Source: Monosiga brevicollis MX1 (Eukaryota). Taken from it: a DNA stretch of 64,000 nt. The notes under the pieces were generated by a model. That model was not told the DNA's origin. It worked only from the letters and a program-made list of their open reading frames with translations, and did no database searches. The stretch spans positions 81,858-145,857 of the forward strand of contig NW_001865079.1 in assembly GCF_000002865.3 (NCBI RefSeq). Reading direction: 5' to 3'. Both the position numbers and the translations under genes were made by a program. Shown piece after piece: positions 1 through 64,000 of the stretch; positions within the stretch are counted from its first letter, which is position 1, and every line of letters begins with the position of its first letter.

Positions 1-1160
1 CCATCGTAGCCATGCACCCAGAGTCGTTGGATCGCTCGCCAGCCCCTCGCCTCTGTTGTTGGTTTTGGCTTTTGGTTTTTGGTTTTGGTTTGTTTTTTCA
101 GCTTTCTGCTTTCTCGACAAGAGAGGAACCTATCCCGCAAGGGCGATGACTGCTGACTCTCGTCATTGTCCTGTGCTTGATTGCATCCCCCGTGTGTGAT
201 GATGTGGACAGCACCGCTTCCCGATCAGATCTACCAGCGTCGACTCAAGTGCTGGCTGCGACTACGTGAAATGCGTCAACTTGTCGACTGGGGTGCGTTT
301 TGACTCACCAAAGCAACGCTGCGCGCGCACACTTACTAAATTTGCACAGACCTCTCACCTGATGGCTGACACAGTGCGCAGCAAGGAACACCCGATCCTG
401 GCCCAGTGCGACACAAGCAAAGTCATTGTATCTGGCCACAGCTTTGGTGGGGTGACGGCACAAGCTTTGGCCTACTCGGATATGATGCCTGAAGGTGCCA
501 TTCAAGGCTGCCTCGTACGTCCTTTTGCCTCTCGTTTTTTTTTCCTTGTTTTTTTTTTTTTTTCTTTTCTTGTCGTTCCTGGTCTCTTTCTCTCGCATCG
601 TTTGTATAGCATTCGTTGCCATTTTTGGTGCCGCGCTGGAAAAGGTGTGCTTTGGACTCAATCCGGGACTGTCATGCCTAAACTTCCAGGTGATTGACCC
701 GGCCATGGATTGGGGACCAACGGGTTTGCGCCGTCTTTTGCTGGCGGGACAGGCCCAAGACGACTTTACTGAGGACTGCTCACCGCAGCACAAGGCCGCC
801 GCCGGCCGTCTTGATGGCGTCAACTTTTTGGCCTCGCGTGCGCGTGCCGTTCCAACTACCGTCATTTACTCGGGCTCTTGGCATGCCAGCGTGCCTCGGA
901 TGCGCAGTGCCCTCAGCAGTCTGATCACCGCCACTGGCCCCAAAGCCGTCGCCATGGTTGAGCACTGCACGCACGTCGAGCAGAGCGATGCGGGCGTCAT
1001 GCTCCCCAGTTTCGTGAGCAAGGCCCTCCACCTAGTGGGCCCCGAACGCAGCCCTGAAGCCAAGCTCCGTGACCAACGGGCAGCCTGCGTTGGCCATCTC
1101 AACTACGTCCGACAGTCCACCCCCGGTGCTCCCCTAAAGACTGACTTGTCTGTCTTATGA
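1..1160 (+). CDS. Alpha/beta hydrolase, PAF-acetylhydrolase-like (5' part probably outside window; spliced)
   Basis: Nucleophile elbow VIVSGHSFGG (~425-450). GT..AG intron ~515-689 with poly-T tract, then IDP (candidate catalytic Asp) and HCTHVEQSD (candidate catalytic His). Stop TGA at 1158-1160. Confidence 0.7.
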
Positions 1161-1305
1161 CGCAGCATCGAAAACACGCTTACACCCTCTTGATGAGGTT
1201 TTTTAATTTCCAGAGGTGTTTTGAGATGACTGGCACACAAGTGTAGATCTGTCACACATTTCAGTTTTAAAATTTCGCGCCAAAAATTTCATCGTTTCAA
1301 ATTCA

Positions 1306-1308
<3 letters not shown>

Positions 1309-1388
<80 letters not shown>
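1309..1388. repeat. (TC)n microsatellite
   Basis: Perfect TC run just upstream of the CENP-C start codon. Confidence 0.95.
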
Positions 1389-1390
<2 letters not shown>

Positions 1391-1427
1391 GTCTGAGTGT
1401 GTGGCGTTGAAACGGCAGCCAGTCACA

Positions 1428-3749
1428 ATGTCGGCGCGTCGTACTAGTCGGCGCCGGGTGCAGGAGACCCTGGGACCAGAGTTGATTGGCTTGTCGGCTG
1501 GTCATCGTGCACCCCGCGATGCCAAGCGCAAGAGTGATGGCTCGTACGACATGGATGACTTTTTCAGCGACCGCTCAGGTACTCGCGCGCGCGCGCGCGC
1601 CGTTGAACCTCGATCAGGGGCAGACAAGCCTTTGAGGCCGGCAACCCGTGGTCCACTTGCTCATGCCACTTTGAACGTTGTGCTTTGAACCTTTTAGAAC
1701 CCGTGGACGACTTGGAGGATAGCCAAGACCTCCCCTCCCCCGTGTCCACTGCTCCCCCCTCGACCCGAGCCGTAAGCCTGTTTGCCCTGCGCGTATGCCG
1801 TGCTTTACTCTCCCGCATCGCCTTCACCTTGATGCATCTGCCCCCTTGACTTGAACTTTCCATCTCTGACACACACGCACGTGCACACGCACACACTGCC
1901 TCATTGACGTATTCACACCCCGTGCCGCTCTCCGATCAGACGCTGGGAAAGAAGGGTCCAATCTCTCGAGTCACCTCGACGCCGGCCGTCTCCTCTCCCC
2001 TTTCTCGCCAAGGCAATAAGACACCTCAGTCTTTGCACAAGCCCAGCCCTGCCATGTCCAGTATCAAGCGCAGCTCGAAGCGTACCAGCCTAGCCCCTGG
2101 CACCCCCATGACACCCGAAGTGCCCCCGCCAGGTCAGGCGCCCTGCTCCTTACCCCTGCCTGCTTTTGTTGGTGGGCCCGGTGCCAATCTGAGAGTGGAC
2201 ATGGTTTAAGCTGCCAAAAGCACAATACACACGCACCTGACACAATGTCTATGCCTTGTCTCTCTTTTTAGATTTTGATGACGCACCGACTCCGGGGGCT
2301 CAGACGCCAGTGCAAGCAATCGACTTTGATGGCGGCGACGCCACCCCAACCAATGCGAGCCATCAAAGTGCCGCAGCTGAAGCTTCCCCGGCCCCCGCCG
2401 AGAGCTCGCAAACAGATAACGCGGAGGAAGAAGGCGCAACCGCGCCATCTGCAGGTGAGGTTTGGCCATCGCGCGGCCATCACCTCCAAATCGCTTCAGC
2501 GCCTCACGCTCGTGACTGCCGCCATCTTGCCGGTACAGCCAAAGCTTCTGCCAAACGGGCGCCACGGGCACGGGGCATGGACATCAACGTCATGAACATC
2601 CTTGAGCCACACGCTGAGGGTCGACCCCAGCGCAAACGCATTCCACCCACCCGCTTTTGGAAGGGTGAAAAACCCATCTACGTGCCTCGTACGCTCGACC
2701 AACTTGGGCCACCTCCCCTTCCGTGCCGTTTTATGGCCAGCATGACACTGTGCTGGCTGACGCGCCCGAACCCGCTCACTAACATTGCCATCGCGACATC
2801 GTTTTTGCTATCTACCGACGCAGATGAGGTGGATGGCCATCGTACTGGAACCATGACTATTGCAGATGTTCTGACCAAGCCGACGCCCGCCGTCGAACAC
2901 AAACGAGTATGTTGTTTAGACATCTGTCCTGAATCTAGTCCACGGCACTTTTTGCAACATGTGCTGACAACTGCCTGCATCCCCAATCTTTGCCAATCTC
3001 TTCTCCTCAGATGCGCAGGACAAAGCGAAAACTGACCAAGGCCGAGAAAATGGCTGCTGGGTCCCGCACCCCCGTCGTTACGCCCAAGCGCCCTCGGGGC
3101 GAACTCAATCCCATGGATGTGCGCGTGCTCGAATCACCTGAGATCCCGGTGATCGATTACACGTCCGACAAGCCAGATGAGACGGTACCATTGAAGGTGG
3201 CCATGACCTATGCCATGCAACAATGGGCCTCCACCCCCAAGAACCCAGGTCTCAAGTACAGCAAAAACTTTCAAGACCGTACCTGTGGCTGGTCGAGCGG
3301 CATGCTCGAACTTGACTTTGGTGCCTCCAAGGGAGAAGTGAGCAGCACCAACAACTTTATGGTGAGCTATTGACCAGCCTGAGCCTGATTCAATGCACCG
3401 CCTGGCTTTCTCATGCGCACATACTTTTGTCAACCTGCATCTGACACGCTGGACCGTATAGCTATTCTCCGTCCTTTCCGGCGTGGTCCAAGCCACCGTC
3501 AACGAGAGCAAAATCACCTTGGGCCCAGGAGGCACTTTTTTCGTTCCGCCCAGTACGTTGATCGGGAGACCATATGAGTCGAGTGGGGATTCAGTTTGGA
3601 TACTAGCGCGCGCGCTGCTGCTGCCTGTTCCCACGGGCAGGTCTCTCATCACATGTGGACGGTGTTTAGACAACAAATACGGCCTCATCAACCAAAGCGA
3701 TGATTGCAAGGTCATCCTCTCTTTTGCCAGTGTCCAGCTGAAGCGCTAA
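1428..3749 (+). CDS. CENPC: Centromere protein C (CENP-C/Mif2), multi-exon
   Basis: CENP-C motif RPQRKRIPPTRFWKGEKPIY (~2620-2680). C-terminal cupin domain (SSGMLELDFGASKGEVSS..LFSVLSGVVQATVNESKITLGPGGTFFVPP.NKYGLIN) split by GT-AG introns. Low-complexity S/T/P-rich N-terminus. Confidence 0.85.
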
Positions 3750-4341
3750 AACGCGTTAGCTCGTGTGCCATGACCCCTGGCCTGCATGTCCAATGTTGTG
3801 TCTGTCTTGACCCGCCCTGTTTTCACCCCTTTTTGGCGGCCATGTCGAGGTTTTTGCTCTCCCACCCCGCATGTTCCAGTCTCTCGGCTCTCTTCATCAC
3901 CACGGCATCTGCCGTTACTCAGCAACCCAGTTGTCGTGTGCCGCCTTGACTTCCGCTTGAGCAAAAGCAATGCGTTTTATACAGAAAGAATTGATAACCA
4001 TTGAGAAACCCTAGGCAGTTCAGTTTACGCCATCACAACCGGTGGAGAAAACTCGAAATTTCTTCCCCCTTTTTTTTTTTTTTTTTTTTTTTTTTCTTTC
4101 AAAACGAGCGCAAGGTTTGTCTCCTGCTCAATTTTAATTCTTCCTAGGCCTCAAGTCGCAGTGTCATGTTACCTGTTTCTCAGCGGTTGTGCTGCATCTG
4201 ATCGATTTTAGAAACTTTACGGCCTTTCGTTTTTGATTCAGGTGTCTTGAAATTTTCAGCTTCATTTGACATGATGCATTGATAGATTTCGAATTTTTCT
4301 AGTCAATTATAAAAGGTCAACAAAGTTGCCGCTTGATGCGC

Positions 4342-7300
4342 TCAGCTCAGCCCAAAACCCTCCGTTTCGTAAATAGCTTTGTACAGCCGATCCTTCAGAA
4401 TCTCGCGTGACGTGTAAGGTGGAAGCTTGAGTAGGTTCATGCAGGTTGCAGCCGACGGCAGACGCGAGGGATCCTGGCTGTTGGCAATGGCAATTCGCGG
4501 ATGCATGGCTTGGAACCCCAGAATGGGCGGGCGTGGGCAACTTGTGATGAAGCGCAGCAGCTGCTCACGTGCATCGTTGTCCATCTCATGCACCACCGAC
4601 CAGAAGAGTTGAATGGGCACATCATCAGCCCTGAAGCCGTTGTACACGACGTGGCGTCGAAACTCCTCCACATCAATCACTTGCTTCTCGCCTCGGATCA
4701 GCTTACGCAACTCGGCTGGGGCAAAGAGACGCAGCAGCGCAGCAGGTACCGCCTGTTCCAAGCCCTGTTGGAATGCAACAATTTGTTGGCGGGTACGCCG
4801 GCGCAGATAAAAATCGGCCATGTGGTAGACATAGCGAATGCGGTTCTCATTGGTCACGGCCACGTTTGCACCGTCTGGCACAAGATTGTAAAGGCGGTGT
4901 CCTGTCACCTCGGAGCCCGCGACTGTAAAGGTCAGATCAAGCTCAGATACGTCGCCAGCATAGTCCTTGACCTGCACCAGGTTTTGATAGAGCTCGGCGT
5001 CCAGGTCTCGCAGTTCGTTCAGCGAAACGCGCCCGCCCAGGATTTGGGTGAGGAAAAAGTTACAAAACGTCAAATCAACCAGCATCTCGGCCCGCAAAGC
5101 TCGTCCAACAATGGTACCCAAGAATTTGTAGTGCCGGTCTGCGTCCGGATCAAGCAGGGGCATATCCGGATTGGGGTACAACTCACGGGAGCTGGACTCC
5201 AGGAAAAACCCTCGGGTCGGATCAAAGCCCTCCCGACAGATCAGCTGCAAGAATTCACGGAAGAGGCCGCCACCATCCACGCCAGCTTCGGGTAAGCCGT
5301 CTTTGGTAATGGTCACCTGGATCTGCTCCTTGCCCGACATGGCACTCAGTGCCGAAAATGCATCCGCGTAAGGGGTTTCGCGGCTGATGCGGACCGGGTG
5401 ACGTTCAAACACCGGTACCGTGTCCAAGCCCACCATGACCTGAAACAGGTGAGCTCGATCCAGGAAGGGTACCACAAAAGGCGTGTGCAACAAGACGTTG
5501 CCTGCTGTAGCATCCACCCCCGCGGGCACGTTTCGGCCATGGGAGGAGAGAAAGTCGAGCAGAGCGCGTGGGTTGAGAGCCTGCAGCGGCCCGCTGACGC
5601 GCGGCACAAGCCAAAGCTCGTCACCCATCCACGAAATACCATGTGTCCGCTGCTGTAGTTGCTTGAGCAGCGGGGCAACGACGTTTGTCAGAACTCGACT
5701 TGTTTGACCACTCAGGAGTGCCGAGACCGTGTAGCTCAGCACATTCTTGATGAGTTGCACAAAGGTGGTTCGCGTGTATACGCTTTCCAGGTAGGTACCA
5801 AGTTTATCATTGGGCACAATGGCCAGATCGTAGCCAGCGGCACGGAAAAAGATGTCAAGGACCGGGAGCAGTGCGTCATCGGAGCTGCCTGGGGAGGGGG
5901 CCAGCAGGTTCAGCACGCGCTGGGCTAGACTGGCCAAGAATTGGGGCTTACTGGCGAGCTGATGAAGCGAGCGCACCAGAATGGCCTCGGTGGGACAGAG
6001 CCGTAGTGCACCGTGAATCACGGCGGCAAACGCATCATACTGATCACAGTTGGCAGCAATCGCATCCAGACGCGTCACCTCATCCGCAGTGAGCAATGCA
6101 TTGACAAGCGCCACGGCACTGGGGACAGTGCGTGTGCGCTTGGCTTCGTCCTCTGCGTCGCTCTCTGCCTCGGAATCACTATCGTCGTCACTGCTGCTGT
6201 CCGCCGCGCCTTCTGAGCGGGCTGGTCTTTGAGACTTGGGCTCAAGGACATCGCGGAGACCCAGCATGCGCATCAGGGCGCCAATGGTCGTCGCCAGCAA
6301 GGGCAAAATTTGTGCAGCATTGGCGAGTCCACCGTCTGCAACGAAGTACGTGAGGCTAATGAGTCACATCGCTTCCAGGAGGAGAGATGGGCACCCGAGG
6401 CTTGAACGATGGATTCACCTTGACAGCGGACAGACTTGAGGAGCAGCAAACCAAATGCAGCCAGTTTATTGGCGTCATTCAAGAGTTGCCACGGGCCCGT
6501 GGCCCTACACGCCACGCAAAGGCATACAGGGATTAAGTGAGCTTGACTGCTTGGAAGCAAGATCAGCAGCGTTTGTGGCAGAAATTGGTTACGTACGGTG
6601 GTGCCTGTGCAAACTGGCTAACCAACGTCTTGATCATGGCGTCGGTCAGAAGATCTGGCACTCTACGGCGTGAGGCAAATGCAAGCGTTGAGAGTTGCAA
6701 GCCCTCAAGTATTCATTTTTGCTTCGCACAATTTTTATGAAAAAAAAAAAAAAAAAAAATAATAATAATAATAAATAAGAAAACCAGACAGACACTGAGA
6801 CGGGCAAAAACATACCTGGCTGTTTGACTCTCGGCATCGAAAAAGTCTAGGTAGAGACGAAGGTGGAGGTCCGACGAGCTAGGCAATGCACGGGCAGCCG
6901 TGAGAAAAGCGCAGGGTGAGGGGAGACGGGTGCAAATCCGTGTCGAAAGGCCTTGCAGAAAGGCCCTGGCAAGCTCGTCTGAATACCTGACGACCCGAAG
7001 CACAAGGCGAGCAATTTGTGCAAGCATTTGCTGCTGGCCTCCGGAGAGTGTGTGGTGGGATTTTACAAGTCGTTGTACGAGGGTGGTGGACTCGCTCGAG
7101 GACAAGGTGGCTTGATAACCCTGTTCCAGCTGTCCCGAGAGAAAAGCACCGTGAGATGTGCCGTACGAGGGATGTGCGCCACGACATCACCCAAGGTGCG
7201 TACCACAACATTGAGCCCCAAAACACAGGCCATGAGGAGTAAGGCATTGTTGCCCGTGGCTGCATGCCTGCCGTGAACAGGAAAACAGGTTAGCGACAAG

Positions 7301-8316
7301 AGGGCAGGCATCTTTGAGCTGGGGCTGGTGAGCAACATACTGATTGAGGAGAATAAGCGTGGCCTGAAAGAGGCGTTGACGAAAGACTATGGCCTGGTGG
7401 GGCGTATTTGCACAACAAAGTTATCACGGACAATTGAGTTTCGAGTCAGGGCAGGCAAAGACGACGGTCAATGGGGCACATGCACGCACTTCGATAGCTG
7501 GGCAGGTAGCGCCCGGGCCGAGGCCGCTTGTGGCAGCCTCGTGAAGCGGAGCAGCCTTTTGACACAAGAACGCCGCCACTTTGACGTAATCACTTGGTTC
7601 CGTGGGCGGCAGCAGCGTTGAGGGCAAGCCGGCCAGATCAACGACGCAAGCCAGCGAGCCCTATGGACAAACCCACACGCACATACATACGGCATGTAAT
7701 GGTAAGTGGATGGATGGAAGGCGGGTCACGCTGCGAGGGTATCTGGCTTTCAAATGCCTAAAGAGCGGTTTGGCTCGCAGCGCGGCAAGCGCCGACTGCG
7801 CTGGTACGTACTGCTTGAAGGGACAGGAGGCACCGTTCGCGGCGACGGCGGGCCTACCGAGGTGGGGGGTGAATTTTGGTCTGAAGGCATGAGGTGGGGC
7901 CGCCAGGAGTTGGTGACACATACGTATTCTCGTCGGTCTTGGCGAGCACGCCACGCGCACTGCAGGGTAACTGCAGCTTCCTGCCGCCTTCGCTCCTCCT
8001 GGCAGCACGAGAAGCAGTTGTCGTGGTGAACTTGAGCTCGCGTGCGGCGTCGAGACACGGGCAGCGGTCGTTTCGTAAAAACACACGTACATGGCGTTGT
8101 TGGCGAGCAGCAGCAGCTTGGTGCATAATAGCACCACGCTCTTTCTGCAAGGAATTGGAAGGAGGTGGGGGTTTTGCACCCCAGGTGCCCGTTTGGAATG
8201 TGAGATGAGCTGCCACGTCAAACTGGCCGACATTTCATCCGAGCGTCAAGTCGTACCGTCCGGCGCGCGCCGCCCAGGGAAATGTTTTTCTGGCGCTTGG
8301 CTTTGCCGTCAAACAT
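4342..8316 (-). CDS. UBE3C: HECT E3 ubiquitin ligase, UBE3C/UBE3B type, multi-exon
   Basis: C-terminal HECT domain (EAGVDGGGLFREF, LLRFITSCPRPPILGF, RLPSAATCMNLLKLPPY, EGFGLS*). Spliced N-terminus MFDGKAKRQKNISLGGARRT/KERGAIMHQAAAARQQRH/EERRRQEAAVTLQCAWRARQDR carries the IQ motif typical of UBE3C. Confidence 0.88.
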
Positions 8317-8804
8317 GTTGCTTGGTCTTTATGCATGATGCATGACATGTCAGTTGAGTTCAGGCCGGAGCAGGGCAGAGCAAACCCGGCTCGGGGCGGG
8401 TGTGCCGTGAGGCGTGAGACGCGCATCCACGTACCACAGAAACAGGCCAAAAAAAGCCCTCCACCTTGTTCAAAAGCACTCCGTCCAGCAGCCCACACGA
8501 GGAGCCGTGCAGAGGCAAACCGAGGCAGTCAAGACTGGCGTTTGGAATGGCGATAGCATTCAAAAAAGCAGGCGACCGCCTCCCCCCCGCGCGTCCCGCG
8601 CCGACCCTCAACCGCGACTACCGCTCGTCCAGTGAGAGACGACGCAGAGAGAGAGTGTGTGTGAGAGTTGAAGTGAGCGAGCTAAGAGAGATAGAGAAAT
8701 GAGCAAAAAGATCACATACAAACGCAAAGCTAAAACCAGAGATGGTCAAGATATCAGAACCAAATCCAGAGAAGAGACACGGGCGCACAACATAAGTCAC
8801 ACAA

Positions 8805-8875
8805 AAATGATGACAACTTAAAAAGGATGACAATACTTTGCAAATTGTCATCATTTACAGGTATTGTCATCATTT
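8805..8875. promoter_or_regulatory. Quasi-palindrome with four GATGACAA motifs in a divergent intergenic region
   Basis: AAATGATGACAA (8805) and GATGACAATAC (8826), then central TTTGCAAA, then reverse-complement copies at 8845 and 8861-8875. Regulatory role is inferred from position only. Confidence 0.5.

Positions 8876-8876
<1 letters not shown>

Positions 8877-8917
<41 letters not shown>
8877..8917. repeat. (CA)n microsatellite
   Basis: Perfect CA run. Confidence 0.95.
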
Positions 8918-8919
<2 letters not shown>

Positions 8920-8921
8920 CG

Positions 8922-10569
8922 ATGCGAGGACGCGGACGAGGGCGAGGGCGAGGTCGGAGTCGAGGCCGAAGTCGCGGGGGTCAAGGGGGTCGCGGGGTGC
9001 GGGGTCGGGGGTGGGGATCGGGTATGCAATGGGCAGCGGGGCAGCTAGGTCAACCTGCTTTCGTCATCTCCTTTGATAGCGGGACTGTTTCGCAGGTGAG
9101 CCCAGGTCTGGTACACATGAATTTGGGTCCGCGGCTGACATAGGTTTGGTGATTGTCGAACCGCAGGCGAGGCGTGGTGCGTGGCATCCCCCCATTGATG
9201 CGGATGGAAGCAGGCCAACTGCCTCAGCGACAGCCGTGCCAGCTGCACGTAACCAACATGCGACTGCCGGGCAGTCCGAGCCGTCGCTGTGCTTGTTCTT
9301 TACTCGGTGAGCGACACAAGTGTGCAAACCTCAGCCATGTTTTCAAGCCCTCAAGGCCGTGACTTGCGTCTCAGCACAAGCGCCTGCCTTGCGCAAATGC
9401 ATCTATCACTGCTGTTTTTTTTTTTTTTTCTTCTTTTATGACCCCGGCTGTGCTTGTTCTGCTCTGGCTACTTGTCTTCATATTTACTGACATGCTGTGT
9501 GATTGATTTTTTTTTTTTTTGTATTCGATCGGACCTCGTGTTCACCTGATGAACACAGCCTGGGCAAATGTCGAGCTGGTGCCAATTGCCCTTTTCGCCA
9601 CGACAAGGCAAAGCTGGCCCTGTGCCCACGCTATCTGACCGACCAGTGTGATGGTCGGTGTGATTTATCCCACCAGATTGTTCCCGGGAATCAGCCGCAT
9701 TGCCGCTTTCATCAAGATGGCGTCTGCTCGCGCCCCAACTGCCGCTATGCCCATGTGCGAGTCGCCCCACAAGCTCCCTTCTGCCAGGTATGTTTTTTCG
9801 GGCCCGCACCGCCTTTGACAAAGGGATTGCAATGGTACTGTGGGTTCTGTTCCAAAGAGCGGCCCCATCTTGCATCTTCCTGAGACACCTTCTGCTGCTT
9901 GTGTCTTGTGCCTCAGGACTTTTTGGTAGGGTTTTGCGATCTCGGACATGCCTGTCGGCAGGTGCATGTGATTGCTTGTCAGGACTTTATCATCAGCGGC
10001 GCGTGTTCCTTTGGGTAAGCTTTCCCGCTTCTACCGACTGGCATGAGCCAGCAACTCTATCCTTGTTTTTGTCTGCGCGTCCTTTCCCTCTCCCCTGTTG
10101 CTCTTCTCCCTGGTCCCTCACACGTCTTTCCATTTCCATTTCCGTGATTCTGCGCTACAATGATTGAATGTGTAGCAAAACCTGTCGCTATCCCCATATC
10201 AAACTGTCCCGCGCCCGACGGCGCGCGCAGACACCCGAGAAAGTATCCCCGCTGGCGCAACAACATAATGATGCATATGCAGATCCAGGCAAAATGACAC
10301 TTCCAATTTCCTGTGGCCCTGGCCCAGACATTTTACTGGAAGCAGCTCAACCTGAGATTGTCCACACCAATTCACAGAGCTCTCAAGACGCGCACACGAC
10401 AGTACCCAGTGGTAATTCCAGGACAGAAGACAGTGGTGATTCTGGGACAGAAGACACTGGCTTCTCCTGGACCCCTGGGCTGCGCAGGGCAACATCCAAG
10501 CATGCCACTAGCCGGGCTGTGCTCGCCTATGCCAGGCTCCCTCGTCTCGCAACCCTTGCTGGTGTGTAA
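8922..10569 (+). CDS. Tandem CCCH zinc-finger RNA-binding protein (ZC3H3/CPSF30-like) with RG-rich N-terminus, multi-exon
   Basis: CCCH fingers CRAGANCPFRH, CPRYLTDQCDGRCDLSH, CRFHQDGVCSRPNCRYAH, CQ/DF..GACS..CRYPH. Probable first exon MRGRGRGRGRGRSRG. Start and exon structure uncertain. Confidence 0.65.
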
Positions 10570-10959
10570 ATGATGTGGACAATCCCCGCCGGTTTCTTCC
10601 TCTGTGAGGATCACTTTGCTTCAGTGTGCCTGTCAAAAGCGAACACGCATGAATGTGGAATCAACAGCACTTGTCTTGATTGCTGATACCGAAGCTCAAA
10701 CATCGATTGTCGCGAACACACATCAAAAAAGCAAACGGACTTTCACAGTCGAAGAGCTCGAGGCCAATTTCTTTGTTTTTTTCCAAGCCCATACACACAG
10801 AGACGAGACCAAGAGGACGCACACACCCGACTCATCACCGGCCACGAAGTACGGGATGAAATTGCGAGCGTGCTCTGGTTTAAAAGGGGGTGGGGGTTGC
10901 CTGGAGCAAGCAGCGGATAACAAATCGAAGGTTGCAAATGCGGATGTTTCAGAGCATCA

Positions 10960-12742
10960 TCACGCAAGCAAGTCATGAAAATCCGCGGCACTCGACAAAC
11001 CATCACTCAAGTCAGGCAGATGATCCATACCACCCGACAAAACAATACTCAAGTCAGGCACAGTACCCGACAAATCATCACTCAAGTCAGGCAGATCATT
11101 CATACCACCCGACAAAACAATACTCAAGTCAGGCACAGTACCCGACAAATCATCACTCAAGTCAGGCAGAAGATCCATACCACCCGACAAAACAATACTC
11201 AAGTCAGGCACAGTACCCGACAAATCATCACTCAAGTCAGGCAGATCATTCATACCACCCGACAAAACAATACTCAAGTCAGGCACAGTACCCGACAAAT
11301 CATCACTCAAGTCAGGCAGATCATTCATACCACCCGACAAAACAATACTCAAGTCAGGCACAGTACCCGACAAATCATCACTCAAGTCAGGCAGATCATT
11401 CATACCACCCGACAAAACAATACTCAAGTCAGGCACAGTACCCGACAAATCATCACTCAAGTCAGGCAGAAGATCCATACCACCCGACAAAACAATACTC
11501 AAGTCAGGCACAGTACCCGACAAATCATCACTCGAGTCGATCAGATCATCGACAGGACCCGGTCGACCAACACGTAAGTCAGGCATTGCAGCTTGCCGGT
11601 CATTCAGCAAGTTTGCATTCAGACCTGCTGGCGGAGCATCGGCGTCTGGGTTTGCAGCGCTGGTAGCGACATAAAAATCGACATCGTTGTTTTCAACACC
11701 AAATGCTGACTGTTGCAAGTCAACATCGGCTAGAAGGACAAACTCTTTAATGTTAAAATGTGTCAGATCGATGTCGGGAAGGTTTTCCGAAACGAGTACT
11801 TCATGAGACAAATTGGGTACGTCCTGCCACACCAAGGCAGAGCAGCGCCGGACAACGAAACCTCGGTCACCATGGGGCCTCAAGAGCAACCAGTGATATT
11901 GCAAGTGGTTGTTAGCCCAGTCGAGCTGCTCGCGAAGAACATCCCCTTCCCCTTGAGGGGCCAGATAGTGGTTGTTGATATCAAGTGCGCCTCGGAGATG
12001 CATTTTAATGTCATTGGCGCTCGCATATTCTGCAGCACAGCCCAAAAACATATCAAGACGGGATTAGCCAACAGCTGATGCCCAAGACTTCAAAAACACA
12101 TGGCCTTACTTGCGATGATTCTCCACTGAGGCAGGCACAGATACATGTTCAGCATTCGTTGGCACAGCTAAAACATGAGTCGTGAGCACTTTGAAAAATC
12201 CTACAACTGAACAATGGTGCGTGCAACATACGCCTTGAGTGTCGCAATCGCATGGAGCCTCAGACTCGCGAAGGCAAGGGCAAGGCAAGTTGCCAGTTGC
12301 CAGCCGACGAATGCGCTGGAGAAAATTCAGACAGGCAGTCCGCAGGCCACTGTTGGTGTGGGTGCGGCCGTCAACCGGGCGGCCGTGCTGTTCGCCTTGA
12401 AGGCTGATGGTTTCATGGGGAAGAGGTTCAAATGCGCTTGGCAAGAGGCTGAACGGGCCAAGCGAAAGCTGATCATTTTTCTCGAGCCACACGTTGTCAA
12501 GCAACTTCAAACGCCGCAGAGCACCACTGCCTTGGCCTATCAAATTTGTAAGTCATCGGTGCGTGACGTCAGCTCGGACACGGCAGAACGAGATGGGCGG
12601 GTATTGGACGAGCGGGAAAGAGGAAATTTTTTTGGCGGAGAGGAACAAGAAAAGACGCACTCGGACCAGTGGCAACGAGGAGCACGGTCAGAAGCGCTTG
12701 CATCTGCTGCTCGCTCAAGTCATGGATCGATTGATAAGGCAT
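10960..12742 (-). CDS. Hypothetical protein with a Cys cluster and C-terminal 25-aa tandem repeats (3 exons)
   Basis: ATG at 12742 (MPYQSIHDLSEQQMQ...). In-frame GT..AG introns join it to ORFs 12106..12543 and 10960..12051. Cys cluster CPC-x7-CDC-x5-CCTHHC. Repeat PDLSDDLSGTVPDLSIVLSGGM(N/D)xL. Confidence 0.55.
11001..11525. repeat. 75-bp tandem repeat, 7 near-identical copies plus degenerate flanks
   Basis: Units start at 11001, 11076, 11151, 11226, 11301, 11376 and 11451. Each contains CTCAAGTCAGGCA twice. Variation is limited to a few bases (GATCATTC/GAAGATCC/GATGATCC). Confidence 0.95.
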
Positions 12743-13122
12743 GGTTGTCGGTCTTGAAGAAGGTGGGCAGAAAGGGCAAGATGAAGATATGGTCGTCAGT
12801 AAGCAGCTTGTTCTCGGTGAGCGAGGCTGGACAGACTTGAAGAGCTTGGTCCAATGTTCACGGGAACAAGAAAAATGCCACTTGGAGCCAGGGCGGAAAC
12901 AAGGAGGGTAAAGCCGACGAGGGGCGATGGGCGAGGAAAGGCAGTGTGGTGTAGATGGTGGGGAGCGGGGCGACGAGACTTGTGTTACAATGCAAACAGG
13001 GGAACTGGCATCAAAGGGAAGCGCTGCGTAGGCGCGAGAGAAGCAAAAAAAAGGCAGGGAGAGTGATGGATCGTGCTCAGTCGGTTTGAGGGTAAGGGTG
13101 GGTAGCTCAGAAAAAAAAATGT

Positions 13123-13326
13123 AAATGTCGCCGCTCCACCGTCAGGTCGATTGGCACGGTTTGACTGAAGACGAGTCTGCAAACCAAATGTCGCCCCGAT
13201 CCACCGTCAGGTCGATGAGCGCAGGTTGGTTGCAGTCAAGTTAACAAACCAAATGTCGCCCCGCTCCACCGTCAGGTCTTTCCGCGCAGGTTAGTTGCAG
13301 CCAAGTTAACGAACCAAATGTCTCCC
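13123..13326. repeat. Imperfect ~63-65-bp tandem repeat (3 copies plus a partial)
   Basis: Core AAATGTCGCC(CC)G(C/A)TCCACCGTCAGGTC at 13123, 13186 and 13251, partial at 13316. Second halves are related but diverged. Confidence 0.85.
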
Positions 13327-14125
13327 TGAGCGAGCAACACCAAGACGTTCAGAGGGAGCTTCAGCGTCAGGTCAACATTAAACTGTGTTAACGTTCAAGC
13401 TGACCGGACTGCTTTTTTAGATTATTGCTTGTAAGACTGTTTTTGTCTACGACACATGTCAATGTCAGAAAAGTTTGAGCGCGCAGAGTGCGGTGGATTG
13501 ATTATTGCGGCGCGAGTGCTCATGCTCTCTGCCTGGGGGTGGCAAAGAAACAAGACGCGGAAACCAATTGGTGCTGTGTGGCTTCCCCTCTTATCCATCG
13601 ATTGCCAAGGACCCTGCCATCCAGATGTGGCGTAGAAGGTTTGATCAGCTATAGCCACCAGCGCCAGTGGACCTCAAGCGATCGAGCGACCGAGCGACCG
13701 AGCGAGAGAGAAAAAAAAACGGCTGGCCGTTTAGGCTGAACCGTCGAGCAAGCGCAGCTGCCAAGAGTTGCCTGTACCTGCTATTCACGAGGCTACCGAG
13801 GCCAAACAAAGTCTTCTCAGTCCCTCGCAGCAGTAGCCAGTTCTATCTTGCACCCTCCCGGTGCATCAACACGTCTGGTTCGTTTAAAATCGTCTGACAA
13901 GCGTGACTTTCCATTGAAGGAAACGTCTGACATCAGCCGCATCCATAACCTTTAACACAAGCGCCAGCGAATTTTCTCGTTTGTAAGGTGTGTGACTTCC
14001 TTCCAAACCAAAACGAGATTAACGTCTGACAATTATCTTTGTGTTGACAATTGGTGTTGCATAAATGTGTTGTTGCAGTGGCACAAAAATAAACTAGCCG
14101 TTACGCGAACTCGGCTCGGGCAAGC

Positions 14126-14154
14126 ATGGCCGCTCCGTCGGAGACTAGTGGTCG

Positions 14155-14190
<36 letters not shown>

Positions 14191-16683
14191 GAAGGGAGGT
14201 TCGGGCTCAAAGGCCGTTTTGGCCTCAGCCCGTGCGGCGCTCTTGGCTCACCAGGCTGAGCGGGCAGCCCAGCTCTTTCTCACGTACATTGGTCAGGTGC
14301 CTACCGCAATTCAGGTACGAGAACAATATTATTTCAATCGCCCCCCAAGGATGCAGAGGGGGTCGGCCTCACCATGGTGGTCAATGAACCCCTAACCCTG
14401 TAGGAACCTGATCTTGCTCTGGAGGCTGCCACTGCCGTGCGTACGTACGCCTGGGAGCTCTTGGACACAGATCGAGCCGCTAGTGCATGCTGGATATACG
14501 ACAATGCGCTGCGCATGCTGCCCGTTCCCGCTGCTGTCTGTGATGCTGCACACGTGTACATGGCCGCGGCACGTCCGCGCGCCGCCTTTGCTGCCCTGCA
14601 CGCAGCACTGCATCGACCAGCCACCCGAGCTGAGCGCCATCAACTCGAAGCCACGCTTGATTATCTGCGCTCTCGGGCGATTGACCGCTGGCACTTTCCC
14701 ATGGTAAACGATACCCTGCGGAACCGGCGATATCAGCAGGCCATTCGCCGGGCCATTGAGCGCTTCAGAGCACATTACGGCCGTGCACCCGTCGTCTTAG
14801 ACATTGGTGCTGGTACAGGCTTGTTGAGTCTCTATGCCTCTGTTGCTGGCGCGCAGCACGTCTTTGCGTGCGAAATGAACGTCCTTCTTGCCGATGTGGC
14901 TCGCCAGTGTGTCGCTCGCCACCAACGCTCCCACTGTATCACCGTTCTTGAATGCCACTCAACTACGCTGCAACGAGGCATGCCCGTGCCGCTTTCAGCG
15001 TTGCCGCAGCAAGCCACCGCTGCACCGCACTCCCAGACACTGATCCCTGCTTCGGGCTTTGATCTCATTCTCACCGAGCTGATGGATGCTGGCCTGCTCG
15101 GCGAGCAGATAGTACCCGTGCTCGACCATGCACGGAATCATCTTGCGGCCCCGGGCTGTATGTTCATCCCCGAAGCGGCCTGCTTGGGCTTGACTCTTGT
15201 GCATGATCCTGTCACCAGCCGGCGTTGCCATGCACCGCCCCTACCGGCGCCCACCGCTATTGTCCCCACCCTTGCGGACAGCTACTCGTGCGTGCGTTGG
15301 GACTGGTTCGAGAGTCCCCACGTCCGACACGACTGCTCTTTTATCTGGCCTGATTATGAACTTGATTTAACACGAGTGCAACCCCGGATAGACTTGCGCG
15401 TGACTCTTCCCACCACTCACTTGGACGGCGATTCACGTGCCTACTTTGTTGCCCTAACTTGGCAAGTGCGGCTGTGCGGCGCTGCCGGCGACAAGCCGGC
15501 ACTTTGGCTGGCAGCGAGCCCCCACCCCCTCCCAGGTGCACCACACGAGGCATCACCTTCACTTTGCTGGGACGTGGCCTACTATCCACTAGTACCTTCA
15601 GGGTCCCGACTTGCTCCTCAGGACGCGCATACCAGCTCAACACCGAGCGCGCCACACACAAATTCGAGCCAGGGTGCGCCCATCGAGCTAGACGTGGCCA
15701 TTCTGCCCAGTCAAGTTGCAATCAATTGGCGCATCTCCCAGCAAGCAGCACGCCCACTGGCTGCCACCCCACAAATACCCATGGGTGAACATGATCTGCT
15801 CGCTCTCAACGATCAAGCTTACCAAGACTGGATGAGCCGTGACGTGCAGCGTGCTTTGATACGGGCATCAGGTGATGCGCCGCCCCCCGGCCTTTTGGCA
15901 AGCCAACTCGCAGAGAGAACTGTCGTTTTAGCTGTGGCCATTGTCTGGGATGGGCAAAGCACCTGGCCACTCCACGCTCGCCAACAGTGGCTCTCTCAGC
16001 GGCCCGCGCACGCCCACGTTGTTTGGCACCTGCTGCCTTTGGCTGAGACCGAGGTGGGGATGTGCGTTATTGCCGCCAGCGAAGCCTGGGCTGACTTTCA
16101 TGTCCACGCACCAAGCACTGCCGCTTCGGCGGGAACTCTTGATGTAGCATGGGATCTCGTGGCTGCCGATGTGTGGGAATTGTCTGGCCAGGTACGCACT
16201 GAAGCCTTGCACCTGGTACAGCAGCTGCAAGCCATGTGTCCCCGGGTCGCCGTAGTCCCGGCAGCAGTTCATCTGGATCTGCAGCCCGTGCCTCGAGCTG
16301 TGTGGGCTCACTGGAACGAGGTGCGCTTGGAGGAGGCAGAACTGCTGGACGTGCGGCAGCTCAATGCTTACGGACTGCCCGAGGTTGCAGATGAGGCGCC
16401 GGCACTGTTGTGGCGAGCTGCGCACCACACCTGCACGCTCGCTCTCAGTGAGGCAGCGACGCGCTCGCCACCAGAGTGGTGCTTCACCTTGCCGCCAGCT
16501 CTCCAGTTGGATGGACAAGCCTTGGCTTATCAGCTGCGTTTGGCCTCTGCGGCAGGCGAGCCAGACTTGAATCCGGCCGAGACGCTGCGACGCCTGGCCG
16601 TGTTGAGAGTGCCCAGTGCTGCGCGTGGCCTTGCCTTGTATGTTCGACCAATAGCCGGCTTGACCATCGAGGCTCAGCCTTAG
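14126..16683 (+). CDS. PRMT9: Protein arginine N-methyltransferase 9-like
   Basis: RAIDRWHFPMVNDTLRNRRY, SAM-binding VLDIGAGTGLLS, VFACE, double-E loop LTELMDAGLLGEQI. Degenerate second module (LLALNDQAY). Helical TPR-like N-terminus. One intron ~14297-14403. Confidence 0.85.
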
Positions 16684-16966
16684 AGAGCGCCCTTTTATCG
16701 ACTCAAAGCATTTTATTCTTGAACGCCAGACCTTTTTTTTTCTCTTCTGATGTGCCCCTCTGTTGCCGTTGCGTGGGCGAAGGACATGATGTCAAGCCAC
16801 AGGGGCTATGGCACACATGTTGAAGCGTTTGCAGCGATAGGGAAGGCTGTTGCACAGCACAATTTTGCACAAAAGGTAGACAATTGATCATCTGAAATGT
16901 GAAATGGATTTTGTAAGGAGGCTAACGCCCGGGAATATGACTGCGCGGCCAACCCACGATCGCCTC

Positions 16967-18188
16967 TTAATCCGACACGGGAGTCAGGCGAACAAAGACG
17001 GAGCTATGGCCAGCCACGTTCTTGTAAGTAATGGGGTCGGAGACATTGCTAGTCTCGCCGGTCCAAACATCCGTGGCCGTGAACTGGCCCGAAATGCCGA
17101 GCTCTGCAAAGGAGGCAGAGATGTCGGAGGTGGCGTTGAAGATGTTGATGAAGAGCACCGCCATTTCAGCTCCTGGCAGCGGCTTGCTCCAAACCTAAAT
17201 GTGGGATGCAGTCCAGTCACCCAAAGTCCCTGGTGAGTCTTTAGGATGACCACACGCCAAAACCAAGATGCCGTTCAGTCTGAATCCCCTGTTTGTTTTC
17301 GTGTTACTTTGATGTCATAATTTCATGTGTGACCCTTCGTTTCCCTCTTTGCTCTTCGCTGGCAGTCACTGGTTGGCCTACCTGAGTCTTGGGGAAGACC
17401 TCGTTGGTGCCGGAGCTGCCACTGGCACCGTGCTTCGCAAAGCCAACAAACGTATCGCTGCTGTTTTTGACGAGTCGACCTGGCGAGCCAGCCCACTGCA
17501 CAGGCGAGCATTGTAGAGCGCAAACATGCAAAAAAAGAATTCGTGAGGCCCGCGCCAACACGTCACGAGGCCGAATAAAAAAAAGGATTTGAGCGAGCCA
17601 GAGTAGAATGGGCACGGTCGTTGGCTTACGGCTTGGTTGATGGCAATGGCAGCTTTGTTGGTGATGATGGGATAGGCCAGCTCATAGAGCGTTTCGTTGG
17701 TGAGGTCAAAGCCCAGGGTCAGCGGGGCTGACGTGACGCACCAGGCGGAAAAGTGGGTGCGGGATTCTTCGAGGTCGAGGCCAATGAAAACCTCGAGCAT
17801 GTCTGGGTAGGACCAGCAGCCAGGGCGAGAAAGAGGCTTGATCGGCACCTGGTAGATGGTTTGGAATTGCAGGTTGTACATGGTCGACTGCGGACAGTTT
17901 TAGCAGTGCGCGGCCGGGACAGGTTCATGAGCGGCGCAAGGCGGCAAGCTGATAGGCAGCATCACACAAGCTCGGCCGGATGGATCAAGAAAAACAAGCA
18001 GGCAGGCCCGGCCTTAAGAAGATCAATGGACAAGCGAATCATACCAGGAACTGTGGGGCAATGTCAGAGCTAATCCGATAGAGGTTGAAGCGGCAGTCAA
18101 CCAGAGCGGAAGGATCGGGAGGGGACCAGCTTTCATGGTTATCACCTGCGAGCGGTCAGGCGTGGCGGATCAGCAAAATAGCGGCAGA

Positions 18189-18236
<48 letters not shown>

Positions 18237-19283
18237 AGTGTGTGGTGGATGGGCGCGCAGGTCAGTTGAAGCAGTGACGGACCGCAGTTTTCAAGGACCA
18301 TGGCCCGACCGGTGGCATTCAAAGCATCGGACCACTAAGGATAGTGTTGTTGCGTAGGGTGCGTGGCTTGAGAAAGAGTGGCCGGTTGGCACGTGGGTTT
18401 TGGGGGGCTAGGGCGGAAAGATGGCCGCTTGGTCAGCGCGAGGCAAGAAACGCACCATGGAAATGTTGTGGGCGGGGCCACAGCCATCGACCTTGATGCT
18501 GTCAAAGTCGAATGCTGCGGTTGCGTTGGCGTCGTTGGCATAGTGGGGTGGCTTGCCGTGCTCGCCGCACCAGCAGTTGTTCTGGTACCTGACGACAAAG
18601 GGAAGCAGCGTACCCCGTGCGTGAGGGAAACAAGAACAGCATTCGTCTGTCAACAACGACGCCAGACCGAATTTACGGGCACTCGGGGCATGGCCAAGGT
18701 CACGAACCAGCCCATCTTGACGTTCATGCCGTGGGCTTGCTTGACCATGGCACCCATGTCAGGGAAGATCTGGGTGTTGATGATGGGGTTGCCGTTCTTG
18801 TCGTGAAAATCGTTGTTGTTGCACAATTGCCAGCCTATTAAAAGTCAGGTGGACCCAGCGTCCGGGAACAGACTACCGCGTGAGATCGGTGCGGAGCATG
18901 GCGCTGGACTCGTGTTGGAATGCACCACCAAGAAAAGACTTGGGATCCCCGCTTCAATCAAAAAAATCGAATCCCCACGGAATCAACAGCATGTACTCAA
19001 ACACCAAATCGGGCAGGTGGCATGCACGCGCACCATCATCAATGCCAATGGTATCGTAGCCATAGGACAAGAGGGACGGCTTGCCATTGACCTCCGCCTG
19101 GATGCCCTTGACCTGAGCCAGGATCAGGCTCTGGTTGATGTTCAACTCAAATGCATTCCAGCTGCGCCAGCCCATGGGCGGGGTCACAGCCAATCCATTC
19201 CACGAGTCCTGCACTGCACCCGCCGATCCCGCCAAAACAGCCGCCACTGCCATCAAGGGCAGGGTATACTCCAAGACCCCCAT
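16967..19283 (-). CDS. Secreted glycoside hydrolase family 27 (alpha-galactosidase/NAGA-like), multi-exon
   Basis: Signal peptide, NGLAVTPPMGWRSWN, GIDDG/W, FDSIKVDGC, PGCWSYPDMLEV, ESRTHFSAWCVTSAPL, and a C-terminal beta domain (MAVLFIN...DVWTG...VAGHSSVFVRL). Confidence 0.9.
18191..18234. repeat. (AC)n microsatellite (intronic)
   Basis: Perfect AC run. Confidence 0.9.
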
Positions 19284-19817
19284 CCTGCACGAACTCGCCG
19301 TCACTGCCACTGAGAGAGAGAAGGAGAGAGAGAAAATGCATCGTTCAGTGTGTAGAGAGGCGAGTCTAGTTTCGAGTTGGAGTGAGAGGTGGGGATCAAC
19401 CGCGTGTTCGTAGCCAGAGAGACACTTTGACAACGAGGCTCAACCTTACTGATAACAAAGGCATATAAGAGGTTTTGATCACTCTCGTCCATTCATGTAG
19501 AGAGGACGACGTTTTACATTTGCAACCACAGAGACGGAGAGCAATCGAGGGACTCACCATGTTTTTGTTGTTGTTTTGTCGCCTTTGTATGTACAAATAC
19601 AACTAAGAGGAGGGTGTTTAGAATAACACCTCCCAACGCTTCCAACCCTGCCAGTCTGCTCGAAGACTCAATTGACAAGTCTCCACCAAGACTGGGAGAC
19701 CAGCTCTTGAGCACATGTCCCCGCGTGACTTGTGACGGCACAGAGAGAGACAGAGTGAGAGAGAGAGAGAGAGAGAGAGGGCGCGCGCGTCTTTTCGAGT
19801 CTGTGAGAGCCGCGAGG

Positions 19818-22800
19818 ATGGCGACGGTCAGCTCGACCCAGCTGTCGAACAAACGGCATCCCATGCCGGATGAACGCCTGGAGGTAAGGCAATAAGATTG
19901 CATTCATTGGTGTTGATATCAGAGGCTAGAAGACTTTGTGGGCCAATACCGTGACAACCATCACGTGGCGTCGCACGGCGCACACACACACACGCACACA
20001 CAACCCTCGCTCGGCAGCGTCGGCACTCGCTCGCTCTTCTCAAACACCCTTACCCCCCACCCCTCCTATCTGCCTTTACCTCAAACAGAAACTCAAGACG
20101 GCCACCGCACCCCATGTGGACTCGTTCAACTACATGGTCAAGCATGGCCTCGAGCAGGCCGTGGCCGACCTTGACCCCCTGACCTTTGTGGCCCAGAACA
20201 AAACCATCAGTTTGAGCATTGCCAAATGCCGCCTCGAGCAGCCCACCGTCAGTCGCAAAGAAGGCTTTTCCACTGCCAATGCCCTCTACCCTGCGGAATG
20301 CCGTCAACGGCGCGTCACATACAAGGGTGACTTTTATCTCACCGTCAACATTGAGTGAGTCGACAAACCCACTCCCTTCATTGCGCACTCGCACAAACAC
20401 GCATGCATGCCGGCACTGCGCGTGCGCTCGTTCCTGCCGCCCCTTGGCACAGACTCATCGGCGCTTGCTCAAACCTCAGGGTCGAGGGCCAGCCCAATGC
20501 CTGGCAGGTCGAGCGCTACGTCGGGCAGCTTCCCATCATGATCATGTCCAACGCCTGTCGCCTCAATGGCCTCAGCCCTCGCGAACTTGTCATGAAGAAG
20601 GAAGAAGCTCAGGAGATGGGTGGCTACTTTATCATCAACGGCAACGAAAAAATTGTTCGCATGCTCCTCATGCCTCGCCGCAACCACGTACGCCACCCTG
20701 CTGCATCCTGCTAGCCGTTGCACCCCAGCCAGCCGCCCTCCGCGAGTCACCCTCACAACTGGATTTTGGATTCTGAATTCGCGCGCGCGTAGCCCATCTG
20801 CCTTGATCGCCCGTCCTACGTCAATCGTGGCCCCGGCTACTCCTCGTATGGTGTCCAGATGCGCTGTGTTCGCCCAGACCAATCGGCACAGACCGTGGTC
20901 GTCCATTACAAGAATGATGGTACCTGCACCCTCGGCTTTTCATACCGCAAGCAACAGTATCTGATCCCGGCCATCCTCCTACTTCGTGCCCTATCGGGCG
21001 TCTCGGACCGCCAAATCTTCATGGATATCGTTCGCGGTGACATGAGCAACTCTTTCCTGGTGGAACGCGTTGAAATCATGCTTCGCCAGTACACCCGCGA
21101 GCGTTTGTTCTCGCAACAGGCCTGCCTTGCCTATCTTGGCAACCTTTTCAAGGTTCGCACATGCCATTGATTTGCATACTCGACCCGGTTTGCACACCGT
21201 CTTTACTCACTGCCTTGTCCCGCACAGGTCATCCTCAATCTGCACCCTGAGACCTCAGATGTGGAGGCCGCTCACATTCTCTTCAAACGCGTCTTGCTCG
21301 TTCATATTGCCCCCAATGACTTTCAAGCCAAGTACCGCGTCCTTGTCGGCCTCATCCGACGAGTGTACAGCCTGGCTGCTGGCAGTACCCAGCCTGACAA
21401 CGCTGACTCGCAGATGCTGCAGGAACTGCTCCTGCCCGGCCACATCTACTGCGCCTTTGTCAAGGAACAAATGAGCGAATACCTGGTGGCCATGCAGAAA
21501 TTGGTGCAGACTGACTTGCGCATGGGCAAAACTGTGGACGTGAGCAACACCAACTATTTGCAGACCGACGTCATGCGTCGCTGCCCAGACATTGGAAGCA
21601 AGCTCGAGTACTTTATGAGCACGGGCAACCTCAACTCGCCCACGGCCCTTGATCAGATGCAGGTCACCGGCTTTACCATTGTTGCGGACAAGCTCAACTT
21701 TCTCCGCTACCTGTCTCATTTTCGCTGCGTGCATCGTGGTGCCTACTTCTCGCAAATGAAGACCACGGCCGTCCGCAAGCTGCTCCCGGAGGCTTGGGGC
21801 TTTCTTTGCCCCGTCCACACTCCCGATGGTGCCCCTTGCGGTCTCCTCAATCACTTGGCTCGCCACTGTCTGCCCCCGACCGAGCCCGTGGACATCAGCT
21901 CCCTGCCCCCCACCCTTCTGGGCTTGGGCATGATTGCTGTTAGCGAGCAACCACACTTTCACTGCCTGGACGTGCTCCTGGACGGCCATCTTGTTGGCTT
22001 TCTCGCTCTCGAGCAAGCTCCCAAGGTTGGTGATAATCAGAATTTTTTGCTTATTTGTTTTGTGTTTGTTTTTTCCTTCTTCTTTTTCTTCTACTGTTCT
22101 TCTCATTTGCACACGTGCTTGTGCGCGCCCATCAATGCCTCAAATCACTCTCCCCGCTTATAGTTTGCCGAGCAGCTCCGTATTTTGAAGATTCGCGACG
22201 ATGAGCGGGTACCCAACACTCTGGAGATTGCCTACGTTGCCCCGCGCGCCGCTGGCCAATTTCCAGGTGGGTGCACAACGTGGATTGTGCAATTGATTGC
22301 TTTGACAATGGGCCGTCCAGCTCAAGAGCTACCCGGCGTCACATCCAGGGCCTCCACCATTTTTATTTCTCCTAGCTTGCGTACACTCACTTGCATGGGC
22401 TATGTGTGTACATGCCATAGGCTTGTACCTGTTCAGCACGCCCGCGCGCCTGCTGCGGCCTGTGCGCAACCTGCGGATGAAGAGCACCGAGTTTGTCGGC
22501 TCGTTTGAGCAGGTCTACCTCAATGTGGCCGTGGACCCCAAGGAGTTTGTGTCTGGCGAGACGACGCACATGGAGCTTACCAAGCATGGCTTTCTCAGCA
22601 TCGTGGCCAGTTTCACGCCCTTTTCCGGTTCGCACCCTCGACTCTGCTTGCGTCTTTGCGTCCTCTTCCCAGATTGCTGTTAGGTTTCGATCTGCCTGAC
22701 TCACAATGAATGCTCTCTGTGTTGTGTCCCCTCCTAAGATTTCAACCAGTCACCTCGTAACATGTACCAGTGCCAGATGGGCAAGCAGACCATGGGTGTC

Positions 22801-24671
22801 CCTGGTCAAGCTATCAAGTACCGCGCTGACAACAAGTTATACTCACTCAACAGCGGTCAAACACCTTTGGTACGGCCGCGTGCCTACAATGAGTATGGCG
22901 TGGACAACTTTCCCGTGGGCAACAACGCCATCGTTTGCGTCATTGCGTACACGGTAGGTCTTCCTACGAGTTGTGGGATCAAGTGGCAACCCGTTGAATG
23001 AGCACACCTTGATTGTGATCCAATGCCTGATGTGTGTCCTCTCGCTTTGACAGGGCTATGATATGGAAGATGCCATGATCTTGAACAAAGGATCAGTGGA
23101 GCGTGGTTTCATGCATGCGCGCGTGCTGGCAACCAAGGTCATTGATCTCACGGAAAAAACCAAATCGCGAGTCTGCCACTACTATTTTGGTGTCTTGCCC
23201 AAGGATCGCTCTGCCAATCTCAAGATGGAGAAGCTTGATGCCGATGGGCTCCCGCGCGTTGGGGCGCACATCAAGGAAGGCGATGCTCTCTACTCCTACA
23301 TTGATGGCTCAACCAACGAGTCGCGAACGGAAATTTACCGCGGCGAACCTGCCATCATTGATCGCGTAAGTGTTTTTTTTTTTTTTTTCCCTTGCACAGT
23401 CGGACGTGACCACCCTTCCTTCTTTTCTTTTTTCTGTTTCTGTTTCTGTTTCTGTTTCTTTTCTTTTCCTTCCTCGACTCACCTCCACGTGGTGATTTTG
23501 CAGGTCACAATTCTGGGCGGCACCAGCATGCGCGGCTCTGTCAAGGGCCCGCAGAAGGTCACCATTCGCCTCAGCATCAACCGCAACCCTATCATCGGTG
23601 ACAAGTTTGCCTCCCGCCACGGACAAAAGGGTATTCTTTCGCAGTTGTGGCCCACCGCAGACATGCCCTTCAGCGAGTCTGGCATCATTCCCGACATTCT
23701 CTTCAATCCCCACGGTTTCCCTTCGCGCATGACCATCGGCATGCTCATTGAGAGCATGGCTGGCAAGTCGGCTGCCTTGCACGGCGTGGCGCACGATGCC
23801 ACGCCTTTTATGTTCAACGAGGTCAGGAGTAGGCTCCCGCTCCTAGCTTGGCATGGAGAAAACAGTGGCTTGGTGGTTCAAAAATGGCTTTGATCTTGTC
23901 CGTGCTCACATTGTCGATCCTTCCCTTTGAACGGCGTGGTTAGAATGAGCGTGCTGTCGATTACTTTGGTGAGCAGCTGCGGACGGCCGGGTATAACTAT
24001 CACGGCCACGAGCGCATGTACTCGGGCATCACGGGCGAGGAATTTGAGGTGGACATTTTCATCGGTAAGCAGCATGTCTTCCGAGTGTGCCTGCCCCGTC
24101 ATCCAAGGTCTTTTAACTTACATCATCGATTCTCTTGCGTTGCGTCACCCACTCGCAGGCAATGTGTTCTATCAGCGCCTGCGTCACATGGTGTCTGACA
24201 AGTTCCAGGTGCGAACGCAAGGTCCCGTGAACAGCCTGACGCGGCAGCCCGTCAAGGGTCGCAAGAAGAACGGTGGCATTCGTTTCGGCGAGATGGAGCG
24301 TGATGCTTTGCTGGGCCACGGCACCGCCTTCTTGCTTCAAGATCGCCTCTTCAACTGCTCTGACCGCTCAGAGGTATGTCACCAACGCACGATCGATGGG
24401 CCGTCCTGGTCTTTCTGCTTGGGTGTTCTCTCACTTGGCTCTTTTTGGCTCTTTTTAGGTGGATGTGTGCCGGAAATGTGGCAGCCTTTTGTCCCCGTAT
24501 TCATCGGAAAAGACGGCGGCCAATCGTATTCGTGTGCTGCGCTGCCGTGGTTGCAGTGACGGCGGCGAGGTGGTTCGGGTTAACCTTCCCTACGTGTTTC
24601 GGTATTTGACAGCTGAGCTGTCGGCCATGAACATTCGCCTCAGTCTGGATGTAGCGCCCATTGTCGCATAG
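19818..24671 (+). CDS. POLR1B: DNA-directed RNA polymerase I second-largest subunit (RPA2/RPA135), multi-exon
   Basis: [115 protein letters not shown]-terminal zinc finger and [11 protein letters not shown]. These are Pol I-type variants. Confidence 0.96.
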
Positions 24672-25155
24672 ACTTGACAGGCAGGGATGAGGAGTGCTAG
24701 AGTTATTCTTGCGTTTCTGTTACGTTCTCTTTGTTGATTTGTAGCCATCGCGGTCTTTCTGTTGTTTTTGTGTTTTTGGTGCCTTTTGAACAGGCAAGGC
24801 CGGCTTGGGGGTTGAGATGGTAACCTGCCAGGATCCTTGTCAACCTGGCTTTTCTTTTGATTGTTGTTTTTGCAAAGCAGGGTGAAATGAGCCCCTCATG
24901 TGCTTGCTGGTAATCTTACAACGTCGCTTCGCGGCTCGGTAAAACCCTTTTGTGTCAAAATGAATTGACCGGCTCGTCTGCGCTCGCAAGTGAATGAATA
25001 TGTGAGAAAAGTTGATTATTATGATTTCAAAATACTTGACGCAGATGATAAAAGATCTCATCATAGGAACATGTCGGTCAGGCGATGGGGGCACCGTGCC
25101 CTCCAGCTGGCGCCCAAAAGGCAACCTTTGCTTTGAGAGGAAGCGCCAGCTCACA

Positions 25156-28100
25156 TCAAATCCGGGTCTCGTCCTGAGAAGGCCAGGCCGTGCCCTGGAC
25201 ACAAAGATGGCTAAGCTCTGCACCCAGCTGCGCAGCCGTAGGTCGCGCTCCTGGTTGATTGTGCCAGCACTGCTGGAGGAGCCTACGCGACAGCTCGGCC
25301 AATGCAGGAATGGCATGTCAGTATAGGGGTAGATGAACGAACCCACTGCCACCTGGCAAAAGCTAGGACGCAGGAATCGCACCTTGTCAAAGGGGGAGCC
25401 AGGTCTTGAGGCAATCTCAGACGGTGACCCCGATCTAGGAAGAGACGCAGTTGGAGAGGGTCTGTGTCTGCATATGGAACTTGACCGGTCAAAACCTCGA
25501 ACGCAAGTACACCAAAAGCCCTACACGCCGTCAGCAAAAAGACAACACGTGTGATGATGACCAAAAGGAGCTCTTGCGCGCCGTGGACCGATGAGGGCCT
25601 GCAGGGAGCGCATCGTACCAGACATCGCTCGCAAGAGTATGCGGCTTGCCGTTGAGGCCCTCTAGGCTCATCCAACGAAATGGCAAGTCGCCGTTGGGCT
25701 GCGGCCGATAGTAATCTTCTTCAGTCTTTAAGCGGCGAGATACTAGGTGGAGAAACAAAAAGGAAAAAAAAAAAAAAAGCTGGTGTGAGTTTGCACGCGT
25801 CGCATGGAGGGCTGCACAACGCACGCTTTGATGTTCAAGGATATGGACTGAAGGCGCGTACAGCCAAAATCAGAGAGCTTGCAGACGTCCTCGGACACCA
25901 ACAAGGCGTTGCGTGCTGCCAGATCGCGGTGAATCATTGGTCGTTGATGCAGGTAGGCCAAGGCCGATGCCAGCTACACAAAGCAGCCGCATGGGTGAGA
26001 ACTTTCTTCAAGTCATAGGCAAAGTCAACCCTGTTCAGCCCACCCCCAGAAGTGGATTAAGGCACTAAGAGCCAGTACCTCCCCGCTGCCCTGGTGCTAA
26101 GGATGAGAGCGGTATCCGATAAGAGCAGGAAAACTCACCTGGCAGAGCCAACTGAGGCGCTGGGCCTGCGGAGTACCTGAACCGGGGCCGTCGGGAGCTC
26201 GTAAATACTCGCGCAGTGGACCCAAGGGCGCGAGCTCAAGCACCATGGCCAGGCGTTGTTCCACAAGGGTGCAACCGTAAATGGCAATGATGTTTGGATG
26301 CTCCAATGTGTGAAGCAGCAAGGCCTCGCGCAGGACGGCGTCAGTCTGTGTCCCAAAGCACGATGGCCCCACAGGCAGCATGCATGTTGGTTTGTAAGAC
26401 AATCCATGTGAAAGAGTCCCGACAACTTCTTGGTTGAGCCGATTCCACCTGGAGCCCGGAGCTTGACGTACCTGATTCTTGCTCTGGATCAAGTGTGCAA
26501 TCTTGATGGCCACCTGCGTGGGCACCATTGCTCCACATGAAGATGCCTGAGGGTCAAGGTCAAAGCCAAGGTCATTCATGCAAACCGGTGGGACTGATGC
26601 TGGGATTTGCAAACCCCAGAGGACGACGAATGCATGCATCAAACGCCGAGTGGATTTGCCATCTCTTCAGTGGAGCGCTTACCAACCTGCACAACGCGCC
26701 CAAAATTACCGCTACCCAGCTCGTTGCCCAAAATAAAGTTGTTGCTACGAGAACGTTTCCGCGGGCGCTAAGATGAGCTTGCTGTCGGGAGAAGAAGAAG
26801 GAGATGCAACCCGGACGGGAAGGCTGCCAAAAGAAATATCCACGGCCAAGTGCGCCAGTGCCTTACCTTGGGAGAAAAACCAGGCGTTTGCTATCGGCAC
26901 CAAAGTCGAGGGCCATGGCGGCCAAAACATCCTCAACGTCGCGTTGCAAGGCAGATTGACGCCATTGACGACGTCGGTGACGCAGCACGAGGAGAGCGAG
27001 TAGGCTTCCGGCCACCAAGACCACCACGCTAGCCGCAATGGCGGCCACGATGACCCCGGCTTGGTGCGTTGAGGAGGGAGAGAGGGTCAATCCGGGCTCG
27101 GTGGTGAGGTGATGCGGCACGGAACTAGAAGCAGTGACGGCCGGGGAGAGAGTGCTTTGATCCCCCATGTTGATGGCGACATTAAGCACGAGGGTTAGAT
27201 TGTCGTCTGTTGTGAGGGTGACGGTGCCCTGGGTGGAATTGCTCAAAGCAAACATGACCTGCATGCCTGCGCGATCAGAGCTCTCCGTGACAAGCCCCGA
27301 GGAGAGGACTTGGAGGATTTCACGAGTGGGGTAGAAGATGGAATCATCAAAGCACCGTTCAAAGGGTAGCTCGGCGGTTAGGTCGGGCAGCATGAGAACG
27401 ATGCCACGGAGAGAGGAGATGTTGAAGATGGTGCCGGAACATGGCTGAAAGAGTGCAACGGCCAGATCTGATGAACTCGTGGGGACGCGAACCATCATGT
27501 CACAAATATGTTCGTCCCAGCCATTGGCGCACTGGGGAATGCCATCGCAAATTTGATCGGGGCTGGCGAGTGCGGTGAGATTGAGAGAACCGAGCACGGG
27601 TCCGTCGGGATCGTATTCAGGGCACTGGATGGTGGTGACACGAGTTCCCACGACACAAGCGCCAGAGCAGTTGACGCGGCCACAATCTCCAGGAATGGGG
27701 GCAAGGACGCAATCACAGTTTGCAGTGGTCGGGAAGTTCAGGGTGTATTCGGGCCCGCACGTCTTGGGAAACGTGGCGGCAAAGGTGTTGGGCCGGATCG
27801 TCTCCAGGGGGTTGCCTTGAAGGTATATGGCACGCATGTGTGGAATCATGTTGGGAATGATGGCAGAGTTGAGGTAGCTGATGGTATTGAAGCTTAGGTC
27901 CAGAACCTCCAAAGCACGTAGGCTGCGCATGGAGAAGACTGTGAGCCAGGAATGAGAGAGGTTGAGGTAGCGCATGTAGGGCACGCTCTGAAACCCCTCG
28001 CCCAGGCTTTGTATCTCTTGGCAGGGCAGGTGAACATGTTCAATGTCGGCGGAGAGGATTTGCGGCAGGACGCGAAGAGCTGGTGGCTGTGTGTTTGCAC

Positions 28101-28488
28101 AGCGGTCGCAGACGAGGCTGCCGCCCGCGGTGGTAGAGTTGCCGGGCGTGTAGGTGCAGTTTTGTGCCCTATATGGGGGGCACATGTCTTGGCTCGTTAG
28201 GTCTGTGGGCCAGACCCAATGGCCGTCAAAGCACTCCAAGATTGGGGAGGCCATGGCTCCGTCGGTTAGGCAGGTGCTGTTGCACACGTGGCCATGCGCG
28301 TAGGCGTACAGCAGGGTACCCTGGCACGAAGTGCGACCCTGGAGCGAGTTGGTAAACAGCAAACGCCCCTCACATGGCCGACAATCACCCGGAACGGCAC
28401 ACCGCCGAGCCCCACCAACCCTTGGCACGCACGCCACGGTCAGCAGGAGCAAGGTCCAAAGCCATCTCCCACCCACCACTGCCCGCAT
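25156..28488 (-). CDS. Receptor tyrosine kinase: signal peptide, Cys-rich/LRR, LDLa, TM helix, TK domain; multi-exon
   Basis: LRRs (YLNLSHSWLT, LDLSFNTIS, IYLQGNPL), LDLa QICDGIPQCANGWDEHIC, TM followed by RHRRR. Kinase motifs LGSGNFG, VAIK, HRDLAARN, DFG, LPFRWM, SDVW. Predicted end QDETRI*. Confidence 0.9.
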
Positions 28489-28793
28489 CACCCCAGCGCT
28501 TGCGGCGGGCACCATGTCAGGTCGCAACACCCGACGACCAAGATCTGAGCTCTCTACCCGCAACAAGAACACACCGTCGTGAGCGACCAGAAGGCCCCTG
28601 CGATACCCAACACCGCCCCTTCAACCCCACACCCACAAGCCACCCTAGCCCCAACAACAAGACTCACCAAGAGCCCGAGGCGCAACGGAGAACAGGAAGG
28701 GCCGCTGCCCTTTTTTTTTATTGTACCCCACGTACCGTCCACCAGCTCAATGTGCATGTGTGTGTGTGTGTCAACAAATACACACACAACCCC

Positions 28794-29059
28794 CTCTCTC
28801 TCTCTCTAAATCTCTCTCTCTCTCTAAATCTCTCTAAATCTCTCTAAATCTAAATCTCTCTCTCTCTCTCTAAATCTCTCTCTCTCTCTAAATCTCTCTC
28901 TCTCTCTCTAAATCTCTCTCTAAATCTCTCTAAATCTCTCACTCTCTAAATCTTTCTAAATCTCTCTCTAAATCTCTCTCTCTCTAAATCTCTCTCTCTC
29001 TAAATCTCTCGAAATCTCTCTAAATCTCTCGAAATCTCTCTCTCTCTCTCTCTCTCTCT
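28794..29059. repeat. Compound (TC)n-TAAA satellite
   Basis: Variable TC tracts repeatedly interrupted by TAAA or GAAA. Confidence 0.9.
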
Positions 29060-29508
29060 TGCAATCATCAAGAGTGAGAACAAGTCCTTCTTCGCTTTAT
29101 GGACATCACATCATGTCAATCCATCACATCGTATGAAGTAGCCCATAGATAGCACCACCCGCCCGAGGGGAAGGTTGCGACGGAGTGGTCGGTCGGCCAA
29201 GAGGTGCGTTGTTCTCATCCCGTGAGGGGCGAGGTTTTGGGATGAGGCTTTTGTAATCGTCCGGGGCAAACCCAGACGCACGCCAACGGATCGCCTCGGA
29301 ATTTGTTGATAGCATCCATTGACCTCTGTGAAAAAAAAAAAGCTTCTAAGGCTATCAGAAGTGCGAGGCCGGTCGGTGAGTGGTGATAAGCATGCCTGTC
29401 AAATTTCAAGTCAATTCATCCTGGAACCGCAGGCTCCACTCCCAGAGCTGTCCGGGGATTCATCGGGGTATGCATAGACATCCACAAGCTCGATCTCGCC
29501 ATCTTTTG

Positions 29509-30303
29509 CTAGAGCGAGGTCTCGGTCGAGCCATCCCCTGTGAAGGTCGGCGCCGTCTGAGATTTTCAAAAGACGCAATACGCATGGCAAGATGAGCGTC
29601 GCCGAGGAAAGCACAACGCAACGGGGCAACTTTCCACTTGAAACAGGTATGCCTACCCAGGCCAGTGCGGGGCCCGCAACGAAGAGTTGGAGCAGATTCT
29701 CAAAACTCGGCCGGGATGCCGCATTGAGTTGCAAGCATCGAGTCATGATTCTAAGCCAAGGCGGTCACGGTGAGAGTGGTTTTACTTTCATCCCAAATCA
29801 GAGTCGAAGGGGCATGCGTGACACGAACTGTTGGACGAGTCGTGGCGCTTGCGGGGGCAGCGGAAGGGTGTCGCCCGCCTTTAGACGAACGATGATCGTC
29901 GCTATCCAAACATTGGGCGGGTCGGTGAGTCCAAGACACGGGTTGGCATTTAAAATGTCCCCGCACGCAGACTGCATTACACACCGACATCACAGCCCGC
30001 CCATGGCACGGCTCCTTGCGTGGCCAGCTCCCAAGCCAAAACGCCATATGACCATACATCAGACTGCTCCGAATAGCGCCGCTCTACCAAGCACTCGAGC
30101 GCCATCCACCTACCGAGTATGTGACTTGAGCACCGGACCATGTCCGTCAACAAGCTGCAACCAAACTGCGCCAAGTCTTCAAACATACCGAAACGGCATA
30201 TCCTCATCTGAGACGCTCTTGTAATAATCAGAGCTCGGCAAGACCCGTGATACTGCAACCCAGGCACCGCACGATCAATGCACATACACGCGCGCACACA
30301 CGT

Positions 30304-30337
<34 letters not shown>

Positions 30338-30541
30338 CTTGACGTTTGACCAAGCATTGCTTGCGACAACTCACGTCCGAAATCAGCCAGTTTGCAGACC
30401 AGCGGCATGAGTGAGGTGACCAGCACGTTGCGGGCTGCCACATCGCGATGAATCACGCCACACTGTGCCAAATGTGTCAGAGCCTCGGCCATCTGCAAGA
30501 ACCGCGGAGAAGCAGAGATAATATGAATAACAGAGATAGTG

Positions 30542-30589
<48 letters not shown>

Positions 30590-33275
30590 GTGGCCATTCC
30601 GCTGCCTAAATGGCCGGTCCGAGGAAAAGACAAAGCCAATCGTTTCCAAGGTACCTGAAGAAGGGCAATTTGGATGTTCGTGGGGCTCAATGGTTGACTT
30701 CGGACACGATCGCGCAAGTTGCCATGAGGTGCCCACTCCAACACTGCCCCCAAATGCGACTGTCCTCGCGATTCATCACTGAGGAAAGTGGCACACATAT
30801 TAACAATGTTGGCTGAGCTTCTCCCGCAACGCACATGCACCACGCGTGTTATTTATTGCTGCGTCAGCGACTGGCGACGGTCAACACGTACGGGGAGAGG
30901 GAAACACCGTAGAGGCTGATGATGTGTTGATTGCCCTTGAAGTTCTGCAGCAGCATGATCTCACGGAGCCAGGACAAGATCTATGCAGCAATCAATCGCC
31001 AAACCATCCTCGATCACCACGACATGCCGCCACAACGATAAAACAAGCAGGGATGCACATTGTACGCGAGCAGACGTCACGCTGATGAACCTTACCGTGA
31101 CGCTGCCCTCGGCACACTGCTTAAGGGCCGCCGGCTGGGGGCCCGAGCCCATGTCCAGCATGACTTGATGCACAACGCTAAAGTGGCCACGGCCGACGAC
31201 ACGCTGGATGGCAAGATCCTCCTCATCGATGAGCTCCAGCGGAGTCGGGTTGAGCTGTGGATAGGCTTCGTGGAAATCCCGACGAGCAGCTTGCATGAGG
31301 AGAAGCCACTGCTCCTCCATCTCGCGATGCTGGCCCTGCCGTCGACGACGAGCTGCCCAGATCTGCCAAGACACGCCCATCAGCAACAGCAAGAGCACTG
31401 AGGTAGACATGGCGGCCAGCAAGACGGTCGAGGCGCCCGATGATGAAGCAGTGCTGGTCGGCAAATTGGTGGTAGAGGACACTGGGGTATGGGTAGACAT
31501 GGCCGTTGAGGCAGCTTGATCGCTGACCAGGCTTGCGTATAGGGCGTCAAACGTGACACTATCTAGATCCGTTGGCGTGGCCGTCTCATTTGCGGCCGGG
31601 CTTCCATCAATACCCAGCATGTTGCCGGCCGCAAGCCGATAGACACTGGTCAGAGAGAGGTCGTTGGCCAGGTTTTCAACGGTTCGCAGCAGGCCGTGCA
31701 TATACACGTAGGGATAGGATGTGTTTCGCAGCAGGATGAACCTGTCAACATGTTTTATGACGAGGGCAGCCACAGCGTGGATGTTGCGAACAGCCCGTGA
31801 GAGGAACAGGTATAGCCTGACCCGGTGCAGGATGGGGCGTTTAGGGGCGAGGGCAGAAGAGGGGGCGGGATCGAATCAAGCGCCCGGTTGGCCGAGGAAT
31901 GCACGTACCTTGCAACAGCGAGGCCGTCGTGAACTTCAACGGCATTCCAGTTGCGGATGACGCCACGCCACCAGTAGCAGCCTGGGGTCCGACCCGTGAT
32001 GACGCCGCTGGCAATCGTAAAATTGAAGGCGGAGACGCAGTCAAAGTTGGGCCCACTGGGTCCGCCAGCACTGGAGAAGGCAAACTCCAGGGTGAAGGAG
32101 CAGCCAGCCTCGTCTTCCGCGGAGGGACAATCGGGGGTGCCATCACAAAGCTGGGTGGGGGAGATGGGATCGGAGGAGGAGAGACAGGTCATGGGTGGGG
32201 TGACGGGAGGGGGGCAGAAGGAGGCATTGATGTAGGCTGGTGCGTAGCAGCTGCAAGTGACATCGTAGCCAGAGCGTGGGTGAACATTGCCAGCACAGTT
32301 GACGTTGATGGAAGCCAGGGTGAGGGGCTTATTTTCAGGATCGGGATGCTGTCTGAGATATGAGGTGTTGAGGATGCGCCACCACGTATCAAAGTCGACG
32401 GCATCGCCAGCCAGGGGACCAAGAAGAGCCATGTCGAGGCGTCGGAGGCTACCGGACTGCGGAAGAAGGGACTTGTCAATGACCGTGGGAGCAAGTCTAA
32501 CGACGGCGCGATACGTTTGGAGAGAGGGCCACGATTCGTTGAGGGAGCGGAGGGCTTCGAGGTCGGGGATGTAAAAGAACAGATCGGTGAGGCTGGGGAA
32601 AAGGGGCTTGGGCTCTTGCCAGATGAGTGCCGGGGGAAAGTTATCCCAGTAGCGCAGGGTTTGCAGATTGGGATAAAGAGCCAAATGAGAAAGGTTTAAG
32701 GGAATTTGTGTTGGAGTGCCCCGCACGCTCCAATAGCGCAGAGCCGGGGCTGGGGGCAAGGGGGCATTGTAGAGTTGACAATCGTCAATGTCCAGAAACT
32801 GAAGCGCGGGGAGTGTGGGAAGCGCGAGTTCAGAGGTGTGTGCGACACCGCGGATGAGCAAGGCCTGGAGATGAGCAAGGCCCTGGAGATGGTCATACAA
32901 ACGGAGGCTGTCGGTCGTGTTGGCGTAAAACCCGAGGGCCAAGGATCCGAGGTCGTGGGGGAGGCCGAGTGGGACTTGATGGACAAACTCGCAAAAATAA
33001 TCATAAGTAAAGCCAAGCAGCTCGATGTTGGCTTCACAGGCGGGCTGATAATTGAGGCAGGAGCCGTGCCAGGTGTTGTTGATGCAGGTGAGGGAGACGC
33101 TGGCCTGATCGTGGCAGCGCACCGTGCAGGTTGTGGTGCCTGGCGGGCAGGTTTGCCCGTCAAAGCGCGGGGGCGACTCGGGACAAAGCGTTGCCGACGG
33201 CAGGACCACAACCGTGAGCAGCAAGAAGAGGCCCTGCCAGGTGACGGACAGCTGATGCGCGGGCCGTGGCATCAT
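29509..33275 (-). CDS. Receptor tyrosine kinase, paralogous architecture (SP, Cys-rich/LRR-like, LDLa, TM, TK); multi-exon
   Basis: Signal peptide, LRR-like [11 protein letters not shown], LDLa [20 protein letters not shown] followed by RRRR. Kinase motifs [35 protein letters not shown]. Predicted last exon [15 protein letters not shown]. Confidence 0.9.
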
Positions 33276-33815
33276 CGATGGCTATCAGGCGGGCGGCGGG
33301 TAGTCAGTGCCGCGTGTTGACCGGCTCATGTCACGCTCTTGAGATCGCAACTGTCGGCAATCGAGAAAAGCAATGTCATCATCAATGCCAGCAGAGTCAA
33401 AGACTTTGCGGTCGACCTGACCAGAAGGAGGAAGAGCAGCAGGAAGAGCAGCAGCAGCAGGAGCAGCAGCAGGAGAGAGGAGGAAGGGGAAGAGGAGGAA
33501 GGGGAAATGGATGAAGCGTCAGCTTGAGGAGCGAGGTTGCCATATTAGCACCATGTCAGCCCATGAAACCCCCTATCGCTACCTACCTACCATGACACTT
33601 ACCCCCCACAACATACCTCAGCAATCCGATGCTTGACGCTTCACGCCTTCGAACAGACATTTACCCCCGCCACACACCAGGCACGCCACATCCCGCACCA
33701 GGCACTGGGAGACTGATAGCTCTCCCCTCCCCCCTCTTGCCCGAGCTGATCCTCAACGTCGAGCCACGATGCGCGCGCCTGCTCCACGCCTGCACAACAG
33801 CACTCTTTACATGTT

Positions 33816-34030
33816 AAATCTGTCTCAATCTCTGCTCTCAATCCCTCTCTCTCTCAATCCCTCTCTCTCTCTCTCAATCCCTCTCTCTCTCTCTCAATCC
33901 CTCTCTCTCTCAATCTCTCTCTACACATATCTCTCTCTCAAAAAATCTCTCTCTCTACACATCTCTCTCTAAATCTCTCTCTCTCTACGCGTTTCTCTCT
34001 CTACGCGTCTCTCTCTCTCTCTCTTCTCTC
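33816..34030. repeat. Compound (TC)n satellite with AATCCC/AAATC interruptions
   Basis: Repeated CTCTCTCAATCC units, then (TC)n-AAATC. Confidence 0.85.
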
Positions 34031-34682
34031 TTTGCAAATGTCAGACAAACAAGAACGCCAAATATAAGTATTTTACTTATAAGACCCGAGATGGACCATA
34101 CCTGCGGGGTATCACACATGCGGACGGGTATAAGTCAACGTTTACCTTCTACTTACCACACCTGAACAGTTGTCAACAAAAACAAGGTCTTGTTGCTGTT
34201 GTTGTTTTTTTTTCAAGGTTTTGGGACGAAACGGCAGCGCCACTGTCTGATGAAAGGCGCGTGCAAAGCTGGCGGTGACGATGGTCATGGCGAGCTGATG
34301 AGGTTGTTTGAAGGCCCTCCGTGTTGTGGCTGCTTCTGCTGAGGAGCTGGAAGGGGCTGGTTGAGGTAAGCCGTTGCTCGGCTCTCTCGCGCCTTTGCCC
34401 CGCCCCCTGTCACAGCGGCTGCGACACCCTCACATGACCGCCCCCCCTCCTCCCCCTCCTCATGGATGTGTCTGTAGCTTGCCGCTTCAGTCCTGGGACC
34501 TAGAGCGGTATAACGCCCGGGCCTGCTGTTTTGTGGATCAGTTCGCTCGGTGGATTGGCCTTCTGTTCAGCCGACAACTACTCAACGCCGCCCCTACGAG
34601 CGCTCCTCCCGCTCACTCGTGCTCTCTCCTCGAATCTTGTCATTGCCAAGGGGTGCGCATTGAGCCGACCCATCCCCTCACC

Positions 34683-37600
34683 ATGGGGTCGAGTAGCAGC
34701 CGTGCTGCACCGATCCACCACCATCGCTCATCAGCTGGTCAGCAAGAGGCCACCATCAACATCTTATTGCATGGGACAGAGGCCATCAATGCCTCCATTC
34801 CCGATCCTTCCCATCCGCGCCGTTCCAGTACCAGTTCAGCTCAGCAGCTCAAATTGACATCCGATCGACGTCTCAGCCGCTTTGATCCTGAAGCTAGTAC
34901 AGGCTCGGGCCGCCTCAACGCCGAATCCACCCGTTACGCCAGCGATACCACCGTGGTCGATGCCACCCGCCTCCTGGCCAGCCAGCCAGCCATCAAGGTT
35001 CGCCGCACTCAAGCGCAGCTTCTCTTGGTTTTGGTTTGTTTGTTTTTCGAACCACTCCCCCCTTGTGCCCTCACCGACTTTCATCGCATCTAGGTTCAGT
35101 TGGTCATGGGCCAACAGCTACAACTGCGGTCTGCCGATACCAGTGATTTAATCCTCGCGCTCAATTGGCTGCAGTGCCACGAGTTTGCCATGTTACAAGG
35201 ACCTCTCCTCCTGATCTACCACAATGATATCTCCGCCCACAGCGCCGCCATCACTCTCTTGGAAACCGCCAGTCGCACTCACACCCGTGAACTCGTTGCT
35301 CTCCTACGTGCCATCAAACACGACCGTGAAATTCACCACGCTCGCCACGCCCTTGATCAGGCACTCAACCCCTCCTCTTCCTCCATCACCTCTGCCGAGC
35401 CCCACCAACAACAACACTTTCGCATTACCCGTGGCTTCTCCATCTCCTCAACCTCCTCATTTGATGCTTCGGGTCTTGCCACCCCGCATCAAGCCAGCAC
35501 GCTTGCCGTGCCCGCCGTGACCCGCATCCGCCGCTCAAGCCCCCTGGCCTCCCCCGCCCAAAGCCCCCACAACTCCCCCGCCGTGCGTCGGCAGACTCAG
35601 TCCAAAGACCGCCCCAACAGCATGCCCGTGCTGAACCTCGACGAGTGCCCTGATAGCCCCACCCTTACCAATCCCACGTCTCTGGACAACAAGCGACTCC
35701 AAGTCGCCCGTCGTTTCCAGGTCGAACTCCTGGACATGCTACTAGCCACCCGGACCGCACCCGAGGAACGTGCCCGGCGCGCCGCAGCTCTCTTGCATGA
35801 CTTTGATAAGACCAGCCACGACGTGCTCCTCCCCTCGGCCAATCGGCAGGAACTCGTCGATGCCGTTCTCACCATGGATCACACGGAAGATGAGGGTGAT
35901 CAAGAAGAATTGGACACGACCTCAAACAAACAGCCAGAGGGAACAGGCGCAGAAGATCCTGCCCCGATCCCGCCCCTCAACTTTGGGCCCAATGTTGCCC
36001 AGGCGTGGGGCGCCTCGCCCTCGGCACCGTCTGCCCAAGCGACAACGATGGACCTTGATCGCCTCGACGACAGTCATGACGCCGTTGTCACCCACCCCTC
36101 CAAGGCGTCTGTTTTGTCCGCTGACTCGGGGCCACCGGGCCTCAGTCGCCGCACAAGCAAGGTGGTGGCTCAGCTATTTGGTTTGGCCCCGCAACAGCAG
36201 AGAACGCTTTTTTGGGCCGGCTTGCGCCAGGTAAGCGGTGGCGAGGGCGGCACCTTTGAGCCAAACACAGATCTGCAGCAGCTTCACACCATGCCCAGCG
36301 TGGACGATGATGAGGAAAATGTTCGCGCAGCAACGCCCTACTCTGATGATGGTGATGACGACCGGCGCGAGAGTGGACAGTTGCAACTTGAGGCCGCTCG
36401 CCCTGGGGTCGAGCTTCTGCCCTGGCGCCAAGAGCTGGCGGGTTTTGGCGCTGTTCTAGAAGCCGGCCGCGAGCACGCCCGTGCCCATGCGACCGTCCAC
36501 GGCAATTGGCAAGGCACTGTTGTCATTAGTCAGGTGCCAACCGTGTCGCGCATCCTCCGTAGCTATTCGGCCCTCAACACGGGCCATTGGGCCCTGACCG
36601 ACATTGACACGGTTCGCTATCAGGGCCGTGCTGCCGTGCTGCGAGCCACCTCCTATAGCGTTGCGCTGATGGCCCAAGGAACCGCACGGGAGAACAGCAA
36701 TGCTCCAGCAGGCATGCAACTTCTACTTTCTCGACTCGACTTTTGGTGCCGGGTACCTGGAAACAAAAAGCTGCTGGCGCTGGCCGTGCGTGGACCATCT
36801 AATCACTACCTTGTAGCGTTTTTTCACGTGCCGCGCCGAGCCGCCCAACTTCTTGCTCGCCTTGCATCACTGCGCCGGAAACACCATAGTCACTTTTGCG
36901 ACGTGGCACTGCCTCCACCCATGACGGCCCGTACGGGCCCCGAAGGCACACCCGAGTACCAGGTGGAGGCACGCCTGCTGGGCACCCAGTTGCGCCACGG
37001 TGCCACCTCCCTGGCCACGGCGAGCGAAGCCATTTTTGAGATTTTGGTGTGTCGCCATCGCCAACCGCCTTCCCCCCTGCCCTCGGCCCTGCTCCCATCA
37101 GCGCAAAGTGGCCAAGTTGTCTCGTGCCTCAAATCGTCTGGACCCGCGTTGTCTGATTCGCTCATCTCATCAATGGTGTCACTAGGAACCCCTGCCATCA
37201 CCGGTGCGCGTGTCATGCTCTTTTACGGCGTTGGACGCCACCATTGCGTGGGAGCATCCGGATGGATCCTCCGATCGGCGCATGCATTCGAGCGTGAGCT
37301 TTGAAACTCAGCACCTGCGGTATGGCACACACTTGGGGGCGCTCATTTCCACATGCTGCAATCAACACGATTCGGATGGTTGTTCCACGGTTCGGCCACA
37401 TGACAACCAATGAAAGATGCGTGCGTGCACTGCTCACCGGCAACCTCCATTTGCATCCATCCATCTAGCCTTGCCGCCGTCCTGGAGCGCGACCGTGCCA
37501 TGGCAGCCCGAGCCAAGGAGATGCACCTGCATCTTCCCGAGGACGGCTATCTTGTTGTGCGTGATGCCCGCCTTCCTTCATCACTGGTCAAGACTGCAAC

Positions 37601-40323
37601 CTCGAAGATACCTGAAAATACCTCACGCGCATGGTCTGCCCTTGCCTGTCCGGCTGCAGCTACTCGTGTATGGCGAGGCGACAGAGCCTGTGTTGGTCAT
37701 CGTTTTGGAGGTCGCCGGCATGGGTCTCGAGATTGTGAATCAACTCCAGCGCATTGTCCAGCTGGTGGGTGACCCGCAACATGCTCGCCAGGGTTAAAGG
37801 GAAGGCAGGGAAGCCCCTGGGAGTCAAATAGTCGAAGAAACAACGCTCAAACACCTTGTTGTTGCTGTCTTATCCTCACGAGCTGTGTGCGATGCGATGT
37901 ATGCGGGCGCTGTCCATGATACTTAGAGCAAAACCACGCAGCGTGCACGCCAGACCGCAGACGTTTTTGCGAGTGTGACACCAAGCCCTGTATCAGCACT
38001 TGTTATAGATGGCCAGCACATTGAACCATCAGCAGGCCTACGGCAAGCGCAGATGGACCGTCATTCGCTCAAGTCCATCACTGCCCTCGGTACGCTGACA
38101 AGCGGCGGTCGCTCTCCAAGCTGCACACCGTCATGCCTTATTCCGTTCAATCCTCTGGCGCTTCCTGCATGCAGGTCAGGGTCATTTTGGCAAGGTTTAC
38201 CTGACCGAGTGGAGTCCCACCGATGGACGTGAGCCTCGGAAGGTGGCGACCAAAATGCTCCGGTCTGACGCCACCGACGAAGATCGCGTAAGGCGCGCAC
38301 TTGCATGGATGGATGATGCAGATTGATCTTTTCTTCACCATCTGTGCACTCGGCCATTGCTCCCGTTGCTCTTGATAGCGCAACTTTTTGCGAGAGGCCG
38401 AGCTGGCGTGCCAGCTGCGCCACCGAAACATCGTCCAATTTGTTGGTGCGTGCCCGGTCCCAATCACATGGTCGTGAACCACCGACGGGCTGTCTCAACA
38501 TGCCAAACCCACCCTTTTGCAGGATGCTTGTTGGAGTCGGACCCGTGGTTGTTGGTCCTGACATACGTGCCGTATGGCGATGTGCGTCGCATCCTGAAGA
38601 CGATTCGCGGTGGCGGCGCGCGTTGCAGTACGCTTGAGCTCTTGAAAATTGCTACGCAATGCTTCCAAGGTGAGGCGACAGGCTCATCGCGTTGCACCGC
38701 CCAGAGCTCCGCCGCGCCCCGCACCTGCATGGTATGGCAAGGGCCTACTGAGTTGGCGCCGATTGCTCACTCTTTGGGATTGAACCTGTAGCCATGACCT
38801 ATGTGAGCGAACAACGCTGCCTGCACCTGGACCTGGCAACGCGCAATCTGCTGGTCGGGCTCGAAAACCATGTGGTTCTTACAGATTTTGGGCTCGGGCG
38901 GCGCCTGGCGAAGGATGAGGCAGCCTGGCATTGCACCAACCCAGGTTCGGCTGGGCTTGGCATGCACAGGAGGGACCACGGCGGTCGAAACACCTGATTT
39001 TCGGCATGACGTGCTGGCATCACGGCACGCTGACGCGGTTGGCATCTTTGGCTCGCAGGTCGCATGCCCATCAAGTGGCTGGATCCACAGGCCATGTTTG
39101 ACGGAGTTTTCAGTCCACAGACGGATATCTGTAGGTGTGCCCGCAGACTCGATGTCTTGCTCCTGGGCCGCATGGCGAGCGATACGTGCTCACTGCGTGT
39201 GCTGCGTGTCGCTTCGGCGGTCATTGGTTCCAGGGGCGGCCGGTATTACACTATGGGAGGTGCGTTTGTGAAGTTTGAACAGCAAAAAGCGTCAGAGGGA
39301 AGGGGGGTGTGGGGATGTAAAAAAGAGTGGGTGCCCGGCGTGTCGCAGGTTCCGGTGCAGGTTAATGTTCACATTGTCCATGGGCTGGTTGATTGGTGAT
39401 AATAGCTGTGGTCACATGGCGCACTGCCCTATGGACAACTCAAGGGTGAGTCTTTTGTCACCCACTGCTTTGCTGCTACGCCGAATGGCTGAGCAGGAGT
39501 AGCATTGGCCACAATACAATCTTGTCACCTTGTTTTGATCGATGCGGCGGCTGCGCGAATAGGCAAGGCGTATGAGGCGCAGTTTCGGGCGGGCTTGCGA
39601 CTGGAGATGCCTAACAAGTGCCCGGCGTCGGTGTTTGGGCTGATGACGGCTTGTTGGCACAGTGATCCCTTGCAGGTCTGCTCGCGCTTGGTCTGATCCG
39701 CGCTGCAATCGCATCCAATGCTGGCTGTGCTCATGGTGCGCCATGAATCTTGTATTGTCTTAGCGGCCAACGTTTGGCAAGATGACGACCCAGCTGCAGC
39801 GCATTGCCGCTGCAGGCATTGCCAAATTGGCACAGGATCGCCCTTCGGTGACAGTGCGCGACCTGGGGCTGCTTGCCCAGGCGTTGGAGCGCCAGCAAGG
39901 TTTGTGCCAAGCCCATCCAGGATTTAAATTGTCTCCAGGTCGAAGGCAAGGTAGCATCAGACTCATAGCGACTCGTGGTTGACAGATGTCAGTGTGGTGC
40001 CACGATACTCTGTCAACAAGGACCGTGACTTGCACGGCCCGCGGCGGGCCACGGCACGCCAGGCAGATGAGAGCAAGAATGTTTCAAAAACGGACGGCAA
40101 GTCCGTAACCGCTGCGGTGCTCTCAACGCCGTCGTCGTCGGCCTCTGCCTCAGTGAGCGAGACAGCCCAGCCACCATCGCAACCAGCCCAAGAAGCTGCG
40201 GCACCGCTGGCACGCCCGCCCATGACGCGCCTGGCAGCTATTTCCGAAGCACCAGCCATCGAGTCACAAGACGTCTCGACCGCCGCCATCATGCCCACAC
40301 CAATGGATGATTCCAACTGTTAA
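34683..40323 (+). CDS. Cytoplasmic tyrosine kinase with PTB-like domains (HMTK-like), multi-exon
   Basis: MGSSSS N-terminus (myristoylation consensus). Two PTB-like regions from ~36490. Kinase motifs LG/SGHFGKV, VATK, FLREA, HLDLATRNLLV, DFG, MPIKW, LMTACW. Confidence 0.8.
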
Positions 40324-40922
40324 GCTGAAGCCTGGGCATCTCATCTGTGGAAAGTCGGTTGTGACCAAGATGGGACCCCGTGCGGGATAAAAGTACTAAT
40401 TATTCTGTGTTACTACAATAAGCATCTAAACATTTGAATGGAATTTTCTTATGGACGCATCAATTTTATAGAAAATAATGTTTACGAGTGTTTACGGAGC
40501 GTCGTGACTTATGTTGATGATTGTTGCGCCGAATGTTATTTTGCCCAACGTAGAGTTAAACGGTGGTCATGGCCACCGCGCCATCGCGGTTCCAGCTGCG
40601 CGACATGGACGACAGTGGTCCAGCAGTCAGCTGGAGTGGGTTTTTATTCAAAAAGGCTTGATGTGCATGTTGCTTCAAGAACCGTTGATAAATGTAAAAA
40701 GAGCTAATCAATTGGCAGAAGCACCAGTGCAAAAAACATGGTGCATGGCCTGCGGCACAGCCACAGGACTGTTGTTTGTATTTGCTTTTTTTTTTTGTTC
40801 TTATTAAGACCATTGCATTACTTAATGTCGCACTGCTCACACATGGCCTGTCAGCTCTAGACTTGGTCAAAAGAGCGCAGGGGAAGAAGAACATGTGCGC
40901 ATCGCATCACATAAAGGAGACT

Positions 40923-42152
40923 TTACGACTCTTGGGGGGCAGAATTGTTGTTGCGCGAGGTCTCGAGGGAGAGCTGTTTGAGGCGCTCGGCTTGGGCGGC
41001 AGCCAGGTCCGTCAATTTGCGGTTCCAGACATCTTGGACGGTGCGCTTGACGCGGCAGGAGAGGTGGGTGACATCGGGGGTGACGACCAAGTTGCCAGCG
41101 GAAGTCACGGGCTTGCCGTTGACGGTGAGGATGATGTCAAACTGTTGAATGCCAATCTGGTGGGCGGGGGTGTTGGAGATGACGTCGCGGGCAAAGGTGA
41201 AGGGGCCGACGGTCATGCCCTCAACACCAAAGTCGCCGGGGCCAACGGCGCCGCTGAGCTCGATTTCCTCAGTCTCCTCGTCGACGAACTCGCGGAGGAG
41301 GTTAAAGTCTTCGCTCACACCCTTGGGGTCCAGGGTGCCACCCAGGGAGGCGGGAATCTGGGTCGGGCCGAAAAAGGTTTCGAGGCCATCGCCCTTGGAA
41401 CCCACCAGCTGCACGCGCTCGCGCAACTTGGCGTTGACAAAGGGGCGCACGATGCCCCAGACCATGGACATGACCGCAGAGTGGTGGCAGAGGGCGATGG
41501 TACCGACACGAACGGGGAGGCGATCCTAAGTGTGCAGACATTTTGGGGTGGAACGAGTGAGCACCACGCACGAGGCGGGAGTTGCGGTGGGGGTTCGCTA
41601 GCGAGGCGTAGTGGAGCAACGGGAAGGGTATCGTACCTGGAGGAAGCGAATGACGTCGTGCTGGACTTCCGAGGTGAGGTCGGACCAGCCAAAGTTGGTG
41701 GCGTCGGCAATGACAGCGACACCAGTGCCGGCGAGCTGGGCCCCACGGCGCTGGAGAAGCTGTTCAAAGAGGTAGTAAAGGGCCTGAACAATGTGCTCCT
41801 TGCGGAAGGCGTTGAAGTTGAACTTGGAGTAGTCGCTGAAGAGAACGGTGTGGCCGAGGGGTCCAGGGGCGGGGAGGGGGGTCAGCATGCCGCTGCCCAG
41901 GACGTCCAGGAAGCGGACGGCGGTCATGGGGTGATGGTCCGAGCCGAGGTGCTCATCTTCCCAGGCCTCGAGGTTGAAGAGACGCTCCGAGGCCTTGGTG
42001 AGGTCGTACTTGGCGACGCGAAGGAAGCGAAGCAGGTAATCGTCGTCATCGTAGCGGATGGGAAGGCGAGTGGGGGCTTGACGGCGACGGGCATCGTTGT
42101 CAATGTTGCGGCGGAAAGCGGCAAGGGTGCCGGTGATGTCCGAAGGAGCCAT
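40923..42152 (-). CDS. CRAL-TRIO (Sec14/TTPA-like) lipid-binding protein with C-terminal PDZ domain; 2 exons
   Basis: DDDYLLRFLRVAKYD (CRAL-TRIO_N), LQ/DRLPVRV, IVRPFVNAKLRERV, IPASLGG. Then PDZ-like DVISNTPAHQIGIQQFDIILTVNGKPV. Intron ~41527-41636. Confidence 0.85.
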
Positions 42153-42373
42153 GGTGGGGCTTTGAGCTTGAGCTACGGAGGGAGATGGGTGATTGAACCC
42201 GGGGGATAGCGCGACCGGAGCGTGTTTGGCGGGATGAGTGATGGCGGAGGATGCGGGGTTGTTACTGGGCTCGGGGTTGGGAGCCGTGGACCACGGGATG
42301 GGAAAGGGAAATGGGACGGCCAGCGGCACTGCTGCCAGGGTGCTTGGTGTGTGATTGGTGTTGGGCAATGCCA

Positions 42374-42436
42374 TGGTGTGAGGGTGTGAGGGTGTGAGGG
42401 TGTGAGGGTGTGAGGGTGTGAGGGTGTGAGGGTGTG
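42374..42436. repeat. 8-bp tandem repeat (GGTGTGAG)n, ~7.5 copies
   Basis: Perfect period-8 G-rich array. Confidence 0.9.
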
Positions 42437-42765
42437 AAGCAGATCAGATCTTTCAAGACACACCACGGTGCGGCGTGGGCGCGGCGGATGGAGGGACAAA
42501 GGAGCGTGTCAACGACAACACAAGACACGACGCAAGATTGCGTCAAGACAAGCAGCAACAGCAACGGCACCAGTGGGCACACACTCTGGGTTCGGGCTGG
42601 ATCTTTCCACCAAAACAGACATTGGAAAAATGGCAGCGGGAATCAAAGCCGGCTCGTTCCCAATGGTGTTGATGTCTCGATGATGGCGTCGGTAGCGTGT
42701 TGGACAGCCGAGGGCTCCAGACGCATCATCACCACCACACTCTGATCATCAACAACTGGTGCTGA

Positions 42766-42797
<32 letters not shown>

Positions 42798-43508
42798 TGT
42801 GTGTTGCCGAGGCGTTGCATTTGGATCTGTGTGTGTATGTGTGTGTGTGTGTGTGTGGTGTGATGTGATGGCGGGGCAGTCATCGGGGTCAACAGGGGGC
42901 GCGATCCAACTTACGAGCAGCCATGATGATGATGATGATCGCGATAAAACACGCTAGAGTCCAAACTTCAAACCCAAATCAGACCAGTCGAAAACGGGGC
43001 AGCAACCAGTCGTAATGGCAGTGGTGTCCGTCCGTCAGTGAGGTCAGTGAGGTCGGAGAAGGGGGTCAGTGGCAGCAGAGAGGGATCACTGGATGTCCAG
43101 CAAGGAAAAAAATGGAGTCGTGGCCGTGTTGGGGTTCAAGATGTGGGCGGTGAGCAAGATCGGGCAGGGTCCTCCGTGTGTGTGGTAGATGCATGTATAG
43201 GGTGTGGAGGATCTGATGTTCATGTGTGGCAAAATTAAGTGTGAATGTGCTTGGCAATGTTTGTTTGGGTGTGGAGGTTTGGGGTGTGTGGTGTGGCAAA
43301 GGCGTGTGTTTTGTGTGGCGATGTGATGAGCCATCAGCACAATAACAAAAATCACATACGGGTTATTGCATTAAATTTTAGAGTTTATGTAGTTTTATTA
43401 AATTAATAAGAATTAGTTTATGTTGTATAATGATATTTAGTTGTAGCTGTGATGAGCGTCCGGTGCTTGATGCAAGACGACTCGCGCCCTTCATCACACA
43501 CACACACA

Positions 43509-43650
<142 letters not shown>

Positions 43651-43925
43651 GGTGTGACGCAACATGGAATCGGGGACATGATGTGAGGCAACACTTGGTC
43701 ATGGCGAAGTGTGCACATGTGTGGGAATACAACGTTGTTGGACGTTGGCGATGTGTGGGTGGGTGTGGTGTGATAGGGTGTGGTGCGGGTTCATTGCATG
43801 ACGTTGCAGATCGGCAGAGAGGTGTGTGTGCCACAGTGGCAAGATCAGCCCAACTCAAAAGTGTAACAAATCACACTTATAGCCGCTGGTGCAAGCTGCT
43901 CAAGGGCTTGCATAAGGATGAAAGC

Positions 43926-44003
43926 TGGTATCTAAAACTTACCTCTGTTAGTTTAAATTTTTCATCTGACATGTTAATTTATATTACATGTCTTTAAAAT
44001 ATA
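43926..44003 (+). repeat. Left copy of ~78-bp AT-rich direct repeat flanking the giant ORF
   Basis: TGGTATCTAAAACTTACCTCTGTTAGTTTAAATTTTTCATCTGACATGTTAATTTATATTA... matches 56407-56485. Confidence 0.92.
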
Positions 44004-44744
44004 AAGTCGGCACAGGTAGCTTCAGCCCGGCGAGCTGTTTCGGCGACTCGCGCGGACTGGACTGGCGCCTCGGAGCGTGAAGGCATGATGTGCAAAGAGC
44101 GCGCCTGGCGTGCATGTTGAGGCAATAAGGGCATCTACAGTGGAACGGATTCCTCCGAGATACATTCCAAGCAGCTGACAGTTCAAGCCCACCCGTCCCC
44201 ATCATCATTCACTGGCTTGCTTGTATTGTGTTCGCGTGCTTGTAAAACACAGTGAGTGTGCTTGTATCGGCGTGCTTCTCTGTCTGCATTGAAGATCGCA
44301 AGCCATTTGTCTTCACGCAACGCGCGTGTAAAAGTGCTTGCGTCTTTGATCGATTTGTTGGATGTGTACAAAGGTCAGTCGGGGGCGAGCGCTGCTACTT
44401 GGAGTGAGACGGGCAACCGCGATCGGGTAAGTAGACCAGCTTGTTCATCTCGACCCACCTCTCTTTTCCTTTCCTGTCTTTTGCTTCTTCTTCATCATCT
44501 TCTCTCATTCTCAAGCTGTGTACCTCTTTAGACGACAAGCGATCAGACGCCGGTCGTGTCAGACAGTGAAATTCTCAAGTGCTGCTCCCCAAACCGGCCG
44601 TGCAATCGCCGACACTACAGGCAACTGACAGTGAGCGCTTTGCAAAGCCTGCCATGAGCGATCGGCAGCCCTCTGGCAACCCCTCAGCGCACTTCATACA
44701 CCTGGCTCACTGCTGCATTTGCTCCGCCTGCCTCCTACCCAGCA

Positions 44745-47700
44745 ATGCCCGAAGTCGCCGCCGACAAAGGCAAGAACGGACGGCTGTCCAACGCCGCCAA
44801 GGCGGGGCATCGCCGCCACGTCTACCAAAACCCCAAGACCTCGAGGATCGAAAGGGGCTGGATGCAGCAGGAGCTTAATCGTGGCCGCACCTTCAACACT
44901 ATGCGCAACCTACCCGGCACCCACATCGACCACACGAGAAACCATCCTGATTTCTGTCGTACCCAATGGGCGTCAGACAACAGTAGCCGTGGTGCTCGTC
45001 TTGGCAAGGAAGGTGAAGCCATCCGCACCCGTGCACAGCCCAAGGCGCAAACAACGGGATGGAAAGGCCCACGCGGCGGCGGCGGCAGCAGCAGCAGCAG
45101 CGGCATTGGTAAAAGTGTCGGTGCTGGCACTCGTAGCGCTATGCAGGCAGCAAGCCGCACCGCCGCCCGCCAGACTGCACTGCGCACAGGCGCACGGATT
45201 GCTGGCAGATGGCTTGCGGGTGGTGCCGCGCGCGTGCTTCTGTGCAGCGTGCCTGGTGGCGCATTTTTCTCGGCCGCGCTGCTGGCCGTCGACCTCTACA
45301 TGAGCTACTACAACACTTGTGGGGGCGACGATGGTGGCCCCGGTCGTGGAAATCGCGAGATGGCCCGCGATCCGGGTGGGGTAGCCGTTCCTCGTGGAAA
45401 TCTGGAGGCCTTCAGCAAAGCCCCAGAACTTGCCGCCGACGATGCCGCTGCCGTGCTGGCCATTCTTATACCCCGTGCGGAGGCGGAGCTTCAAGGTCTT
45501 CCCTTCAGCTCTCGCACGGGTGACCTGCACTCCGCCGTGGTGCAGATCGTTGTGGCAGAACTCGCCACTAGCATCTACGTCGACAACGCCTACCCGTTTT
45601 TTTCCCTTCATTTCAACAAGGATGCCTGCCTTTACCCCGTGCTGCACCCGCTGCTGCGCGAGACGCTCGTGGGCCACGTCATCGCCACGCTGGACTACTA
45701 CCTCAAGGGGTTCCTCAACGGCGGCGTGTACCCCGTTGAATACCTGATGAACTGGCACGAAGGCAGCTGCGGGGTGCAGCGTGAGGAGCTTAGGCAACAC
45801 GTTGTTGACCTCCGCACCTTGGTGGCAACCCACGGTGGCGAGGGGGTTGCGTATAAGTCACTTCTCGAGATGCTGGCTGAGGCTGGCGTCGCAGACCTTG
45901 TAAGAGGGACCGATCAGCCCGAAGAGGCCACCAGCACCGGCAAAACCACCGACGCATCGGCCAGCAAGTTCCGCACCAGTTTTCGCATTATCGGGACCCT
46001 GGAGCGAGCCGAGCGCGATGGTGACGTCGTCGCCTTGGTGCCCGGTTTTCGTGTCGAATACACGGTGGAGACCACACCTGCTTATCAGAAGGTGTTAGAC
46101 GCTCATCTTGCTGAGCATGGCGTGTACCCAGATGGCTATGCCACTGTGCAGCGTGTGTATGCGCGCGCGGCTCGGGCTGCAGAGCAAGTCATGCCCCGCA
46201 TCCCTCTCTTTGCCCCCTACTTTGCCATGCTCCGCATCATCACAGCCTGCTCCGCACTGGTGACGTCGCTTCGGTCGACAGGGAAACTGCCACTCCTGAG
46301 TCTGCCAGTCGATGCATTCCGCACGGGGGCCAACTGCAAGCTGACACGCCTGACACCTCCTTTGTATCCCCCCCTGCCCGTGCGCTACTACAAGCAGCAC
46401 GTCATTTCGATACGTCTGCTAGACCTCGTCAACCAGCTGCGTGCCAACGACAACCTTTCTGCTCTCACGCTAGACTCGCGTCACACACGAGCCTTTGAGC
46501 CCTCCAAGCTGGATCGTGAGATGGAGAGGCTTTCCTTACGCGTCTTTGAACCAATGGCCGACGTTACTTCCGCCGTCCAAGCTGCTGTTGCTACACTGGC
46601 CCAGCGCCAGCTGCCAAGCGAAGTGGACTTTGCCAGTGTCGACCTGGACGCTCTCCAGACGCACGTTCAAAATCAGTTGACTGCAGTGGCCGACGCTTGG
46701 CCAACAGTGCTGCTGCCCCGAATGATTGTGGATACAACACGGCATTTACTGGCCACGTCCCTCTTTGATGACGAGCCGTCACAGCTGCCAAACGATGGCG
46801 GTGTGGACATTGAAGCTCATGAAAAAGCTGTCAGGGCCAGAATGCCCAGCAAAGAGGTGACGGAGCAGCTACTGCAGCCATTCCTGCGCCGCCTTTCGAC
46901 CATAGACACAGTGCCTGACCGCAGCACTGCCGTCCGCCAGCATTTTGCCGATGAACTCATCACGGCTTTCCGAGCGTCGGCACTGTTTCCTCCGTGCAAG
47001 TTTCGCGAGGAGAGCCGCTTGCGAAAGCAAATTTTGCACACGCAAACTCAGTTGCGTGAAGAGCTCGCCAAAATTGATGTTTATCAACGCAGCATGGAGA
47101 AGGCTACCGAGGAGTACCGGACATCCCAGCTTGAGGCGCTTGCACAGGAGGTCCAGGATCTACATGCAGGCTTTGACCGTCGGGTGCTCGCCGTGCCTCC
47201 CGGCTGTGCCGTTGACCCAGCCGCAGTACAAGCCTTTCGGCAGTGGCTAGCCGATCAGGAACGACAGTCGCGTCAGCAGATTGAGGAAAGAGTGCAGCGC
47301 CAGGTTACAAGCAATGCCCAGGCTTTGGATGACGCTCGTCGCGATGTCAATCAGAAGGTGCAGAAGTTCATCCAAGGAATCGAACATACACTGCAGGTGG
47401 AGCCAGAAAAGCGACTCATGGGCATCCTCTCGGAAAAAGCTTCAGCATATTCATCTCAGCTTGCGGATGGAATTGTCCAGCTTCATGCCCGCCAGTCGGC
47501 TATCATTTTCCTTGACGACAAGACGATAAAGGGAAGAGTCGTGTCTCGCTGCTTGGGCGTGGCGGATCGGAGCTTCCTCAATGGGCATCAGGAGGATCCG
47601 AGGATCATAGGGGGCTGCGGGGTCAGCCTTGAGGACCTAGAGGACAGCCCGCTTTTAGCCACCACCCTATCGACCGCTCAGGCACAACACCTGCGCGTAA

Positions 47701-56949: not shown

Positions 56950-57025
56950 CCCAATGGGGGGTTTGTCCCCTTCGAAGACAGAAATCCTGTCTTCGAAGCC
57001 AATAGGACAAACGCCACCCATTGGG
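56950..57025. other. Long inverted repeat / hairpin
   Basis: Perfect 12-bp inner stem CTTCGAAGACAG/CTGTCTTCGAAG with a 5-nt loop. Outer stems GTTTGTCC/GGACAAAC and CCCAATGGG/CCCATTGGG. Confidence 0.8.
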
Positions 57026-58369
57026 TGCGGAGGTTTGGTCTCTGGTCAAAAGCCCAAGTCTTGCCACTGGCCGTCCGAGTTGGATTCGCAACACGCCCGT
57101 GCCGCCGCTCGACTCTTGTGTCATGTTGGAACGAGAGAACAAGAGCCAACCTTTTTTTTTCATAGTCTTGACTCGCGCCAAACCAAGCGCACACCATCAA
57201 GCAAGCGCCCCACACCAAAAAAACACAGGCTTTCATCATGATAATGTTGTTATCACACTCCCTCCCTCCCCCTTTACGACTGAATCACTGAGACCAGACC
57301 AGAGCACGGCACCGCACGAGAGCACGCCCGTCGTCGAGTCGAGTGCATCATGTCACCCCTGTGGTCATCTCAGAACAGAAAAAAGTCCTGGGGGTTCCTT
57401 TGATTTTTTCCTTGGAATCATCATCTGCAGAAACCTGCATGGCAGACTGCACAAACCTTGAGGCACGCTACAGTTAATTCCTATGGGGACCAGGACTCTA
57501 CCGACACAACCCTGCAGATCACGTGCAGGAAGGCAACGATGGGGGTGTGGAAGGTGTTGCACAGGCTACGACTCGCAGTGTAACACCCTTTGCTTTCCAC
57601 CGGCACACAATGTGAGAGCTGGGTCAAGGTCAAGAGAGGTTGGCGGCACACACATTGTGTTCTCACACACACACTCAGAGAGAGCGCAAAGCAAAGGCAA
57701 AGCAAAGCAAGGCAAAGGTTGTGTTGTGTTGTGTGTTCATTATGATAAGGATCACAATGCCATTGGACCCCCTCCTAACTTGCACAAGCCGCCCCCGCCC
57801 CAATGGCAGCCTGATCTGATGGGTGAGGACTCGACACACGAGGGCACTGTCTCCGACGGGCACAGAGACGTGACCCAAGCCCAAGCGGCCCACATCAGGG
57901 GGCCCCAAGAAGGGCAGCGTGCAAGGTTAGGGAACAAGAAGGGGGGTGAACCCCATAAAGACCCTTTGACTTGCACACCGCCACCAGAAAACCACGAGAG
58001 AGCGACAGAGAGAGAGAGCGACAGAGAGAGAGAGAGGAGTGATACAAGATGCAACACACCTTTGTTACCTTTGCGTATGTACGTAACAAACAGCACAGAA
58101 CCGCATCTTGCGCGCTGTCCACCTTCCACTTGGCAAGGAAGTTACTCGCTACGACGCGCGGCTTGCTTCCGTACCCGACTCGTTCCAGGCGACGGTCGTG
58201 CTCTGGCTCTGGCTGGACGACTTGGAAACAGGGGGTCGACAGCCAGACAGACAGCCAGCCAAAGCATCAGAACACGAGTCATAGGCGTGCGTGTACATGG
58301 AATGGCAACCAACCAACCCGCTGTGCCCCAACACACACACACACGCATGGTGCGATCCGATCCGATACG

Positions 58370-58385
58370 CTCTCTCTCTCTAAAA

Positions 58386-58431
<46 letters not shown>

Positions 58432-58502
58432 TTCTTTTGTTCATTCCTTTGTTCATTCTTTTGTTCTCTCTCTCTCTCTCTCTCTTAATGTCTCTCTCTC
58501 TG

Positions 58503-58565
<63 letters not shown>

Positions 58566-58690
58566 AACTCCCTTTCTCTGTGTGTGTCGGTAACTCGGGT
58601 GGCGTCATTTTTCCAACCGATTGCCTCTGCTGCATTTGCTCGCGCTTGCCTCCCCTCTCTCTCTCTCTCTTGCTCTTGCTCTCTCTCTGT
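58370..58690. repeat. Interrupted (TC)n microsatellite region
   Basis: Several TC tracts upstream of the CBM21 gene. Confidence 0.85.
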
Positions 58691-58845
58691 TGCAGCTGGC
58701 TGCCATATGCCACTGACAGACTGACTGTGTGCGCTCGAAGCTTGAAGCTCATTTTCAGTCGTTGTGGTGGGTCGCCTTTTTGGCATTTGGCCATCGTTCC
58801 ATCAGCTGCTCTGGCCATTAACGGCCTGGGCTTTGTCGGACACGG

Positions 58846-59931
58846 ATGATGGCGGCTTGTGTGCTTCCCTCGGTTCCCCTGGCTCAGTTTCGGCGACCTC
58901 CTGCGCCTGTGAAATCAGCCGTTCCCGCTTCCTCGTCTTCCAACATGGCCGCCGCGGCTGCCCCGGCCGCCCCCCTCCCCACGGCTCCTACCACCTCGCG
59001 TCGCTGCTCCCCCGTCAAGCAAGAATCGATGGACGCCATCACTGATCTCTTGCAAGCCACGCTCTGCAAAATCGAGACGGCCTCACCCGCTCCCGCTCCC
59101 TCGTCCTCGTCCACCCTCGCGCCTCGCCGCGGTGTCAATGTACTATCCCTTCAAAATCTGGCCGAGACCAACACGGCGGCCCTCACGCCCGCCCTGACCC
59201 CGGTCCCGCCACCCGCCGCCAACACCACCAGCTCGAGTGTCCCCTGCACCCCCACCAACGCCTGCAAGACCGCCAACGTCACACCCCGCAAGGCCCGCCT
59301 CACGCGTCGCCTGACCTGGAGCGACGAACGCGGTGGTCAACTCGAACACAAGTGCCACTTTAGCAAATACGACGAACCCTATCGCTGTGGTCGCCGACCC
59401 CACGCGCGCCCCACCGTCCAAGCCGACCTCGACATTGGCGCCACCCTCACCGACTCGAGCACCGTCCTGGCCTTTGACTCGGCCCAGCTCTGCGCTCCAC
59501 ACCTCATGGCCGAACGTGCCTGCCAGCAAGGCGTCGTCCTTGAACAAATCAACGTCCGCCTCCCCTACATCTTTTGCACCGTTCGGGTCGCCAACCTGGC
59601 TTACGCCAAATCGGTCAAGATCAAATACACTTGCGACAACTGGGCCACCTCGGACGTGGTCGAGGGCGCCTGGATTTCCTCGGGCCTGGAACGCGACACG
59701 GAGCGCTTCGTCGCCACCATCAGCCTCTACAACTTTCGTCTCATCAAAAATCTTCAGCTCTGTGTCCAGTACAACGCTGCCGATCAAGAACGCTGGGACA
59801 GCGCCGATGGGCGCAACTACCAGCTTCGCCAAGTCTCCCGTGCCGATGCCCGCACCCTTTCCCCTCCCCCCTACCGCAAATGGCAACAACAGGGGGCCTG
59901 GCATGACTCGTGCCTCGGCGCCTTTTTGTGA
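58846..59931 (+). CDS. CBM21-domain protein; PP1 glycogen-targeting subunit (PPP1R3-like)
   Basis: RVxF-like RRLTWSDERG. CBM21 motifs VVLEQ, CTVRVANLAYAKSVKIKYTCDNW, DTERF, LCVQY and WDSADGRNY. Confidence 0.85.
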   Translation: MMAACVLPSVPLAQFRRPPAPVKSAVPASSSSNMAAAAAPAAPLPTAPTTSRRCSPVKQESMDAITDLLQATLCKIETASPAPAPSSSSTLAPRRGVNVLSLQNLAETNTAALTPALTPVPPPAANTTSSSVPCTPTNACKTANVTPRKARLTRRLTWSDERGGQLEHKCHFSKYDEPYRCGRRPHARPTVQADLDIGATLTDSSTVLAFDSAQLCAPHLMAERACQQGVVLEQINVRLPYIFCTVRVANLAYAKSVKIKYTCDNWATSDVVEGAWISSGLERDTERFVATISLYNFRLIKNLQLCVQYNAADQERWDSADGRNYQLRQVSRADARTLSPPPYRKWQQQGAWHDSCLGAFL

Positions 59932-61631
59932 TCAAACACGCCCCGCCAGCCGCCTGTCCATAACCCTCTGCTGCAGCTGCCGTTCTGGCTCCCTCTCTCT
60001 CTCCCTCTCTCACCTCCCGGGATGTCATGCGTGGCGTGCGCTATGCGCGCACCTTTGGTGGCTTGCGTGTTCAAGTTGGGTGAGCGGCAACACACACGAG
60101 TTGTTGCCGTTCCCCATGGCTTGAACACGTCACCAAGGAAGGTTGCGCCTTGTCTGCCCGCGCACCCCGCTCGACTTTGTTCTTTCTATACTATCACAAT
60201 CATGTGTGTTGTGTGTGCTCTGCTCCATAATCTGCGATGAGCCTTTATTCACCCCTTGTGTTTCCTCTTTTTGTTCCCCGCACATGGCTGAGCCATGATG
60301 GCATGCATTTGATATTCAAGCATCGCCCTGTTCCTGTTTTCTTAAAAGGAGGCTGCCTCCGCTCATAATTTCCCCATATTAGTACCCTGGCGAGTTTCGT
60401 TCGTTGTTCAAGACAAGAATCGCACCGCGCACCGCTGCTGGCGCCCTCGATTGTGGCCCCAGCCGGAAAATCGACCCCCTCTCTCATAATAATGACAGTC
60501 CATCACACGCATCGCCAGATCAAAAAGCTCAAAGCTCTCATCCGCTCGTCCCATCACTCCTTCAGACCCGGTCCTTTTCAAGTTTGCATCAGGTGACACC
60601 CAAGAGATGGTGCGTCTCTGTGTGTGTGTGTGTGCCATGATGCACGATCACACGATCTTATGTCACACACACGCTCTCTCGAATCTCTCTCTCATTTCCT
60701 AACGTGATGTGCGTACACGCAAGAGTGTCTTTGGTGGGGACATCCATGTGGTTGGTCCTCTGACCACCCAGAGCCACGTGAGTGACGATTATCTGACAAT
60801 TTAGTTATGCTCACTTTATTCGCTCATATGGCAGACAATGTCCTTTTTCTTTAATGTCAGATGAAATGTTTTGTCCGGAGGAGTGACTTGGTTGAAAGGA
60901 CAACGCGCCGACGGCGACACGATCGGAATGCGCGCACACACACACACACTCGCGCGCGCGCGCGCGATTCAGATCTCAACGGCCGTCCCAAGCAGACTGG
61001 CTAGTTGGTTGGCCTCGCAGATCCAAGGCTCATCGGCGCGAATCCACCCAGCTCTTTGGTCCAGCAGCCAAACATGAGCATGCAACATTGGTGTGTGGAT
61101 CCCGAGCTTGCATTCCGTCCTGTCCCATTGCACGGACAACCGTTGCGCGTCGTGGGCGATGGACAGCGCCTACCCGCAACCCGCCATAGCCCTGGCCGAG
61201 CAATGCGACTCCAGTGGACATCCATGTCCCCCCATCCGCTCTCAAGCACCCCACTGCCTCTGCAAGAACCCGTCCCCTGCCTCCGCCCAACCGAGCCGCC
61301 CACACGCCCCTCCCCACCAATACGACGACTCACCGTCTGACACCAACGAGACTCACACCAACGAGACTCACGCCAACGAGACTCACATTAAGCCCTCCTC
61401 TTCCCTGGCGTTTCCTCTTATACCTCTTTTACTGACATCTCTGGACATGCTACGTCATTTTTCAATCGCCCCTGCGCCCGAGCACGCAGTCGCGCTCGAC
61501 ACCAGGCCAGAGCCCTGGATGTTCTTCCTCTTGCGATCCCAATATCCCTTCCCTCAACTCAAATTTACATCTCCCGAACACAGTTGCGCACCTTTCTTTA
61601 CCTCCCATAGCCTCTGCTTGCACGCTCAGCC

Positions 61632-64000
61632 ATGATGCCGTGCCTCCCTAGCGCACTGTCGGCGCTCTCTATCCTCGCTTTGCTTGGTACAGCCCCGAGA
61701 ATGTTACTTCATCCCGTCCTGTCCTGCCCCTCGCCAAGGCCCCTTTCCCTCACGCGCACCCAATGACCTGCCTTGACCATAGGCGCCGTGGCTGGAGCCG
61801 GTATGACTACACTGCCTCCAAGCCCGACAACCCGCGCCGCGACCACATCGCCCGCCGCGACACCACCGCTCTGTAACTTTGATGGCATGTGCTTCTGCCC
61901 CATCGGTCTGACCGCCCGCATCGAGCTCGACGCCTTCCGCTGCCCCACCTGCCTTTGCCTGATTGACGAGGAAGAAGACAGCTTTGAGGTGCCCGCCACT
62001 GAGGAGCCCACCGAGGACCCCTGCAGCTTTGACGGCACCTGCGACTGTCCTGACCACCAGCAGGCCTCCATTCGTGTACGTGCAAAAGCGTCCCCCCTCC
62101 CCGCATGTTATCGGAGACAAAGCTGCTGCTGCCATCCGCTTGCTCCGTACCTCTGGTCAGTACAAGAGGGGTCAAGACCCATTCACTGACAGGGATCGCG
62201 CTCTTATGCTAGGTTTACGATGGTTGCCCGACCTGCATCTGCTCAGACCCCGTGACGACGCGAGCACCAACCACCTCTCGCATCCAGACAACCACCCAGG
62301 CACCCATCTCCACGACCAACATTCAGGCCACCTGCGCCCCCTATCGCCCATGCAACTGTCGCCCTGGCGCAATCAGCGTGGACACGGTAAGCACCATAAA
62401 TTTGAGAGCACGCATCAAAGTCGAAGCGCGTGCCTCCCTTGACCTTGCTCGGGCTAACGCCCCCGTCCCAACGCTCAGTTTGACCGATACGGTTGCCGGA
62501 GCTGCTCCTGTAAGCCCGTTCCAACCACAACCCCGGCACCTACCACTACCAACTCTCAAGCCCAGACTACTGTCGGACCCCAAGTAACCACAAACCAGAA
62601 CAGCTGCAGCGCCTACGTACCCTGCAACTGCCGACCTGGAGCCGTTCCTCGAGATTACGTGAGTCCCGGCCCGTGCCTGCCGTCCGTCTCACCTGTCATC
62701 TCATCCAGGTCACTCACCAACACGTTCCATTTCACACCTCAAAGTTTGACCAAGATGGATGCCGCCGCTGCTCCTGTCGCGCGGCCACCACGCCTGCAGC
62801 TAGTTCTGCCCCTTCCTCCACCCAGACCTCGTCTAGTTCCACATCAAGACCCTCAACAACCACCAGTTCCTCAATCTCCAGCTCGTCACGGTCCTCTTCC
62901 TCTTCCTCTTCCTCATCAACGTCATCCTCTTCCTCTTCCTCTTCAACGTCATCCTCTTCCTCGCACTCATCAACGTCATCCTCTTCCTCGCACTCCTCGT
63001 CCTCGACCACCTCTACCACCTCACCGCCTCTCAATCGTAAGCCCTTCTCAACATGCGACACCGCTTGGCGCCGTTTCCGCGCACGTTTTGTGGATGCACC
63101 GCATGCACCCCTATTCATGCCCAACCGTGCTCTTCTCCGCAGCTGGCTGCCCTGTTCCCGACTGCCACTCTTGCCAAGCGCACCAAAACGTCATCAGCTT
63201 TGAATACAACGGTTGGTACAAGCAAATGAATACAACATCCGCATTCTTGTTCGCCACTCAGGCGGCACCTGACGGAATGCTTCAATTCTGCTCCTGTATT
63301 CTCCAGGATGCTACTATTGTCGCTGCGAGGACAGGAATGCACCCCAAACTTCGCCTTATCCCCCGCAATGTGCCAACCCTGATTGCCACGAGTGTCAAGC
63401 GCATCAGACCGTTGAGTTCTATCAAGAGGCCGGTGAGCATACACGTGCCGCCCATGGACACACCCTGTTCTGTGTTTCTTCCAACGCCAAACCCACCTAA
63501 CATGCCCATTCACATGGACTGCATTCCTGGCACCATGCCTAGGCTGCCCCAAATGCCGCTGTGTCACTCCCGGTGAACCTAGCACCTCTCGTGTGCCGCT
63601 GACCACAACCCAACCAACCACGACCCCTCGTCATGTTCCCACCACGACCCCTCGCCATGTTCCCACCACGACACATCGACCCATGCCAACTACTGCAGGA
63701 TCAACCACCGCCCCCGGCCCCACCAACGTTCCCGCTGACCAGTGCCCAGTGCCCACGCAGTGCAATGGCGCCTGTCGCTGTGAGTGCTTGCACTGCCCAT
63801 GTGCACATCTCCAAATGAGCAAGCGCCTCGAGAGGCCGCTGGCCCTCGAGACTGGTATGGACTCTGACCACTCACTTACCCTGCCTTGCAACAGCTTCAG
63901 AGGTGCCCTTTTGGACAACGGTAGCTGGTTGCTACGGGTGCCTGTGCATTCCCAGTGCTGAGAATCGTGAGTTCTTGGATGCAGGCCTTGCCGCCAACCA
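61632..64000 (+). CDS. Secreted Cys-rich (antistasin-like repeats) mucin-like protein; multi-exon, runs off window
   Basis: Signal peptide MMPCLPSALSALSILALL. Repeated modules such as CFCPIGLTARIELDAFRCPTCLC, PCNCRPG..FDQDGCRRCSC and CPVPDCHSC..FEYNGC, separated by S/T/P-rich linkers. Confidence 0.65.

What the first reader, a model, noticed from the sequence alone, without database searches (positions are those of the whole stretch)
44745..55781. 3678-aa eukaryotic protein fusing a SecA motor to ankyrin repeats and a toxin-like tip
Seen: order is nuclease-like tip, Gly/Ser linker, hydrophobic helix, ~750-aa unknown domain with coiled coil, long ankyrin array (~48060-51990), Pro/Lys spacer, SecA ATPase (~53790-55250). 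Established: SecA is the bacterial/plastid preprotein translocation motor and works with SecYEG. This organism shows no sign of a plastid, and the protein has no obvious signal peptide. Inference: the SecA motor has been repurposed to unfold, thread or release the N-terminal effector after the ankyrin array senses a target. That would be a one-protein sensor-motor-effector defence or antagonism system, analogous in logic to NLR/STAND proteins but with a different NTPase.
Basis: partly seen in the sequence, partly recalled or inferred. Interest (0 to 1): 0.9.

Follow-up and report, generated by a model that had tools for sequence, protein, structure and literature searches.

The report
Swappable-toxin carrier with its own SecA
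This spliced, polyadenylated eukaryotic gene fuses into one giant protein a two-gene unit of chlamydiae, legionellae and similar bacteria, namely a carrier with swappable toxin-like tips and a second SecA motor, and the motor likely threads the tip out to attack rival microbes.

Summary
The ORF is real and nuclear. Transcript contigs show two GT-AG introns in its leader and a poly(A) end. Its ankyrin and SecA domains are confirmed. The 'unknown' part holds an unnamed domain led by an IGGV-type motif, with 344 other protein clusters. In bacteria this domain sits in a ~2300-aa gene (variable tip, IGGV domain, stalk, ankyrins). A second SecA gene is adjacent or fused in 31 of 60 loci; 20 were too short to tell. 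That SecA forms its own clade. Tips include Ntox28, AHH nuclease and ADP-ribosyltransferase-like domains. In chlamydiae the tips swap along the tree and the upstream HEAT/LRR gene follows them, as immunity genes do. SecA-linked carriers lack signal peptides; one SecA-less clade has them. Dictyostelids carry the same fusion. Best reading: a polymorphic toxin system with an N-terminal toxin and a dedicated SecA motor, also held by eukaryotes. The transport mechanism is inferred. The window's own tip has no detected homologue, so 'nuclease' is unproven. The NLR-like sensor idea has no direct support.

The parts
43922..43986 (.). AT-rich 66-bp direct repeat, upstream copy (95% identical to the downstream copy); the pair brackets the transcript
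44006..44426 (+). 5' leader exon 1 (start = first base of a transcript contig, not a mapped start site)
   Evidence: run X3
44427..44531 (+). GT-AG intron 1 (105 nt) in the leader
   Evidence: joint in contigs of X3 and X6; donor GTAAGT, acceptor TTTAG
44532..44630 (+). 5' leader exon 2
44631..44742 (+). GT-AG intron 2 (112 nt), ending 2 nt before the ATG
44745..55781 (+). 3678-aa ORF: tip, IGGV domain, stalk, ankyrins, SecA-like ATPase
44745..45074 (+). Variable tip (aa 1-110) in the toxin position; His/Asp/Asn pattern HIDH...DN; no homologue found
   Evidence: position from relatives; singleton among 193 tips; HNH-like lead only, 0.85-0.86
45066..45110 (+). Gly/Ser linker
   Evidence: sequence
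45234..45290 (+). Hydrophobic helix, aa 164-182
45357..46424 (+). Unnamed conserved domain led by PGGV (aa 210; IGGV in relatives), with the FFSLHFN and LDYxxKG motifs; predicted helices plus a long beta hairpin
   Evidence: AlphaFold2 pLDDT 82, pTM 0.84; no Pfam or NCBIfam family
46425..47603 (+). Stalk of variable length between the two GG motifs, with a charged segment at aa 760-900 (helical or coiled-coil nature inferred)
47604..47621 (+). Second conserved motif, IIGGCG (aa 954-959)
   Evidence: xxGG[CAV]G in 134 of 165 long relatives; G-G-x-G invariant in 38 rows
48069..52004 (+). Ankyrin array, 22 motif starts, degenerate in the middle
53019..53382 (+). 11 x 33-bp Pro/Lys/Ala repeat spacer
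53526..55715 (+). SecA-like ATPase: Walker A GEGKS (aa 3058), DEVD (3163), motif VI (3484), reduced PPXD, predicted scaffold helix and terminal helical hairpin without the LRxxxQxDP finger-tip motif
55782..56077 (+). 3' UTR ending at a poly(A) site
   Evidence: X3 loose end of 16 A at 56077; X3, X4 and X6 end at 56073-56077 while DNA-like X2 runs on
56403..56468 (.). AT-rich 66-bp direct repeat, downstream copy

Best explanation
This expressed nuclear gene is the fused, one-protein form of a bacterial unit made of a carrier with a swappable N-terminal toxin-like tip and its own SecA-type ATPase, and that ATPase likely threads or unfolds the leaderless carrier so that the tip would reach and poison rival or ingested microbes. 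Shown: the architecture, the transcription and splicing, the carrier-SecA linkage, the separate SecA clade with intact ATPase motifs, toxin domains in many tips of relatives, and tip swapping with a co-varying upstream gene in chlamydiae. Inferred: that the upstream genes are immunity proteins (about 0.85); that the SecA paralog works on the carrier as a dedicated export or unfolding motor (about 0.65); that the window's own tip is still an active toxin, probably a nuclease (about 0.5); and that the target is bacteria in food vacuoles or invading symbionts. Which membrane and which channel are used is not known. The lost finger-tip motif suggests a channel other than ordinary SecY.
For: Linkage: SecA-like gene fused in 3 and adjacent in 28 of 60 genome loci, absent in 9 with room, 20 too short; fused in 3 and adjacent in 13 of 45 metagenome loci, 3 none, 26 too short (these partly repeat the genome loci). 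All 25 of 400 Chlamydiota genomes with the SecA-like C-terminus are among the 51 with the IGGV domain (kinship and training overlap not removed). Second copy beside a housekeeping SecA in 5 of 5 genomes; own 51-row clade, SH-aLRT 95; Walker A and DExD in 31 of 32 locus ORFs, the other being half of a split gene. The model aligns to B. subtilis SecA over residues 14-773 (Z 37.3, rmsd 6.3, 615 aligned). Tips: of 40 genome tips, Ntox28 in 9 (7 over cutoff), Scabin/pertussis-S1-like in 2 (under cutoff), lipase in 1, none in 28; of 23 metagenome tips, Ntox28 in 4, AHH in 1, Scabin-like in 1, HTH in 1, none in 16; Scabin-like over cutoff in P0032. In 27 chlamydial-type loci with an upstream gene, no upstream class occurs with two tip classes. 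Sister carriers differ in both traits (L040/L034, L025/L091, L093/L100, L031/L037, and L108/L109 with an identical domain). For Ntox28, 6 independent pairs go 5.5 the same way and 0 the other (p 0.03-0.06). Upstream genes are HEAT- or LRR-like, both listed as immunity types in PMC3482391, and occur in tandem in L016, L020 and L040. 44 of 45 SecA-linked carriers lack a signal-peptide-like start; 6 of 9 carriers with no SecA nearby have one and lack IGGV, and 5 such genomes show a single SecA-family ORF. The window's nearest relative, L081, lies on a eukaryotic contig (spliced Rac-type gene next door) and has a different, AHH-like tip.
Against: The window's tip has no detected homologue and scores no better than shuffles against the dictyostelid tips (63 of 188 shuffles as high). 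28 of 40 and 16 of 23 tips have no Pfam match. Most Legionella-type loci show no same-strand upstream immunity candidate, and neither does the window, whose flanks are CRAL-TRIO and CBM21 genes. The signal-peptide trade-off rests on a crude test and on one clade (9 rows), so it is one event. The co-variation test reaches p<0.05 only in some pairings and for one tip class; the other three classes have 2-3 pairs. By sequence, only 67 columns after motif VI align to housekeeping SecA. The terminal hairpin has pLDDT 60-70, and AlphaFold may lean on known SecA structures. No channel gene was recognised in the loci. L081's tip is interrupted by a frame break, and its AHH match is weak (E 0.003 among 194 tips).
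Confidence: 0.55

Rival explanations
1. One-protein intracellular sensor-motor-effector. The ankyrins would bind an invader molecule, and the SecA-like motor would pull the tip free inside the same cell, killing or arresting it in an NLR-like way.
For: Fused in cis in this eukaryote and in dictyostelids; no signal peptide; no immunity gene beside the window gene; ATPase motifs intact; SecA finger-tip motif lost.
Against: In bacteria the tip swaps together with an upstream gene, and one clade uses a signal peptide instead of the SecA partner. Both fit export better. No result shows sensing by the ankyrins. The NTPase is C-terminal and of SecA type, not a central STAND domain.
Confidence: 0.2
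2. In bacteria the SecA paralog is only a chaperone or unfoldase that feeds the carrier to another secretion machine (type III or IV). The eukaryotic fusion is a domesticated descendant whose tip has lost toxicity and which serves another cellular role.
For: The window's tip is unrelated to any tip collected. Other eukaryote-like members have a ubiquitin-like domain or no recognised enzyme at the tip (P0083, P0166), and two dictyostelid SecA parts look incomplete (P0051 lacks Walker A, P0026 lacks motif VI). Chlamydiae and legionellae have such secretion machines (recalled).
Against: The window keeps every scaffold motif and all ATPase motifs in an unbroken 11-kb frame. Its nearest eukaryotic relative has a different, nuclease-like tip, so tips still differ among eukaryotic members.
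Confidence: 0.2
3. Bacterial contamination or misassembly, or a silent recent insert.
For: The coding region is intronless in an intron-bearing neighbourhood; most named relatives are bacterial; a direct repeat brackets the gene.
Against: Two spliceosomal introns join the leader to the ORF start, and a poly(A) tail ends it. A DNA-like contig spans the 3' junction, 53400-57650. GC is 60%, with four-fold GC3 0.60 against 0.58-0.89 in nine host ORFs and 30-54% GC in the 60 bacterial loci. AU tests reject grouping with three bacterial groups.
Confidence: 0.01

Closest known systems
Polymorphic toxin systems (Zhang et al. 2012, PMC3482391; passages read)
   Same: Constant scaffold with exchangeable toxin domains (Ntox28, AHH, ART-like, lipase) and an adjacent co-varying HEAT/LRR gene in chlamydiae.
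   Different: The toxin is N-terminal and the immunity candidate lies upstream. The scaffold is an unnamed IGGV domain plus ankyrins. The linked machine is a SecA paralog, which is not among the export routes in the parts of Table 1 I saw. That paper names 'SecA-like helicase-related domains' only as variable C-terminal domains of Amoebophilus effectors, and lists no immunity protein for Ntox28.
Accessory SecA2 systems (TIGR03714, TIGR04221, TIGR04397, NF012136)
   Same: A second SecA beside the housekeeping one, encoded next to a very large putative substrate (SecA2 biology recalled).
   Different: Scores far below every SecA2 cutoff (169-214 bits against 725-1100). No SecY2 or Asp genes were recognised among the neighbours. 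Substrates lack signal peptides. The motor is often fused to the substrate, and it occurs in eukaryotes.
Eukaryote-type SecA-domain giants of Wolbachia wBol1_1091/1092, insects and protists (Duplouy et al. 2013, PMC3639933; EAM SecA in PMC5062602; passages read)
   Same: Long proteins with a divergent SecA domain shared between endosymbionts and eukaryotes; that paper notes SecA-domain hits in Polysphondylium pallidum, Tetrahymena and Salpingoeca.
   Different: The passages read describe no IGGV domain, ankyrin carrier, variable toxin tip or immunity gene. Those sequences were not in my trees, so kinship to this clade is untested.
Giant actinobacterial toxins with SecA-like and MFS domains (Kaur et al. 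2021, PMC8195603; one passage read)
   Same: A SecA-like ATPase fused to toxin domains and predicted there to aid their secretion.
   Different: Different scaffold (GT4, HTH arrays, MFS) and different taxa; no ankyrin carrier, and no two-gene form is mentioned.
NLR/STAND sensor-effector proteins (recalled)
   Same: N-terminal effector position, a repeat array and an NTPase in one chain.
   Different: The NTPase is of SecA type and C-terminal, the repeats are central, and bacterial relatives are split into two genes with immunity-like neighbours.

Membership tests
Polymorphic toxin systems | Constant scaffold with exchangeable toxin domains | tested here: met
   193 tips fall in 41 BLAST clusters; Pfam toxin hits; tip classes scattered on the scaffold tree, 17 changes on 31 rows
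Polymorphic toxin systems | Toxin domain at the C-terminus | tested here: not met
   Tips lie N-terminal to the IGGV motif
Polymorphic toxin systems | Adjacent cognate immunity gene that co-varies with the toxin (bacterial members) | tested here: met
   Chlamydial-type loci only: 27 loci, no upstream class shared by two tip classes; Ntox28 independent pairs 5.5 of 6. Neutralisation was not tested.
Polymorphic toxin systems | Immunity gene beside the window's gene | tested here: not met
   The flanking genes are CRAL-TRIO/PDZ and CBM21
Polymorphic toxin systems | Orphan toxin cassettes or immunity arrays | tested here: inconclusive
   Tandem upstream copies in L016, L020 and L040, and an opposite-strand ART-like gene in L011; not surveyed
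Polymorphic toxin systems | The window's tip is a catalytic toxin domain | tested here: inconclusive
   No family over cutoff; HNH-like lead under 0.9; no homologue
Housekeeping SecA | NBD1/NBD2 motor with Walker A, DEVD and motif VI | tested here: met
Housekeeping SecA | Preprotein cross-linking domain | tested here: met
   SecA_PP_bind 41 bits, over cutoff, but only profile positions 47-110 of 110
Housekeeping SecA | Helical scaffold, wing and two-helix finger | tested here: inconclusive
   No SecA_SW hit; 67 columns align by profile; the model has a long helix and a terminal hairpin at pLDDT 60-70 that align to the end of SecA structures
Housekeeping SecA | Finger-tip motif LRxxxQxDP and full-length equivalog score | tested here: not met
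   Motif present in 5 of 5 housekeeping copies and absent from the 18 aligned C-termini; TIGR00963 219 bits against a cutoff of 800; separate clade
Housekeeping SecA | Drives translocation through SecYEG | not testable with these tools
   Needs reconstitution
Accessory SecA2 | Score over a SecA2 family cutoff | tested here: not met
Accessory SecA2 | SecY2 or accessory Sec genes in the locus | tested here: inconclusive
   None recognised among 34 neighbours scanned of the 113 listed
NLR/STAND | Central STAND NTPase with C-terminal sensor repeats | tested here: not met
   SecA-type ATPase at the C-terminus, ankyrins central, no STAND hit
NLR/STAND | Ligand-triggered oligomerisation that activates the effector | not tested
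   No test run
Wolbachia/insect eukaryote-type SecA (wBol1_1091/1092) | Groups with that clade in a SecA tree | not tested
   Those sequences were not retrieved; none of the 20 phage rows shown (of 23) was a Wolbachia record, and the one fish SecA-like hit, P0171, was dropped for short coverage

The most novel reading that the evidence does not exclude
A so far undescribed secretion route for polymorphic toxins. A dedicated SecA paralog pushes a leaderless, N-terminal toxin across a membrane without a signal peptide, perhaps through the carrier's own IGGV domain rather than SecY. At least two eukaryotic lineages (this one and dictyostelids) keep it as a self-contained, single-gene antibacterial weapon with still-changing warheads.
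Probability: 0.3. Interest if true: 0.93.

Novelty: new variant of a known kind. Interest (0 to 1): 0.8.

Why it matters
SecA is known as the motor of bacterial and plastid protein export, and long SecA-domain proteins in eukaryotes and endosymbionts have been noted since 2012-2013 without a tested role. This locus ties one such clade to a toxin carrier with exchangeable tips, in 51 of 400 Chlamydiota and 18 of 204 genomes of Legionella's order (IGGV domain counts). It gives a testable function for an orphan SecA clade. It adds a candidate export route to polymorphic toxins, offers a candidate immunity protein for Ntox28, and suggests how symbionts of protists fight over a host. It also shows eukaryotes expressing the whole apparatus as one gene, which can be tested by knockout in dictyostelids.

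Tried and rejected
Fold searches for the IGGV domain model gave nothing clear. Foldseek found no match at E<=0.001 in the PDB or the viral library. VIA-align's best was Z 4.1 (rmsd 5.0, 80 aligned), with weak SPLUNC1/latherin rows at Z 3.4-3.7. This does not show a new fold. The PDB sequence search had one hit, at E 0.41. The ESM Atlas gave no usable hit for aa 201-1052. The complex prediction of the IGGV domain with the IIGGCG segment gave no verdict (score 0.00, alignments not used). The run finder listed no holder on record as RNA; the RNA reading of X3, X4 and X6 rests on the joints and the poly(A), and all three come from one study. X1 and X2 may be the window's own source. No single contig spans the transcript, and the patchy X7 was not used. 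No homologue of the tip was found in proteins of 194-2000 aa, viral contigs or collected tips; DUF3565 was rejected as sub-cutoff. The IGGV domain was not found in viral contigs or plasmids. A recent transfer from a named bacterial group was rejected by AU tests: Holosporaceae p 0.009, Legionellales p 0.009, Chlamydiae p 0.023 (groups named after seeing trees). The 9-row 'eukaryote-like' set is starred under LG+G4, but under the mixture model the corresponding 7 rows have only 73. The direction of transfer is therefore open. A transposase downstream of the gene was considered: no Pfam hit. My own ankyrin profile found only 4 repeats and was replaced by a motif count. The N-terminal extension of stand-alone SecA-like proteins matched several fused relatives, but the window was not among the rows shown. 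Four look-ups of earlier findings returned nothing. Ten paper searches found no description of this system. Additional File 1 of PMC3482391 is held as only 1,214 characters and may list such architectures, and most subscription journals are not covered.
Full report
OBSERVATION. The ORF at 44745-55781 (+) encodes 3678 aa without a stop. Pfam finds ankyrin repeats (Ank_2 E 2.6e-53) and three SecA domains over their cutoffs: SecA_DEAD at aa 2952-3327, PP_bind at 3220-3290 and P-loop at 3384-3460. It finds nothing for aa 201-1052 or 2453-2952, and no SecA wing/scaffold hit. A motif count gives 22 ankyrin-like starts between aa 1109 and 2369. The 33-bp repeat has 11 copies. Walker A GEGKS, DEVD and motif VI are intact.

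IT IS AN EXPRESSED NUCLEAR GENE. The neighbours are eukaryotic: a CRAL-TRIO domain split over two exons, a CBM21 protein and tyrosine-kinase-type receptors. Of four runs laid on 43660-52950, contigs of X3 and X6 skip two GT-AG introns (105 and 112 nt) and join the leader to the ORF start, while X1 reads through them unspliced. Of four runs laid on 53400-57650, X3, X4 and X6 end at 56073-56077, X3 with a run of A, while X2 spans the whole stretch. The RNA-like runs are from one study, and no contig spans the entire transcript. The spliced leader has an in-frame stop 22 codons before the ATG. GC (60%) and four-fold GC3 (0.60) fit the host ORFs (0.58-0.89), whereas the 60 bacterial loci have 30-54% GC. 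Contamination is ruled out.

THE UNKNOWN PART IS A CONSERVED CARRIER. A search with aa 195-1050 found 345 clusters at 50% identity, the window's own included, at E<=0.001. Nearly all listed matches cover aa ~265-570. An [ILVP]GG[VI] motif precedes the domain in 143 of 152 proteins, and LxxSYN precedes that in 164 of 214; the window has PGGV and LYMSYY. A second motif, xxGG[CAV]G, follows a stalk of variable length in 134 of 165 long relatives, and ankyrins follow it. AlphaFold2 models the domain confidently (pLDDT 82, pTM 0.84), as helices with a long beta hairpin. No Pfam, NCBIfam or PHROGs family names it; the fold searches are told under Tried and rejected. A scan of species-representative genomes gave 60 loci. 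44 of them have titles naming Chlamydiota (32), Legionellaceae (8), Coxiella, Holosporaceae, Rickettsiales or Francisella; the other 16 have broader or other labels. That these groups live inside protists and animals is established knowledge. The domain is in 51 of 400 Chlamydiota and 18 of 204 genomes of Legionella's order (floors, many genomes incomplete).

THE SECA IS A DEDICATED PARTNER. In the 60 loci, a SecA-like ORF is fused in 3, adjacent in 28, absent in 9 with at least 4 kb on each side, and untestable in 20. In 45 metagenome loci the counts are 3, 13, 3 and 26 (some repeat the genome loci). Five of five genomes checked also hold a housekeeping SecA (394-441 bits, against 131-187 for the linked copy). 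In a tree of 63 rows (6 of 69 dropped for short coverage), the linked copies and the window form a 51-row clade (SH-aLRT 95) apart from housekeeping SecA; no plastid SecA was included. All 25 Chlamydiota genomes with the linked-type C-terminus are among the 51 with the carrier. Chance alone would give about 3, but the genomes are related and some helped build the profile. Walker A and DExD are kept in 31 of 32 locus ORFs. After motif VI the sequences diverge: 67 columns align to housekeeping SecA, and the finger-tip motif seen in 5 of 5 housekeeping copies is missing from 18 aligned C-termini. Yet the model (pLDDT 80) has a long scaffold helix and a terminal hairpin at pLDDT 60-70. It aligns to B. 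subtilis SecA residues 14-773 (Z 37.3, rmsd 6.3, 615 aligned) and to the substrate-engaged structure 6itc (Z 36.7, rmsd 4.1, 623 aligned), well above DEAD-box helicases at Z ~22. All NCBIfam SecA and SecA2 models score far below cutoff.

THE TIPS ARE SWAPPED TOXINS, WITH IMMUNITY-LIKE PARTNERS IN CHLAMYDIAE. Of 40 genome tips, 9 match Ntox28 (7 over cutoff), 2 Scabin/pertussis-S1-like profiles (under cutoff), 1 a lipase and 28 nothing. Of 23 metagenome tips, 4 match Ntox28, 1 AHH, 1 Scabin-like, 1 HTH and 16 nothing. Fused P0032 has a Scabin-like tip over cutoff. 193 tips fall in 41 clusters. Among 35 loci with the chlamydial-type leader, 27 have a same-strand gene directly upstream, and no upstream class occurs with two tip classes. 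On the scaffold tree (31 rows; 4 left out for short domains), sister carriers differ in both tip and upstream gene: L040/L034, L025/L091, L093/L100, L031/L037, and L108/L109, whose domains are identical. For Ntox28, 6 independent pairs go on average 5.5 the same way and none the other (p 0.03-0.06); the three other classes have too few pairs. The upstream genes are HEAT-like beside Ntox28 and LRR beside another class. PMC3482391 lists both repeat types as immunity proteins and none for Ntox28. Legionella-type loci mostly lack such a gene, which would fit a host-directed use there (inference).

SIGNAL PEPTIDE OR SECA, NOT BOTH. By a crude test, 44 of 45 SecA-linked carriers have no signal-peptide-like start, and all have IGGV. 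Of 9 carriers with no SecA nearby, none has IGGV and 6 have such a start. Of 30 undecided loci, 25 are IGGV-positive without one and 5 are IGGV-negative with one. Five genomes of the short form show a single SecA-family ORF of housekeeping size. The short forms are one clade, so this is one natural experiment. It is still the best hint that the paralog replaces ordinary Sec targeting.

EUKARYOTIC MEMBERS AND ORIGIN. The window's nearest relative is L081 (43-44% identity, same PGGVAVPRG variant; sister at 99/98). It lies on a contig with an intron-bearing Rac-type gene (read from the translation). Its tip is different and AHH-like, with a frame break (E 0.003 to L113's AHH tip). Acytostelium subglobosum and Polysphondylium violaceum carry the carrier fused to SecA parts, and Heterostelium album carries the carrier. 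These three form a separate trio, so at least two eukaryotic lineages hold the system. AU tests reject grouping the window with Holosporaceae, Legionellales or Chlamydiae (p 0.009, 0.009, 0.023). The base of the tree is unresolved, so neither a donor nor a direction is claimed.

THE WINDOW'S OWN TIP. It is a singleton and no closer to the dictyostelid tips than shuffles are. The ESM Atlas ranks HNH clusters first among named families, at 0.85-0.86, which is a lead only. Its position and its HIDH...DN pattern make a nuclease plausible, not shown.

HOW IT MOST LIKELY WORKS. Shown: architecture, expression, linkage, the separate SecA clade, toxin tips and co-varying upstream genes in relatives. 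Inferred: the SecA paralog binds the leaderless carrier and uses ATP to unfold or thread it; the tip is released near the IGGV motif and enters a rival cell; bacteria protect themselves with the upstream gene; and the eukaryote, with motor and cargo in one chain, aims it at prey or invading bacteria. I put this at 0.55, an intracellular NLR-like switch at 0.2, a domesticated non-toxic role at 0.2, and artefact at 0.01.

COMPARISON WITH WHAT IS KNOWN. It works like a polymorphic toxin system but fails the C-terminal-toxin criterion. It resembles accessory SecA2 export but fails those families. Divergent SecA domains shared by Wolbachia, insects, Polysphondylium, Tetrahymena and Salpingoeca were reported in PMC3639933 (passages; supplement passages). 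SecA-like domains in Amoebophilus effectors are mentioned in PMC3482391 (passages), SecA-like domains in actinobacterial toxins in PMC8195603 (passage), and phage WO SecA in PMC5062602 and PMC9203015 (passages). PMC4256840 lists one Legionella SecA DEAD-like protein of unknown function. PMC11342252 and two preprints had nothing relevant. Ten searches found no description of the tip-IGGV-ankyrin carrier with a linked SecA. The main supplement of PMC3482391 could not be read and may bear on this.

VERDICT. New variant of a known kind, interest 0.8. The transport mechanism and the activity of this gene's own tip remain to be tested.

Noticed in passing
window 43922-43986 and 56403-56468: A 66-bp AT-rich direct repeat (95% identical) brackets the transcription unit and occurs nowhere else in the window; it may mark a past insertion or duplication.
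   Followed up: partly
window 53400-56077 against 45114-52950: Contig depth over the SecA end is several times that over the carrier part in X3 and X6. Contigs cannot rank this; 3' bias or a shorter SecA-only transcript remain open.
   Followed up: no
L013-L060 and L091-L118, chlamydial-type carriers, first ~130 aa: A conserved leader ending in WPxLxA(A/E)G precedes the toxin domain (77 of 193 tips match the pattern). It has no Pfam match and could be a processing or secretion signal.
   Followed up: partly
L027:7906-9567, L029:7991-9694, L032:16322-17895, L034:673-3014, L039:1903-3491: Two further recurring genes (~250 and ~290 aa) lie next to the SecA-like gene in Parachlamydia-type loci, with no Pfam family over cutoff; they are candidates for the missing membrane part.
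   Followed up: partly
L038, L043-L046, L049, L051, L052, L101, L104, L106, L115, L119: A short form (~730-1100 aa where complete) with a signal-peptide-like start, a CdiA-like tip (motif recalled), no IGGV and no SecA partner seen.
   Followed up: partly
P0051, P0026, P0042: Acytostelium subglobosum, Polysphondylium violaceum and Heterostelium album carry the carrier, fused to SecA parts in the first two. They form their own trio (100/100), apart from the window. The tips of P0026 and P0042 have an HNH/GHH-like His pattern (recalled; no Pfam hit).
   Followed up: partly
P0162, P0165-P0168 clusters: Very N/I/K-rich versions with many members on ~10-kb contigs, with fused SecA; members P0206 and P0212 have a cysteine-protease-like tip (motif recalled). 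Possibly another eukaryotic lineage.
   Followed up: partly
L011:6838-8307 (-): A stand-alone gene with Scabin-like and colicin-pore-like hits lies head to head with the carrier.
   Followed up: no
G002, G004, G001 (L071-L073, L075, L078-L080): Further long ORFs (1400-3500 aa) with weak SecA_DEAD hits exist in the same genomes, so there are more SecA-like giant families.
   Followed up: no
window 26100-33275 (-): Two adjacent receptor-like genes with extracellular LRR or LDLa parts and tyrosine-kinase-type domains; they suggest a holozoan host (inference).
   Followed up: partly
window 10938-12051: A 75-bp tandem array of about 8 copies is open in several frames on both strands.
   Followed up: no

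What the first reader, a model, noticed from the sequence alone, without database searches (positions are those of the whole stretch)
44745..45006. N-terminal ~85 aa resemble a bacterial polymorphic-toxin nuclease (Ntox8/HNH-like)
Seen: NPKTSRIERGWMQQELNRGRTFNTMRNLPGTHIDHTRNHPDFCRTQWASDNSSRGAR. From my recollection of the family consensus, D/NPK.S...RGW..QE.N...R.PPG..L.H matches the Ntox8 toxin family, and the DH...NxSRG ending matches the beta-beta-alpha-metal (HNH/GH-E) nuclease pattern. The domain is small and basic and is set off by a GGGGSSSSSG linker, as toxin tips usually are. A toxin of this class at the N-terminus of a eukaryotic SecA-ankyrin protein would be unexpected.
Basis: partly seen in the sequence, partly recalled or inferred. 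Interest (0 to 1): 0.82.

Follow-up and report, generated by a model that had tools for sequence, protein, structure and literature searches.

The report
Eukaryotic giant protein with nuclease warhead
A eukaryote transcribes a 3,678-residue gene whose front end is a predicted DNA-cutting toxin domain, sitting in the slot where relatives in chlamydiae and Legionella-like bacteria carry different, swapped toxin-like domains, so it is likely a bacterial weapon system taken over by a eukaryote.

Summary
Residues 9-99 are a real domain (86 bits against a query-free profile; shuffles at most 7). Relatives sit at toxin-tip positions: C-termini of giant proteins, behind PT-TG and behind intein-like ends. 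The first half aligns with Ntox8 (98.9%, 48 columns), but Ntox8's HxxxH helix is replaced by a D62-H63...N79 beta-beta-alpha-metal site. So this is an unnamed HNH clade beside Ntox8, not Ntox8 itself; structure matches to HNH folds are consistent but weak. The larger result lies outside the finding. The tip precedes an unnamed 350-residue carrier domain found in 53 of 401 Chlamydiota and 18 of 203 Legionellales genomes, but in 3 of 401 sampled Gammaproteobacteria. There the N-terminal tip is swapped (Ntox28, Ntox50, ADP-ribosyltransferase, lipase), a matching upstream gene changes with it, and a SecA-like ATPase is adjacent or fused. The window's gene is spliced and polyadenylated, so it is a eukaryotic gene. 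Best reading: an inverted polymorphic toxin system, likely acquired from an intracellular bacterium. Activity, target and export are untested.

The parts
44769..45041 (+). Toxin tip domain, residues 9-99: predicted HNH (beta-beta-alpha-metal) nuclease
44787..44942 (+). Helical first half of the tip (residues 15-66), shared with Ntox8
   Evidence: hhalign 98.9% over 48 columns; 22-23 of 47 identities to P0020, P0022, P0024
44928..44981 (+). Predicted active site: D62, H63 (strand 59-63), R72 (strand 71-75), N79 (helix 76-80)
   Evidence: H63, R72, N79 invariant in 12 of 12 rows, D62 in 10 of 12; secondary structure from the model; catalytic roles inferred from known HNH chemistry
45075..45104 (+). 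Gly/Ser linker, residues 111-120
   Evidence: sequence
45105..45314 (+). Ala/Gly-rich segment with one hydrophobic stretch (residues about 164-184); candidate membrane-inserting region
   Evidence: hydropathy 2.06 over 19 residues; P0022 has weak Gly-zipper matches in this slot; function inferred
45357..46424 (+). Unnamed conserved carrier domain (residues 205-560; GGV, PFFSLHFN, LDY.LKG.LNGG motifs)
   Evidence: no Pfam, NCBIfam, PDB or Atlas match
47604..47621 (+). IIGGCG motif (residue 954), conserved after a variable insert
   Evidence: 37 of 40 bacterial carriers with enough downstream sequence
48081..52181 (+). Ankyrin-repeat region (about residues 1113-2479)
   Evidence: Pfam Ank_2, 9 stretches; limits from BLASTP to relatives
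52947..53448 (+). 33-nt tandem repeat coding an 11-residue Pro/Lys/Ala spacer
53598..55223 (+). SecA-like DEAD ATPase (residues 2952-3493) with Walker A and DEVD motifs present
44427..44531 (+). GT..AG intron 1 in the 5' UTR
   Evidence: joint in run X3; ends checked
44631..44742 (+). GT..AG intron 2 in the 5' UTR, ending 2 nt before the ATG
   Evidence: joint in runs X3 and X6, one study
55782..56077 (+). 3' UTR ending in a non-templated poly(A) tail at 56077
   Evidence: loose A-run in runs X3 and X5; no A-run in the window there
44745..55781 (+). Whole coding region, one open frame, 3,678 aa (P0001)
   Evidence: no joint inside the coding stretches laid

Best explanation
The first 100 residues are a predicted HNH-fold nuclease toxin tip, related to Ntox8, in the interchangeable N-terminal slot of a tip-carrier-ankyrin-SecA-like giant protein that this eukaryote transcribes and likely acquired from an intracellular bacterium to use as a weapon. 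Shown: the tip family and its tip positions; the carrier family and its range; tip swapping on the carrier tree; an upstream gene that changes with the tip in bacteria; linkage to a SecA-like ATPase; splicing and polyadenylation here. Inferred: HNH fold (about 0.9); metal-dependent nuclease activity through D62, H63 and N79 (about 0.75); upstream bacterial genes act as immunity proteins (about 0.7); bacterial origin of the eukaryotic gene (about 0.75). Proposed and untested (about 0.45): the protein is made in the cytosol without a signal peptide, the ankyrins dock on a target, the SecA-like ATPase feeds the chain N-terminus first across a membrane helped by the hydrophobic segment and carrier, and the tip cuts the DNA of an engulfed or invading bacterium.
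For: Tip: 14 true relatives among 19 hits. Five long ones carry it in their last 100-110 residues, one behind PT-TG (65 bits); two short ones carry it behind intein-type ends (P0023 above cut-off, P0021 below); three pass the Ntox8 cut-off. L001 is an RHS toxin with this kind of tip followed by DUF2750 (= Imm16, the Ntox8 immunity family in PMC3482391). Fold: model pLDDT 75, two helices then strand-loop-strand-helix; the top 8 and 14 of 21 listed Foldseek rows are HNH-fold proteins; best VIA match is the teneurin C-terminal GHH domain, Z 4.4-4.6, rmsd 2.3-3.1, 55-60 residues; Atlas leads are HNH and GH-E. Family: P0022 has Ntox8 (50 bits) at its N-terminus before the same carrier; other carriers bear Scabin-like ART, Ntox50, Ntox28 or lipase above cut-off. 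Swapping: 67 tips fall into 10 unrelated clusters; monophyly of three tip classes is rejected, p-AU 2.5e-4, 1.1e-4, 2.7e-5; three starred sister pairs differ in both tip and upstream gene. Tip and upstream gene agree in 43 pairs, 7 share the tip only, 0 the upstream gene only, 140 neither; 0 of 10,000 shuffles reach 43. A SecA-like gene is in 36 of 67 loci, 29 of 40 with room downstream, fused to the carrier in at least 3. The window's SecA domain groups with the fused ART-tipped proteins P0002 and L008, plus L022, at 99/95. Expression.
Against: No structural match is significant (Foldseek E at least 0.4; VIA Z under 5, which the tool calls common; Atlas scores under 0.9). No Pfam toxin model hits the tip. 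The query departs from 11 of 11 relatives at two positions next to the site (L56 for Pro, H60 for Asp). 46 of 59 bacterial N-termini have no Pfam match, and many Legionella-type ones look like Gly-rich helices without an enzyme. The phylogenetically independent test of tip and upstream gene is not significant (5 pairs, p 0.125), and neighbours can travel together without binding. No immunity-like gene was seen beside the window's gene (upstream DNA is 5' UTR; 16 window ORFs scanned). This tip clade was not found in 400 Chlamydiota genomes or five chosen carrier-bearing genomes, and its closest named relatives are eukaryotic, so the tip may have been added after transfer. The carrier branch is long and compositionally odd; the trees have no outgroup, so direction of transfer is not shown. 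Nothing here shows export or a target.
Confidence: 0.62

Rival explanations
1. Same nuclease tip, but an internal defence effector rather than an exported toxin: the ankyrins sense an invader, the SecA-like ATPase acts as a switch or unfoldase, and the nuclease cuts invader or own DNA, much as NLR-type or toxin-antitoxin systems do.
For: No signal peptide or N-terminal hydrophobic stretch. Effector at the N-terminus, with repeats and an ATPase in one chain. In L002 the SecA-like neighbour is fused to NACHT and HEAT repeats. No immunity gene seen at the window locus.
Against: The tips are drawn from families known as exported polymorphic-toxin tips (PMC3482391, table passages). A matched upstream gene per tip class and a hydrophobic segment after the tip fit delivery to other cells. 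Some chlamydial carriers without ankyrins or SecA begin with signal-peptide-like hydrophobic N-termini (L043, L049, L050, L055, L059, L060; read by eye).
Confidence: 0.22
2. The tip has the HNH fold but is a catalytically dead or weakened relic that now only binds nucleic acid or a partner, like the inactive GHH domain of teneurins.
For: L56 and H60 differ from 11 of 11 relatives. Best structural match is teneurin, whose GHH domain is described as inactive (PMC3482391, section 21). No protecting partner seen. Long carrier branch.
Against: D62, H63, R72 and N79 are all kept. The frame is intact over 11 kb and transcribed. SecA motifs are intact.
Confidence: 0.12
3. The domain is a plain member of Ntox8 (PF15545), as first proposed.
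For: First half matches Ntox8-positive proteins best, 22-23 of 47 identities against 12-20 for the DIDHTR clade (those proteins were picked by this very similarity). HxR motif present.
Against: No PF15545 hit at E up to 1. Second half has 3-7 identities to Ntox8 rows against 14-21 to the DIDHTR clade, and lacks the H..QH helix.
Confidence: 0.03
4. The resemblance is chance, or the segment is DUF3565, or the gene is bacterial contamination.
For: DUF3565 scores 27.2 bits against a cut-off of 25 over residues 56-89. The coding region has no intron.
Against: DUF3565 hits 1 of 12 family members. Profile score 86.5 against 7.3 for shuffles. Spliced 5' UTR and poly(A) tail; GC and GC3 match neighbouring eukaryotic genes.
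Confidence: 0.01

Closest known systems
Ntox8 (PF15545) with Imm16/DUF2750
   Same: Helical first half up to the first His; HxR motif; toxin-tip contexts; already noted in eukaryotes (dictyostelids) in PMC3482391.
   Different: Second half has D-H...N instead of HxxxH; no Pfam hit; N-terminal position; no DUF2750 seen beside it.
HNH/EndoVII toxin clades (GH-E, GHH, DHNNK; teneurin C-terminal domain)
   Same: Predicted strand-loop-strand-helix metal finger behind helices; best though weak structure matches.
   Different: No profile hit to any named clade; very short loop; DIDHTRN...DN.R signature.
Classical polymorphic toxin systems (RHS, CDI, MafB, LXG; PMC3482391)
   Same: Constant carrier, swapped tips from shared toxin families, a tip-matched small neighbour gene.
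   Different: Polarity is inverted: tips N-terminal, matched gene upstream. Partner is a SecA-like ATPase, not a known secretion system. Carrier matches no library family.
Giant proteins with divergent SecA DEAD domains (phage WO EAM, PMC5062602; Omnitrophota, 10.1101/2023.11.21.568195; actinobacterial giant toxins, PMC8195603; Amoebophilus effectors, PMC3482391)
   Same: SecA-like ATPase inside a very large protein, proposed in two of these papers to export it; links to endosymbionts and eukaryotes.
   Different: The passages read describe neither this carrier domain nor swapped N-terminal tips with matched upstream genes; the carrier was not found in annotated phages or plasmids.

Membership tests
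Ntox8 (PF15545) | Score above the Pfam cut-off (25 bits) | tested here: not met
   No hit at E up to 1
Ntox8 (PF15545) | HxR motif (PMC3482391 table) | tested here: met
   H63-T-R65, aligned with Ntox8 H.RG
Ntox8 (PF15545) | HxxxH motif in the C-terminal helix | tested here: not met
   Replaced by DN..R; the local HTRNH is at another position and its last His is in 2 of 12 rows
Ntox8 (PF15545) | Adjacent Imm16/DUF2750 gene | tested here: inconclusive
   Present at L001; not seen among 16 window ORFs, but intron-split genes were not modelled
HNH/EndoVII (beta-beta-alpha-metal) superfamily | Strand-loop-strand-helix core | tested here: met
   Predicted model: strands 59-63 and 71-75, helix 76-80, pLDDT about 80-90
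HNH/EndoVII (beta-beta-alpha-metal) superfamily | Conserved His after the first strand and Asn or His metal ligand in the helix | tested here: met
   H63 and N79 invariant in 12 of 12, D62 in 10 of 12; roles assigned from recalled HNH chemistry
HNH/EndoVII (beta-beta-alpha-metal) superfamily | Significant structural or profile match to a solved member | tested here: inconclusive
   Foldseek E at least 3.7 in PDB but top 8 rows all HNH fold; VIA Z 4.4-4.6; no PDB sequence hit
HNH/EndoVII (beta-beta-alpha-metal) superfamily | Metal-dependent nuclease activity | not testable with these tools
   needs an assay
Polymorphic toxin system | Constant carrier with interchangeable toxin tips | tested here: met
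Polymorphic toxin system | Toxin at the C-terminus | tested here: not met
   Tips are N-terminal in this family
Polymorphic toxin system | Cognate immunity gene next to the toxin | tested here: inconclusive
   Upstream gene class follows tip class in 19 of 20 bacterial loci; independent-pair test not significant; none seen in the window
Polymorphic toxin system | Export and delivery into another cell | not testable with these tools
   only inferred from the SecA-like partner
DUF3565 (PF12088) | Family-wide match | tested here: not met
   Query 27.2 bits but 1 of 12 members

The most novel reading that the evidence does not exclude
An undescribed, polarity-inverted polymorphic toxin system of protist-associated bacteria (upstream immunity gene, N-terminal swapped tip, unnamed carrier, ankyrins, dedicated SecA-like ATPase as private translocation motor) was captured whole by a eukaryote, fitted with spliceosomal introns and a new HNH tip, and is used to deliver a nuclease into engulfed or invading bacteria.
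Probability: 0.35. Interest if true: 0.9.

Novelty: new variant of a known kind. Interest (0 to 1): 0.76.

Why it matters
It gives a testable function to the unexplained SecA-like domains of giant endosymbiont and eukaryotic proteins, defines a toxin-partner cassette system in about an eighth of sampled Chlamydiota genomes and a tenth of Legionellales, places Ntox8 next to the HNH nucleases, and offers a case of a eukaryote expressing what looks like a whole bacterial toxin-delivery protein. The unnamed tips and their matched upstream genes are a ready list of candidate new toxin-immunity pairs.

Tried and rejected
No whole genome is held for the window, so paralogues, immunity genes and copies of the flanking repeat elsewhere could not be counted. 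Word-based search with the tip among longer proteins: none. Single-sequence fold: pLDDT 55, not used. PDB sequence searches with the tip, its profile and the carrier profile: nothing credible. NCBIfam: nothing for tip or carrier. Viral structure library: weak rows, many named HNH, none with E under 0.4. Tip in viral contigs, plasmids and sampled genomes: none; carrier in plasmids and phages: none. Four of the 19 phmmer hits (P0007, P0009, P0013, P0019) are repeat artefacts and were dropped. My idea that the C-terminal-tip proteins (P0008, P0010, P0015, P0018) share the carrier domain through a similar DYxLK motif was not supported: hhalign probability 0.1%. The carrier was not folded (both fold jobs went to the tip); the Atlas gave no usable hit. 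The complex predictor was not available, so binding of an upstream gene product to its tip was not modelled. No listed run is on record as RNA; RNA status of X3-X6 rests on spliced joints, poly(A) and uncovered intergenic DNA. Rfam: none in 42000-58500. Three look-ups of earlier findings returned nothing. The P0001-P0022 join in the carrier tree is between two long branches and is not counted as support.

Full report
Observation. The finding covers residues 1-87 of one open frame, 44745-55781 +, 3,678 aa. The quoted motifs and the Gly/Ser linker (residues 111-120) are present. Pfam finds ankyrins and SecA-type domains downstream, and at the N-terminus only DUF3565 at 27.2 bits; that match recurs in 1 of 12 family members and is set aside. 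The window is eukaryotic: HECT, tyrosine kinase and CBM21 domains and a polymerase subunit closest to RNA polymerase I RPA2. A protist related to animals is my inference from the tyrosine kinase; the organism was not identified.

The gene is real and eukaryotic. Contigs of runs X3 and X6 (one study) skip GT..AG introns at 44427-44531 and 44631-44742 in the 5' UTR. X3 and X5 end at 56077 with a non-templated A-run, X3-X5 leave most intergenic DNA uncovered, and X2 runs through it. None of these runs is on record as RNA. ATG 44745 is the first in-frame ATG of the spliced form. Contigs break at the linker repeat (45065-45113), so no single contig bridges tip and carrier; the genomic frame is continuous. 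GC and GC3 match neighbouring genes.

The tip family. phmmer with residues 1-106 against 1.84 billion representatives gave 19 hits at E up to 0.001: self, 4 repeat artefacts (dropped), 9 proteins with an NPxGxD[IV]DHTR...RxQ...N signature, 2 with a GH variant, and 3 that pass the Ntox8 cut-off. Five long ones carry the domain at the extreme C-terminus, one of them behind PT-TG; the two GH variants follow intein-type ends (P0023 above cut-off, P0021 below). Two are named eukaryotic: Clastostelium recurvatum and Choanoeca perplexa. A query-free profile scores the query 86.5 bits against at most 7.3 for 500 shuffles. The alignment keeps R37, H63, R72 and N79 in 12 of 12 rows and D62 in 10. The only metagenome locus found, 1 of 110 candidate stretches, is an RHS toxin with a canonical Ntox8-type tip followed by DUF2750.

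Relation to Ntox8 and HNH. Profile comparison aligns 48 columns with a four-sequence Ntox8 set at 98.9% and stops just after the first His. The query's first half is closest to Ntox8-positive proteins (22-23 of 47), its second half to the DIDHTR clade (14-21 identities against 3-7), so the tip may itself be a recombinant; the Ntox8 proteins were picked by that same similarity. PMC3482391 defines Ntox8 by HxR and HxxxH; the first is met, the second is not. The model from 12 sequences (pLDDT 75) has two helices followed by strand-loop-strand-helix. Foldseek finds nothing significant, yet its top 8 and 14 of 21 listed rows are HNH-fold proteins; VIA's best match is the teneurin C-terminal domain at Z 4.4-4.6, rmsd 2.3-3.1, which the tool rates as common; Atlas leads are HNH and GH-E at 0.84-0.87. 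Each is weak; together with the D-H...N pattern (roles recalled from HNH enzymes, not from a call) they make an HNH nuclease about 0.9 likely. Against: L56 and H60 differ from 11 of 11 relatives.

The carrier family. Searching with residues 1-560 returned five other long ankyrin proteins that share residues about 205-560 but not the tip; P0002 starts with a Scabin-like ADP-ribosyltransferase and also ends in SecA, and P0005 has Ntox50. P0022 has Ntox8 at its N-terminus before the same carrier; its origin is unnamed. The carrier matches no Pfam, NCBIfam, PDB or Atlas entry. It was found in 67 GTDB loci, mostly titled Chlamydiota, Legionellales and other host-associated groups, 30 further proteins, 53 of 401 Chlamydiota, 18 of 203 Legionellales (3 more not scored) and 3 of 401 sampled Gammaproteobacteria genomes (each set includes its positive centre genome). 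Of 59 locus N-termini, 6 pass the Ntox28 cut-off and 4 more match below it, 1 passes Lipase_3, 2 match Scabin-like below cut-off, and 46 match nothing. 54 of 94 N-termini share one leader ending in a WPxLxAAG-like motif; the window protein lacks it. One hit is annotated in the sponge Ephydatia (P0041) but its carrier is identical to that of an unnamed ENA protein and groups with a gammaproteobacterium, so it may be a symbiont.

Swapping and partners. 67 chlamydial-type tips form 10 clusters. 24 loci have a co-oriented gene within 120 bp upstream; I dropped four (two SecA-like genes, one piece of a tip, one without a tip class). In the other 20, upstream class follows tip class in all but L028: 43 pairs share both, 7 the tip only, 0 the upstream gene only, 140 neither; 0 of 10,000 shuffles reach this. 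On the carrier tree three tip classes are rejected as clades and three starred sister pairs differ in both tip and upstream gene; the independent-pair sign test has only 5 pairs and p 0.125. This shows cassette swapping; immunity is inferred. A SecA-like gene lies in 36 of 67 loci, 29 of the 40 with at least 2.5 kb downstream, fused to the carrier in L007-L009 (ten spot-checked with Pfam).

Origin. Without P0022, the window's carrier lies on a long branch in a mainly gammaproteobacterial group (97/84); its SecA domain groups with P0002, L008 and L022 (99/95). Both trees are unrooted, lack canonical SecA and lack broad eukaryotic sampling, and some rows were left out as near-duplicates. Transfer from an intracellular bacterium is favoured by distribution and by the intron-free coding region, not shown. 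The tip clade was not found in the chlamydial genomes searched, so it may have been added in eukaryotes.

Mechanism. I commit to a delivered nuclease: cytosolic synthesis, ankyrin docking, ATP-driven feeding of the N-terminus across a membrane, DNA cleavage in an engulfed or invading bacterium. Only the parts list, the swapping, the linkage and the expression are shown. An internal-defence role (0.22) and a dead relic (0.12) remain open.

Literature. PMC3482391: passages, sections 21 and 37; its supplement is held as only 1,214 characters, so Additional File 1, which may show the dictyostelid Ntox8 architectures, was not seen and could bear on novelty. PMC5062602, PMC8195603, PMC11077975 and 10.1101/2023.11.21.568195: passages only. 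Ten searches (listings and abstract starts) found no description of this carrier with N-terminal swapped tips; the library lacks most subscription papers.

Verdict. A new HNH-type tip clade beside Ntox8, on an apparently undescribed, inverted polymorphic toxin scaffold, expressed by a eukaryote. New variant of a known kind; interest 0.76.

Noticed in passing
window 43922-43986 and 56403-56468: A 66-bp AT-rich direct repeat, 95% identical, brackets the whole transcription unit 12.5 kb apart; only two copies in the window. Possibly ends of a mobile unit or a dispersed repeat.
   Followed up: partly
P0008, P0010 (Clastostelium), P0015, P0018 (Choanoeca): A second eukaryotic giant-protein family (J-domain-like start, FYVE finger, DYxLK domain) carries the same nuclease tip at its C-terminus; no link to the carrier by hhalign.
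   Followed up: partly
L002:1842-9113: SecA-like ATPase fused to NACHT and HEAT repeats directly upstream of a 3,400-aa carrier protein.
   Followed up: no
L007:1092-4466: MobA/MobL relaxase-helicase gene just upstream of a fused carrier gene, hinting at a mobile element; the record's title names Francisella tularensis but the carrier is nearly identical to that of a Thiotrichales MAG, L008.
   Followed up: no
L043, L049, L050, L054, L055, L057, L059, L060: A shorter chlamydial subgroup (about 730-1,060 aa) with no SecA-like neighbour; most have signal-peptide-like starts and one fixed tip class.
   Followed up: no
L023:1327-1977: Ntox28 domain in a separate frame just upstream of its carrier, a split or frameshifted copy.
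   Followed up: no
window 44006-44744: The spliced 5' UTR holds four upstream ATGs with short frames of 4-53 codons, which could damp translation.
   Followed up: no
window 56950-57025: Imperfect inverted repeat (hairpin) downstream of the gene; no Rfam match.
   Followed up: partly
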